NCBI GenBank assembly: GCA_053919585.1 | Contig: CM132793.1 | Direction: 5' to 3' (one strand) | Length of the DNA stretch: 64,000 nt | Origin: Euprymna scolopes | Lineage: Eukaryota | Shown here: positions 1 to 64,000 of the stretch, in pieces | Position numbering within the stretch: the first letter of the stretch is position 1 | Layout of the letters: the number at the start of each line of letters is the position of its first letter | Made by a program: the position numbers and the translations under genes | The notes under the pieces: generated by a model | What the model was told of the DNA's origin: nothing | What the model saw: the letters and a program-made list of their open reading frames with translations, nothing else | Database searches by the model: none

Positions 1-494
1 CATTTTTTCTGCGAATGATTAAGAAAAACAAGGCTATAATCAGTGATTGCTGGTTTGTTGTCATTTCGTTCTTAAACAATTTAGTTTTTTCTGAACATGT
101 TGAAACGAACATATTCACTAAACTTGTGAATATCAAGTGTCATAAAGAAAGCTTTTTAGCACCATTTTACATATACATAAAATATAAACATACAATATAT
201 TTATTTAATGACCAAAGGGACATGAATAAGTTAATTATAACAATTCACAAGAGATCAACTACCAATGAAACATTGGCAATAATGACTTGACACTCCCCTC
301 CTGTTCCCCGCTTTCTTAATGAAGGCAGCCATCTCATTCTGGTGTTCCTAATTGCCTAAGTGTGTAATATGAATAAGAATTTGATTTATGTTGGGTTTAT
401 TTGGAAATCTTTTGTGTAATGCATTAAAAACAAGAACAAGGAATTATTTCAATGTATGGCCACGTTAAAACTACAAAATTTATAATTTCAAAAT

Positions 495-885
495 ATTATG
501 CATTATTTGAACTACTTGTCTCATCGTGAATGTTATTTGTACAACGTTTCAGCCGATGTAACCTCTAATCTTCAAGTATGTCTTGTCAAATTCGAGAATC
601 TTGAATTCTGAAATATAAAATTTCAAACTGAATCTTGAAACGTGAAATAACATTTAAGATGAGAATAACGGTCTAAATAATTCAAATTATCAATCTTCAT
701 CTCAAAAGCTTTGAAAAAATAATTTAAAGATATTGATTTTGTTTTCCTCATCTTAGTTGTTGCCATTCTTGCAGCATTTTCGTTGTTCTGCTCTTTGACT
801 ATTTTCAGGTTCAGTTGATGATCTTTTTGGATTTTTGAACTGAAGCTTTTATTTAATCCACTCGTGTATTCTATTCATGTTTTTA
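495..885. mobile_element. Cluster of decayed tails of the same hammerhead-bearing family, in both orientations
   Basis: acaacgtttcagccgatgtaacct (541-564) matches 9518-9541; an inverted tail lies at 630-710; ttttatttaatcca near 850 is shared with ~9600. Confidence 0.5.
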
Positions 886-1124
886 TAGATATCTCATATC
901 AGTTAATTTCTCACAAGTTTCTTCATCAGAGATTGCACTCACAGTCTAAATAGAATTAATTCTGTAATATTTCTTAATCAACGCCTTCATCTACTTAGCT
1001 ATGTACCCAGTAGAAGAATTTAAAATGTACGTTTTTAAAATTTATTCATGAAGCAAATGTTTAATGTAATCATTTACCTGTACTCATATTGCATGTTCCA
1101 TGTTTAGATTGTAATTACTTGATG

Positions 1125-1482
1125 ATTATTATTATTATTGGCTCACATGGAGCTTTCACACAAGTCAGCAAACGATCAGTTTGGAGACCTGTGGTATTCC
1201 CTGGAAGCTGAGTGACAACAAGTCTCCCCAGACGTCCAGCTCTCTCCACCTCCTTCGATAGCATTTGCATTTGCAAATAAATTTGTGTCATCGCAACGGC
1301 CTCATACCATTGATTTCTCGTTGGTAGTGGCCATTGGTTTATACTGGAACTTGAATGGCACTAAGTCTCCCTACGATCCCAGATCTCTTTGCGCTTGTCC
1401 AGCGGAGGTCTGACCAGCGCTCTCTCCTCGGTCTTTCCATCCTCCTTGACCCTTCTCAGCTCTTTGGTATATTATTATTATA
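1125..1482 (-). mobile_element. Probable Dong/R4-like LINE 3' remnants (two tandem pieces) between (TTA)n runs
   Basis: Two ctggaa..gagtgac/ggcac..aagtctccc..ccag motifs bounded by TTA microsatellites, the known target of Dong-type elements. Family assignment is from recall. Confidence 0.35.
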
Positions 1483-3649
1483 CCATCAATTATAATTTTC
1501 TGATTTACCCTTTCTTAATTATTAGTTCCCATGTTGTGTTCAACTTAAGAGATAACTAGCTTTGCAACCAATTATTTAAAATTTCCGAATTTTTTGATGT
1601 TGCTTCTTATAAAATATGAATGAATGTTATCTCCAATTCAATTCAGCACATATTATGATATGACAACTTTTAGAAACGTTTTTGCATCAAAGTATAGCTC
1701 TGATTGGCTAATCACTCCTCATCACAATTACAAATATGTAGTTCATGTTACCTGCTGCATCGTATACAAACTCCTAACAAATCAATTATTCATTTTATCT
1801 CTTTGCGTATCTGTAATCTCATCTCTGCTTTTAATAAAACATAAGAACAAATCTATATCATATTTCTCTTAGTCTGTTTGTTCCACTTTTTTTTCCTTTT
1901 TTTTTTCGGAAACTACTGAATCAATTTTGTATGGATCTGTGCTATGATAAGGTACAGCGAACTAAGTATTATGGTATCCATTTAATGCAGAGTTAATGAT
2001 CAATAAAGATTAGTATTTAATGCAAAAATGAGCACAAATTTAACCATATTCAACCATCAATTTGGCATAAAGCACATGAGTCAATGATCTATCACTTTCG
2101 ACTGTTTTTAATGAGCTAAAAAGTCTTGTATGTATTTACCTACAATTGCCTACAGTCTCATGGAACATATATAACTTTGATCCATTTCATCAGATAGACA
2201 TAAAAAAATGTTCTTGTAAATTTATTCTTTTACCAATATTTTCTAAACTAGTTATATTTTCAATTTTGTTTTGAAAATATATTACAAAAAAAAAAAAATG
2301 TAATTATTTGGTAGAGTTAGTTTTGGAAAGAAATCCTTCCTGCTAATAAATTTCCAGTGGGAACAAATATATTAAAAAGTCTTCAATATTTAGAAATCCC
2401 ATGATTTCAAATAAGCCGTCATTAGCACCCCTCCCCCTCCCCATTATTCTGTTACTAAATTTGCTAAACCTAGTGATTCCAATCTATATAATTGCAAAAT
2501 ACTTTAATGCTTGTAAGCAACTGAGCAAAGACATCTTGTTAGCCTTGCTTATGTGTGTGCTATTTGCATACGTGCCACAGGACTGGTTTAGTCCATTTTA
2601 TGACTGGATTACTGGTGTTGCTCTTACAATTCCCTCTATTACATATATACGATTTACTATAGTTTTTATGAGCCAATTCTGATATGGGTAAATATTACAC
2701 ATTTTATATATAACTGGTCCTCTGTGGTCTGTGATTATCCTAGTCTAGACTTGGTATTCGTTTGGGTATGTAAGGATGTCTTCTGTGTCTCATCTTTGTT
2801 GTAATTTGATGGATGAGGGTGCTAATAGATCTGAAGAGGGGGGGTGTACTCAAATTCAGCATAGGATTCCAAAATCAGATTTCTTTCTATTGTCATGTAT
2901 GTTGGTGATTTTGGCGATCCACCTTAGAACTTGTTTCTATTCCAAATGAGATGAGACCCAGCAGTTGGTGGTACAGGGTTAGTTTTACTCCTGCAGTTAC
3001 TGTGTTCCAATTGTTGAGCCTCCTACTGGCATCTTCCATGTGTCCTTTGATGGTAAGAACACAAAATGCATGTTCTATTAGGCTTGTTGTTGATCTGTTG
3101 GAGGACAACTTTTCACGTTTCTGGCACATCCTCTCCATTCATCCACAATTAAAGCATATAAACTTTGTCACCAGGCAGCTCTTCATATCTATTCCCCACT
3201 AGCATGTTAAATCCTTTCGCCCCATTTGTCGGGCTTGGCATATTGTGGGGTCATGAAAGTCACGACTTGCAGAGGTTGTTGCTCAAGGTCCAATCTTTGC
3301 AGTTAAAGAGTTTTTATTGTTTCTTGTCTCTCGGCTGACTAATTTATCAAATTTCTGCTTTGGAGGAGTGAGCATAGCAACCTTTGTCAATATTTTCCCG
3401 TGTATTTGTCATTAGCAAAGCCTGCTACTATGTCACTAGAATAATTTATTCAAGTAACACCATTTGTTTCATTTGAGCACGTGACTATAAATTCACAAAA
3501 TTTGGCCAAGGTTTTTAATCAAGCTATAAAATATGTGATTGACTCCATTCTTCTTTACTAATAAACTGAAAGTTTTACCTGTGCAGTTTTCTGAGCACCC
3601 TTTGACAACAATGAGTTGTATTTGCCATAAAAGATGTCTGTTTATATTA

Positions 3650-4160
3650 CTCTCGAACTTCTGTAAGTCAGTACAGTCAGGGAAACAGGAACCCGGAAGG
3701 AAATTCCAAAGTTTAGCAATCCTAGGAAGAAACTATTAGAATAGAAGGCTTTCTTACATTTAGGGATTTTTACTGTGTAGGGGTGGGATTTTGATGCTTG
3801 TTGGATTTATTAGGAGTATTTACATTGATGGGCTAGAAGGGCTTGTAGTTTGTCAAAGCGCCTACCATTAAAGTACTTGTAAAACAGGCAGGGGGATGCA
3901 ACATTTTGTCGATGGGACGACGGTTGAAGCCTAGCTGATAGTGTAGAACCTATTAGGTTGGTGACCCTCTTTTGAACCCTATCTAAGAAGGAGAGACTAG
4001 TAGCAGATGCACCAACAATACTCCATACATGGGCGAATGGTGGCCTTGTAAAGGTACAGGGTACTCTCAGGCGTAAGTAATTTTCTAGCACGGTAGAGAG
4101 AGCCCACCTTCTTTGCAGCAGCGTTGGCAATGCACTCAATGTATCTGTTATATCTATTGT
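3650..4160 (-). mobile_element. CR1-type LINE 3' fragment
   Basis: GASATSLSFLDRVQKRVTNLIG...LQPSSHRQNVAS matches the C-terminus of the 41.5-kb LINE. Confidence 0.9.
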
Positions 4161-4599
4161 AAGTCATCCCAGTCTTTTAGCATAAAACATTTTCAGTTGG
4201 TGACAAAGTCATTTCTTTCGTATTGCAATGTTTTCCTTTTGCATTTCAATCAGTTTTGTTGGTGCATTAGTCTTCGTTCATAATCTGTTTCATCTTCAGA
4301 TCCCAAATGTTTTCAAGCAGTCAAATGACTGTCAGTAAATTAAACAGTTTTAAAACAACAACAACAATCCTATTAGCAAAACCATGTAAAGTGTTTGAAT
4401 AGCTGTAATGAACTGAATAAGGCCCTTTGTTTTGTTTATGTGCCTGTTATTTTGTATGTAGCCAAACGAGTCTGCCGGTGTTACTCCTACGAACGTTCTC
4501 CCCTTATCATAAAGGCTGCATGTTCTATATACTAAAACTAAGATTATTTTTTACTAGTTTACTCATTTTCTTTGTACCTTTTCTAATTTTAATATTATA

Positions 4600-4996
4600 C
4601 TAGCACGGTCACCTGGCGTTGTCCGCTCATAAAATATGCTTAAATATATTTTAATTTATGCAAATTTCGTATTTAATATTATAGACCCAATTATTTCGTA
4701 TTATATTGTATCCAATATATAGTCATAATTTTCAAAAGTAAAAAAAAAAAAAAAAAAAAAAAATACAATATGATTTGAGTGCCATTAGGTAGAACCGAAA
4801 CCAAAACATAACTTCATAATTGAAACCGTCTAAAAGTTAAGTAAAAACTAAAGTTTATTTCTACTCAATATGGTTGGACTGGGGAAAGGAGGGTGAATTT
4901 TATTATATACAAGCTGGCTTCCATGACAACAATGTTTTGATAGACAAGATACAAGCAAGGGTGGTCGGACGGTTAGCAGTTTTATAATTATATAGA
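4600..4996 (-). mobile_element. Helitron-like element (family D)
   Basis: a|ctagcacggtcacctggcgttgtccgctcataaaatatgctt ... tttataattatataga|t. Confidence 0.7.
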
Positions 4997-5353
4997 TTCC
5001 AATTCCTAGGATTAATTCATCATGAAACGTTTTGTCTACATCCAACAAAATATGATGTATCGTGCATTAACTGTTTTCAACACCTGTTTATCGTTACTTC
5101 GTTTAGCTGACTAATTTGTGTGAAAATCCACCATGGACATAATCATGTGATCTTTTTGGGGTTTATCTCTTAAAATTTTTTTTTTTTGAACCATTTCACC
5201 ATGCGGTTTTAATCTGAAAACCAGGTGCAGAGATCATCAAAATATTGTAATTTCTGAACATGGTGCATGGTCTCTTTTACCAACTTAATGGATTCTTCAT
5301 AAGTTTAATTATAAAAAATCTTCAGTTTGTAGAATTTGTATAGAAAACATAAT

Positions 5354-5860
5354 GTATTCTGGTGCTACCAGATCAGGCTGTCTGAATATATTGGCTTCCT
5401 GAGATGAAATGTACCTAACATTGATGCTTTTTGTTTTTCTACTTCCTTTTGCAAAACTTAATTATGTTCTGCAAAAACAAAACCAAAAACAACAACCCAC
5501 CTTTCCCCCCTTTTCCTTCTTCCCATTTCCCTTTTCTCTTTCTATCTCCCCCACTTCCTGAGTGGTTTCCTAACTTAAAATGTACGAAACATTAATACTG
5601 TAACCCTTTTCCCTCTCCCATTGCAAAACTCATTCATGTTCTGCAGGACAGGGGGCAAAACCAATAAAATCCACTATAAAACAATCAAACCAAACACTAC
5701 AAACTAGCAATTGAAGACACAAAGAGCTTGAAGAATAAAAACATTATACAAAAAATAACTGGATGCAATATGAATACTATTTCCAAAATAACTGGATTCG
5801 CCATTTAATAACCCAAAAAGATTTTATATGCCGTAAAACAAAACAATCAAACCAATCATA
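5354..5860 (+). mobile_element. Longer copy of the same retroposed family
   Basis: tattctggtgctaccagatcaggctgtctgaa ... tatgccgtaaaacaaaacaatcaaacc. Confidence 0.6.
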
Positions 5861-6171
5861 ATGCATTGTCTTTATTTGAAGCTAAATAGTTATTCTTACA
5901 TGCTCTGAATAAATACTGTTAATCCCTGGATTGTATTTATTCTAATGGATATTCTGCTAGTTAAAAAAAAATCACTGAACAGACGGCTTTTATTTTTTTT
6001 ACTAATAAATGACCACTTATCAAGGCCAAATGCCACTCAACAACAAGTTAATGAGATAAAATGATTCAGTCGTGTGATGAAGAACCTAATGTTTCCTTAC
6101 AAAGGTTAAAATCAAGATATATATTTCTAAAATCCTAATTCCAATTTTGATCAGAATCGATTAAAATATAT

Positions 6172-7150
6172 ATATTTTTTTTTTACATGGAGGTCACCAC
6201 TTATCAAGGCCGAGAAGCCACTCGAGGATAAGGGTTATTGTGTGTACAGTAATCAATGGGATAGTATCGTGGTAATAGTTAGTATTGGAGATTTGATAAA
6301 GTGTCATTACTTAGGGGGGGCGGTTCATCAGGAATTTGTTTATGTTGGACTTGAAGATATCCAAGTTGAAGTCAGGAGGGAAACAGGCAAGTGGCAGAGA
6401 GTTCCATAGGCATGTAGTTCTAAGAAAGAAGCTTTGTTCATGGAATCTATGTTTTGATTTAGGCACAAATAAAGAGTGGGGAAAATTATTGACAGTGGTT
6501 TCAGCTAGACTGGTGTTTTTCGTGAAAGATTGGCGAGTGGGGGGACCAGAGATTGGAGCTCAGACAAGCACTTGCCATGGAAATAACGATAAAACAAAGA
6601 TAGGCTCGCAACGTCTCTTCTGTTGCAGAGAATAGAAAAGGGCATCCCACACTAAGCCACAAAGTCTATTTTGTACTCTGTCAAGGCAGGATAGGCTGTT
6701 TTTAGCAGCTCCTGCCCAGATGTGGCAGAAGTACTCCATCCTTGGATGTCAACGAATGATTTAAGTATGTGTTTTGGGAGATCATTGATGTAGATCAGGA
6801 AGAGAGTTGGACCCAGGATGGATCCCTGAGGGACTCCAGCATTAATACTGTGGGCCTCTGATTTCTGCCAATCAACCACTACTCTTATGAGCCTATTAGA
6901 GAGAAATGATTTAATGATTGAGAAAATATTTCCAGTTATACTGTAGCTGGAAATCTTGTATAGTAGGCCCTTATGCCATACCTTATCAAAGGCCTTTGAT
7001 ATGTCAAGAGCAATTGAAGCCTTTGTCAAGAGATTCGCTAATCCTATGAGATATAACCATTAGCAGAACGGAAACCATATTGCGTGTCACTAAGAAGGTT
7101 ATTTCTGCTGAGGTAGTTGACTACTTTTCTATTTAATATGGATTCCAGCA
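6172..7150 (-). mobile_element. CR1-type LINE 3' fragment with an internal deletion of the YADD region
   Basis: ALDISKAFDKVWH, GVPQGSILGP, then a jump at ~6745 to the MEY..HIWAG codons. The 3' end with poly-A is close to 55172-55744. Confidence 0.92.
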
Positions 7151-8822
7151 TTTTCTAGGAAAATATCTAAAATTTTTTGCTTAAACTTAATACTATGTAA
7201 TTTACATGTGTCCACTTAGCCTTACTATAATGGAGATTGGATGTCTGTTACTAAATCTGTTATTTTGAAAAATGGGTGATCGAATATTTTAAAAACTGAA
7301 TTGGTATTCGGATATTTTTCAGCAGATTCTGCCATCTTTTTTTATGAAAACACTCAAGACAAGGCATAAAGCCACTTGATGTAAGAAGCTAACAAGAATG
7401 AAAATTGATTATTGCAAAGACAAGACTTTTAGTTATTACATCATATGATGTATATTTATTCCTAAATATTGAGAATTCCTGTTATGTTAAATTTGTTATT
7501 CTTTTCTTTGAAATCATAAATTACAATGAAGTTTTGTTAAAACCTCTTTGAAAGAATCTGACATTTTCATAAACATTTTTTTTGTTGTTGCTGACTTTTA
7601 TTTTAAAGAACTCCTTTATATTTTTAATGTCAAAAAATATTCATTTTCTTTTGAGATATTTCCGTTTTTTTTGTTGGTAAAGGTTTAACTGAATTATGGC
7701 ATAGAATTAAATGATACAGCAAATGTAAATAAAAATCAAACTCGACATATTTTTCTGATGAGAATTTAATTTGAAAAGTTCAATTCTGTAATATTTATTT
7801 ATAAAACATAATGAAGTTTATCATTATAGGATTTTGAACTGCCTGTATAATGTTGGAATCATTTTAATTGTATGTAGTAGTTTATTATTTAGTATATCAT
7901 TAACTATAAAAACTGGCGTGGTACTATCGCCCCCTCCCTCCTAAGTATTAGGAAGTAAGAGGAAAACGATATTAAAAAAAAGAGGAAATAAGTTTATCAG
8001 CAGAACAAAGGTATAGGAAGTTGTTCACCAGGACACAAAAGAAAACTGAAATATGATTGTTAATCAAAGCATGGTGTTGATTAGGACAAAGAAGATGAAG
8101 ATGATCTAATGGCAACTGACAACAAAAGGACCTTGGCAGACGACTATGTAGCTGTGGCCCTTAGCATATAGAGGATTGATGGTGTCACACACACAGAGTG
8201 CACCATATATTAGCAGAATGTGCCAGAGTTTGTGCTTTTTGTATTTTGTTTTATTTTTATTTTATACTTGTGAACCTATGCACATCCCCCTCCTTCATGG
8301 CAGGGTCAGATATGAGAGATAACTACATGGCCAGAAGAGAAAACTAGGGGGAAGACCAAGGAAACAACATTGGGGTAGACGTTTGTTGTCGAGCAAAGTA
8401 GCATGTGGTCTCACACTAGGATTAGTTGACAATCACATTGCTTGGAGATATAGGGCAATGCAGGGGTTTACAAGAGGTGGGATCAATTTGAGTGATAGAT
8501 GAGACTATGACAACCTTTGCAACCCAAACCTCCTACTTGAAATTTGTCAGATGCAACAAAAACTGTCACTTGTGCATAAACCTGCACAGTCATGGCAAAC
8601 AGTACCCAGTTTCTTGTTGATTCTAGGGAGCTAGTCTTCTGATACTGGAATGGTAAATATCATTAGGTTGGTGTATTCTTAACAATATTAGTTAACTACA
8701 CTTCATTTATCTAAAATTTTGATGAGGGCTCTACAGACCTGTTGACTAAATTATTGGAGCTTTGCTTTTTCATGTATTATATGTCTGCTATATCATGTCA
8801 GAACCCATCCTTCTCCAGATAT

Positions 8823-9091
8823 TCTGGTGCTACCAGATCAGGTTGTCTGAAGATATCGGTTTCCTGACTTAAACATACCAAATAGTGATGTTATTGTATT
8901 TTTCATTTCTCTTTACAAAATTCAATCCTGTTTTGCATAGCAAAACAACAAAAATATTAAACATCATGAATAAATATTTGGAGATATAAACAACTTGTAG
9001 CATAAAACACTTCTTTTTTTTTTTCAAAATTACGGGATTCAACATTAAATAATCCGAAAGGGGTTGATATGCTGTAAAACAACAAACGACC
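8823..9091 (+). mobile_element. Retroposed repeat (SINE or LINE 3' UTR) with an 11-bp TSD; related copies at 5354-5860 and 28170-28375
   Basis: tctccagatat at 8812-8822 and 9092-9102; ttctggtgctaccagatcagg and the tatgc(c/t)gtaaaacaa tail are shared with the 5354-5860 copy. Confidence 0.7.
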
Positions 9092-9477
9092 TCTCCAGAT
9101 ATGAACCCAAACCCGAATTCTTTTTTTTTTTTTTCTGTGACAAATTCAAATAAAATATCGGGTGTTGTGATTTCAGTTTTCCGTGGTTAGTTGCTTTATC
9201 AAGATTTGAACGGCTTACCATTCAGTTTAAAGAGCTTTTTTTTATCTAATAAAAACGCAATTCTAATGCTAAAACAAAACGCCTATCGTAAATGATTCAT
9301 TGTACACAAAACACATTGATATGTTATCCATAGCTGGAGAGGAATTGTGGCATCAAACCTTTATTGATAGTTTTAGTATCTAATGAGGCACAATCTGAAA
9401 CCATGCCTATATGCCCGTCCCCGTCTCCACATGCGGACCCCCCCCCAAAAAAAAAAAAAAAATTGTTGGGTTATTTA

Positions 9478-9890
9478 AATTATTTGGACTACTGGTTTCA
9501 TCTTTGATGTTATTCTTACAACGTTTAAGCCGATGTAACCTTTGATCTTCTTCAGGTGAGTTTTGAACTCTGAATTTTTATGGAATTTTGAGCAGAACCT
9601 TTTATTTAATCCATGGAGGTAGTTTATTCTTGTTCTGTCAGCCATGACTGGGTAGAATTTTAAAAAGCAATTCTTAATTGTATTCTTAGTATCTCTTGTA
9701 TTGAGGATTTGGCCTTTAACCTCCAGAGGACTCACTTAAAACACATTATTACTTAGCACTTTTGATAAAGATTCTTAATTTCGACAAAACATGCCTGAGT
9801 AAAGTCAAAACGGTGTGAGAATGACATCGCAAATGAAAACAGTAGTCTCATACAAATTATCGATCCTCATCTAAAAAATTTCAAAAGCAA
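9478..9890 (-). mobile_element. Second copy of the same family (minus strand), followed by an inverted tail copy at about 9780-9890
   Basis: Reverse complement reads catggctgacagaacaagaataa...tggattaaataaaagg...cacctgaagaagatc...atcggcttaaacgttg. Confidence 0.6.
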
Positions 9891-12544
9891 ATTGCTGTAC
9901 GTGATTATTTAAATTTATTTTTGTTATTGATTTGTTTGCAACATTTGTCTAGGGTCAACCGGTGAAATATTTTATTGAAATGATTTTTAATGTTAACATA
10001 AAAAAAATACAATATTTTCAGTTACCGAGGAGACACACATACTTGGAAACCTTTCCAAAAACATTTGTAAGAAATTGATTTTGGTGGATTTATAAAAGGA
10101 AGCAAATGAAGTCTGCGTGTTTCAACTACGAAGATAAATGGTAAAAGGTAGATGGAAAGGGAACTACTGTGCCAAATGAATACAATTACGAAGATGATGT
10201 AGATTATGGCTTTGTGTGCAGCAATAGTGTGTCCAGAAAATGGTCGGCATGCTGCCATTGGAAAGTTTTCTCAACAAACAATATAGATAGGTCCATCTCT
10301 GTAGGGGGAGAAAAGTGACAAAAATAATGGTATTTGCTAGTTGCATTGGACCATATTACAGAGATCCAAATATGCACTTGTACAAACGTAAATACTCGTG
10401 ACTCACCTGACTAGCAGTAACCTTTCACTGTAGAGATCCATAAATGGCAGAATATCTTCCACTTTACCAGTCTCTTTCCTCTGACCATTTGCTTTTGGAA
10501 ACCCTTTTTACCCCCCCCCTTCCCCACCACCAACATGCAGAAATTGAAAGCCGAGGAAGGAAGTGTTTAGGATACGAGTTACATCTTTCATACTTGATTT
10601 AGCAAGAGAGAACAAAAAAGGTATTTTATGTTTAGAAAGATTGTTTTATAGCTAGAATCAACGTGTAGTATCGGTTCTCAATCTGAGAGTAGGGCAACTT
10701 TTTTAGTTTCGTTTCCAGTTCAGAATGCCCATTTTTGTGGAGCTTAATTCTTCATGTTAAAAATCGACCTTTTATTTACCTTCATGAAGAAATCTAAGAC
10801 TATGCCAATTCTGGGACACATTTTCAAAGGTGATATGTATGTTCCATGCTGCCAATCATGAATATGATTTTGACAACACCAAACAAAAAAACAACAAAAA
10901 AATTCTGAATTTTTTTAAATATCAGCTCAATTAGTTACACAAACTTAAAAAATACTAGTGTGATACTATGGACCCCCCCCCCCGTGTAAGGAAGTGATTA
11001 TAAAAAGAGACAAACTATAGCAATGGGAGGAAATAGTTTATTAGTCAAACAAAAGTATAAGTGAGGTTAGTAAAAAAAAACAAAAAAAAAAAACAATGAG
11101 GAGCCGCCAAGGTCTTTTGAATTCTCAAAATGGTAAAACGCCTCACGGTCATTGGTCAGTTTTTGAATAGTCATAGGAATGACAGTTTTTTTGCAATTGA
11201 TTACTCAGGGACAAAGATGAGATTTTTAGAATTTCCGATCCCTGTGTCAATAAATTTAGGAGTTTGCAACAGTTGATTGCAGTGAACAACAATTTTCAGA
11301 CTGGGAGATCATCTGAGAGAGACGGTGGGGGGGGGGGGGGCACATGGCGTCATACTAGTGTACTCGTGGCATGCATAGGGGTTTACTGTTAAACAAAATA
11401 ACTTCTAATTTTATAATGTCCATATACTTTATAGTTTGTTTTACTTAATGACTGAACTTTTTTTTTGTTTTTACAATGAAATATTTACTTTCTTGTTAAG
11501 GTTTGTTTTTGTATAGATTTTTTTAAAACATAACTAATGTTAGTATTGTCATTTTTTAATTAAAAGATATAAGTAATTTTAAAATAAAAACAATTCGATA
11601 ACCTCCCGATAAATATATGCCATAATTTCCTATTGTAAGTAGCATATGGGAACATGTATACTCAGCTTCATTTAGTGTTACTTTTGCCTTGTCTTTGTTT
11701 TTAATATTTTTCAGCTGGTCTCTCTGTTTTTCAACGTTTTGTAAGCCCACTTTCCACGAAATCACTGTTGACACTCTTGATAATGCCCCTATCCCTCTAC
11801 AGATTGATTGATTGCTGTTTTTTATATGGAGCAATGTATTCAGTGAATGTAAGAGGGGGATGGCCATCCTATCATCACCCATAGTTGTAAGACAAATCTT
11901 TGCCATTACCCAGACAAGGTACTTTCATGAGATCTATCCTGTCAGCTGAGACGGTTTGCTAGTGTATAACGCTTAGAACCACACATGAAAGATTTGGGGA
12001 ATCGTGTGAAACCCAGGCATGATCACCACCTATCTTTATACCCTCAGCAAGCCATGTAAGATGCTACCTCCACACATACTCTATATCACTGAAAGTTGGG
12101 AACTTTTCAAAACTTTATAATCCTCCAGAAATTACAGTTTGTCATTCTGGGGTGGTTTGTGTGTGCTAAAAACAAGATAAAAGTAGTTGCAATATTGAAT
12201 TGTTTTATAAACTATTCATTTCAGAAACATACGCTAAGCCCTTAAACTTAAACCTTCAAAGTCGCTCCTGCCTGGAATTAGATTTTAATTTGTGAGTACC
12301 AATACAGTATTATGGTTAATTTTCTAAACAAAACATGAAAATAAATCACAGAACTGAATGTTTTGCACCAATACAAATACATAAAAGAACAACATTTTTT
12401 TCTTCCATAACAACAAACTAAATTGTAAAACAAAACAACAGCAGCAACTCCCCCCCCCAGTAAATAACATTTTTTATGTAAAAAAAACAAAACAAAAACA
12501 AGTCATCCATATATTAATAATTTTTTTTTACCATTACGCATTTG

Positions 12545-12616
<72 letters not shown>

Positions 12617-12949
12617 TTTGTCTTTAAGTTACTTACATTTTTTTTTAAAGATTACTATTGCTTGATTATTTCTTGCAATGACAAACTCAACAGTATAAGA
12701 TAACTTTTTTTTACCATAATATAGATTTAAAACTGATCATTTTTTTTTTTTTACTGAACATGCAAAATTTTAAAATGATTTAAAAATTTTTGAATATCAA
12801 TCGTGTCTTGAAGCGAAGTTTGCTTCAAAGATTCAAATATTGCATTATGGCTCGTTTATGCTTTATATATAGTAAGTTATGAAAATATATATGGCAATTA
12901 AGCTACACAGAATATTCCGCGTTTCATCCTCATGAGAATTTGTCAGACA

Positions 12950-12987
<38 letters not shown>

Positions 12988-13039
12988 GAACACGGTATAG
13001 AACAAATAAATAATATTTATTTCTATACTGTGTTGTTCA

Positions 13040-13907
13040 TCTATAAATATAAAAGCGAAAATGTGTGTTTGTATGTATGTGTGTTTGTATGTCTTGCAAA
13101 AACTTTCCATATGGGTCACGGATTTTCACCAGATCGGTATCATTTTAAACTTCCAACCTTCGCCCGACAAATATCGCAAAATTAGCCAAAAACGTTAATT
13201 TTTTCACCCTGAAATCATCACTTTTCTACGGAGGGAGGGGGGTGTCAGCAAAAACCGTCCTCTCATGACGAGTTGGGTTCTACGCATGCGCAAATGACAC
13301 CGTAACCTGATTTAGTTTAAAGATTTAAAAAAGCGACACAATTTCGGCGACGTCGTCTTAGCTAAGTTGCTTAGAGCGCGGCCTCATTAACGGTTTGGGT
13401 TCGAATTGTGGTGTGAGATGTCTTTTTTTTTTTTTTTTTCGATTTTTTTAATTTTAATATTGAACCAGGCTTACTTAAGCCATTTTTCACGTAACGTTCG
13501 TTTTTTCGTTTTGTGTTTGCCTTACGTTAGTTTTTTTTTACTTCGCTTATTCTTAGGTTTTTATTAACACCCCTCACCCCCGCCCGACCACACACACCCC
13601 AAAACACCGGGGCAACGCTGGGTACCCCCCCGGGTGTTATTTAAGCAATTTTTCACGTTTTTTTTTTGTTTTTATTTTTCATATTTTTTAAAGATGCTTT
13701 AACGTTTGTTTTTCTGTTTTCTTTTTCGCATTTTCTTTTTTTGTTTTTCCCATTTTTACATTTAACATCGTTCGTTTGCCTTACGTTAGTTTTTTTTGTG
13801 TTTTTTTTTTTAATATTTACTTCGCTTATTCTTATGTTTTGATTAACACCCCGCCCGAGCACACACACACCTCTAAACACCCGGGCAACGCCGGGTACCC
13901 CCCCCAG
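13040..13907 (+). mobile_element. Non-autonomous Helitron-like element (family A) with a duplicated 3' end
   Basis: Starts a|TCtataaatataaaa, has a (TGTA) tract, two ccgggcaacgc.gg hairpins (~13608 and ~13880), and ends CCAG|t. Confidence 0.8.
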
Positions 13908-14318
13908 TCTATAATATACATCTCACCTGTCTGTTTAAATGTATCTATGTTTGTATGTCTGCCTAAAACTTTCAATAGAGGCGATGGATCAGTATTGTTT
14001 TGAAGCTGGACACTTTGGACGACGAATATCGAAAGATTGGCTAAAAACATTAATGCCTTCGCCCTCAATTTGGCACTTTTCTACAAGAAGGGGTTGCTTT
14101 TTTTTCACCGATATTTTCGAAAGTCATCTCCGCTTTTCGATTGACTAGCCTTAATTTAAACTTTCACCACTTCCAGTTTAGCGATGGATGCAACGGCAAA
14201 GACGTCAGGTTTTTTTTTTTTTTTTTTCACGTTCTTTTCCTCTTAGCGGTACGGATTTGAAACTACCTGCCTACTATACACCTCCAAACACCCGGGCAAC
14301 GCCGGGCACCCAGGCTGG
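13908..14318 (+). mobile_element. Helitron-like element (family B) directly abutting the previous one
   Basis: TCtataatatacatctcacctgtc start shared with 52785-53443(-); hairpin cccgggcaacgccggg, then CTGG|t. Confidence 0.75.
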
Positions 14319-14668
14319 TATAAAATAAAGTTAAAAAAAAAAAGAAGAAATAAAAATAATCATTATTGTCAAGGTGGTGTGCACTTTCTAACCTCTGACC
14401 TTTCTATTTTCATGATCTGACACTAACATACACCCCCTCTCTCCTCGATTTTCTGTTTAGCATTAAACGAAAATAATGAATAAAAATAAGCATTTTATTA
14501 ATGAAATAATGAACGCAATCATCTCAATATTAATTACTTTGGATAATGTGTATTTTTGTTCACAATCCGACACTATAACTCCGCCTCTGATTATATTTTT
14601 TACCATTATTGAAAATGTAGTCTTATATGGGGTTCAGTGGTGGGAGCAAGAATTTTCTGGATTCTCCA

Positions 14669-14764
14669 TTTTCCTGGGTAGAACAGGATACAGCTATATA
14701 TTTTTCTGGATATAGCAGGATACCGCTATACGTTTTCCTGGGTAAAGCAGGATACCATTATATG
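14669..14764. repeat. 32-bp tandem repeat, 3 copies
   Basis: ttttcctgggta..gcaggatac.gctata units. Confidence 0.9.
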
Positions 14765-15574
14765 TAATCTCAATTTAATCGGTCTAGTATTAAAACAACA
14801 TTTAAAATAGAGCCTCAAAAATATTTTCAGACTTTTTCAAATGTGTTTTGAACACTGAACATTTTGCACTGATATTCATTCTAATTACTTGGGTTAGTTG
14901 GCAAGATAATATACATAAGATGCATAAATTAAAGTATTATTAAAAACAGAACAACAAAGCAATTACCCAGTAATGAGTTCATCTGGCCATGACTTATGTG
15001 TTGTCCTTGGCAACAAAATGTACTTTACAATGCAGAAAACGAAACATCCTGTCATTAGGACTACCAAACACAGCGTATTATTTTTGTTCAATTAATCACT
15101 AATTTTGTATAAAGAAAAATTTATATAAATTGATAATAATAGTAAAAAAAAACAAAGATAATTTTATTTTTATCTGCTAAAAATGTGCGTTACAATGTTT
15201 TAAAAATTTATAAATAGAATTTGTATCAGAACACAATCAGCAATTTTTTCAGCTTTTTTTTTTTTTTTTAAACAAGTTCCAGATTTAGAAGCCATATGTT
15301 GTTTAGTTCTTTTCCACTGGAAGAACATAGGTACCAGGGTTGGAAAGTGGGATTGAGAAGTCAGCGCCCCAGAAGAGGGGCACCCTAACCTGCAAAAAGT
15401 GCCTGGGCAGTTCCACCGACATTCCCTGGTAAGGGCGCCTCAGGCGATTATCAATAAACTAACCCCTTCTCAAAGAGAGAAGGCAAGGCCTGGGAGGGTG
15501 GACCTCCTAGAACTGCACAGAACGAAACCACCACCACAAAATCATCAGGGATCAGGTCATTACAGGAATGGTCT

Positions 15575-15895
15575 AATTTTCTTATTTCCCCCTTCCCCTT
15601 ATTCCTCCTTATTTTCCTTTCCTTATTTTCTCCTTATTTTCCTTTCCTTATTTTCTCCTTATCCTCTCCTCCTTATTCCTTCTTATTTTCTCCCGCTTTA
15701 ACCCCTCTCTTTCCCTCCTGCTTTAATCTTTCTCTTCATTGCACCCTTCTCTTCTTCTCCTATCTACCTCTCTTTCTTCTCGTTTGTCTTCCTTTATATT
15801 TTCACTCCTCTTTTTCTTTTTTCTCTTTTTAACCCCATCTCTTTCTCTTATTCACCTTCTCGATATCCCCCCCCCACCCTTTTTCACTCACATGC
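15575..15895. repeat. Long low-complexity polypyrimidine/polypurine tract
   Basis: About 320 nt, mostly C/T, with ccttattttc-like units. Confidence 0.85.
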
Positions 15896-16211
15896 TATAA
15901 AACATCTGTCTGCTTTTATCTTCTGTTTTTGTAATATATGTTATCGTCAGTGAATTCATTTAATGAAAAATCTATCAATATTGAAGATCAAAGTTTTTTT
16001 TTTAACTTTGTTTTTCTTTTAACTTTTTAATTATATAAATTTAACTTATTCCACTTTTGTTTTTTTATATTTTATTTCGTTAAACTACCCTCCTCCTTTC
16101 TAATTATCGAAAAAAAAATTTTTCACCTTATTAATTAAAACTTTGATTAGAAATTTGCTTTATTCAAGAATTTAAATGTTGAAATGCTCTTAATTAAACC
16201 TTGTATGCAAC

Positions 16212-16249
<38 letters not shown>

Positions 16250-19060
16250 AGGTTGTGAGAAGCAGTTATTAATTGGTTATTGATTGACAGCCAAAATGTT
16301 ACAAGATGCAATTAATTATTCTTCTTTAAATATTGATACTTAACTGGAATAAAAAGCAAATGTTGGCACTTTTAAGATGTTGAACTTTTCCATCTCAAAA
16401 TGATTAAAGAACCTAGGTCGTGTACCAAGATTCAGGAAAAATTTAATTTTAAGAAACAATGTTTAAAAATTTTCGTACTAATGTCAACATGTGAATAGTC
16501 TTGCAGAGTTCATGAAAGATCAAATTGATTTCCAGACAGTTAATTGGGTGTTCATATTAGGAATACTCTTTTTTTTTAAATTTTTCATTTATTTATTTAT
16601 TTTAGAAAGAGGCTAAAAATTTTTTTTTTTTGTCCAATGTATATGGTGCTGGTTGTAATTTAATGCTAAATAATTTAGTACTAAAGAGTCACAGTGGAGT
16701 TTAATTCTGTCTATTTTTAAAGGTCTAAAGGTTTCTGGATTGGTTCTTATTCTTTGTGCTACCCAACCCTTAGAGTGACCTGATTAGACAGCTCTGATGC
16801 AAGATGGCTGCCAAAAATATACAATGTAGACATTGGGAATGATCACCGAGACGACAACTGTAGCCAAGAAGATCACAAGAAAGATTATGGCCATTGTGTC
16901 GGTGGTGGAAGATGGGTGATGACTTTCCCATAAATAAGTGAAGTCAGCATAAACTCAAGAATGTTTGAATGTAAACAATTAGTGGGAAGAGTTGATAATC
17001 TGTGCCTTTGGTGGCTGTGCATGGGAGTCGCTTTACCAGTCACTAATGGTGGTTGTGTGAATGTAAAAAGCCAAATTTGGCTCATTTTTATATTCATATT
17101 TTGGTGAATATCTTTCATAACATCGTTTTCGATGCATCCAATTATCCTGTTATATTTGTCCCTTATGGTATTCTTGTTTCTTCTTTTTGTCCTAAAGATC
17201 TAAAGGTTCTTAGTTTTGTTCCATGTTCTTGTTACATAATCCATCTCATTAAGTGACATGATTGGAAGATCCTAATACAGGATTGATTAGAATTTTGCAT
17301 TGAAGATCACATAAGTAGATGGTCTCCATGAAACTTAGTTTTTTTTTCTTCTCATAGAAATTGTACTATTGAATGAAGTAATAGTATTTGTTAGATTAAA
17401 CTTATATTTTAGTAATAAAACTTGACAAATTACTGAAGTAGAAAATATTTAACTTGAAATAATTTTGTTAATAAAAATCAATGACTTCATCATTGTGTAT
17501 TTCAATATTTGTAATAATAATAATAATAATGATAATACCACCGCCACTATGTAAGTTATATATGGTTAGCTATCAAGCATGATTTCAAATAAACTAGTTC
17601 CTACAGAGAGAAATGAAAATGTGAAGCTAATTTTCAGCTTTCCCTATTTTGAAGATTGAATGAAAAAAAAAATTACTAAATTCAAATTCGTATTCAAACG
17701 TTTTATTTAAATCCTCATTGTGATTTCTTTGATTTGGTATTGTAAAAGAATATTTTTAATTGAAAAAGAAAAAAAAAAAATTCATGTTGCTGGAAAATGT
17801 TTTATGAAAAAATTGTAGAAACATTGCTTTTGTGACACCCAGAGTAGATTGTGATCTCAACAGGATCTAGAATATACCAAATACTGATGCACACGGTGCT
17901 ACTGTATGACTGCAAGACCTGGTCCTTGCACAAGAAAGATCTTCATGCACTCTAAGTCTTTGACATGTACTGACTATGAGACATTCTACGCATTCATCTT
18001 TTCGATCAAATCCCAAACCACACTGTCCATGCAAGATGTAACACCACTGGCATCAGAGAGACTCTTACAGAGGCTTTGCAATTTAGGTGCTCCCAATCAC
18101 ACCTGCTAGCTGGATGTGTAGAGGCAGCTGAGGACTTTGATTAAAATGGTGAAAACAGACCTGAAGCAGTAGTGTCCATTGTTGGGATTGGGAAGTACGC
18201 TGAGGGCACAACTGGCGATTGATGTGGATAGACTGCCTTGACGCAGGGTGTTGTGAACGTATTTAGAGTTGGCTCAACTCCTCCCAGGTGAATGCCATCA
18301 TGGAGATTGGATCACATTACCACTTGGTCCTTTACTGGAAAATATGTAATATTTGTTGTTTGCAAATATTTTTGTTTGTTTTGAAATCGACAGTCTTAAA
18401 TTATCAGACAACATCCAAAGATGAACTTTATTATAGTTAATGTTGGAAAACAAGGTTTGCTCTCTCCACCAGCTAATTAATGTATGTACAGGTGCATTTT
18501 GTCATGGATCTATCTCATCAGAGATCTCATCTGAGTTTTCCTTCAGTAGCTTTGTATAGGCTTGAGAGTCTATCATGCTCCATTGTTTCACTCAAAGCTG
18601 AGGAATGCAAGGAAATGGATTCATACTGCTTCTAATGGTGTTAAAGTGCTGGTGGTGATTCCGTGGTTATCAGTGCAACGTTTGTGTTTTATGTATGAAC
18701 TTTACAAGAATTTCAATCCTATATATTAAAGCATAGATAAGCAGTTGATCACCACTGCCTTCTAATCGAATTCAAAGTGCATAAAATCGTCTCAGCCATT
18801 GTGGAATGCAGTCCAAAGAATAACAGTAAAGCTGTCAGATTTATTACGAGGCCATTTTATCATCGCTATAATCTGATCTGGACTAAAACAATTTTATTAT
18901 CTAGCTGATTCAGAATAACCATTAAATGGTGATATAAATTGCTTACAAGGATTTTAACTTCACCACCGAAGAGGAAATATAGTTATTTGGTTGATGAGAT
19001 AGCAGGCAGTTATTGATATGCTTGTTGACCGTAAAATTATTGGATGTTGTGTGTGATTGG

Positions 19061-20334
19061 TAGGTACGGGCAAAAATGGTGCAATAAAAATAGGGGAACC
19101 TAGTTTTGAAAACCGATTTATCATAATTTTTTTGTAGGTTTCAGACTACTTTTTGATTGTGTTTGAAAGATTAAGGACTAAAGTTAATTTCTAAAAGGAA
19201 AAAAATGTTTGTACACGTAAAATAAAAGTTATGAAAATGCTTTCACGGCGAGCTACCTAATTTAGCTAAATTTTCAAGTTAAATAAATTTATTGTAAAAA
19301 TCCTTTAAAAGATAAATATTAGTTTTTTGGAGTCTATTTCAAAGATAATTAGTAAAGTCCTAAGATATTGAATTAAATAAAAAAACACCTTGTTTGTACA
19401 AAACATAAATTAATTAGCCCCAAAACAGTGATTCTGGCGTTTGCAAAACGCAACAAACTAAAATTTTGTAAACACAAAAATTACGAAGGCCCAAAATTTC
19501 AGGCAGTCGAAAGACTGAAAATGACATCATGTAATTAAAAGAGAGAAAGTTCTTTTTTTTCCCAGTCGCGCATCCATACATTTCTTTTCTGAACATTTGT
19601 ATTAATTTTTGCATTTTTTAATTTAATTATTTTTCTATCTTCCTGTTTTTAAATTAATCTTTTTTAAAACTATTGTTCAATATTATATAAAAAATATGTT
19701 ACGTCAAAAGTTTCACATTCTTGCGAGCAAGGAAATTATTAAAATCTTGCTTATAAAAATTATGCGAAACCCGTAATTTAAAAAAAGTAGAAATATTTTT
19801 TGCAATTATAATTTTTTTTGCGTGAAAGTATTAAATAAGCAATTAAATTCAATGGTGATATCGGTAGTTCGAGAAATTCATTTTTCTTAGAGTCATACAG
19901 AATTCATTAATACAGATTTAGAGGCTTTTTTCGCAAGCTTCCTATAAAAATTATTTTATTTTTATTGTTACAAATTACGATTATTTAAAGCATCATAATT
20001 TGTAACAATAAAAATCAAATCAAATTTTTATAATAATTATAAAAAATGCAAAGATAAATTCTTGCGTTTTTTATTTACTACTGAAAACCATAACTTTAGT
20101 AAAGGTATTTTTTTATTTAAATAAAATAATACATTTCCACTAAGATGTAAATAAAAATAATTAGTTCATTATATTCCGCGATCATTATTTGATAAATACT
20201 AAAAATTTCGTTAAAATTGGTTAATTTCCTGATTTTTGGTGATTTTTTTTGTTTTTTTTTGTTTTTTTAAAGTAAAGGGAGGAGTCAAAATGTTTATACA
20301 TTTTGAGCATCGGCATTCATTTTGGCCGTAACTA
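19061..20334. mobile_element. Putative 1.27-kb non-autonomous hAT-like element
   Basis: TIRs TAGGTACGGGCAAAAATG / CATTTTGGCCGTAACTA, 8-bp TSD gtgattgg / gtgattag, very AT-rich interior with no ORF. Confidence 0.6.
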
Positions 20335-20864
20335 GTGATTAGCATAAGGGATATGTTGATTCTATCTGATCTGTTGTATTCATGCACTGATATCATTGAT
20401 GCAAAGTATGACCCCTCTCTTCCAGTTATGAGAGAAGAACGAAATGGAATGTTGTATGTGATGTCAAGGGAGAACTTGTTAACCTCCCTTCCAGTCAGAT
20501 TCGAAATAATACAGACATGTAAAAAGAGCACTCGTGGCGAACTCTGCTTTTCATGCTTTGTCGAAGTGAGAAACTATAAATTTTCAAGTTTAAAGACACA
20601 AAAAAATTATTTAACACAAGAATCGAAATTACTACAAACTTAGGATAATAATAATAAAGAGAAAGAAGATGCCACTGTAAAAACTTATGCTTGGAATATA
20701 GAGTCTAATAGGAGCAGCCAGGGTTGATGTCAACAATGTGACTAACCTAATTATGAATTAAAAGCTAAGAATGCAGGGGGAAGTAGGTTGAAATTTAGTC
20801 AACCGAGAAAACAATTGGTTGCAAATTGATGTGATCAGAGGGAGTGGCTGATGTAGACAAACAT

Positions 20865-21485
20865 TTTCTACTATCATATAAAACGAACTGTGTTGTGTGA
20901 GTTCATTCCTTATAGACTTGGAAATGGTTAAGACGATTTTTTTTTTAAATTTCACATGAAGGTACTTGATGTGTCTGGGAGTATTCTTACATAGGTTTTG
21001 TATCAGAATACATCTGATAAGTATCGAAAATCGAAACAGTCTGAATAAATAAAGAAGTCCGATTTTGACCAAAGTTAACACTTTTATACAGCCTAACATC
21101 ACAAGTGCATTTGAAAAGTTTTATCACCACACAAGTAAAATGACTCAACCTATAAAATCAACTGTAGATGCGCCTCTGTCATATCAAAACCTACAATTGA
21201 TTTTATAAACTGGGCCTTTCTGCTTGTGTGGCAATAAAACTTTTCAAATGCGTTTGTGATGTTAGGCTGTATAAGATCAAAATCGCCTATTGCTTCTTTC
21301 ATCGGATTTTTTCGATTATCCCTAAATATATGGAAGACATTTTGATACAAAACCTATCTAAGAACATTGCCAGATACGTAAAGTATATCTGTGTGAAATT
21401 TCATAAAAAATGGTCCAGTCGCTTGAGTTCATAGAGCTTTAACTCAATGCACACAGACAAAGTTTCTTTTATATAATAGTAGAAA
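20865..21485. repeat. ~620-bp foldback made of two inverted Helitron-like 5' ends
   Basis: Arms 20865-21167 and 21191-21485 (e.g. tatacagcctaacatcacaa / ttgtgatgttaggctgtata); both outer ends read TCTACTAT.ATATAAA. Confidence 0.85.
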
Positions 21486-21495
21486 TTATTAAGAG

Positions 21496-21533
<38 letters not shown>

Positions 21534-21926
21534 ATTTAGAAATATTATTCTTATGTAGAACTAATGACTTATTATTTTACCATTTAATTTATGTGTTTGG
21601 TTTATAAATTAAATGACTGTTGAGAAAAAAGTCACACTTTCTCTAAATGCTCATAGAGACATAAATATTAGAGAGTGGAATAGTTGAATTAACATAGAGA
21701 GAGGGCGAGAGAAAAACAAAGATTGCTGAGAGAGAGAGATGGGTGACTTGTTCAGTTAATTATAAATTACATCTAATTATAAAGCAATTCAAACAGAATT
21801 TCTTTTTCAAACATAACTCAATTCCAGAATTAAGGTACACTAACATGCATTTTGTGTTATTAAAGTATATTGGAAAAAAGCTTTAGGGAAAGAAATGTTG
21901 ACCAACACATATTTAGTATAATATTT

Positions 21927-22271
21927 ACATTCCAAAAGTAAGGCCTCCTATTTTTTAACTCAAAAACTAAAACGTTGAAGAGCTATGAAGATAAGAGTGG
22001 TATCATTAAAACAAGCAACGTTTTGTGCTTCAGAATTTATTTTTCTACATAGTCACCACTATTCTCAAAGCACCTTTTGCCAATCATAAATGATGCCTCA
22101 ACCATGACAGTGGTTGCTTTCTTAGTCTTACACCGTCAATATCTGTAACAGAGATGGAACTTTCAGGTCATGAATGTATAAGCTCAGTCATCAAAACAAT
22201 GCAATTTTCAATCCCCTCTGATCCATTCGGGTGGATTAAAAATAGGAGGCTTACTTTTGGAACGTCCCTTG
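21927..22271. mobile_element. Mariner-type MITE; partial inverted copy at 32320-32455
   Basis: TIRs ttccaaaagtaaggcctcctattttt / aaaaataggaggcttacttttggaa. Confidence 0.8.
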
Positions 22272-22288
22272 TATGTATGTATGTATAT

Positions 22289-22660
22289 TAGTGATGGAAC
22301 AATTCAAATATCTTTCCCGATTCTGATTTAAATATTTAACTATAACGTTATTTTTTCCCCAACAACTGTAAAATACATGGTTAATGTGCAGATATTTTCT
22401 CAAACATAAAATTACATTTGTGGAGTGGGGTGGGGGAGTGATCTATAGATTTTAGTTTTACTGGCAGTTTAAAATCAATAAATATTTCTTTTATTCTATT
22501 ATTACTACCACTAGTGGAAAATTGTTTTAAACAAAATTAAATAAAAAAAAGACTATTATCGTTTTTGGCATAGGAAAATAAGCACAATTTTTACCGATTC
22601 CGATACCCTAAAAAATTCGATTTTTCCAATTTCTGATTCTACTTAATCGTCCCAACACTA
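22289..22660. mobile_element. hAT-type MITE; related pieces at ~35000-35229 and ~49853-50270
   Basis: TIRs tagtgatggaacaatt / aatcgtcccaacacta, 8-bp flanks atgtatat / acatatat, and subterminal (c)gattc repeats. Confidence 0.75.
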
Positions 22661-23119
22661 ACATATATGTATATGTAAAAGGGTGAAATATATTCCATAA
22701 ACTGTACTGTAAGTTGCCTATAAGTATTTTACTTCCATTTTTGCAGTAAACCAACTTATTGCAAATATAAACAGATTGTGTTATGATAATAACTGGCCAT
22801 ATATATATATATGTATGTATATAATATGTGTGTGTGTTTTCTGAAACCTTTTACTTTCTTATCGCTTTAAATAACAATGCTTACTGCAACCGCAAGGAAT
22901 TATGAGTCTAGTGAAGTTGGAAATCCTATAGCAATATGTACTTGGAACTTGGATAGTTTCTCTTCCTTTCTGTAAATCACACAGCGTGTGAATTTCTACA
23001 TAAGTACAAAAAAAAATGTTATTTTCCAAGGTTTGCCATTTGAGATATAATTGTAAGCATCTTGTTTCTAAAAGTAACACTGCAAAGAAGTTTCCATTTC
23101 TTCCTCTGTACCAAATGGT

Positions 23120-24122
23120 ATTTACATGAACAGAGTTTCTTTCCAAAAACTTCTAATCTTTGGAACACATTGCCACAGAACTGCTTCTATGCAGACTAAA
23201 CATCTTCAAGTCGAATGTCAACAAATACTTGTTAAGCCGTCCTTTCAAGTAATCATAATTCTCAATTCCGTTCATTTTTTTCAATCCACTCATAATATTG
23301 TTCATTATTCAACTGGCAATCTCATTGACCCTTATCCTTGAGTGACTTTTGGCCTCGATAAATAATGACTAATTAGTTTTACAAAACAAAAAGATAAGAA
23401 TATTTGTTTTTGTTAAAATTTTAGAGTTTTTGGCAAGCCCCATTCCATTCTCTGATAATCATAGGAGTCAATTTAGCTCCAAACCTGAAATATCCGATCT
23501 GTTGCTAAGCTAACTGGACAAATCATTCTACCACTCTAGAAAGTACCTCCTTCCTGACACAATCTTCTACTTGTAGAAAGCCAGTAGATCATAATGGAGT
23601 ACTCCTGTCATATATGGGAGTTGCTGCTCAGTATTCTTTTCTTACTTTTTTTTTTACAGAATACAAAATCGATTTTGCAATCTAGTAAGAGATGATCTTT
23701 TATCTCTACCGCCTCTTTCACATAGATATCACTAGCCTTTCTCTCTATTGTCCTTATGTTCTTGCTAGGTGCTCAACTAAGCTTGAATTCTTGGTCCCTT
23801 CCCCCTGTAAAACATTCACTCACTTGGCCCGAAGTCAAACGAAAAGAACAAAGTTTCTTTTCTCAGACATTCCATCTGTAGAACAAAATACCATGAGGCT
23901 GCTTCCCAACTGACTATAACATGGTTGTCTTCAAGTTAAACGTAAACAAATCTTGGAATATAAATTCCTCTTGAGTAATCTTCTACCAATTCCACTGATT
24001 TAATTCCGATTCTCTTGTGGTGGCGTTCATCGTTAACTAAAAATCTTAACTCTTATCCTCAATTGTCCCTCCTCCCCCAAACCTTAGTAAGTGGTGACCA
24101 TTTAGTAAAAAAAAAAAAAAAA
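23120..24122 (+). mobile_element. Two decayed CR1-type 3' fragments
   Basis: atggagtactcctgtcatatatggga (MEY..HIW), ttcaagtc..aacaaat and taagtggtgacca + poly-A resemble the 55-kb copy. Confidence 0.75.
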
Positions 24123-24579
24123 TCTTAGCTTTTGTGTTTTCATAAAAAGTTGAATCCTTTGTTTCTATGTGCACAAGGTTAGCTGACTCAGTGATTGCTT
24201 AAATTTGGATGAGGATGCTTTTCTCCTCATTCATATTGACCAATCACCTTGCAAGATGGGTTTCTTTCATTTTCTCATGTTTGCAATTCAGAAAGTAAGA
24301 ATAAGTTATTTGAATAACCAGGAATACCATTTTCTTGTGTTCGTTCAGCGTCTGGCATTCCACCTTCCACTAAATTTTTATGGGGATGATGATTTCACAT
24401 ACAATCCCCAGTCAGCACGTATATCCCAGTTAAGAAAGATGACATAAAACATTAGATGTTATTTTCAAATAGACACTCATCTTGAATCGACCAGGCTGAA
24501 TGTTAATTTCAGTAATCTAACGGGAATGGGCATGTCCATGTGACGATGTCATATTAGTTATATTGGAATGTAAATAGTT

Positions 24580-25018
24580 TTATATATAAGTAACTTTGTG
24601 TGTGGAACAATCTCTACCAAACTACTCTGTCAATTTTTAGTCTACAGGCTTGAAACTTGATATAAAGGTGATTTGGATCTGTGGAGCAAGTTCGCTTTGA
24701 TTTTTAGTCAGTAAAAATAGCTGCTAAGGAGTCAAAGTAAAAAAAAAAAAAAATTGGAACTTGACATGTGTAAGTTGACTAAATGTGTTGCTTCTACACA
24801 TATGCAAATACTTGTTAAGCCGTCCTCTTGGAATATAAATTCCTCTTAAGTAATCTTCTGCTAATTCCACAGTCATATTTTTGTTAACTTTTGAAATCAT
24901 TACTATACATAATAATCAAAAGAGAATTGGCCCTAAAATAATAGCTATGAAATCTGCATAAATTAAAATGTCATATTTAGCGTATTTTATGATTGAGCAA
25001 TGGCGGGTGGGCTGCTAG
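24580..25018 (+). mobile_element. Decayed Helitron-like element
   Basis: gctgctaaggagtcaaa motif shared with family C; ends gctgCTAG|t. Confidence 0.6.
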
Positions 25019-25844
25019 TAAGTGATAAAACACTTACCTACATGGGAGATATTTGTATTTTTCAATAAAGATTATTAAAAAACAAACTTGTACTCGTTAT
25101 TTCTCCAAAGATGTTCAGTTCACCTTTCAACGTTCTAGAACATATGATAGGTTTTTTTAAGAGATGATGTTGCTTATTCGAATGCTAGAGATTAGAAATA
25201 CCTTTTTTAGCATGGTATTCATACAGCCAAATAGGCTTTAAAAACGGAAATTCCATTCTCTACTTTTTTTTTGTCACATTATTGTCTAGTTTAGAGAAAT
25301 GTTTAGTAAGCCAGTTCAGAGAAATTTTCAAGTTTCATTAATGCACCAGTTTAAAATAACCGATTTCAATGGCACCACATCTTGTCTCTCCAAGAGGAAA
25401 GAACGAAAGAAAGAAGAGTATTTTAAAATTAAGAACGTTTTGGTTACATGTCAACCTGATACTGATCTTATGCCCAACTTAACTGAACTATGATAAATAT
25501 CTTGTACAATATTTCTTTCCTCTCTCTCATCATCAAGAAAGATGGGGGTCGGGGGTGAGGAGCTTGTAGCGAAACCATTTTGATTGGAAGAATAAAATCA
25601 TCAAAAGATATAATTTCTGTGGTTCTGCACTGAACAAAATGATGGAAAAAAAATGGAAGAATTCTTTTTAAACTTCGACCAACATTAACCATTATTGTCT
25701 CTTTAGATAGCGAACAATTGGCAGCTCATATGAAGTTGTTGGGATGTTGCCAATGGCGATCTTTACATTTTGTGGAAACAGAAAACAAAATGGATTTCAT
25801 ACTCTATTGATTTCTTACGAATTGAAACTTGAACTCAGAACATT

Positions 25845-26240
25845 TTTTTATTATACTATTTACTACTTATCAAGGCTAAGAGCCATTTGAGGATAAGGGT
25901 TAATGAAATGGAATAACTGTCAGACGAAAGATGAGGGATACTATTGTGTATAAACATAGCTAAAAAAATGAATTGCATTTGATTATGATTTATGACAACA
26001 CTTTGTTGACATTGGACTTGAAGATGACCAAATTGTAATCAATCTGGAAGCAGTCTTGTGGTAATGTCTCCCACAAGTTAGGAGCCCTTGCAAAGAAGTT
26101 TAGTTTTTGGAAATTCTACTGGATATTAGGCATTTGGAGAGAGAAAAGAAAATTACTTTTCATTGTAGTAGCAAGGCAAGTTCTTGCTTCAAATGTCTTA
26201 TAAGAGAGAATCAAAGATTGGAGTTCAGTTGAGCTTTCAT
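25845..26240 (-). mobile_element. Decayed CR1-type 3' end
   Basis: cttatcaaggc...gaggataagggtta and ttggacttgaaga shared with 6200-6360. Confidence 0.75.
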
Positions 26241-26919
26241 TGTCTTGACTCTCGAGTATATATCAGTTAATATCTTTTTTTTTTTTATGTTTTTATAGAA
26301 ACTGATGTGGTTCTGGGTTGATTAATTGTTTCTAACTGTGTCGGATATATATTCGAGAGTCAAAAGAATAAAAAGAATATTCTGTTGTCACAGCCCTAGT
26401 GATAAGACACCAATTAAGCAAGATTTTCTGCATTTCACTCTCTTAAGACTCCTTAATCTACAGTCTTAAAATTTAGACGTTTTCTAGAATCAAAATCATG
26501 TAATTGGAGTATAAGGAATGCATCAATATATCATGGATTTTTATGTTTGTCATGGCACATAAAAGTGGTGTAAAACTGTTCTGTACTTGGAATTAATTTT
26601 ATCACTCCTGGGACGGGTATTCTTTTAGTTCATATAATTCGAATTTTACATGAATGCTTACATATCAATCTCTTTAGTTGAAACTGGTATTTACTTCAAT
26701 CGCTTGCTTTTAAGGTGAGCTTCTATTTATTATAAGCAATAAGATAATGTATTTTACATGTAAACTGCTTATTCTAAGCAATCGATCCTATGTTAAGTGA
26801 TATGTTTCAGGCCTGTTAGTTCTTTATCATGCATAAAGTGATACGTTTCATGGCCTACTAATTCTTTGCTAAATACGATTCTGAGCAAAGAGGATTATTA
26901 TTTTCATGCTTTTTTGTAC

Positions 26920-27640
26920 TCTTATTCATCTCAAACAAAGCAGATTGCCACTTGGAAATTCCTGCATGTCAGTACAGTTAGGGAAGCAGGAAACAGGGAG
27001 GGAATTTCAAAGTCTAGCGCTAGCAGCTCGAGGAAACAAATTATTAGAGTCGAAAACTTTCTAGAGATGTCTACAGTAAATGGGTGAGATTTTGTTAATT
27101 GGGTTAGTTGGAGATATTTACCTTAAGAGGGCACAAGCACTATAGGGTTCTCAAAGCGCATTCCATTAAAATGCTTGTAAAACAGGCACAGGGTTGCAGG
27201 ATTGTGTCGATGAGACAGAAGCTTGAGGTTGGTTGATAGTGTGAGACCTATCGGGTTGAATAATCTTTTTTTGAACCCTGTCTAGTGGTTAGATACACCA
27301 GCCTAGATGTAGCAACAACACTTCATGCATGGACGATTGGTTACTTTGTATAGATAGAGGATACTGATAGGTGTGAATAGTTTTCTAGGATGGTAGAGGG
27401 GTCCCACCTTCTTTGCAGCAGGTTTGGCAATGTCTTCAATGTATTTGTTTCCATTCACATTGCCCGTGAATGTTATGCTGAAGAATTTGAAGAATGAGCT
27501 CTCAAGTAGGGTATTATTTATCATGGCAATCAGTGATTGAAAAGTTTTCTTGTAATTCTTAAAGAAAATAAGTTTAGTGTTGACAGCATTGAATGTTACC
27601 ATTCATTTATGTCTCATTTCACTACAGACTGGAGGCCATG
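26920..27640 (-). mobile_element. CR1-type LINE fragment, same subfamily as the 41.5-kb element
   Basis: VTFNAVNTKL...YIEDIAKPAAKKVG...ILYLYK..RPCM.CC.I. Confidence 0.88.
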
Positions 27641-28510
27641 TGTTGTGTAATTAATCTTAATCTAACTTTGTTGTAATTTGTTTCTATTTTTTTTTTTTTT
27701 TTTTTTCTACTGCCTACTTTATTTCCAAACTCTATCAACTACTTCAGCTTTATTGTTATCCGAACCCTCTTGGATGTGACATAAAACTACATGTAGGTCT
27801 ATAATACTGGAATTCGTTACCATTACTCTCGAGTCCATTCTTAGTTGGAGTAGTAGCACTTGTTATGATCGCTAGAAAAATACCTGTCCCAGGACAAATA
27901 AAATTCTCCCGACAAAACAGTTTTGTATCACTTTTATGTCTCTCTATGAAAACTAAAATCAATATATAATGATACTAAGCATTATGTCTTGAATCCTTAT
28001 TCCAATTTTGATAAAAATCCATTATGTCCTTTGATTCTCGAAAATTTCTAAAATTTAAGGCTTAAGCATTAGTGGTCTTAAAAAGAAACTGAAATTCAAG
28101 GAATCTTACGTCATTGGTGTCTAATGACTATGAATTAAATTCAATGTAAATCTAAAATATTTCAATTTTTAAATCGGAGGTTATGCTCTTATGCCTTGTA
28201 GAACCCGGAAAAGAGTTGATGTTCCATAAAACAAAACTACCAAACCAAATACCAATGAATAAATATGTGAATATATTGAGGATTTGAAGCATAGAATTTT
28301 TTACTAAAGTGACTGTATTTCAACATTAAAAAAAATGTTGATATGCCTTAAAATAAAACAAATAACCAGAAACCAGATATTTATTTATCTTTGCTTTTCA
28401 CAAGAATGAATAAACCTTTTTCCATAAAACAATTTGAAAACAAACAAATATTCATTCTGTCCTGCAAATGTCCGATTGAACCAAGTCACAAATGAGATTT
28501 GCAATTGTTA

Positions 28511-29123
28511 TCTATATACCTATAAAAGTGAGAATGTGTGTGAGGACACTTTTTAACCTATATACTCAATGAATTTTTGATCTACAGATTTGAAATTTGG
28601 TATATAGGCTATTCAGACATGTGGAACACTTTTTAATCCGGGGGAGGGGGGGGAGGGCTGCTAAGAGGTCAAAATTGAAAAAATTAGTACCTGAGAGGCC
28701 ACAGGATTTTTATTTGTTTTCAACTGTTTCACAATTGCACATGCACGGTCGTAAAATATGACAGCTTTCCTTATGTTAAAATATAAGTTGGGTTAAAAAC
28801 GCTCATTAAAAGGCATGTGAAGCTGGTGTAATGGTTATTGTACTTGACTCACTCTCTTTAGGTTTAGGGTTCGATCTCGGCTTGAGTATTTTTTATTTAT
28901 TTAGAAGAAGTGAACTGTATAGAAAAAACATAATATTCGCATACACATGTCTCAGTTTCTTTCCGTTGTTTTTTACTGTATCTTTTTATTTTTTTGTAAA
29001 CGAATTTGACGTTACGTTTATTACCTCCGATATTTCTGTTTCTAATAAATAAGAATTCTACATTAATTAAAATATAATATTTATGTGTATTTTAAGACCG
29101 AGCAACGCCGGACAGCCTGCTAG
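28511..29123 (+). mobile_element. Helitron-like element (family C)
   Basis: a|TCtata...tataaaagtgagaatgtgtg...ccgagcaacgccgg...CTAG|t; homologous to 36532-37007. Confidence 0.82.
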
Positions 29124-29680
29124 TAATTATATAAAACTCACTCCGCCTTCTTCTAATTAGAGTGCATTTGAAAAGTTAATTGCTGCAGTAATTACAATGT
29201 TGAAAGCTATTCGCGTTATTGTAGAATTCTTTGTAATGTTACCTTCTGAATTGTAGGGGTTGTGAGGTAAATCTATTTTGAATTATTTTACTGGTTTCTT
29301 TCCTAATTCATTTTTTGGCAGTGAGGTAGGTCTAAGAAAGTTGGATGTTATTTGCTTTCCTTTCATTTTCCTTTTCTTCTTCCTTACTCGGAAGTGGTTT
29401 CGTTTGAAGGGGGGCGAACTTAAAAAGGTAGGTTTTACCATATTGGTTGTTCTCTCTCTTTTTGTTTTTTTATTTTTCTCAAAATGCAAATTAAATTTGC
29501 AAAATGTTGGAAATAACTAATGATGGCTCTCTCTGACACAGGAGTTGGGTGGGGGTGAAAGGTTTCCAACTGTAAGCATAGCAGTAATAGCTGCCCAACT
29601 ACTTAGAGTTCTTGCAAATTTTTTGAGCTTTATAGTTTTCCATTTAAATTTCGTGATCCATTTTCAGATTGGGTCAGGTG

Positions 29681-30613
29681 CAAGGTGCCTTCAATAAGTT
29701 TCCAAACATTTTTATAAAGGCATTCCAAATTGTCGTAGACTCTTGAAAATTCGGTATGTTATTGCTATACATCCTATGAGATGACTGACCAATTCTTATG
29801 ATTTCAGGTTCAGATGAACAGCTACAGCAGGAATTGGAATGCACCATACTAAAGCGTGATTCTCACAGTTGGTAAATTTCAAAAATGCAATCTGGACGTG
29901 AAAACACTTTACAAGAACGATTTGCAATAAAATTCTGTTTTAAATTTGGAAAAAATGCCACAGAAATGTATGGAATGCTTCAGACTGCTTTAGGACCATC
30001 TTGCATGAATCGAGCATCAGCTTTTGAGTGACATAAGAAATTCAAGGAAGGCAGGGAATCTGTGAGAGGTGTGGGAGGAGTAAGGAAGTCAGAACACCAG
30101 AGTTGATTGGCCAAATAAAGAATTTTATGGATAACGACCGTCATGTGTCTATAGACACAATAAGTGCACAGTTTTGATGTTGGTGTGAGAACTGTACACA
30201 CAGTTATTCACGAGGAACTGAAGATGCAGAAGATTTGTGCAAATGCACCAGTCCACAACTCCATGCTTGTCACAGACTAGTTAACCAAAATGGGCAGCAA
30301 GATAGTTCCTCACTCTCTCTATAGTTCAGACCTTGCTCCCTGTGATTTTTGATTATTACCTAAGCTCAAGGGAAACGTTAGAAGCTATCGTTATGAGACA
30401 ATTGAGAAGATGAAAGAGGTTGTGACAAGGGTCATTGACATGCTCACACAAGAGGTCTTCCTTGGGGCCTTCCAGAAGTTGTTAGAACGGCACAACAAGT
30501 GCATTGCAGCTGGAGGAGATTACTTCGAAGGTGACTACTAGAGTTTCATGTGTGTACGATCAATAAAAGTGGCCATACAAAAAAAAGTCTGGAAATTTAT
30601 TGAAAGCACCTCG
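29681..30613 (+). mobile_element. Internally deleted mariner element
   Basis: TIRs caaggtgccttcaataagtttcca / tggaaatttattgaaagcacctcg; decayed transposase including the YSSDLAPCDF motif. Confidence 0.92.
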
Positions 30614-30778
30614 TTGTTTTGTGGTAAATAAGATCTTTGTGTTGAACGCAACATGCAGAAAATTATACAGAAGGGTCATTTTCTCGAACATTGCAAAAGA
30701 AAAACTGAAGAATAAAACTAAACAACTGTTGCAAACGTGAAAAACATGCTTTTTCATGTTGAGCCCTTTCATATTATA

Positions 30779-31834
30779 CTAGCGGGGGGTACCCGGCGTT
30801 GCTCGGGTGTTTGGAGGTGTGTGTGGTTTTGGGTAAATCAAAACTTTGGTGGGGTAGGGGGTGGGGGTTAAAATAAAAAAAAAGTTTTGGTAGGTAAGTA
30901 TGAGGATCGAACCTGAACCCTTGAGGCAAAGTTGGAAATTAAAGTGTGAAAAAAAAAAACATGCGACGTTAACCATTGGGCCACCGCGAAATACTAACGG
31001 AAACACGTTTGAATTTATTTAACTATTTAGAATTGGCAGGTGCACGTTTTAATGACTTAATGAGGTCAATTGACTGTGGGATAGTATTTCATTTACTGCG
31101 GGAACGCTTTTTTATTTTTATTTTCCCAAGATGTTGGAGGGGGGGGGGCCAAAACAAAAGAATAAGCGAAGTAATCACCCTGTTCAAATATTATATATAA
31201 AAAAAGTTAAATCTTAAAAAAAAAAATTGAAAAAAAAACAAACTAATGTAAGGCAGACAAACGATGTTAAAATTTCTTAAAATCGGAAAAACAAAAACAT
31301 AAAAAGAAAACGCAAATGTGATGGAAAAAACCCAGAAAGACGACCGTTAAAATTTCTTTAAAAAATCTGAAAAAAAAAACAAAAAAACATAGAACGTGAA
31401 AAATTGCTTAAGTAACCCTGTTTCAATATTAAAATTTAAAAAATCGCAAAAAAAAAGACATCCAACACCATGATTCGAACTTACAACCTTTAGATAATTA
31501 CGCCGACTTCTAATCAAGTAAGCTAAGATGACGGTGACGAAATTGGGTCGTTTTTTTAAATATTTAAACTAAATAATATTCCGACGTCATTTGCGCATGT
31601 GTAGAAGCCATCTTGTCATGAGAGGACGGTTTTTGCTGCCCCCTCCCTGTATAAAAATGGCTAGTTTAGGGTGAAGGAATTAATGTTTTTGGCCAATTTT
31701 TCAATATTTGTCGGGTGAAGGTTCGGGCTTAAAAATGATACCAATCTTGTGAAAAGCCGTGGCCTGTGTCGAAAGTTTTTGCGAGACATACACACATACA
31801 TACATACATACATTTTCGCTTTTATATATATAGA
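30779..31834 (-). mobile_element. Helitron-like element (family A), inverted relative to 13040-13907
   Basis: a|ctag...acccggcgttgctcgggt at the left end, cattttcgcttttatatatataga at the right end, shared internal sequence. Confidence 0.82.
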
Positions 31835-33380
31835 TAGATGAAAGGCTGCCTTCTTGTTCCGGCATTTCATTGGACAAAAGTTGGTAGAATAGTGCAGTGA
31901 GTCATAAAATTCTGTAATCATCTTAGTGTTTTGCAGGAATGGGTGTATTTGAAGTTTAAAGGAAAAAGATTTGCCTTTTTTTCTGTTCTTGGCCTTCGGA
32001 CCAAGATGCAAGAGGTAATTTGTCTCGGTCAATGAAGGGGAAACCCTCTATACTGAGACAATTATTATTTTTGGTCCCTACCAGAGTGCCCCTTCTGCCC
32101 TTTTTTTTGAGGAAGCTGGTTTCCCCCCACATTAAAAACGATCTTGTGTCACATTTTGCATTCGTGGGGAAGCAAATAAATACTAATTTTAAAGAGGAGC
32201 CCTGCCCCATAGCAGGTGGAGAGGAGGGAGACACTTAAGGGAGCAACACCTATCATGGACGTGCATCAGAAGCAGAAATATGTGATTAATTTCCTAGCAA
32301 AAGTGCATTGACAATGATGTTGATTATGTAGACAAATACCTTCTAGAGCACAAAAAGTCACTACTTTTAATGGTACCATCTAGGCTTTGTAGCTCTTCAA
32401 CTTTTGAGTAAAAAAAAAAAAAAAAAAAAGGCTTTACTTTTGGAACGACTCCTATAGATTATTTAACTTTTTTTTCTGTACAGAACGCACGCATGCACAC
32501 AAGTTCTGCACCATTCTGATTTTCGCATTTTTATTTTTTTAAGAATTTTTTTTTTTTCTATTTTAGATTTCTAAAATGTCTTGAAGCTTTTTAGATTGAA
32601 ATTGAAACTGATTTTATCGTTTTAATTTCATCTGAAATGCGCACACACTCAATAGATTTAAATATAGATGTTTCTACTTTTTCATTTAATACATACATGC
32701 ATTTATTTAAATTCTCAATGTTCTCGTTAGTTCTATACATTTTGTATTAGCTATATCAAAGCAGCAGTTATTTTCATCCATAACAAAGTCTTTCTTTAGC
32801 AGCCATATCCACTTGTATTATTCATTTCATATGGATATCTCCTTCATGACGACTTTATCCATTTAACATCACAAACTTATTTGCTGCCGGTGAATATGTT
32901 TTATTTATTTGCTTTCTTTTTTAAGCTTCCAAAAGGAAACGCATTTTTTTTTCATTATCCTTATTTAATAGGCTTACATTTCACTGGTACTTTTGTAGAT
33001 GTTAAACTGCATAACCCAAGTTTAATAACGGTAAAACAAACGAAAAGAATCCCTTGATACTAGAAATATATTTAGTTTTTTTCTTTATGCCGGTCTTATA
33101 AAATTGATGGGTAAATTTCTTAGAGGGTTTTACATTGCAAGTGATTTTCCAAGTGGTGATTAGAAATAATAAAATACTTATCTTTTGGCGATTGTGTGTG
33201 TGTGTTTTTTTTTCACGGATAATCTTCCAAAGTTCACTACTGAATAAAAAAAAGGTAAATTAAATGTCTTATTTACACTGACAAACAACAATAGTTATTG
33301 CTTGTGTATTAATAAGTATCTGTTTTGAATGAACTCTTTTTCACAGTTTATATATATAAATATTTTATTATATATAAATA

Positions 33381-33940
33381 CTAGCAGGATGTCCAGCGTT
33401 GTCTGGTCGTGAAATATGCTTTAATATTATATTTTAATTCATGCACATTTCATATTTCTTATTATAGAGCCACTTCTCTATTGAATCTTATATTGTGCCT
33501 AATATATAGTAGTAGTGATTTTAAAAGTAAAAAAAAAAAGAAAAAAAAAAAGAAAAAAAAAAGACTTATGTGCCATCAGCTAGAATCGAAACTGAAACAT
33601 ATAGTCTTATCCGTTAGCGTATGATGACCTAAATCCATATGTATACAAAAACTGCAAAAAATAACGGTGTTTAACCTATAATAATTTTTAATTAACGCAT
33701 GTGCAGAAAAAAAAAGAGTATAGTCGATTTACGCCAGGTCATGGCCAATGTCTTTTTTTAATTTTTTTTTTTTTTGATTTTGACATATTAACAACTATTT
33801 TACCAGCTAAAAACCAAGTCAAAAGTGTACTACAGGTTCAAATACTCTATATATCAAATTTCAACTCTGTAGATTCAGAGAGGAATTTGGTAGAATTTTT
33901 CCACACACATCAACAAGGTCACTTATATATATATATATAT
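33381..33940 (-). mobile_element. Helitron-like element (family D); related 3' parts at 34080-34514(+), 35400-35567(+) and 4600-4996(-)
   Basis: a|ctagca...cgttgtc.g.tc...aaatatgctt 3' end recurs at all four sites. Confidence 0.7.
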
Positions 33941-35566
33941 ATATTACATAGATATTTCCAAGTGTTAGAACGTTTTCATCTTAAATTCTATACAATTATG
34001 CAGAATATAGAAACTATGCATAAATAGAATTGAGTATAATAATGAAATGAAGCCAATCATCTAATAAGAAACCATAAAAAGTTAATAAGTAATTAACGCT
34101 CGTTTTTTAAAGTTACATCCGAGTCGTTTAATTGTTATGTACTTCCATTTCTTGTTATGAAGAATTCTTGGTAAAATTATTTATAAGTTTTGGTTTCGAT
34201 TATAGCTGATGGCACTTAAGTCATCTATTTTTTTTTTTTTTTTTCATAAATAATTTTATCAAGAATTCTTCAAATGTTTTGGTTTCGGTTTCGATATGGC
34301 TGAAGGAACTCCAAGTTAAAGTTTTTATTTCTGTTTCGATTCAAGCCAATGCACTCAAGTCATATGGATATATATTTTTTGTTTTAAATCGCAACTTTAT
34401 AATATATAAAAATCGATAGAAAATTAACTATAATAATATATATACGAAATCTGCAAGAATTAAAATATATTTAAGCGTACTTTACGACCGGGCTTTGCTG
34501 AGCGTTCATGCTAGTTTAGATATATACTTTTGCAATTTTAACAAAAAAAAAAAAAAGAAACAACACAATAATATCAGGGCGTCTCCATTTACGCTGAACA
34601 TCTACAGAATACCAACATCAATATATTACATATGAACGAGTCCCCTGTGGAATTTCCACAGGTCCCGCTAGTCTTTATAAAAAGGATAAAAAAATTTGAA
34701 CATTCTTTGACGAAGCCAAACTACAGAATAGTTAACAACCTCCGTGTCAAGAATTGTTTTCTGAATACGCACATTATTATTTAGAAAATTATTTTTGAGA
34801 TAGGGAGGAGCGTTTTGTAAACTATTCTTTCTACACCGTCTTCTTATTGAGCATACCAATCGTTGACTATTTTCAATTGTCCATGAAAAAAATTGAAATA
34901 GCTTTAAAGCTGAACCTTGCAAAGCAGCATTGTTTTAAAAGAAATATGAATTTTCATTTGTCTCACAGTTACAGTCGAGCAATTACAAGGAAAATGTTTG
35001 AGAAAAATATTTATAAAGATTTATTTGTTAATATACATCCCCATCGACCAGTATACAGTTTACGTTTTAAAGAAAAATATATGCAGATGATGTTACATGG
35101 GATTTTTCAGTAGTTAAAGATTGTTTTGCTTTAAATATTTAATTAAATATTGAGAAATTTTAAGATTCTGAATTGGAATCGGTTATTTTCATCAAAATTA
35201 GGAAAAATTTTGGAATCGTCCCATCACTAATATATAATTATTAAACTCTGTGGACCTTGCCTTTGCTTGAATCTTCAATGATCGGACGATTCCATCTTTA
35301 AAAAAGGGATGACAGGTGAATATATATATATAATGTGTGTGTGTGTGGGAGGGGGCATGGCTCAGAGGGTGGGAGTTGTATGGTTTCCATTTTAGCTGAT
35401 AACGCCCAAATCATATTTATATATTTTTAGTTTTGATCTCACTACTATATATTAGGTTCAGTATAATGATAAAGAATTGTTTCTATAATAATAGTCCTAA
35501 TTTATATGAATTAAAATATTATATTTAAGCATATCTTATGACCGGGCAATGCCAGGAGTCCTGCTA

Positions 35567-35612
<46 letters not shown>

Positions 35613-36531
35613 ATATTCATAGTATTTATATTAACATAGGACATTCTACAATCAATCTGAAGAAGCAGTTTGAAACCATGTCAGAACTGGAAATCATCAT
35701 TGTGATGCACTTGACATTTTATTGCATTGACAAGTTTTCCCACAGTCGTTGTATGGAATGGATTTGTAGTTCAGTCGATGTACATTTACTTAAATAAATG
35801 TAAAAATTGATCTCATTTCTTGCACTACGAGTAAAATGTCAAAACGCCTTATTTTAAGTTAAATTAACTTTATATAATAGACACACCATCTAATTTGCAT
35901 ATTGGTTGAAGGAGGACATTTTAGTAATTAACTATTTGTTATTTTTAATTTATTCATTCATTTCGGATGAATCAGATGATTCCATTGTTGGCATTGGTTT
36001 CCCCGATATCTTTCTAGTTAGAATTCTTTCTAGAAAGACATCAGGAACTTACAGGCAAGGCCATATGAAGATTGGCTGCATCCTAAGTAAAAGTGTTTTT
36101 GTAGAACGAGCTGGATTCGAACTTTGCACACTCGAATCCAGCCACTGTCAACTCCCAAACTTTGATGGAATGATGGTTTTGCGATATTTTTTTTTTTTTT
36201 TTAAGATAAATATTTAGTATTTGTTGGATGTTCCTTTCTTTAGAAGTACCAACATATTTTCAACAAGTTGTAATCTATTTCTAAATTTCAAGCAAAAAGT
36301 AAAATTTCTTTTCTTTCCTTATGGTCGTTAAGTTTAAAAGATGTTATGAGCAAAAAGGAAGTATTTTTTTCATGTTTATAATATTTAAATTGATTTAAAT
36401 TGATTTAAATCAATTTAAATCAGTACACTTTGCAAAGACCAATGTTTATAATGAATTGCATGAACATATTGGGAGCGTTTGGATTTGGGATTTAAGAAAG
36501 AATTTGAACAGACTACTGGAATTTATATTAA

Positions 36532-37007
36532 TCTATCTATTTATAAAAGTGAGAATGTGTATGAGGACACTTCTTAACCTATATATACTCAATGAATTTT
36601 TGATCTACTGACTTGGAATTTGGTATATAGGATATTCAGACATGTGGAAAACTTTTTAATCGGTTTTCATCTGGAAAAAGAGCTGCTAAGGAGTCAAAAT
36701 TGGAAAATTGGTACTTGGGTGTCATCAGATTTTTATTTGTTTGTCAACTGTTTTACAAGGTTTGAAAACACTTTATAAAGAGCGTGGCAAGCTGGTCTAA
36801 TGGTTATCGTACTTGACTTACTGTCTTTAGGTTTTGGTTTCGATCTCGGCTCGAATACTTTTTTTTACTTACAAGAAGTGAACTGTTTAAAAAAAACAAA
36901 AAACAATACTAGCATCTAAGTTTCTTTCCGTTTTTTTTTACTTAATTTATTTTTTTTAAAGGAATTTAATGTTACGTTTAATCCCGAGCAACGCGGGGTA
37001 CATCTAG
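36532..37007 (+). mobile_element. Helitron-like element (family C)
   Basis: Same 5' region as 28511; cccgagcaacgcggg hairpin and CTAG|t. Confidence 0.82.
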
Positions 37008-38069
37008 TTTGTGATAAAATAAAAAGTAAAACAAAGTTAATAAATAATGAAACAGTTTTAATGAAAAGAAAAATAATTACAATTTATTGTTTTTTGAATG
37101 ATTAATCTTCAAATGGTATTGTTTTTATTGAGTTGGTCAAAGAAATAGACACATGAATAAGCTGCATGAGTATCCCCTGTTTTCAAGTAAGAATGTAATG
37201 TGTCTTCCTTATCTTCTTTTACACACCGTTTTTTTTCTTCTTCATGTAACAAGAGTTTCCACTGTTAAACTTGTGAACTAGAAAACCAGATGTTCATATA
37301 ATTTTCAATGTAATGTCCACACGTGACCACGACGACCACCACTACCGGAAATGTCCACCCTACATTATCAGTCAAGAAATAGTTTAATGTTTAGAAAATT
37401 TTAAATGAGAAACTATTTTAGTAGGTAAAAGTTTCAGTTTATTTTATTAAAAAAACAAAAAAACAAAAACAAAAAAAAATAAAATAACTAACTTATTTTC
37501 TTTTAAAATACAATAAACCTTTTAGAAATGGCACCACTGATTGTGGAGCATCTCATCATCCCAACAACACTTAACTTGCTTTTATGTTGATGCCAAGGCC
37601 TAGATAACATATTCTATGAGTAATTCAATACTTTAAGTAATAACGCCTCCCCTCTCCCTCTTCAATTTTTTTAATGTATTCCTTGAACTTCCTACTTTTT
37701 TTTTTTTTTTTTTTTACTTTCAGTTTGTGTGTGTGTTTGCTTTTTGTAACCATGTAATCAGATAATTTTTTGAAAAATAAGACTGGTTATTTTGATGTAT
37801 TCATTCAATCTGCATATTTAGTGGTGAAAATGCTATATCAAACTTAGGTGTGACAGACCAAATAAAATGCTATATCAAACTTAGGTGTGATTAAAAAAGC
37901 GTGATTAATATTCAGACAAAGCTAGGGATTCAAGGACATAAAAGATTCATAAATGATATTTTCAACCTAAACTGCTCACACAATTTGCTGATATTTGTTA
38001 AAATGTATTTGTGATCTGGTCTGATAGGTTGGCTTTAATTATTAAAAATGATGTTTTTGTATAATTTGA

Positions 38070-38270
38070 TCACAGTTATACATTTTTTTTGTCATTATTA
38101 TTTTATTCTTAATTATAGTTATACATATTTTTATTATAGTTATACATAATTTAGTCATAGTTATACATAGTTTTTATTATAGTTATACATATTTTAATTA
38201 TAGCTATACATAATTTAATCATAGTTATACATTATTTTTGTCATTATTATTTCATTCTTAATTATTTTGT
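38070..38270. repeat. AT-rich ~21-bp tandem repeat with a tatagttatacata core
   Basis: About 7 copies of agttatacat. Confidence 0.85.
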
Positions 38271-39725
38271 TTTATTCTTAAATATGTCGACATGATCTTC
38301 TTCGAATACATTTTTATTTTTAGATGCATCTTATGAAATACTATTTTCAATGATAAATTTGAAACTTTAACTGAACGTTTCTTGAGAAATATTGGTTTTT
38401 GTCCATTTTTTTTTACTCTCTTTACTAAACCCATCTTGCAATTGATAGTGGTTGCTTGGTTTCATCAAGTGATTCACTGTTGCAAAAACGAAGTTTGTTT
38501 ACTGATTGCAAGAGCCCTTATCTTCCAAACACTTGTCTAATTGTAAACACCCATATTTCACCATGAAATTCTCATTATCATTTAACATATTTGTTGCAGC
38601 TGCTGCTGCTTTTGCAAGAATAGAACTGTTATCTTTTGTACAACTTAATGAAGCCCATTTTCTTATACTATCGCATGGTAGAGAGGGGGAAGAGGAGCGC
38701 ATATGCTTTTAAATATGCAAAAATATTGGATAGTGAGAAGTTATTACTGTTTTTTTTGAGAAATAGCATTTTCTTTGGGAGGAGGTATTTTTTATGTTAT
38801 TAATTTTCTGTTATTGAAGGAGCCTATTTATGAAGTTCAACTTGGGTTTTTTTTCTCTATGATTAAGGAACCATTGAATGATAGCATTGCCAAAGTAGGA
38901 AACTCACCCTTTTCTTTATGCATTGGATAATTCTATCCAGGATATTTTTACTTACTAATCTTAAGTCAGAAAGGGCACATCAACCTAATAGAAGGCTTAT
39001 CCTGCAAATTAGATTTGTGATCTACAAGAGAAAATCTTGGGGCGCCAGTGGTTTAGGATTTCAGTATAACTGTGAATATTCATATATTTTAGTACATTTT
39101 TAGCCTTGTTGTTTATTCTATTTAGTGTATGGGGGTGGAGAAATTTTATAAGATTTGTTAAGTCTTGTAACCTTTAAATCCAAATCTTTACAGAAACTTA
39201 TAATGTGAGATCTACCAAATTAACAGAACTACCTTAACTTGCTAACTTTGAAGTATGCATACTGTTTGTCTCAACTTTATGGTAAAATGCTCCAATTAAA
39301 AATTTAAGTTGACCATCTAAGGACTTTTGAACTCTAATCTATCTGGATTTATTGATCGGATTTTGTCATTTGACTGTATCAGGATTCATGGTCAACATTT
39401 TCAATATCTTTGAAAATCTAAATCACTTTTTCGAACGTTACAATTTTCAAAGTTTTCAATTTTTGTGCTAACTAGCAATTCTATACTTTTATTTTCTACT
39501 TATTTTCCTCTGAAGAAAAAAGCCTAATTTTTTCAAACTTTATGGAATAAGGAAATAATCTTTTGTATTTTTTATTTCTTACTTTAAAAAAATAAATTTT
39601 GTAAATGTAAATTTGCACCATTTAATTCCTTTTGTATGTTGATGCTATATCTCTAACATTGAGCATTTTTTTCAGGATAGGATTGAATCTATAAATATTA
39701 ATATTGATATTTGTATTACCACTAT

Positions 39726-39780
<55 letters not shown>

Positions 39781-39832
39781 TTGAATTTGTCATATAAGTA
39801 TGTCAAACTTCGCTTGAAGCATTGTTTATTGG

Positions 39833-40200
39833 ATAAAAGGTATGTTTGAAGGCTCGTCAATGCAGGAATTATTCAGTCCTTGTAAACAGATAAATAAATA
39901 AATAATGATAATTCAATAGTTTTCTATAAATATTTATTTACCTGATTATAGATGGTATATTCTCAACTGTAGATGGTATATTGCGGCAGCATAAAGAGTA
40001 GATATACATTTTCTACTTTTTGAAAACGGGAATTGCTCCTGAAAGTATTTGAAGAATGTACCATCTACAGTCGAGAATATACCATGTATACTCAGGTAAA
40101 TAAATATTTATTGAAAACTATCGAATTATCATTATTTATTTATCTGTTTACAAGGACTGAATAATTCCTTCACTGACAAGCCTTCAAACATACCTTTTAT
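39833..40200. repeat. Foldback inverted repeat with ~150-bp arms and a ~70-bp spacer
   Basis: 39833-39982 (ataaaaggtatgtttgaaggc...gtagatggtatatt) is the reverse complement of 40055-40200. Confidence 0.92.
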
Positions 40201-40285
40201 ACATAAGAATTAATTTGTGTAATATATATATATGATTGTTGAGCTGGATTACATCCAACGATATGAAATAAAATAGAGGTGAAAG

Positions 40286-40342
40286 GACCTGAATACTCAA
40301 CGTTTCACCCGATTTATGCAGGCTTTTTCAAGAGGGATGGTC
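40286..40342 (-). ncRNA. Type I hammerhead ribozyme motif (U3-A8 core variant), left arm of the palindrome
   Basis: Minus strand reads GACC-AUCC-CUC UUGAAAA A GCCUG-CAUAAAU-CGGGU GAAA CGUU GAG-UAUUCA-GGUC. This gives stem I with an internal loop, stem II, and a palindromic ACGU stem III. Confidence 0.65.
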
Positions 40343-40354
40343 ATTGACGTCAAT

Positions 40355-40410
40355 GACCATCCCTCTTGAAAAAGCCCGCATAAAGTGGGCGAAAGTTGAG
40401 TATTCAGGTC
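40355..40410 (+). ncRNA. Type I hammerhead motif, right arm of the palindrome, with one nucleotide missing in stem III
   Basis: GACC-AUCC-CUC UUGAAAA A GCCCGC-AUAAA-GUGGGC GAAA GUU GAG-UAUUCA-GGUC. Confidence 0.5.
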
Positions 40411-40605
40411 CTTTCACCTCCATTTTATTTCATATATATATATATATATATAATGTATGTATGTATGTACAGATGTGTGTGTGTATGTGCATATATATAT
40501 TCCATAATTTAATTCTTTCAATATCTGTCCTTTAATTCAATTAATAATACATGTTAGTTATGTTGATATTCTTTATTTTCATTCATTGAATCTTTATCTT
40601 TTCAG

Positions 40606-40869
40606 ATATTTCAAGATGGTGAAATCCTGCTGCAAAATTTTGGTAATAAAATCTACCTTTGCTGATTTTGTTGACTTTGCTGTGACTCCCAGTTAAAGAT
40701 CCCCCACCTCTGAAATCGATCTTACCTTCCCCCCTCCAAAGAGTATGCACTTAGACTTTCTTACAGAGAGTGTCCAACCCCCCACTGGTGTGTTATCAAT
40801 CCCCCCTGACCTCGGCCAGTCACACTCTCTTATTCCCCTGCTTGACCTTCTACACTCCATTACCCCATC
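40606..40869 (+). promoter_or_regulatory. Probable 5' UTR part of the first POMGNT1 coding exon, with two upstream AUGs (40616, 40745)
   Basis: Strong acceptor tctttatcttttcag ends at 40605, followed by GC-richer non-repetitive sequence up to the ATG at 40870. This implies an unlocated upstream non-coding exon. Confidence 0.6.
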
Positions 40870-40995
40870 ATGGAGAACTGGGTGCCGAACCCTAATGCTC
40901 AGCCATTTATACCACGTCGACGAATGGCCCGCAATACGAATGGGCACTATGTGCGAACATATTCAAGAAAGAAAATACTTGCAAAAATATTCCAG
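40870..40995 (+). CDS. POMGNT1: POMGNT1 coding exon 1 (cytoplasmic tail), MENWVPNPNAQPFIPRRRMARNTNGHYVRTYSRKKILAKIFQ
   Basis: ATG in atcATGg context, 126 nt, donor CAG|gtaaat. Resembles the human N-terminus as recalled (MDDWKPSP...ALRRFCQ) and splices in phase 0 to the next exon. Confidence 0.88.
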
Positions 40996-41269
40996 GTAAA
41001 TAAGTAATGTTGTTGGTTTTTCCATGTTTTTTTTTGTATATTTTTGTGTTTGTTTCTTATTCATTCAGTGTCCTTGGAGACCATATTGCTGGATCATAAA
41101 ATATTAGAAAATAGAAATAAAGATGGATTCGTTAAATATAATTTGCATATTATCAATTACTCTTGTTTGACTGTTTCATGGCACATAGGCTACATGGCTC
41201 TGATTTACCACATGGTGGATATGTGCGTCTGTTTTACAACATGTTGGTCCTATTGGTATGTTATACTGC

Positions 41270-41459
41270 ACGATTGGCATGTTGGCCATATGGGTACATA
41301 TTCCGGCATGTTGGCCATATCGGTAACGTATTCCGGCATGTTGGCCATATTGGTAACGTATTCCAGCATGTTGGCCATATCGATACCGTATTCCGGCATG
41401 TTGGCCATATCGGTACCGTATTCCGGCATGTTGGCCATATCGGTACCGTATTCCGGCAT
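41270..41459. repeat. 30-bp minisatellite (ttccggcatgttggccatatcggtaccgta), left part
   Basis: Units start at 41301, 41331, 41361, 41391, 41421 and 41451; more degenerate further upstream. Confidence 0.95.
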
Positions 41460-44400
41460 ATTTTTTTTTTTTTTTAATTTTTTTTTATTACATTTTCACC
41501 CCAAACAAGACAAATTGCCACTTTGGTGTAGGGGGCTACTATCAGGGGCAACAACTACTGGGGTACTATGTAGGGATTTAGGCAGCAAGATGTCGGTTCA
41601 CGTTACACTTGAACTTCTGTACGTCAGTACTGTTGGAGAAGCAGGGACCTGGAATGGAATTCCAGAGTCTAGCGGTTCTGGGGAAGAAACTATTGGAGTA
41701 AAAAGCTCTTTTACATCTAGGAATCTCTACAGTGTGGTTGTGGGATTTAGCAGCCTGTCGGGTTTGTCGAGGGTGCTCACGTCGTGGGAGCACAAGTGAT
41801 TGCAGTTCGTCAAAGCATTCACCACTTAAATACTTGTAGAAAAGGCAGAGGGATACAACATTTCGTCGATAGGACAGAGGCTGAAGCTTAGATGCCAGTT
41901 CAGGGCCTATCAGGTTTGCGACTCTCTTTTGAACCTTGTCAAGGAGCGAGAGACTAGTAGCAGATGCACCAGCCCAGATGTGACTGCAATACTCCATACA
42001 TGGGCGAATGGTGGCCTTATAGAGGTACAGAATACTTTCGGGTGTTAGTAGTTGTCTAGCACGGTAGAGAGAGCCCACCTTTCTTGCAGCGGCCCTGGCA
42101 ATGCCTTCAATGTAATTGTTCCAACTCCTGTTTCCTGTGAACGTTAGGCCAAGGAGTTTGAAAGATGTACTCTCAGATAAAGAGTCGTTGACAATTGCTA
42201 TAGGTGGTAGAGAGGGTTTCTTGTAATTATTGAATGAAACTAGTTTAGTCTTGGCAGCATTGAATGCGACCAACCACTTTTGTCCCCATTCCACCACAGA
42301 TTGGAGGTCTTCCTCTAGTGTTTCTGCCATTTCTTTAGAAATGTGTTCATTCGTCTTCCTGTCGTGCCTGCCATAGAGTGTAGTGTCATCAGCATATATA
42401 CCCATCTCAGAGGCAATTTTGTCGGGGAGGTCATTTATGAATATCAGGAACAATAGAGGTCCAAGGATAGAACCCTGGGGCACCCCCGCATTTATATCAT
42501 ATTGTTTAGATGTACGACCGTCGAGGATAACCTGGATTTTTCTCTTATCTAAGAAGGATTTAATTATGTTAAATATTCTACCAGTGATACCGTATGATCT
42601 AATTTTCCTGAGGAGACCCTCATGCCATACCCTGTCAAAAGCCTTAGATATATCTAGAGCTACCGCTCTGCCCTCCCCCGCTTTGTCCAGTGAATGGTAT
42701 ATACGTTCAGAGATTACAGTTAGGATGTCTGCTGTGGAACGGGCTTGTCTAAATCCATATTGTTGGGCAGTCAGAAGTTTAGCATCTGTAAGGTGCCGGA
42801 CTAGAGTATGGTTAATTAAGGTCTCAAATATTTTGGCAAAAAGTGGGAGGAGGCTAATGGGGCGATAATTTGATGGGTCAGTCCTTTCGCCAGAATTCTT
42901 GAATACTGGTACAACAGAAGCAGTTTTCCAACAGCCCGGAAAGCATGATTCATTAAGGCATTTGTTGTAGAGTTTGGAGAGAACTGGAGCTACTTCGGCT
43001 GAGCACTTTTTAATAGCACAGCTGGGATAAGATCGGGTCCACATGCTTTTGAAGTGTCAAGGTTTTTATGATAGCATGCACCTGAGCAGGGGTGGTTTTC
43101 AGATCGTCTAGCGTGGCGTCTGTCCGCATAGGAAAGTCAGGTAGGGGATGGTTGGAAGGGTCCAGTGTGGATTTTGAGGCAAACCAACTGGCAAGCATGT
43201 TAGCCTTGTCGGTTGCTGAGGAGACAACCTTGTGATTGTTGGTTAGTGGGGGAATTGTTGATTGCCCATTATTTACTACACTGTTGTAGATTTTCCAGAA
43301 GTCTCGAGTTCCTAGTTTTTGTGCTTCGATGCGCTTTTTAGTGGTTTCCGTAAATTCTCTCTTAGCTGTCGCTATTTCTTTCTTAACGTTATTTCTAGCT
43401 TCTATATACTTCAGTCTGTTTGAACTGGACTTATGTCGGTTAAACCTACGGTATGCATGCTGCTTTTGAGCAATGGCAGTTACGCAAGTCAACGTAAACC
43501 ATTGGGGAGAGTGGGGCTTACTATAAAATTTCCGCATGGGAACATGCGCTTCGATTGCAGTTTTGAACCAGTCAGTGGTTTCGTTTGCACACTGTTCAGC
43601 AGGGAGAGAAAAAATATTTCTCTTGGGGTATCTCTGATTAGTTCCCTGATGGCTTCCCAATCAGCCTTTTTATAATATCTCGTTGTTTTGAGCACTGGCT
43701 CTTCAGTTTTGGCTCTAGGGTTTAGGGCGATTTCAACCATTATCACTGCATGATCAGCGTTCCCGAGTGGGCTGTGGGCCTTTGTTATGCAGTCATCGGG
43801 AACTGTGGTCAAAAACAGATCTAGAAGTGATGCGTGTTGTTCTTCCTGGTCAGGGAAACGGGTTGGAAACATAACAATTTGTGATAAGGAGTGAGATATA
43901 GTGAAGCTATGAGTTGTGCTGCCCGCTGCATCTGTGTAAGTAGAGAATCCAAGCCAGTTTTTGTGGTGGACATTAAAGTCACCAAATACATGTATTTGTG
44001 CGCTAGTGTCAAGGGACAGTGCCGTGTTTATGCTGTCAGAGACTTTGTTTATTATGGTGCAGTCCTGAGTCGAGAGAGAGCGGTAGAGAAAATAATAGTA
44101 GCTAATATTGTGTTGCATGTTTAGTCTTGATCATCTGTTTCTAGGTTTGTTTCTCTAGTCAGGGGGAGGGTATTACGAATGTAAACTTCAAGTCTGTGCA
44201 TATGTCTGTCAGAGTCCTTACGGCAGAGTGGGAGATATCCAGGCACGTTAAAGTGGTTAGAAGGGATGGAGGAGTGTAGGTTAGTCTCACTTAGTGCTAA
44301 GATATCCGGGGTATTTGTTAAGAGAAATGCTTCAACATCAGCTAAATTAGTTCTAAGCCCACGGATATTTGTGAATGCAAGCCTCAAGGGAGGAGGCAAG

Positions 44401-44547
44401 TTGAATTTGTTTGTCCCTAAGCCTGGTTTAAGCTTATTTTTAGATTGTACTGTCGTCATATTTTTTTTAAAGAGTTTCGGTTTAGGTAAGGGGGAGCTAA
44501 ACAAGAGGTTATGCAGAGCATCAGACATGCATCACAAGTAGACCATA
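41460..44547 (-). mobile_element. Near full-length CR1/L2-group LINE (APE endonuclease + RT), frameshifted, antisense in a POMGNT1 intron
   Basis: ORF pieces 44121-44528 (TNIRGL, LSET), 43489-44118 (GDFNVHH, LDLF, ADH), 43010-43660 and 41578-43044 (NYRPISLL, QYGFR, LDISKAFD, GVPQGS, YADD, MEYCSHIW). Poly-A tail is seen as poly-T at 41461-41490. Candidate TSD cggcat at 41454-41459 and 44548-44553. Confidence 0.95.
41578..43044 (-). pseudogene. Open RT-domain segment (488 aa) of the LINE ORF2, cut off from the APE domain by frameshifts
   Basis: Complete RT motifs including YADD; the upstream segments lie in different frames. Confidence 0.9.
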
Positions 44548-44735
44548 CGGCATGTTGACCGTATGGCTCCTTATTCCGGCATGTTGACCGTATGGCTCCG
44601 TATTCCGGTATTTTGACTATGGTTCTGTACTCCAGCACATTGGCCATTAATGTCCATTATATGGCATGTTGGCCATATGGCTCCGTATTGTTGGACCATG
44701 TTGGCCACATGAGTCATTTCTATACATGCTAGCCA
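44548..44735. repeat. Continuation of the same minisatellite (about 29-bp units) on the other side of the LINE
   Basis: tattccggcatgttgaccgtatggctcc units that decay to the right. Confidence 0.9.
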
Positions 44736-45794
44736 TTTAAATGGTTCTTTTGAAAATTAAGGAGGCAATGGTTGATATCTTTGTGACATTAGTCTATAAA
44801 TTAAGAAAATAAATCTGGATTTAAAACCTATTTCATGGTTCCATACATTACATCAGTAATCATTCTGCCATTTTTAGATGCGCTTGAAACCAGTAATAGA
44901 TCATATATAATAAATTATCTATGAAATGTAAGTCATATTTACTAAAATAACCAATGCTTCTATAGAAATGAATTTCTGCAAAGCCTTCTCATGCAAATCT
45001 AATCCTCAGCACAGTGTCTAAAACTTGTATTCCTATAGACCATTAACGTGGCTTTTACATATTATGGATTAAAAATATAGTTAATAAGATCATGTTAATT
45101 TTTTTTTTAAAGTATTGCCTCTTCAAAGTCTTTTTTCAACTAATATCGTGAATTAAAATATGTTGGTGCCATGTTCAATTTCGCTTCTAACTTAACGCTT
45201 CTGATTAATGTCAATTGAAAGAAGATTATCTTGGAAGACAATTTACTAGAAATGAATCTGATTTTATTAGCTATGTAGTCATATTTGTCCGTCTGATTAT
45301 ATATTACCAGGTGGATGTTTTAGAGAAAAATAATTCAAAAGATACATTTTTATTTTTTAAAATAAGATTGTAAAAAAATTGTTTTACTTTTCCCTTATTT
45401 TAATTTTGGTTTCACTAAACATTCAATTAATAGTCAAAAAATGTTGGAAATATTCTAATTTGCATAAGTGAGTATTTTTTTTGCACACTTAAGAGCGACT
45501 GTAAAAGTCGGCGTTAGTCTTTACAAAAAGAACTGCAACGAAGAGAACTTTAAAAAATGTTGGACGGCGTTAATTGCTTAAACAAAAAAAAAACAAAGGA
45601 AGAGTAACTATGCTCTGCTAACAGAGTAACTCACCTCTAACAACGGACTTTCTGAAAAAAGGAAAACCCTTCCAAAACAACCGTTTTTTGGAATCCTGAC
45701 TAAGTATCTCTTTTATTGTATTTTTTAAAAAATATTATATGTTTGAATGCAATGATTTACTTTGTTCAGTTTATTTACATTTATCCTATATTAT

Positions 45795-46029
45795 AGCTTC
45801 TTTCTTAGAACTGCACGCCTATGGAACTCTGTTCCGTCTGCCTGCTTTCCACCTGACTACAACCTGGATGTCTTCAAGTCCAACGTTAACAATTCCTAAT
45901 GAACCACCCTCTTAAGTAAACACTTCATTAAATCTCTACACTAACGTACTGTACTTGCAATAACCCTTATCCCGGAGTGGCTGCCAGGCCTTGATAAGTG
46001 GTGACCACCGTGTGAAAAAAAAAAAAAAA
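45795..46029 (+). mobile_element. Short CR1-type 3' end with poly-A
   Basis: Nearly identical to 55490-55735. Confidence 0.9.
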
Positions 46030-47225
46030 GTAAAGAAGTTTTTGCCTTTACTATACAGGTCAGAAATTAATCCTCCAAATAATTCCCAACAAAAAAAATA
46101 ATTCTATGCATTTATAAAAGTTATATTTAGTTGACAAACACAGACACAAGAGATTTTTCTGATATTTTTAATAAAGATAAAAAATGTATTTATAAAGTTA
46201 TCTTGTGGGTTGATTGCCAGCAGACATATATGGCATCAATATTTGTTCCTGTCTCGTGTCATAATCCGTTTTTGTGACTAAAGATGTTTTATATTTTTGG
46301 CCCTTTTTACAACTATGTCAGTAACAATGTTTTATTGACTAGGAGAGTCGTCTGTCAGGCAGAATCAGTTAACAAAAACACAAAATACAATGCACAAAGT
46401 AAAAATGTATTAAACAGAAAGTTTTATTTTAGAAAGTGGTTATTGAAGAGGTGCACTAGAAGATATGTTTTATTGTTTAAAACGAGGTATGAATTTATGT
46501 ATGTCAACATAAAATGAGAAACCGTCCTTTGGCCAATATGCAAATAAATGTATATAGAGATGATAGCGATGTCTTTAGTTAACTTGGAGATATGTTGATA
46601 TCCCATTGGCCTTTGTTAATTCCACGTTAGAGGATGAATAATAATTTTTGTCTTCAAGTTCGGTTAATAAACAAGTCCAAATTTTCCTAAGAGAGGTCGC
46701 TCACCCAAAGTGAACACTTCCCAAAATTGTATTTAACTAACTTATTAAAAGTCCTTTAAAAGTATACCATGGAATTAGTGTACTCTACCCTAAAGTTGCT
46801 TATTCTTTTTTATTATTATTTTATTATATCCTTTTTTTCGGACCCCCACCTTTGATTCAAGAAGGGGTGAATTCTACATTAAATCCTTCATCCATTATTG
46901 GCTACACAAGGGAGAGCAGTGAAAGAAAGAGAGAAGCATACTGTGGGCTCTTTTCATTCGCATATTCCTTCCTCTTCTCTTAATAATTAAGATAAAAGCA
47001 AGGTTCATTTATGTGCACCATCGTCTTCTCCAAGCGGTCAAGTAATCATATAATCTTGATCATATACTCATGAGTGAAATACGAAATTTTTCAATCAATG
47101 TTATTTGCATAATGAAAAAGGAATTCAAACTTTTTTTTCATTACGTACATACTATATCTAACAAATAAAATAAAACAAAAAAAAAAGACATGGATTTCAA
47201 TGAATTCAAGGCTAATACTGATTAG

Positions 47226-47272
<47 letters not shown>

Positions 47273-49334
47273 TGGAAGTTTTGGACCTTTAAAATTATAT
47301 AAAAAAAATTGTTTACTTTTTATATTTTTTATCATTCATTAGAAAGCTATTTAGTCAGTAAGTCATTTAATCACCTACAATCGCTGCATTAACTTTCAAA
47401 ACAAAACAGTATATTAAATCATGGCTCCCCAGCAGTGTTGATCAAACACTACCTCCCTTAATCTCAAGAACAAAAAAATGTTACAGATATTAGATCTAGT
47501 TTCCTACTCTTAATTAATTTGGCTAGTCTATTCATGCTATAAAAAATGTCTTCCTTATCTGTGAGATTCGTCTGTTTCCAAATTAAAAAATAACCGATTG
47601 AAATCTGACTATTATAATAGACCTATATATTTCTTGTATCACCTTGATGTAATTTTTTTCTTTTTCTCTCTGTAAAATATGTATCAAATGCTACAAGGTA
47701 ACTATTACTTAATTGGCCCTTTGTCATTATTAAACCTGGTCATGATGATGGCTGTAAGAAAGTTGTAAGTATTTTTTAGGCTTAAGTATCAACTTAAAAA
47801 TCGGTTCTGCATATATAATTAGGTATTATGTCAATATTTTGTTTCAAATTGTATTTTGTAATCACAAAACGAAAAGTACTCAAGTTCTTACTGAATGATT
47901 TCACACATCTGTTCCATATTTTTTCTCATCTGGTTTACATTTTATGAAATACACAAAGGTTTTCTTAAAAATTGTAGTCTTTATTTGGATACACTTAAGT
48001 ACATAGTAATTTAACTAGTTTCAATGTTAAAAAAAAAATCACCTATTAAATTTTATATGGTAAATAAGTATTTTTTTATTAGTTATATTTACTAAAACAA
48101 TATAACATTCTGTCTATGGCCAACACCCTGGTAAAACCAGGTATGTACCGTTGCTAGTTTATTAATAAAGATTTTGGTAAAAATTCCTTTTGCAACTGTT
48201 TGCCACATTGCAAACTACATCTGGTTGTCTTACTATGTTCTCTTTCTTTCTTAGCGAAAAGTATAAAAATCGGTAAATTGTGAAACGTTTGTGTAAATGT
48301 TTATATTATTTACATTAAAGAAAAGTAATCATGTTGTGCGTTATATTACTTTAATTGTTTAGAATAATTGTTGAATAGTGGAAAATGCATCCACTTTAAA
48401 AGTTTTCGCAGCTGGAATAATTATTTTCATAAAAAAAGCTGATGGCAAAATAAAGTATGCTTGTCTGTAGCTCTCTAATGAAAGAGGGGAAAAAAATGAA
48501 AACTAAACCTAATCAAGTATCAATATGTCAGATGGATTGCTATTTGAGTCTTAATTTGAAAATCTGGTATGATAACTTTATATGTTAAAAGATAAGAAAA
48601 ATCTTTTTTCTGTAATCATTGCATTTTGTTCTTCATCATTGAAATATTGGGAAAAGCCAATCTATATATTTTTTTGATTTAATATGGAGAACTCCACCAA
48701 AATAATTAATTTAAAAATAGAAATGCACTATTTCATAAACATAAAAGAAAAACTTGCATTTCCTGGAAAATTGAATGAGAAACACCATCTTTTTGTACCC
48801 AACCTATGACATCATATTACAATTTATTATTATTTTTTTTACATTTTATAACATTCAATTTTTAAAGGGTGTGTCCTAAGAATGTATTCAACATTGAAGC
48901 AAGAGGGGGAAGGCGGAACCTAAGTAAAATGACATTAATGAAATAAATTTATAGGGACAACCACTTTTTCCTGAAATCAATAAAGACAGACCCCTATTCA
49001 AGCCATAAACCCTTTATTAACATTTCTGTTGTGTTTTTTTTTTTAATTTTGATAATGATAAATAAAATATAACAAAGTGTATTTTTTATATATCGAGTAT
49101 GAATGTTGAACACTCATGATAATGCTGTACTTTCTTTAATCAAAATGAAATATACTTATCCAAGTATCATGGGTAATATAGTTTAAGAATATGCATGGTT
49201 ATGAGGGTCTATCTCCAAAACCGTACAAGGTATATGTAAACAGGCAGACGGAAAGTACAACTTTATTATAAAAATGTGAGATTTTATGGCATCTAATAAC
49301 TTGATTTCAACATGTTTTACTTGTATCTCTTCAG

Positions 49335-49431
49335 GTGAGCCTGGTAATAGTGCTGTTTATCACAGTCGTCATCAACATTACATTTTTACTTGACACTGGC
49401 AAGAAACAGCAGGATGACTATGCTAAACTTT
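49335..49431 (+). CDS. POMGNT1: POMGNT1 coding exon 2 (type II transmembrane anchor), VSLVIVLFITVVINITFLLDTGKKQQDDYAKL
   Basis: Acceptor tctcttcag, donor gtaagt, 97 nt ending in phase 1. Resembles human ...LLVTVIVNIKLILDT. Confidence 0.9.
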
Positions 49432-52097
49432 GTAAGTATATGCTATTTTTCTACAATTTATTGTTGATGCTTCCTTTGTGATACGACAGAAAACTGTTCT
49501 TTTGCCTCTGTTGTCATAAGCAAATTTGTATAGAAACCATTTTGAGAGCTCATATGATCTTGACTGGAAGATGTCTATCCCAATAATGCTTATATATTAA
49601 CAACCTTATAATACACACAGATGTGATGTCATACCACTAAGGTAAAATAAATTGTTTGATTGTCCATTAAAATAGAAAACAAGAATGACTTTAAATATAA
49701 ATTTTATTTCAATTTTATTAATAAAAATATATAATTTTTCAATATCCATTCCAATTTTACAGATATGTTTTTATTAAATTTTAAAATAAATTTCAAGCTT
49801 GGTTACATTTCTTCTCTCCATTTCTTTACATAACTAGCAAGAATATATAGAGGAGTGTTGGAATGATTAATCGGAATTTGGAATCGAAAAACTGACTTTT
49901 TGGGAAATCAGAATTGGAAAAATTTGTGCTTATTTTTCAATGCTCAAAATGATTTTTTTTCATTGTTTTTATTTCTTTGATTTTGTTTAAAACTTAATTT
50001 TCCACAACTCATATTAATGATGAAATAGTAAATATTTATAGATTATAAACTATTAGTAAAACTAAAATCTATAGGTCACACCCATAAGTGTATTTTTACA
50101 TTTACAAAAAAAAATGTGCACATATTATATGGGTTTTTGCGGTTCTCTGACCCTCTTATATGCAAAGAACAACTGCGGGTAGAAATTTAAAAAGAATTGG
50201 AATTGGGAATTTAGAAGAGAATTGGTAATTGTATTGGAATCAGGAAAACTTTTTGGAATCATGACATGATTAAATGACGGAAGCAGAGAGGTGGAACACC
50301 TTTTCATATAGTAATAGTCTGGTTTAAGCATGAATATTAGATTTGCTCACTCATTTTTTGTTATTTTATAGCAATTCAGAGATTTAAAACGTTTTTCTTA
50401 CTTTGCTTTCATTTATTGCCTTTCTAATTCAAACCACTTTCAGACACTCTTTGAAGTATTTTTCAAACTATTTTTTTCAAACTATTTTTCTACTTAATCC
50501 ATTTTGTCTATCTTTGTAGATTTATTTGTTTAATTATTTTGTGCTTTCATTTCTGTAACCAAAATTATGTTGCAGTTCTTAAACACTTATATTTTCACAT
50601 TTTTCTGTTTTGAGTATTAAGAATAATTTAACATTATCAAATATGTTTGCTATGCGCACCTATTTGACATAAGAGACAAACAAATGTTTGTGTTCTGTGT
50701 TGCATGATAGTGAATGTTGGATCCAATTAGAATTGGAGATAAATTTCAACTGGAGAAAAGTTAAAATGTTATGGTTTGCAAAATCTGAGATAATTCCTAT
50801 AACATCTCTCTACTAAAAATTAAAAATACTTGTATTCAACTGTTAAGATCATGTAAACTGTCGTAGTGGGTGGATTAAAAAATATACAAAAATTGTGATC
50901 CCTGGGTAGAAATAGGTGGTGGTGAAGAGGGCATCCACGTGAAAGATCCAAGATTAGCTAATCAGAGTAAAAGAGGATAAGAAAATGACCACTGCTTGTG
51001 AGAAGATTGAAGTCAAATGATGATGACTTTAGATTAAATTTAATGCCTTTTGAGTTTTACATTTCCATAAGGCAAGTATGAACAACATAATTTTCTATTG
51101 GAAAATATAAATTAAATGATGGGATTATGAATCTGGATTATTATATCCACAATGTTCAGCATCCTATCGCTGAGAATCAATTTTGTGGAGAAATTCCAAG
51201 CAAGCTAAGAATTTAATGACCCAATAGTAAACTTCAAAGACAACCATACATTTTTTTTTTTTTGCTTTTTTTTTCTTAATAATAGTCTGTTTGATGGCAT
51301 TATGTGGGGCAGTATTGCCTTAGCCACTGAAACTGTTACCACTCCCAGTTGAAGGAGGACAGATTCTCGCATATTCTATCATGCATATGTTGAATACCTA
51401 CTAGACACTATCCGTGACTGTCTCTGGTCTCTCTGTGCAGGGGTTTGTTAAGACAACCTGACATGAGGATTGTTTCCCCTTACAAATAAATGCTGACCAT
51501 ATATTCAAAGTAACATAGTATTCAAATAAAATCCCCTTGGTATGGCTACATCACACTGACTTATGCGACGAATGTACACCTTCTCAAAGTGATATTACCT
51601 ATAGTAATAGCACTAAGTTCATTAGAGTAGTTGAATTCTGGTCTTGGAATCTGGTACAACTTTATTATAAAAATGTGAGATTTTATGGCATCTAATAACT
51701 TTTGATAAACCACAAACCACAAGAAAGAAATACTATAACACAATTAACTGTCCAGTTGTGGAGAGGGAAATTAATGTTCATTTCTTTATAAAAATAACAT
51801 TTGAGATATAAAGAACTTTAACAGAATATTTCTCATATAGAAATCAAGTCTCCAAAAGGACTAACACTTGATTTCTGATAAATTGAAGTAAAAAAAAAAA
51901 AAAAATGTTGTAGACCTACTTAATAGCACATAGTTTATTGTCTGGCATTCTTCAAACAATTTGTATTAAGAAAATTATTGTTAAAGAAAATCATAAGAAA
52001 ATGTCAGTCAGCATAGACTATTGGCATTTTTTCTCTTTTGTTCCCATTTTTCCTCTTTATTTTTTTAAATTGCAAAATAAAATTTTTTCTTTTGCAG

Positions 52098-52219
52098 CTG
52101 GAGTGAGCACTGCTTTCCGTGAAAACGCACAGAAGGGGAAGGAGAGACTTGGAAAGACACTGTCCGTAATCGTTGTTTCCAGCAAAGATTCAGTCAGTGT
52201 TTCCGTAGATGGAACGGCC
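52098..52219 (+). CDS. POMGNT1: POMGNT1 coding exon 3 (start of stem), SGVSTAFRENAQKGKERLGKTLSVIVVSSKDSVSVSVDGTA
   Basis: Acceptor ttcttttgcag, donor gtaagt, 122 nt restoring phase 0. Resembles human [20 protein letters not shown]. Confidence 0.9.
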
Positions 52220-52784
52220 GTAAGTTTTCATTCTTTTTAAAGAGTAAATTTTAGCTTTTGTTGAATTCATTATTGTGTATCTAAAAGTACAATTTATCTT
52301 TGGAAGGTAAATTTGTTGATGAAGGAAAGCAACTTATGAATGCATGATGTTGTTGATTATAGAGACCAGAAGACAATTCATATTGTTTACTTTTCATAAC
52401 TGTGATTAAAATGTTCTCCGGATGCCTTTCTCTTGGACAGATAGTTTGAACATGTTCAAGAAGTGCTTATTATGCACTCTAAAACAATTTCAAATACTTA
52501 AAAATTTTAATTTTGAGAATATTTATTAGTGTCCAATATTTATTGTTGAAATTTCACAAAAATCAGAGACATTTGAATTTTTCTCAAAGGCTTTTGCACC
52601 ATTTTTACCTCCTTTGTAGAAAACTAAATTAAACTAACTGCAACCCATATTTGGAACCCTTATGCCTAGCAGCTGTGTTCCAGAATTCATAATGATCAGT
52701 TAATTAGTTTAGGAGTAAATCCTATACATACAAACATATACACATACCTAAGTTTATGTAAATATATTGGTTTTATATATATTA

Positions 52785-53443
52785 CTAGCATGTATACCCG
52801 GCGTTGTCCGGGTGGATATGAAGTTTGGTTTGGACCCAGCTGCTGTACTAAGGATATTAAGCGCTTTCATCGATACCTCTACAACAATTTCAAAAATGAA
52901 ATCGCCCCAAAAAAGTAGGTGACAACTTCCCCACCAGATATTTCGGCAGAAGGGATATTAAGAGAAACACTTTTTTTGCCCATGTGCTGCCCCCCCCCCC
53001 CCAAATAAATGAATCCAAACAACTTTACTTTCAATCAAAATAGTACATGTGACTAAAAAAAAAAAAAAAAAAAAATTAGCTACAGCTCAAATCTGAAATG
53101 TGAAAGAGGGAAAGAAGGGAAAAAAAAAAACCTAACGTGCTAGCTGTCATGGTCATGACAACTTATGACATCCTGACCCTTCAAAATAACATTTTTTAAA
53201 GATACATTCTGTTTGCTAAAATCTCGACACAAAAAGTGACCCCTCCTTACAAGAAATGGTTCAGTTGATCGCCACAGAATTAATATTTTTTCTAATTTTC
53301 AGATATTATTAGGGATTGGTCTTTCAGATGGTACCAGTTTCGACCCAGTCTGATGTGGCTAATGAAAGTTTTAGCTAGACATACAAACATACATACATTC
53401 ACGCACATACACATTAACAGACAGGTGAGATTTATATCATAGA
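52785..53443 (-). mobile_element. Helitron-like element (family B) in a POMGNT1 intron
   Basis: a|ctag...acccggcgttgtccgggt hairpin; the other end matches the start at 13908. Confidence 0.8.
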
Positions 53444-54356
53444 AGATTATATGCTTACTTGCAAACATATATATAAAAAACTCAAATGACCTTGTAACGA
53501 GTGATGTAACCAACTTTCCGGTTTACGACATCCAGTTGCGCATGCATGCATAAACATTAACCCATAACAATGTAAACAAATAAACACAAATCGCTTCTTT
53601 TGCAGATTTTGACCTGCGCACTGAAATATTAACATAATTATTTCAAAATTATTATTTAACATGGGAAGAGTGGGAGTGTTTTGCAACTATTCTTTATTAC
53701 AACTATACTGTCGCTATTTTCTTGCAACTAAACAACTTTAACCCGTTGACAAACATAAGAACAATTGTAGTAAAGCCAAGACTACTACTACTACTACTCT
53801 CTATCCGTCCCTTTTCCTTCCTTCTTTTTTATTTTTTGTTTACATTTCTAGATACAAAATAGTTGTGTGAGAACGATGAATTTGTTGACACATTTACTAA
53901 TCTGTTTCAATATTAGTTTTATTTTATTTTATTTATTTAGGTTTTATTTTTTTGCTTCAAGTTTTATGAATTATTTTTTTTTTAGATTTTAAGTTTCTAT
54001 AACTTGGTTGAAGGATTCCAATATGGGTTTTTCAGTCTTATATTTTTCATCGGTAGGTTCATGTGCGTTTTTGCTGCTAAATGACTTTCTTCGGCGTTCG
54101 ATTCATAGGAAAATCATGTTTAATTTTGGATTTTTGAGCGATTATTCGGAAAAATAGGTAACTTTACACCAATAGGGAAGATTTTTTGTTTTCATGTTTG
54201 AGTTATCCGTCCGTGATTTTTCATTTTAATATACTTTCATAGAAATGTTTCTGTTATGTCAAAAAAAAAAATTTTCTTTACATCACAAGTGTCACGCTCA
54301 TACATGAATTCCATAGCTAATATAACATACTGACCCAAGGAGTCATGGGTAGTCTA

Positions 54357-54357
<1 letters not shown>

Positions 54358-54416
<59 letters not shown>
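54358..54416. repeat. (TA)n microsatellite; others near 12551, 12953, 16213, 35568, 39728, 47230 and 56598, with (GA)n near 54878 and (TAT)n near 21500
   Basis: Read directly from the sequence. Confidence 0.95.
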
Positions 54417-54418
<2 letters not shown>

Positions 54419-54873
54419 ACCCCTTCATTGATATCAAGTGAGTGACATTACCAAATTTGGTCATTCAGTATCTGGTGGTTACTTTGGTGAAACCCTTGGG
54501 TGTTACAAGGTAACACCACTTCCTCCACATTGTGCAAAGATTAAAAGGGCAAATTGTCCGGCACTAGTCACAAAAGTTTGTATCTCTGTGGAGCAATGGT
54601 CATTTCAAACTAAAAGAAAGAAAGCATTACACTTTGATGACTTTTTTTTTTTATTTATTTATTTTTTTTTTGATAAAGTAACACTAAATATTTGAAAGAT
54701 TATACACTCTGGTACTTCACAAGTTTCTGGACAGTGTTAAGTCTGCGTGATTTTTGAGTTTATCGATTTCAACCCTAACTCAAAGTGTCAGTCTTTTAAC
54801 AGCATGGGGTCAGTGAGCAGAGCGGATTCACTGAAGCTTACTTATGCACTGACTTATATTTAGACTGGGAGGG

Positions 54874-54915
<42 letters not shown>

Positions 54916-55171
54916 AAAATGATAGGAGTACAACTTCATTGATTATTTAATATGCTCAAATTTAGCTGTTATTTTTTTATTTCAATATAATCCATTTAGA
55001 CTACAGATTCCTCCTTATGGACATTGTAGAAGACAGTTAATTAATAAATTGATTGATTAATTAATTGAATTATTACTTTGATTTTTTTAAAATTCTATTT
55101 AATTCTAATGAAAAATGTCTTTTAGTTCACAAATTTTAATATATTTATGCTACTCAGCGATACATTTTTAC

Positions 55172-55744
55172 TAGGATGGAATACTGTTGCCATATCTGGG
55201 CAGTAGCTGCTAAAAACAGCCTATCCTGCCTTGACAGAGTACAAAATAGACTTCGTGGCTTAGTGGGGGATGCCCTTTTCTCTACCCTGCAACCTCTCTC
55301 CCACAGAAGAGACGTTGCGAGCCTATCCTTGTTTTATCGCTATTTCCATGGCAGGTGCTCGTCTGAACTCCAATCTCTGGTCCCCCCTCGCCAATCTTTC
55401 ACGAAAAACACCCGTCTAGCTGAATCCACTGTGAAAAATTTCCCCCACTCTATATCTGTGCCTAAATCAAAACGCGGATTCCATGAACAAGCTTCTTTCT
55501 TAGAACTGCACGCCTGTGGAACTCTGTTCCATCTGCCTGCTTCCCACCGGACTACAACTTGGATGTGTTCAAGTCCAACGTTAACAAATTCCTAATGAAC
55601 CACCCCCTTAAGTAAACACTTCATCAAATCTCCACACTAACGTAATGTACTTGCAATAACCCTTATCCCTGAGTGGCTTCCGGGCCTTGATAAGTGGTGA
55701 TCACTGTGTTAAAAAAAAAAAAAAAAAAAAAAAAAAGAAAAAAA
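55172..55744 (+). mobile_element. 5'-truncated CR1-type LINE 3' end with poly-A
   Basis: MEYCCHIWA...LQPLSHRRDVASLSLFYRYFHG, then a 3' UTR ccttgataagtggtga and an A tail. Confidence 0.93.
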
Positions 55745-56594
55745 GAGTTTACATTCTAATGAAAATTTTCTCTTTTTGAAAACGCGTGGATTAAAGATTT
55801 TCTTTATTATAATTCCTTGTTTGAATTTCTGATGGATTAATAAATATTGCAATTTATTCAATTTTTATTTGCATCATCAATTTTTCTTGTTTTCTACGTA
55901 TACTAACAGGCCTCGTTTCCTGATATTGTTCGGGGGAATATAAAAGAATGCTAACAAAATATGAAGTATTTTTTAATGAATGTAAAAGGTTAAAATTAAT
56001 TTATTTGTGTTTACATGTACATACCTGTTGTGGAGAAATCACCCTCCAAATGGACTGTTCTATCCATTATATAAACCATAGACCTTTTGATCCCAGGTGT
56101 GGATTAAACACCAGAGCGACCCTCGCCTGCTCGGTGACTTTTACTACTCTTTTCAGTTGTAACCTTTTTACGTTGTTGTTCCAGTAATACATTGTTTAAA
56201 CTCTATTCCGTTGTTCTGTTTTCTTTGTGGCTTATTGCAAGCCATGACAATACCCCAAAATATAATTTGCTTTATTTCGATACTAATTCTTATTTGAGTC
56301 CTGTAAATTAATGAAATTGTATTCTTTTGTATGAAGTGATCATTAGGGACCTCCAATGCTTGCCATAGAATCAGTGACTGTATATTTTACGAAACTGTTT
56401 ATAGGCATTGTTTATTTATGGATGTAGCAAAAGTGTAAAATATGAATAATAAAATTTAATAATTAGAAAAAAATAGGAAGCCTTTTATCCAAATTCTATG
56501 TTTAAAACTGAACATTTTGGAAAAATCGAATGTAAATCATTTAAATCTTTAAAAAATTATTTTCTAGAATGTTTTTTCTTTATAGTTTAGTAGA

Positions 56595-56643
<49 letters not shown>

Positions 56644-56914
56644 TATAAATAAGAAATTGTATTTTTTTTTTTTTCAAACAACAATATTGAATTGCTTATT
56701 TATGAATTCACAGTAAACATTAAATAAATATTATTTCAATATATATAATGTTAAAATTCAGAGGGAGCATAATATATTTTTAGATTTCATAAAATGAAAT
56801 GGGATGGGGCCATAATGTACAAAAATATGAAATGTTAATGAAGCAATATTGGAAAATGCAGTATATTTTCATTTTCTGTACTCTTTCCATGAAGGAGAAA
56901 TTTTTTGTGTAGGA

Positions 56915-57090
56915 GCTGAACAAAGCTTCTCTCCTAGAACTGTCCACCTGTGGAACTCTGTTTCGCTGGCATGCTTTCTAGCTGACTACAATATGGTTGT
57001 CTTCAAGTCCAATGCAAACAAATTTTTGTTGAGCTGTCCCACTTAATAAAATTCTACCCAATTTTTACCACTAACGATCACTATACTATG
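56915..57090 (+). mobile_element. Decayed CR1-type 3' fragment
   Basis: SFSPRTVHLWNS...FKSNANKFL. Confidence 0.8.
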
Positions 57091-57699
57091 TCCAAAAAAG
57101 GAAGATGCATTTTACTCATTCTAAACATGGGGAGATGGAGAAGGTTGGGGGCATGGTTACCTATTTTGTACTTTCATCCAACAATTTAATAAACATGCCT
57201 ACCATTAAAAATTAATTTAACTTGAAATTCCTAACAAAAAAAAAAATTAAAAAAAAAAAAAAAAAACATAACGGTAAATTTTGATTATCTTATCCCCCCC
57301 CCCCCTGAAAAATTCAAAATTTACATTTTTTTTTTTTTTGCTATTACGTTTCTACATCTAAAATAAAATAACTTCAAATAAGGAAAGATTCTTCTCATCT
57401 TTAACCTGGGATAATTTTGAATAAAGAACTCTTGTTCTCTTATCTTAATAAAATGAAATCATCAGGGTTAGTATAATTTGTAGAATTACAAGCTTTTTTT
57501 TTTTTTGCAAGTGGGAGAGAGCTTGTCTTGATAATTATGTCAGCATATAAGAACCATTAATCACGCCCATGCTTTTTTTAATAGAAAAAAAGGAGCAGGG
57601 TGAGTGGGGTTGGCTTCAAGACCTGTTCAAAATCAAGTTATTTGATAGTTTAAAATTTTCCCAGATGTTGTAGACAAGCAGTATTTATATCCAACACCA

Positions 57700-58240
57700 T
57701 AATGGTTAAATTCTCATTTTTTGAATGTCCATTTTATATGCTACTATGTGTTGGACGGTTTCAAAAACTTATTTTCAAACTAATTTATCTCTGACCAGGT
57801 CTCTATTCACACCTCTTTCCCTAAAGTCATTCCTTATCACTTCCTTGCATGTTTTCTTTGGCCTTTCCCTTTCAACTAGCCCTGCTATTTTAGCTGTTCA
57901 ACATCTAATCTAAGAATTCTCATTTATTCTTACAAAGTTTCCTTACTGAACACATTGTCCTATACTGTTCAGATTTAATCTTCTGAGGCCATCAGACCTA
58001 AGCCTGTCTTTAAAACTCACATTAACACCCATTATATCATTCTCATATCAGTTCTCTCCATACAACACATGTCCTCAACCCTCACTGGCCATGTTCCACT
58101 TCCCTTTATCATCACATTATACTGTTTAGATTGAATCCACCTAAAATCATTAGATCTAAGCTTGTTTTCAAAGCTCACTACACATCCATTGTATCATTCT
58201 CTCCATGCAATGCATGTCCTCAACCCTCACTGGCCATGTT
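57700..58240 (-). mobile_element. Decayed RTE-like LINE 3' fragment with an internal duplication
   Basis: The reverse complement gives a GRPKKT-like motif; atgtcctcaaccctcactggccatgtt occurs twice (~58068 and ~58214). Confidence 0.5.
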
Positions 58241-58433
58241 TCAATTCTTTACATCTTCAATATGACGTAGGATACATTTTGAAGTGATATTACAGTTGCT
58301 AAATGAGAAAATAATATACTGTAAGATTCTGCTTGATAAATACTTCTTTAGATTCCTATGTGAATAATCTGGTGAAAAGCAATTCATATGGTTAGGGGAA
58401 ATGTACATCCACACTGTTAAGTTAAATAAAATA

Positions 58434-58988
58434 CAATGTCTTTCAAAAGTATTGGACACATTTGGACGTTGAATATCTCGAGAACTATTAAGGATATAAA
58501 AACGCATCTGGTATAGTCAGAAAGTTTGTAATCAAGTTTTTCATGTAAAGTGCAAAGATGTGAGCACCATTATTCACATGACACACATCAAACCAATAGT
58601 CCAATTGTTGACAAACACGTCCCAGCATTGTGTTGTCAATGGCTTCAACAGCTTCTGTTATTCAGACTTTCAGCTCATCCACGAAGCACCACATAGACCA
58701 TGCCATCTCACTATAGACTTCCTATCTGGTGGCTGTTTTCCAAAACTTTTTTCAAAATGCATGTTGAACAAGTGTCCATGATTTAGTTTTTGCACACAAA
58801 ATGCATTTTCTGGTTGAGTGAACATCATTACTAGATCTGAAAAGAAATGAAATGAAAAAAATCAATAGCAAAATTACAAAAATCTTAATGAATTTAGCCT
58901 TAAAATGGCACCACTTTCATCTTACTACTATTCATATTTAAGCAGATATGAGAACTTGAAATGTGCCCAAGACTTTTGGAACACCCTG
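58434..58988. mobile_element. Non-autonomous Tc1/mariner element
   Basis: TIRs caatgtctttcaaaagtattggacacattt and aaatgtgcccaagacttttggaacaccctg, with TA and CA flanks. Confidence 0.7.
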
Positions 58989-59330
58989 CATATTTTAAGT
59001 GAAAATGGGGGTCATCTATTTCTTCAGTAGTGGATGGGCATATATGAGAGAAAGGTATTGAGACAACAGCTTCAACTCTAAACCATAAGAAAGAGGAGCA
59101 GAATAATATGCATAGCCTCATGGGGGAGGGGGGCGGTATTGTATAACAAATAATAGTTTAATCTTAAATGAAGAAAATTTTTATGCTTGTCCAGAATATC
59201 CCCTCCCCAGAGAGATTCTGGATATGTGCCAAATTTTTGTCATTAAATAGAGAGGAAATATATGTATATGTATTTGAAAATTATTTTGTATATTGATATC
59301 ATTAGAAATTATGTGAAATCTTTGTTTCAG

Positions 59331-59396
59331 GTTTTGCATGATGAAGAAGTTGAGAAAAACCGTGGCATTCATGTAATCGTCTTAAATCAAGCCACT
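59331..59396 (+). CDS. POMGNT1: POMGNT1 coding exon 4 (stem/lectin-like domain), VLHDEEVEKNRGIHVIVLNQAT; the gene continues beyond the window
   Basis: Acceptor tttgtttcag, donor gtaagt, 66 nt. RGIHVIVLNQAT is identical to the recalled human POMGNT1 motif. Confidence 0.95.
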
Positions 59397-59999
59397 GTAA
59401 GTAATTTTACTGAATTCTTCAAATCTTCTATGGCTAAAAAAAAATCTTTTCTTTTTGTTGTATTTTTACTTTTTATTTTATTTTTATATCTTTTGTATTT
59501 TTTATAACTTTATACTTTTTTATTCCTTGTTTTTGACTGTTCAATTTTTAATTTATTTTACCTTTTTATTTTTTATTCTTTTATTATGTATACTTTGTTT
59601 GCAATTTGAATACTCTTTTTAATATATACAGACTTAACATCAGCCCTCTATTTCAAGAAAACCCCATTTCTATTTATACCCTATAACTCCATATGATCAT
59701 CAGAGCATCTACCTTTATTCTCTTCTATTCTTTTCTCGATAGTAAAGGCACATCTCCGCATATGAACACATACATTGAATATATACCCTATAACCTACCA
59801 TAGCAAACTACGCAACCACTTTACATATTACTTATATCCACAATGTGGTATCAACAATTTTCTTCCTGTATCACATTAATTACTGTAATTCTCCTATCTT
59901 CCTCCCTCCATAGTTTCAATTTATTACCTTTTTCCTCTCGCTCCCAATGTAGTTTTCGTTAGACGTTGCATTTCTATTATGTTACCTAACATCTTCTCC

Positions 60000-60047
60000 C
60001 TTTTCTGATGAGAAGCATTAGGCTTCAAAATACCTAGGTATAAAGAG
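60000..60047 (+). ncRNA. Type I hammerhead motif with a G12A change (probably inactive), in a POMGNT1 intron
   Basis: CUUUU CUGAUGA GAAGC-AUUAG-GCUUC AAA AUACCUAGGUAU A AAGAG: stems I and II plus a perfectly palindromic stem III; CGAAA reads CAAAA. Confidence 0.65.
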
Positions 60048-60683
60048 TTTACTTATCCTACACCTCTAATTGATGTAATCTAGATATTGAATAAACGATT
60101 AAATTTCTATGCATCAGTGTATATTTTTATATTACCGTTCTTTCATTCTAGTTTAAAGAAGAATAAATAATTAATGATTTGCGTAAACATGCACGATGCG
60201 GTTGCATGTTTACGATCGGTGCAAATAACTTGCTGCAAATGAGAGATGTTCAGACGGGAAATTTACTTTGACTTTATATTGGGCCACCTAGAATTTCTCT
60301 TTGAAAAAAAAAAAAAAAATGTCTTTCCTTAAATGGTGGTTCATGCTGAGAGATACAGACTCTGAAAATATAATGTTCAAGATTGTGTGCAGATGGTCTT
60401 TTTTGAGTAGTAGGTACTGGCTAGTCATTATCTCCAGTGGATATCTGAATGACTGAATGGGGATGACTGAGAAAAAGACTGCACCTCGAAAATTTCTGGT
60501 GCAAAATACATATATTCAAGGAGATGGGCTGAAGAGATCAGTTATTCTTGGCTCTTTGAGTGTCACAGAGGCGGTTTAGTTTTCTGGAGACTGAAAGGAG
60601 TTGGGTCTGCGTATCTCTCCAAACAAAATAGGTCCTGCGATTTTTGTTTTGATTCCGAAAAAAATCTCTCATTTGACAATGTA

Positions 60684-61481
60684 TGATGTGCCTTCAATCA
60701 GTTTTCAAACTTTTTTGTATGGACATTTAAAATTGTCGTGCACTTTTGAAAATTGAGTATGTTATTAAATGAACAGCTACAACAAGAATTGGAATGCACC
60801 TTATTAAAGCCTGATTGTCACAGTTGGTGAATTTCAAAAATGCAATCTGGATGTGAGGACACTTTAGAAGAACAATATGCAATAAAATTCTGTTTTAAGG
60901 AAGTCAGGGAGTTTGTGAGAAAGTCAGAACACCATAGTTGATAGGCCAAATAAAGATTTTCATGCATAAGAACTGTCGTGTGTCTATAGAGACAATAAGT
61001 GCACAGTTAGATGTCAGTGTGGGAACTGTACACACAATTATTCGCAAGGAACTGAAGATGCGGAAGATTTGCGTGAAGTTTGTTGCAAGGGTGCTTAGAG
61101 AAGATCAGAAAAAAGACGTTATGACCAAAATGGGCATCAAGACAGTTCCTCACCCTCCCTATAGTCTAGACCTTGCTCTCCGTGACTTTTGGTTATTCCC
61201 TAAGCTTAACGAAAATCTTAGAGGTTGTCATTATGAGGCAATTGAGAAGATGAAAAAGGCTGTCATTATGAGACAAGTAAGGAGATGAAAGAGTCTGAGA
61301 TGAGGATCATTGACATGCTCACATAAGAGGATTTCCATGGGGTCTTCCAGAAGTTTTGGGAACAGTTTGACAAGTGCAGTGCAGACGGAAGAAATTACTT
61401 CAAAGAGGACTAGAGTTTCATGCATATACTATCAATAAGTGTCCGTATGAAAAATGTCTCAAAATTTATTGAGGCACCTTG
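60684..61481 (+). mobile_element. Second deleted copy of the same mariner family, flanked by TA
   Basis: Same TIRs; ORF 60938-61288 contains HPPYSLDLALRDFWLFPKL. Confidence 0.92.
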
Positions 61482-62729
61482 TAACCTTTGAAAAATAAAC
61501 CTTTTTGAACTGGAGTTGTGGCTTTATTTGGTAGGAGAATTCTTCACTTGCAGATCACATTGCTATCAGTGTTAGAATCAAACAACCTTGGACTGACAAA
61601 ATTAACTGCAAAAATTATGAAAAATAATAAGCTAGAAAATTAATTATCAATGAAAGTAGTTTTTGAAAACAATTAACGAAAAATTGAGTTTTGGTAAAAA
61701 AAAAAAAAAAAATAAATAAACTGGAGAGTTAGAATTGTAACAAGGGAGGAAATTATTTTCTGATAACTTTGAAAATCTTAGGCCAATTTAGCAAGACTCA
61801 ATTTTCTCTAATTGTCTTTGAAAACTGTTTTAATTAATAATTAATTATCTACCTTATCATTTTCCATAATTTTTGGATGTGTCTATTATTGCGATATGAC
61901 GGTTAAGTAGATACCATTAGTTTTACTTGAAATTCAATATTTTATTATCATAACAAAGAAGCACCAAAATTCTATTCATTATTAATTATGAATAAAATAA
62001 AAATTATAATGTTCATTTTAGTAAATTGCTAAGATCTTTTAACTAAAAATATTAATCCGGAGAATAATGTTAGAATATGAGTGAAATTGAACAACGCAAC
62101 AACATTATATATTCATTATATTGCCCCTACTTGTCTACATTGCCAAGTAGTTTCTTTACTTTCATTTTTATTTGAATTAGAATTTTAATTTTTTTTTAAT
62201 TTATGCTTTTTTTGTGTTACCAAATTATTTCTTTTTTATTGGAATTTGAATGTTAAGTTTAATTATTATTATGGTATCATTTGGTTATTAAATTATTAAT
62301 TGAACCAAATTGTTGCAAAGTTAGAAATAATTTTGTTAAGGTAATGTTTTAATCTCTGTTTATAAAATTGTTGGATGTAAATAACTTTCAAAATCGTCAA
62401 TCTTTTAATACAGAATTTGCTAAGAATTTTAAAGTCAGAAATTGCTTTCTATTCGATAGTTTAAATTCTTCTAAATTCCTTTAAAATTTCAATGGGTCAT
62501 GAAGTAATTTATTCTTTTTTGTTTTTCAACTATTAAACAAATTAACATGACTGACTTGATATCAAAGAAACTGAAATGCATTATGATGGATTTAATTTTG
62601 TAGTTAAAGTATTTAAAAACATGTTTAAAAACATTGTTCTTTTTTTTTTTTTTTTTTAAAACTCTATTACATTTATTTCAATAAATAATTGACTTATAGA
62701 AGATAAAATTAATGTGTAATTCACATAAC

Positions 62730-63255
62730 ACAACACTCAATAAGTCCTGGGCTTGCCATATAAATGACATGTCTATTAAAAAAATCCACATAATGTTTAT
62801 AACGTACTAACCTTCAACATGAATATGTCAAAATTTAAACCCAATCAAGTGTACAAATTATAATTATTTAAGGGAAATTACTGATGCAAATTTTGAAAAT
62901 GAAAATTAAAAAAAAATTTTGTGTGTTGATAAAGAATTGCTTTCTGATGGATAAAAATACTGCTCAAGCAAAGGGATGGCTTTGAAACACCAAAAGTATC
63001 AAAAAGTGGTATGCTGATTTTAAATGCAGTTGTATAGGCATAAATGATGCTGAACGCTTTTACATTGCCCAAATTTGTTAACCTAGAAAACATTTTTTAA
63101 AAAGTTGACAAAATTGCTTTGGCTAATTGTGTATTGAAATTGTATGAGATGAAGATATCATAAAGCAGTGTATTCACAATTTTGCATTTGTTCATAAGAA
63201 AGCTGTATTCAAAATGTGTGCTGTGTTTGTTCACAGTTGATAAAAAAGAACAATT
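62730..63255 (+). mobile_element. Decayed mariner 5' part from a different family
   Basis: Degenerate N-terminal transposase reading (VLIKNCFLMDKNTAQAKGWL...KKWYADFK...NDAER). Confidence 0.7.
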
Positions 63256-63289
63256 TGAATTTTACCAAGTATGATTGCAATTCGCTTGT

Positions 63290-63590
63290 ATATGACGCTC
63301 TTTTGGAGGTTGAAGGTTCAATCCTCAGTGCAAGTGATACTCAGAATACAAGTGCAAATTAAGACTTTTACTCGATCATGGCTGACAGAACAAGAGCATG
63401 CTATCCTCGTGGATTAAATAAAGAGTTCTGTTTGAAATTCCGTGCAGATTTCCAAGTTTGACAGAAAGATCTCAGAGTTTAACAAGATACATCTAAAGAA
63501 GATCGAAGATTACATCAGCTGAAACGTAAAAATAATGCAGAAGATGAGAGCGGTTGTCCAAATAATCCAAACAATATGAATTATGACTTT
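63290..63590 (+). mobile_element. Dispersed SINE-like / Penelope-tail repeat with B-box-like head and decayed hammerhead
   Basis: GGTTCAATCC at 63315-63324; body catggctgacagaacaaga...tggattaaataaa shared with 9480-9740(-); tail ctaaagaagatcg...cagctgaaacgt. Confidence 0.6.
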
Positions 63591-63678
63591 TGTTGATTAG
63601 TATTAAATGGCGCTTGTATTTTAGGAAGTGTAAAGACCAATGACTAGATTGAGACTAAACAGCAAAACAATGAGTCAG

Positions 63679-63830
63679 ATTTTTTTTTTCGTTTTCTTAT
63701 TTCATTTTTTTTTTTTTTCGTTTTCTTATTTCATTTTTTTTTTTTTCGTTTTCTTATTTCATTTTTTTTTTGTTCGTTTTCTTATTTCATTTTTTTTTTT
63801 TTTTCGTTTTGATTTTTTTTTCGCTTTGAT
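63679..63830. repeat. Tandem cgttttcttatttcat(T)n repeat, 4 copies
   Basis: Read directly from the sequence. Confidence 0.9.
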
Positions 63831-64000
63831 TTGTTTTCGTTTGGATTATTTTTCTTTTTAAGCTGATTCAACAGTTATATAGACACAAAGCATTGGTGAA
63901 TGTCTTTCTATGACATAAAGAATGCTACTCCTCTTCTCATAAAAGAAAACTTCAAATAGAATATATTTCAATCAAGAATAGTCAACGATGTCACTAGGTG

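What the first reader, a model, noticed from the sequence alone, without database searches (positions are those of the whole stretch)
40261..40435. Spacerless palindrome carrying a variant hammerhead ribozyme on each strand, 170 bp upstream of the first POMGNT1 coding exon
Seen: a 175-bp head-to-head palindrome centred on TGACGTCA, a perfect CRE formed at the junction. Reading outward, each arm gives a type I hammerhead fold: stem I with an internal loop (GACC/GGUC and CUC/GAG), core UUGAAAA, a 5-6 bp stem II and GAAA. The minus-strand arm has a loopless palindromic ACGU stem III and a GUU cleavage triplet. The arms differ mainly in stem II, yet both versions still pair, which points to a real RNA structure. 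Known: U3-A8 is a compensatory variant of the C3-G8 core pair; minimal type I hammerheads with palindromic stem III typify Penelope-like elements and non-LTR retrozymes and act as dimers; Penelope-like elements often insert as inverted tail pairs. Inference: this is an ambisense double-ribozyme cassette inside the likely POMGNT1 pre-mRNA. It could switch between an ~87-bp dsRNA hairpin (ADAR or Dicer substrate) and self-cleaving folds, or act as a DNA cruciform or CREB site.
Basis: partly seen in the sequence, partly recalled or inferred. Interest (0 to 1): 0.8.

Follow-up and report, generated by a model that had tools for sequence, protein, structure and literature searches.

The report
Inverted Penelope-element tails with fossil hammerheads
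The 175-bp palindrome is a common insertion product of a Penelope-like retrotransposon: two copies of the element's last 87 bases joined head to head, each carrying that element's known "minimal hammerhead" motif, both now mutated. It is ordinary for this genome and shows no sign of being a special switch for the nearby gene.

Summary
Window 40261-40435 is a spacerless palindrome centred on TGACGTCA, with arms 93% alike, and each arm can be drawn as a type I hammerhead with a UUGAAAA core.

It is not specific to this locus. Each arm is the last 87 nt of the 3' UTR of a canonical RT + GIY-YIG Penelope-like element (PLE) that inserts into (TA)n. It shows the PLE hallmarks: inverted 5'-truncated copies and a 27-nt tail on one side only.

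The family consensus has every peculiarity published for PLE minimal hammerheads: an extra base after A9, a G10.1-C11.1 pair, a loop-less palindromic ACGU helix III, a long helix II, and the U3-A8 core variant. Genome counts with helix II intact are 673 U3-A8 copies, 4,797 U3.G8 copies and 18 canonical copies. About half of the sampled copies lie in head-to-head pairs.

In the window, each arm has three private changes from the consensus, five of the six at CpG sites. This explains why the arms "differ mainly in stem II yet still pair". The + arm has lost C15.2. Any transcript spanning both arms folds into a -136 kcal/mol hairpin.

Rfam finds no hammerhead here. Cleavage, RNA editing and CRE function could not be tested because read laying failed.

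Verdict: a new member of a known kind, of low-to-moderate interest. Earlier notes of this scan reported Penelope/hammerhead remnants elsewhere in this genome.

The parts
40222..40233 (.). Left (TA)n flank: remnant of the target microsatellite.
   Evidence: Sequence. Family copies are flanked by (TA)n or (CA)n at nearly every locus.
40234..40260 (-). 27-nt PLE 'tail' extension, present on this side only.
   Evidence: It matches the family tail in all but about 2 of its 27 bases; the pairwise alignment reports 4 differing columns of 29, two of them terminal end gaps. In 13 palindromic loci read (L001, L011, L052, L055, L056, L058, L060, L062, L067, L068, L072, L076, L080) no locus showed a tail on both arms, as far as the printed flanks reach. 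In L016, L022 and L066 the tail runs on into the PLE ORF.
40261..40348 (-). Left arm: the last 88 nt of the PLE 3' UTR, read on the - strand.
   Evidence: 94-95% identity to family copies. It has 3 private changes from the U3-A8 subfamily consensus, two of them CpG to TpG in helix II.
40286..40342 (-). Minimal hammerhead motif on the - strand, with U3-A8 core. Helix II now has two G.U pairs, including 10.1-11.1. The predicted scissile bond lies between U17 (40299) and G1.1 (40298).
   Evidence: Model R1 scores it 86.1 bits, against 93.5 for the consensus. It passes my min-HHR descriptor at 40296-40334 only if position 11.1 may be U.
40345..40352 (.). TGACGTCA junction octamer (CRE-like), made by blunt head-to-head joining of two GTCA... 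arm starts.
   Evidence: Sequence. The exact 26-mer junction occurs at 3 loci in the genome, with near-identical versions at roughly 20 more.
40349..40435 (+). Right arm: the last 87 nt of the PLE 3' UTR, read on the + strand, without a tail.
   Evidence: 100% self hit, and 95-97% identity to copies at other loci. It has 3 private changes from the consensus: TC to GT, and loss of C15.2.
40355..40410 (+). Degenerate hammerhead motif on the + strand. The ACGU helix III is reduced to A-GU. The position equivalent to the cut site lies between 40397 and 40398.
   Evidence: Model R1 scores it 80.3 bits, with a gap at model position 41. It fails the min-HHR descriptor.
40432..40452 (.). Right (TA)n flank: the target microsatellite.
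   Evidence: repeat family D1.

Best explanation
The palindrome is a dead insertion product of a canonical endonuclease-bearing Penelope-like element (PLE: RT followed by a C-terminal GIY-YIG nuclease). This family integrates into (TA)n microsatellites. It very often leaves two 5'-truncated copies head to head, tails outward, with a short extra tail on one side only.

Here both copies stop at the same base, 87 nt from the element's 3' end, so the junction has no spacer and happens to read TGACGTCA.

The last 87 nt of this PLE's 3' UTR contain its minimal type I hammerhead. The layout is: helix I, then a core of UUGAAAA or UUGAAGA, one bulged A, a 5-bp G10.1-C11.1 helix II, GAA, and a loop-less palindromic A-CG-U helix III, with the cut expected after U17. 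In the element's life cycle this motif presumably trims read-through or multimeric PLE transcripts. Published work on this class indicates that it acts as a dimer of two same-strand copies.

At this locus the motif is a passenger. The two copies were identical at insertion and have each since gained 3 of 88 private mutations, mostly at CpG sites. The + strand copy has lost a helix III base. The two motifs lie on opposite strands, so they cannot dimerise in one transcript. Any RNA spanning both arms folds into a long hairpin instead. The only plausible local effect is that of any intronic or upstream inverted repeat (double-stranded RNA or a DNA cruciform), and that is untested.

What is shown: repeat identity, PLE linkage, motif anatomy, copy numbers, the mutation pattern and fold energies.
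What is inferred: ribozyme activity of the family, the mechanism of palindrome formation, and the lack of function at this locus.
For: 1. Repeat family. The arm is repeated genome-wide at 92-97% identity. Model R1 finds 150 of 150 scored hits at 87.7 bits or more.

2. PLE linkage.
- In most copies the arm continues upstream into about 500 nt of shared sequence.
- That sequence is directly preceded by an RT C-terminus/GIY-YIG ORF in 14 held loci: L003, L005, L006, L007, L008, L013, L014, L020, L064, L066, L070, L071, L074 and L075 (the last two overlap one region). This comes from tblastn with P0017. P0017 carries RVT_1 plus GIY-YIG.
- In L016, L022 and L066, arm + tail is followed after 11 nt by an ATG. 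In L022 the reading continues into a PLE RT with ADKGG, RPIIS, SLDIESLYTNIP and YIDD motifs (Pfam RVT_1, E = 6.5e-12).

3. PLE insertion hallmarks, as described in PMC8557442.
- (TA)n flanks.
- A one-sided 27-nt tail.
- Inverted 5'-truncated partners. Among the first 100 listed U3.G8 copies there are 24 (-,+) head-to-head pairs within 5 kb, against 1 (+,-), 2 (-,-) and 0 (+,+). Ten of the pairs are tight, with 40-88 nt offset; the window's offset is 63.

4. Motif.
- The consensus meets every idiosyncrasy listed for PLE minimal hammerheads in PMC4209133: a nucleotide between 9 and 10.1, G10.1-C11.1, palindromic 15.2-16.2, a large helix II, and the U3-A8 variant (alignment).
- A descriptor coded from those features hits the consensus and gives 0 hits in 20 Mb of composition-matched random sequence.

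5. Decay at this locus. Each arm differs from the consensus at 3 of 88 positions, at non-overlapping sites, and 5 of the 6 changes are at CpG. R1 scores are 86.1 and 80.3 bits against 93.5 for the consensus.

6. Energetics. The hairpin is -135.9 kcal/mol. Single-arm folds are -12 to -19 kcal/mol.
Against: - No Rfam hammerhead model matches at E <= 10, even for the 18 copies with a canonical CUGAAGA core.
- The predicted minimum-energy fold of a single arm uses a register-shifted helix (CUUGA/UUGAG) that sequesters core bases. Its z-scores are unremarkable, 0 to -2.6.
- Covariation within the family is negligible: 96.8% of cells paired against 96.4% in shuffles, with 2 compensatory cells.
- The dominant subfamily has a U3.G8 wobble, whose activity is unknown.
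- Published PLE minimal hammerheads cleave poorly in vitro (PMC4209133).
- No RNA data could be laid on the locus, so expression, cleavage and editing are all untested.
- My descriptor was written after I had seen the sequence.
Confidence: 0.75

Rival explanations
1. One reading: a functional ambisense double-ribozyme cassette in the POMGNT1 pre-mRNA that toggles between a dsRNA hairpin and self-cleaving folds, or acts as a CREB site, and so regulates the gene.
For: - The motif anatomy is real.
- The gene downstream on the + strand is POMGNT1-like.
- The hairpin is very stable, so it would be a plausible ADAR or Dicer substrate if transcribed.
- TGACGTCA is a perfect CRE consensus by sequence.
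Against: - The same structure is a generic insertion form at many loci.
- Both arms carry neutral-looking CpG decay.
- The + strand (gene-sense) copy lacks C15.2.
- The two motifs are on opposite strands, so no dimer can form within one RNA.
- The hairpin is roughly 120 kcal/mol more stable than the ribozyme fold.
- The CRE arises automatically from the junction, and the same junction is present in the two other loci that share the exact 26-mer, L052 and L060.
- The first-exon assignment is unverified.
Confidence: 0.05
2. The hammerhead resemblance is coincidental. The conserved GC hairpin near the 3' end is simply the stem-loop that the PLE reverse transcriptase recognises for target-primed reverse transcription, and no ribozyme exists in this family.
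For: - No Rfam hit.
- Deviant core: U3, A8 or a U.G wobble, plus an extra A.
- The minimum-energy fold is not the hammerhead fold.
- There is essentially no covariation.
- PLE clades without hammerheads proliferate well (PMC8557442).
- A 3' stem-loop shared with the autonomous element is expected for any retroelement.
Against: - All 11 core positions are either canonical or show the one published compensatory pair.
- The bulge, G10.1-C11.1, the palindromic 15.2/16.2 and the NUH site sit in the correct order and spacing, in the very compartment (pLTR/3' end of a PLE) where such motifs are known (PMC4209133).
- The descriptor gives 0 hits in 20 Mb of random sequence.
Confidence: 0.15
3. The palindromic ~200-bp unit (two arms plus one tail) is itself a non-autonomous mobile element. 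It would be transcribed as a hairpin RNA and copied as a unit by the PLE machinery, rather than being formed afresh at each insertion.
For: - The same junction recurs at about 20 loci, always in (TA)n and with at most one tail.
- Arms within a locus share subfamily variants, for example L052 and L056.
Against: - Only 3 loci share the exact 26-mer junction.
- Junction offsets form several classes: 40-41, 45, 49, 54, 63-64, 68 and 88 nt.
- Palindromes occur in every sequence haplotype of the family, including U3-A8, U3.G8 and the TATTCAGG/TATCCAGG variants. This fits repeated de novo formation from whichever template was active.
- Inverted pairs grade continuously up to several kb of spacing.
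Confidence: 0.1
4. A MITE or foldback DNA transposon (Stowaway-like, TA target) made of two terminal inverted repeats.
For: It is a perfect-looking short palindrome flanked by TA-rich sequence. A genuine MITE-like foldback lies immediately upstream at 39830-40203.
Against: - The arms are the 3' end of an RT/GIY-YIG retroelement.
- Most copies are single arms continuous with the 3' UTR and ORF.
- The flanks are long microsatellites, not a 2-bp duplication.
- The tail is on one side only.
Confidence: 0.02

Closest known systems
Minimal hammerhead ribozymes (min-HHR) in the pLTRs of Penelope-like elements, including the U3-A8 core variant of Schistosoma mansoni Cercyon (Cervera & de la Pena 2014, PMC4209133)
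   Same: - Type I topology, with a short helix I and an enlarged helix II.
- An unpaired base between A9 and G10.1.
- A G10.1-C11.1 pair.
- No loop 3, with palindromic 15.2-16.2 (ACGU), which implies action as a dimer.
- U3-A8 in place of C3-G8.
- Located at the terminal repeat/3' end of an RT + GIY-YIG element.
- Thousands of dispersed copies, with some pairs close together on opposite strands.
   Different: - Different host: a mollusc with a 5.9-Gb genome.
- The most abundant subfamily has a U3.G8 wobble (4,797 copies) rather than a Watson-Crick 3-8 pair. Canonical C3-G8 is almost absent (18 copies).
- Activity was not tested here.
Canonical EN+ Penelope-like elements and their insertion architecture (Evgen'ev & Arkhipova 2005; Craig et al. 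2021, PMC8557442)
   Same: - RT with a DKG-type motif, followed by a C-terminal GIY-YIG nuclease.
- Partial tandem copies (pLTR).
- An inverted 5'-truncated copy abutting the 5' end.
- A 30-40-bp tail at one end only (27 nt here).
- Insertion into (TA)n, as reported for the Hydra and Naiad clades.
   Different: - The clade (Neptune, Poseidon, Hydra and so on) was not determined.
- Here both members of the pair are truncated to the last 87 nt, giving a spacerless 175-bp palindrome.
- Such tight pairs account for about 20% of sampled copies.
Non-LTR retrozymes: tandem type I hammerhead repeats expressed as circular RNAs (Cervera & de la Pena 2020, PMC7229834; bioRxiv 10.64898/2026.07.22.740005)
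   Same: A type I hammerhead with a weak palindromic helix III, related to PLE pLTRs. This genome also holds such arrays, for example C8:10432194-10435515 with a ~410-nt period.
   Different: The family in the window is not tandem. Among 27 close pairs there were 0 (+,+) and 2 (-,-). Rfam Hammerhead_1 does not match it, and it is linked to a coding PLE.
Inverted-repeat retroelement pairs (for example inverted Alu pairs) as intramolecular dsRNA substrates of ADAR
   Same: If transcribed, the two arms form an ~87-bp near-perfect duplex. Any effect on the host transcript would work in the same way as these pairs.
   Different: There is no evidence here of transcription or editing. The pair has no spacer and derives from a single PLE insertion event rather than two independent insertions.

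Membership tests
Hammerhead ribozyme, canonical type I (Rfam RF00163 Hammerhead_1) | Scores at or above the family's covariance-model threshold. | tested here: not met
   There was no hammerhead family hit at E <= 10 on 221 nt or 5 kb around the site, and none at gathering score over the whole window. Family copies with a canonical core also gave no hit. The same genome has 73 scored RF00163 hits above threshold in a different family.
Hammerhead ribozyme, canonical type I (Rfam RF00163 Hammerhead_1) | Conserved core C3 U4 G5 A6 N7 G8 A9 ... G12 A13 A14, A15.1-U16.1, H17. | tested here: not met
   U4, G5, A6, A9, G12, A13, A14, A15.1, U16.1 and U17 are present. Position 3 is U, and position 8 is A (673 copies) or G (4,797 copies). 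One extra A follows A9. Canonical C3-G8 occurs in only 18 copies.
Hammerhead ribozyme, canonical type I (Rfam RF00163 Hammerhead_1) | Site-specific self-cleavage 3' of H17. | not testable with these tools
   Laying reads failed.
PLE minimal hammerhead (Cervera & de la Pena 2014) | Lies in the pLTR/terminal region of an RT + GIY-YIG Penelope-like element, on the sense strand. | tested here: met
   The motif lies 25-80 nt from the 3' end of the ~500-nt 3' UTR that follows the GIY-YIG ORF. It also lies in the partial upstream copy that precedes the ORF in L016, L022 and L066.
PLE minimal hammerhead (Cervera & de la Pena 2014) | An unpaired nucleotide between A9 and 10.1, and a conserved G10.1-C11.1 pair. 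| tested here: met
   The consensus reads UUGAAAA-A-GCCCG...CGGGC-GAA. In the window, the + arm keeps G-C, and the - arm now has G.U at 10.1-11.1.
PLE minimal hammerhead (Cervera & de la Pena 2014) | No loop 3, with positions 15.2-16.2 palindromic so that two copies can build helix III. | tested here: met
   A-CG-U followed by U17 is found in the consensus and in the window's - arm. The + arm lost C15.2, so the feature is not met there.
PLE minimal hammerhead (Cervera & de la Pena 2014) | The 3-8 core pair is kept as a Watson-Crick pair (C-G, or the published U-A covariant). | tested here: inconclusive
   It is met in the window's subfamily (U3-A8, 673 copies). The 7-fold larger subfamily has a U3.G8 wobble.
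PLE minimal hammerhead (Cervera & de la Pena 2014) | Helices supported by compensatory changes among consensus families. | tested here: inconclusive
   In 43 distinct sequences, 96.8% of cells are paired against 96.4% in shuffles, with 2 compensatory cells. The copies are too young (97% column identity) to be informative.
Penelope-like element, EN+ (canonical, C-terminal GIY-YIG) | RT of PLE type followed by a GIY-YIG endonuclease with cysteines between GIY and YIG. | tested here: met
   L022:2252-3088 matches RVT_1 at E = 6.5e-12 and carries ADKGG and YIDD motifs. Its homologue P0017 carries RVT_1 plus GIY-YIG and contains GVYCIPCKDCKLKYIGET. P0017 aligns by tblastn directly upstream of the 3' UTR in 14 held loci (two of them overlapping).
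Penelope-like element, EN+ (canonical, C-terminal GIY-YIG) | Insertion architecture: partial tandem (pLTR), an inverted 5'-truncated copy, a one-sided 30-40-bp tail, and microsatellite targets. | tested here: met
   Supported. The tail is 27 nt and the targets are (TA)n.
Non-LTR retrozyme | Head-to-tail tandem arrays of 150-450-bp units, each with a type I hammerhead. | tested here: not met
   Of 27 close pairs in the sample, 24 are head to head, 0 are (+,+) and 2 are (-,-), the latter at 460 and 2,858 nt spacing.
MITE / foldback DNA transposon | Terminal inverted repeats with a fixed target-site duplication and no RT-linked parent. | tested here: not met
   The arms are retroelement 3' ends. 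Single-arm copies predominate and continue into an RT/EN ORF.

The most novel reading that the evidence does not exclude
The U3.G8 and U3-A8 minimal hammerheads of this very successful PLE family (about 5,500 copies with an intact helix II) may still be catalytically competent in vivo. That would show that a wobble at the 3-8 core pair is tolerated in nature. In addition, the hundreds of tight head-to-head PLE tails this family leaves in genes could form a distinct, abundant class of near-perfect intronic dsRNA hairpins, feeding ADAR or Dicer pathways in this mollusc. The copy upstream of or within POMGNT1 would be one such substrate.
Probability: 0.1. Interest if true: 0.55.

Novelty: new member of a known kind. 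Interest (0 to 1): 0.3.

Why it matters
For the locus itself it matters little. The striking palindrome, the "two ribozymes" and the CRE are all by-products of one ordinary retroelement insertion.

At family level it adds three things.
- It is a clean, quantified example of the still unexplained PLE integration chemistry: about half of the copies are in head-to-head pairs, and the tail is on one side only.
- It shows a natural series at the hammerhead 3-8 core pair: 18 C-G, 4,797 U.G and 673 U-A copies. This makes it easy to test whether PLE hammerheads need a Watson-Crick 3-8 pair at all.
- It warns annotators that Rfam models miss this class of hammerhead entirely.

Tried and rejected
- RNA evidence. 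Expression, cleavage ends, A-to-I editing and the POMGNT1 exon structure therefore remain untested. The look-up of sequencing runs showed only that poly(A) RNA-seq assemblies labelled mollusc or invertebrate hold 18-41% of the sampled words of the family's 3' module. That is weak evidence that the family is transcribed somewhere.
- Rfam at permissive thresholds gave only microRNA-hairpin look-alikes caused by the palindrome. I rejected these as artefacts of any long hairpin.
- Covariation within the family is uninformative.
- The search for more divergent relatives with my own covariance model returned only near-consensus copies.
- I considered that the constant arm start marks a transcription start, because TATATATAG lies 31 nt upstream in full copies. 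I rejected this as the main explanation because tight pairs show several junction offsets and the exact junction occurs at only 3 loci.
- The MITE reading was rejected.
- Pfam gave nothing for the two POMGNT1-like exon ORFs. One of them matched PDB POMGNT1 weakly and the other did not match at all.
- I first took the ~510-nt upstream sequence for a separate non-autonomous element. tblastn showed that it is the 3' UTR of the coding PLE.
Full report
**1. Observation**

Window 40261-40435 is a genuine spacerless palindrome. The repeat finder reports arm pairs 40261-40304/40392-40435 (95% complementary) and 40303-40348/40349-40394 (91%, 0 nt between them). A direct alignment of the two arms shows 6 differences in 88 columns. 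The centre reads TGACGTCA at 40345-40352. As RNA, the region folds into one hairpin of -135.9 kcal/mol, with z = -22 against shuffles.

- There is one additional A between the core and helix II.
- The + arm has lost the C of ACGU.
- Rfam reports no hammerhead family at E <= 10, on 5 kb or on 221 nt. It reports only microRNA look-alikes, as any long hairpin would produce.

**2. The arm is a repeat, and the repeat is the 3' end of a Penelope-like element**

The genome is 5.9 Gb. The 87-nt arm has many copies at 92-97% identity. In most of them it is not palindromic but continues upstream into about 500 nt of shared AT-rich sequence.

The copies end either at ...TTTCATA followed by (TA)n, or run on for 27 more bases (the 'tail') before (TA)n or (CA)n.

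In L016, L022 and L066 the tail is followed after 11 nt by an ATG. In L022 the reading continues, with a frameshift and one stop, into a reverse transcriptase with the PLE signature motifs ADKGG, RPIIS, SLDIESLYTNIP and YIDD. Pfam gives RVT_1 at E = 6.5e-12. Database homologues include P0017, which carries RVT_1 followed by GIY-YIG with cysteines inside the GIY...YIG block.

tblastn with P0017 places the RT C-terminus and GIY-YIG ORF directly upstream of the ~500-nt region in 14 further held loci, two of which overlap one region. So the arm is the last 87 nt of the 3' UTR of a canonical endonuclease-bearing PLE.

**3. The palindrome is a standard insertion form of this family**

The literature on PLEs describes partial tandems (pLTRs), an inverted 5'-truncated copy abutting the 5' end, a 30-40-bp tail at one end only, and microsatellite targets, with (TA)n for some clades (PMC8557442). 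All of these are seen here.

- The central 80 nt of the palindrome finds dozens of other palindromic loci.
- Those I read (L052, L055, L056, L058, L060, L062) have the same or nearly the same junction, sit in (TA)n, and carry the tail on one side only.
- A second junction class shares a single copy of the 9-mer GTCAATGAC (L011, L069, L076).
- The exact 26-mer junction occurs at only 3 loci.

I tallied strand and spacing for the first 100 listed copies of the major subfamily. There are 24 (-,+) head-to-head pairs within 5 kb, against 1 (+,-), 2 (-,-) and 0 (+,+). Ten of the pairs are tight, with offsets of 40-88 nt; the window's offset is 63.

The window therefore holds a very common product. 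Both members of the pair happen to be truncated to 87 nt, and the CRE-like octamer follows automatically from joining two GTCA ends.

**4. The motif**

An alignment of 53 copies gives this consensus layout: GACC-AUCC-CUC | UUGAAAA | A | GCCCG-CAUAAAU-CGGGC | GAA | A-CG-U | U | GAG-UAUUCA-GGUC.

Cervera & de la Pena (PMC4209133) defined PLE 'minimal hammerheads' by exactly these peculiarities:
- a conserved G10.1-C11.1 pair;
- a large helix II and a short helix I;
- no loop 3, with palindromic 15.2-16.2, so that two copies build helix III together.

They also reported a U3-A8 covariant of the C3-G8 core pair in Schistosoma Cercyon, and pairs of such motifs on opposite strands.

A descriptor I coded from these features hits the consensus and gave no hit in 20 Mb of composition-matched random sequence. 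The caveat is that I wrote it after seeing the sequence.

Exact-pattern counts with helix II intact are 673 copies for UUGAAAA-A (U3-A8), 4,797 for UUGAAGA-A (U3.G8 wobble) and 18 for CUGAAGA-A (canonical). The 18 canonical copies belong to the G8 subfamily and look like sporadic T-to-C changes or junction artefacts.

Rfam's Hammerhead_1 does not recognise even these copies. It does find a different, canonical hammerhead family in this genome, including ~410-nt tandem arrays.

Membership in the canonical Rfam family therefore fails. Membership in the published PLE minimal-hammerhead class is met on every structural criterion I could test. The exception is that the majority subfamily has a wobble at the 3-8 pair. 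Catalysis is untested. Published members of this class cleave poorly in vitro and only as dimers.

**5. Why the arms differ in stem II**

Each window arm differs from the U3-A8 subfamily consensus at 3 of 88 positions, and the sites do not overlap. This is as expected if the arms were identical at insertion and decayed independently.

Five of the six changes hit CpG dinucleotides. All four CpGs of the arm lie in the helix II/III segment. C-to-T changes in a stem necessarily leave G.U pairs. Family-wide pair counts show no meaningful covariation either.

My covariance model scores the arms at 86.1 bits (-) and 80.3 bits (+), against 93.5 for consensus copies. The - arm passes the descriptor only if 11.1 may be U. 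The + arm fails it.

**6. Function at this locus**

A single arm folds at -12 to -19 kcal/mol with unremarkable z-scores. Its minimum-energy structure uses a register-shifted helix that sequesters core bases. The two-arm hairpin is about 120 kcal/mol more stable.

The two motifs are on opposite strands, so one transcript contains only one sense copy next to its perfect antisense. That is the worst arrangement for a ribozyme that needs a same-strand partner.

The downstream gene on the + strand is POMGNT1-like: the exon near 59.33 kb matches PDB 5ggj_A at E = 0.0025. The + strand motif, the one sense to that gene, is the copy that lost C15.2.

I could not confirm the proposed first coding exon, nor that the palindrome is transcribed. 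A dsRNA or cruciform effect typical of any inverted repeat remains possible but has no evidence behind it.

**7. How the palindromes arise (inference only)**

The facts to be explained are:
- the outward-pointing tails;
- at most one tail per pair;
- arms within a pair that share subfamily variants;
- junctions clustered in the first ~25 nt of the arm, some of them sharing the palindromic 9-mer.

These fit a model in which both ends of the nuclease-cut (TA)n target prime, or the nascent cDNA copies back on itself, followed by joining at or near short self-complementary sequence. Craig et al. attribute such structures to unresolved properties of the GIY-YIG nuclease.

A palindromic unit that is itself mobile is a weaker alternative. 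Palindromes occur in every haplotype of the family, and their offsets vary.

**8. Verdict**

The Penelope/hammerhead identification is supported at family level. The locus-specific regulatory 'cassette' is not supported. This is a new member of a known kind.

Two family-level points are modestly interesting: the dominance of a U3.G8 core, and the very high frequency of head-to-head tails.

Earlier notes of this scan (s1-288630, s1-295599, s1-295776) had already flagged Penelope/hammerhead remnants elsewhere in this genome. I used them only as leads.

Noticed in passing
window 39830-40203: There is a separate ~374-bp foldback directly upstream of the PLE palindrome. Its arms are 39830-39901/40132-40203 (94% complementary) and 39894-39982/40055-40143 (93%), around a 72-nt centre. 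It looks like a MITE-type element unrelated to the PLE.
   Followed up: no
window 41578-44528 (- strand): A run of long ORFs (488, 216, 209 and 135 aa) shows reverse-transcriptase-like (…YADDTTLY…) and endonuclease-like sequence. This is a non-LTR (LINE) retrotransposon lying antisense between the palindrome and the POMGNT1-like exons. I identified it by eye only.
   Followed up: no
G000:C8:10432194-10435515 (L035-L043) and dispersed copies L031-L050: A different, canonical type I hammerhead family scores 53-57 bits on Rfam Hammerhead_1 (CUGAUGA core, CUCGAG palindromic loop 3). It forms a tandem array with a ~410-nt period, resembling a retrozyme. Its dispersed copies are preceded by a tRNA-like B-box (GGTTCGAATCC).
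   Followed up: partly
whole genome G000 (pattern counts): Core variants of the PLE hammerhead with helix II intact number 4,797 U3.G8, 673 U3-A8 and 18 C3-G8. The U3-A8 class shows more varied loop-2 sequences (CATAATA, CATAATT, CACTAAA and others), which suggests older or multiple lineages.
   Followed up: partly
family copies, e.g. L019:1468-1500; absent from the window's truncated arms: In full copies a TATATATAG box sits 31 nt upstream of the base where the window's arms begin (GTCAATGACC). This may be an internal promoter of the pLTR. It does not by itself explain the junctions, because the offsets vary.
   Followed up: partly
window 59262-59504 (+) and 51938-52237 (+): These are exon-like ORFs resembling the POMGNT1 stem domain. 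The first matches PDB 5ggj_A/5ggf_A (E = 0.0025 and 0.012). The second gave no PDB or Pfam hit. The gene therefore lies on the + strand, at least 12-19 kb downstream of the palindrome.
   Followed up: partly
Rfam at gathering score finds nothing in the window, and the canonical-hammerhead unit from L036 has no BLAST match in the window.
   Followed up: partly
L062 (G000:C44:13630213-13630341): A palindromic copy carries an extra partial duplication of one arm next to the junction, and its central CpG has decayed (GACATCGATGAC). This shows that these palindromes rearrange after insertion.
   Followed up: no
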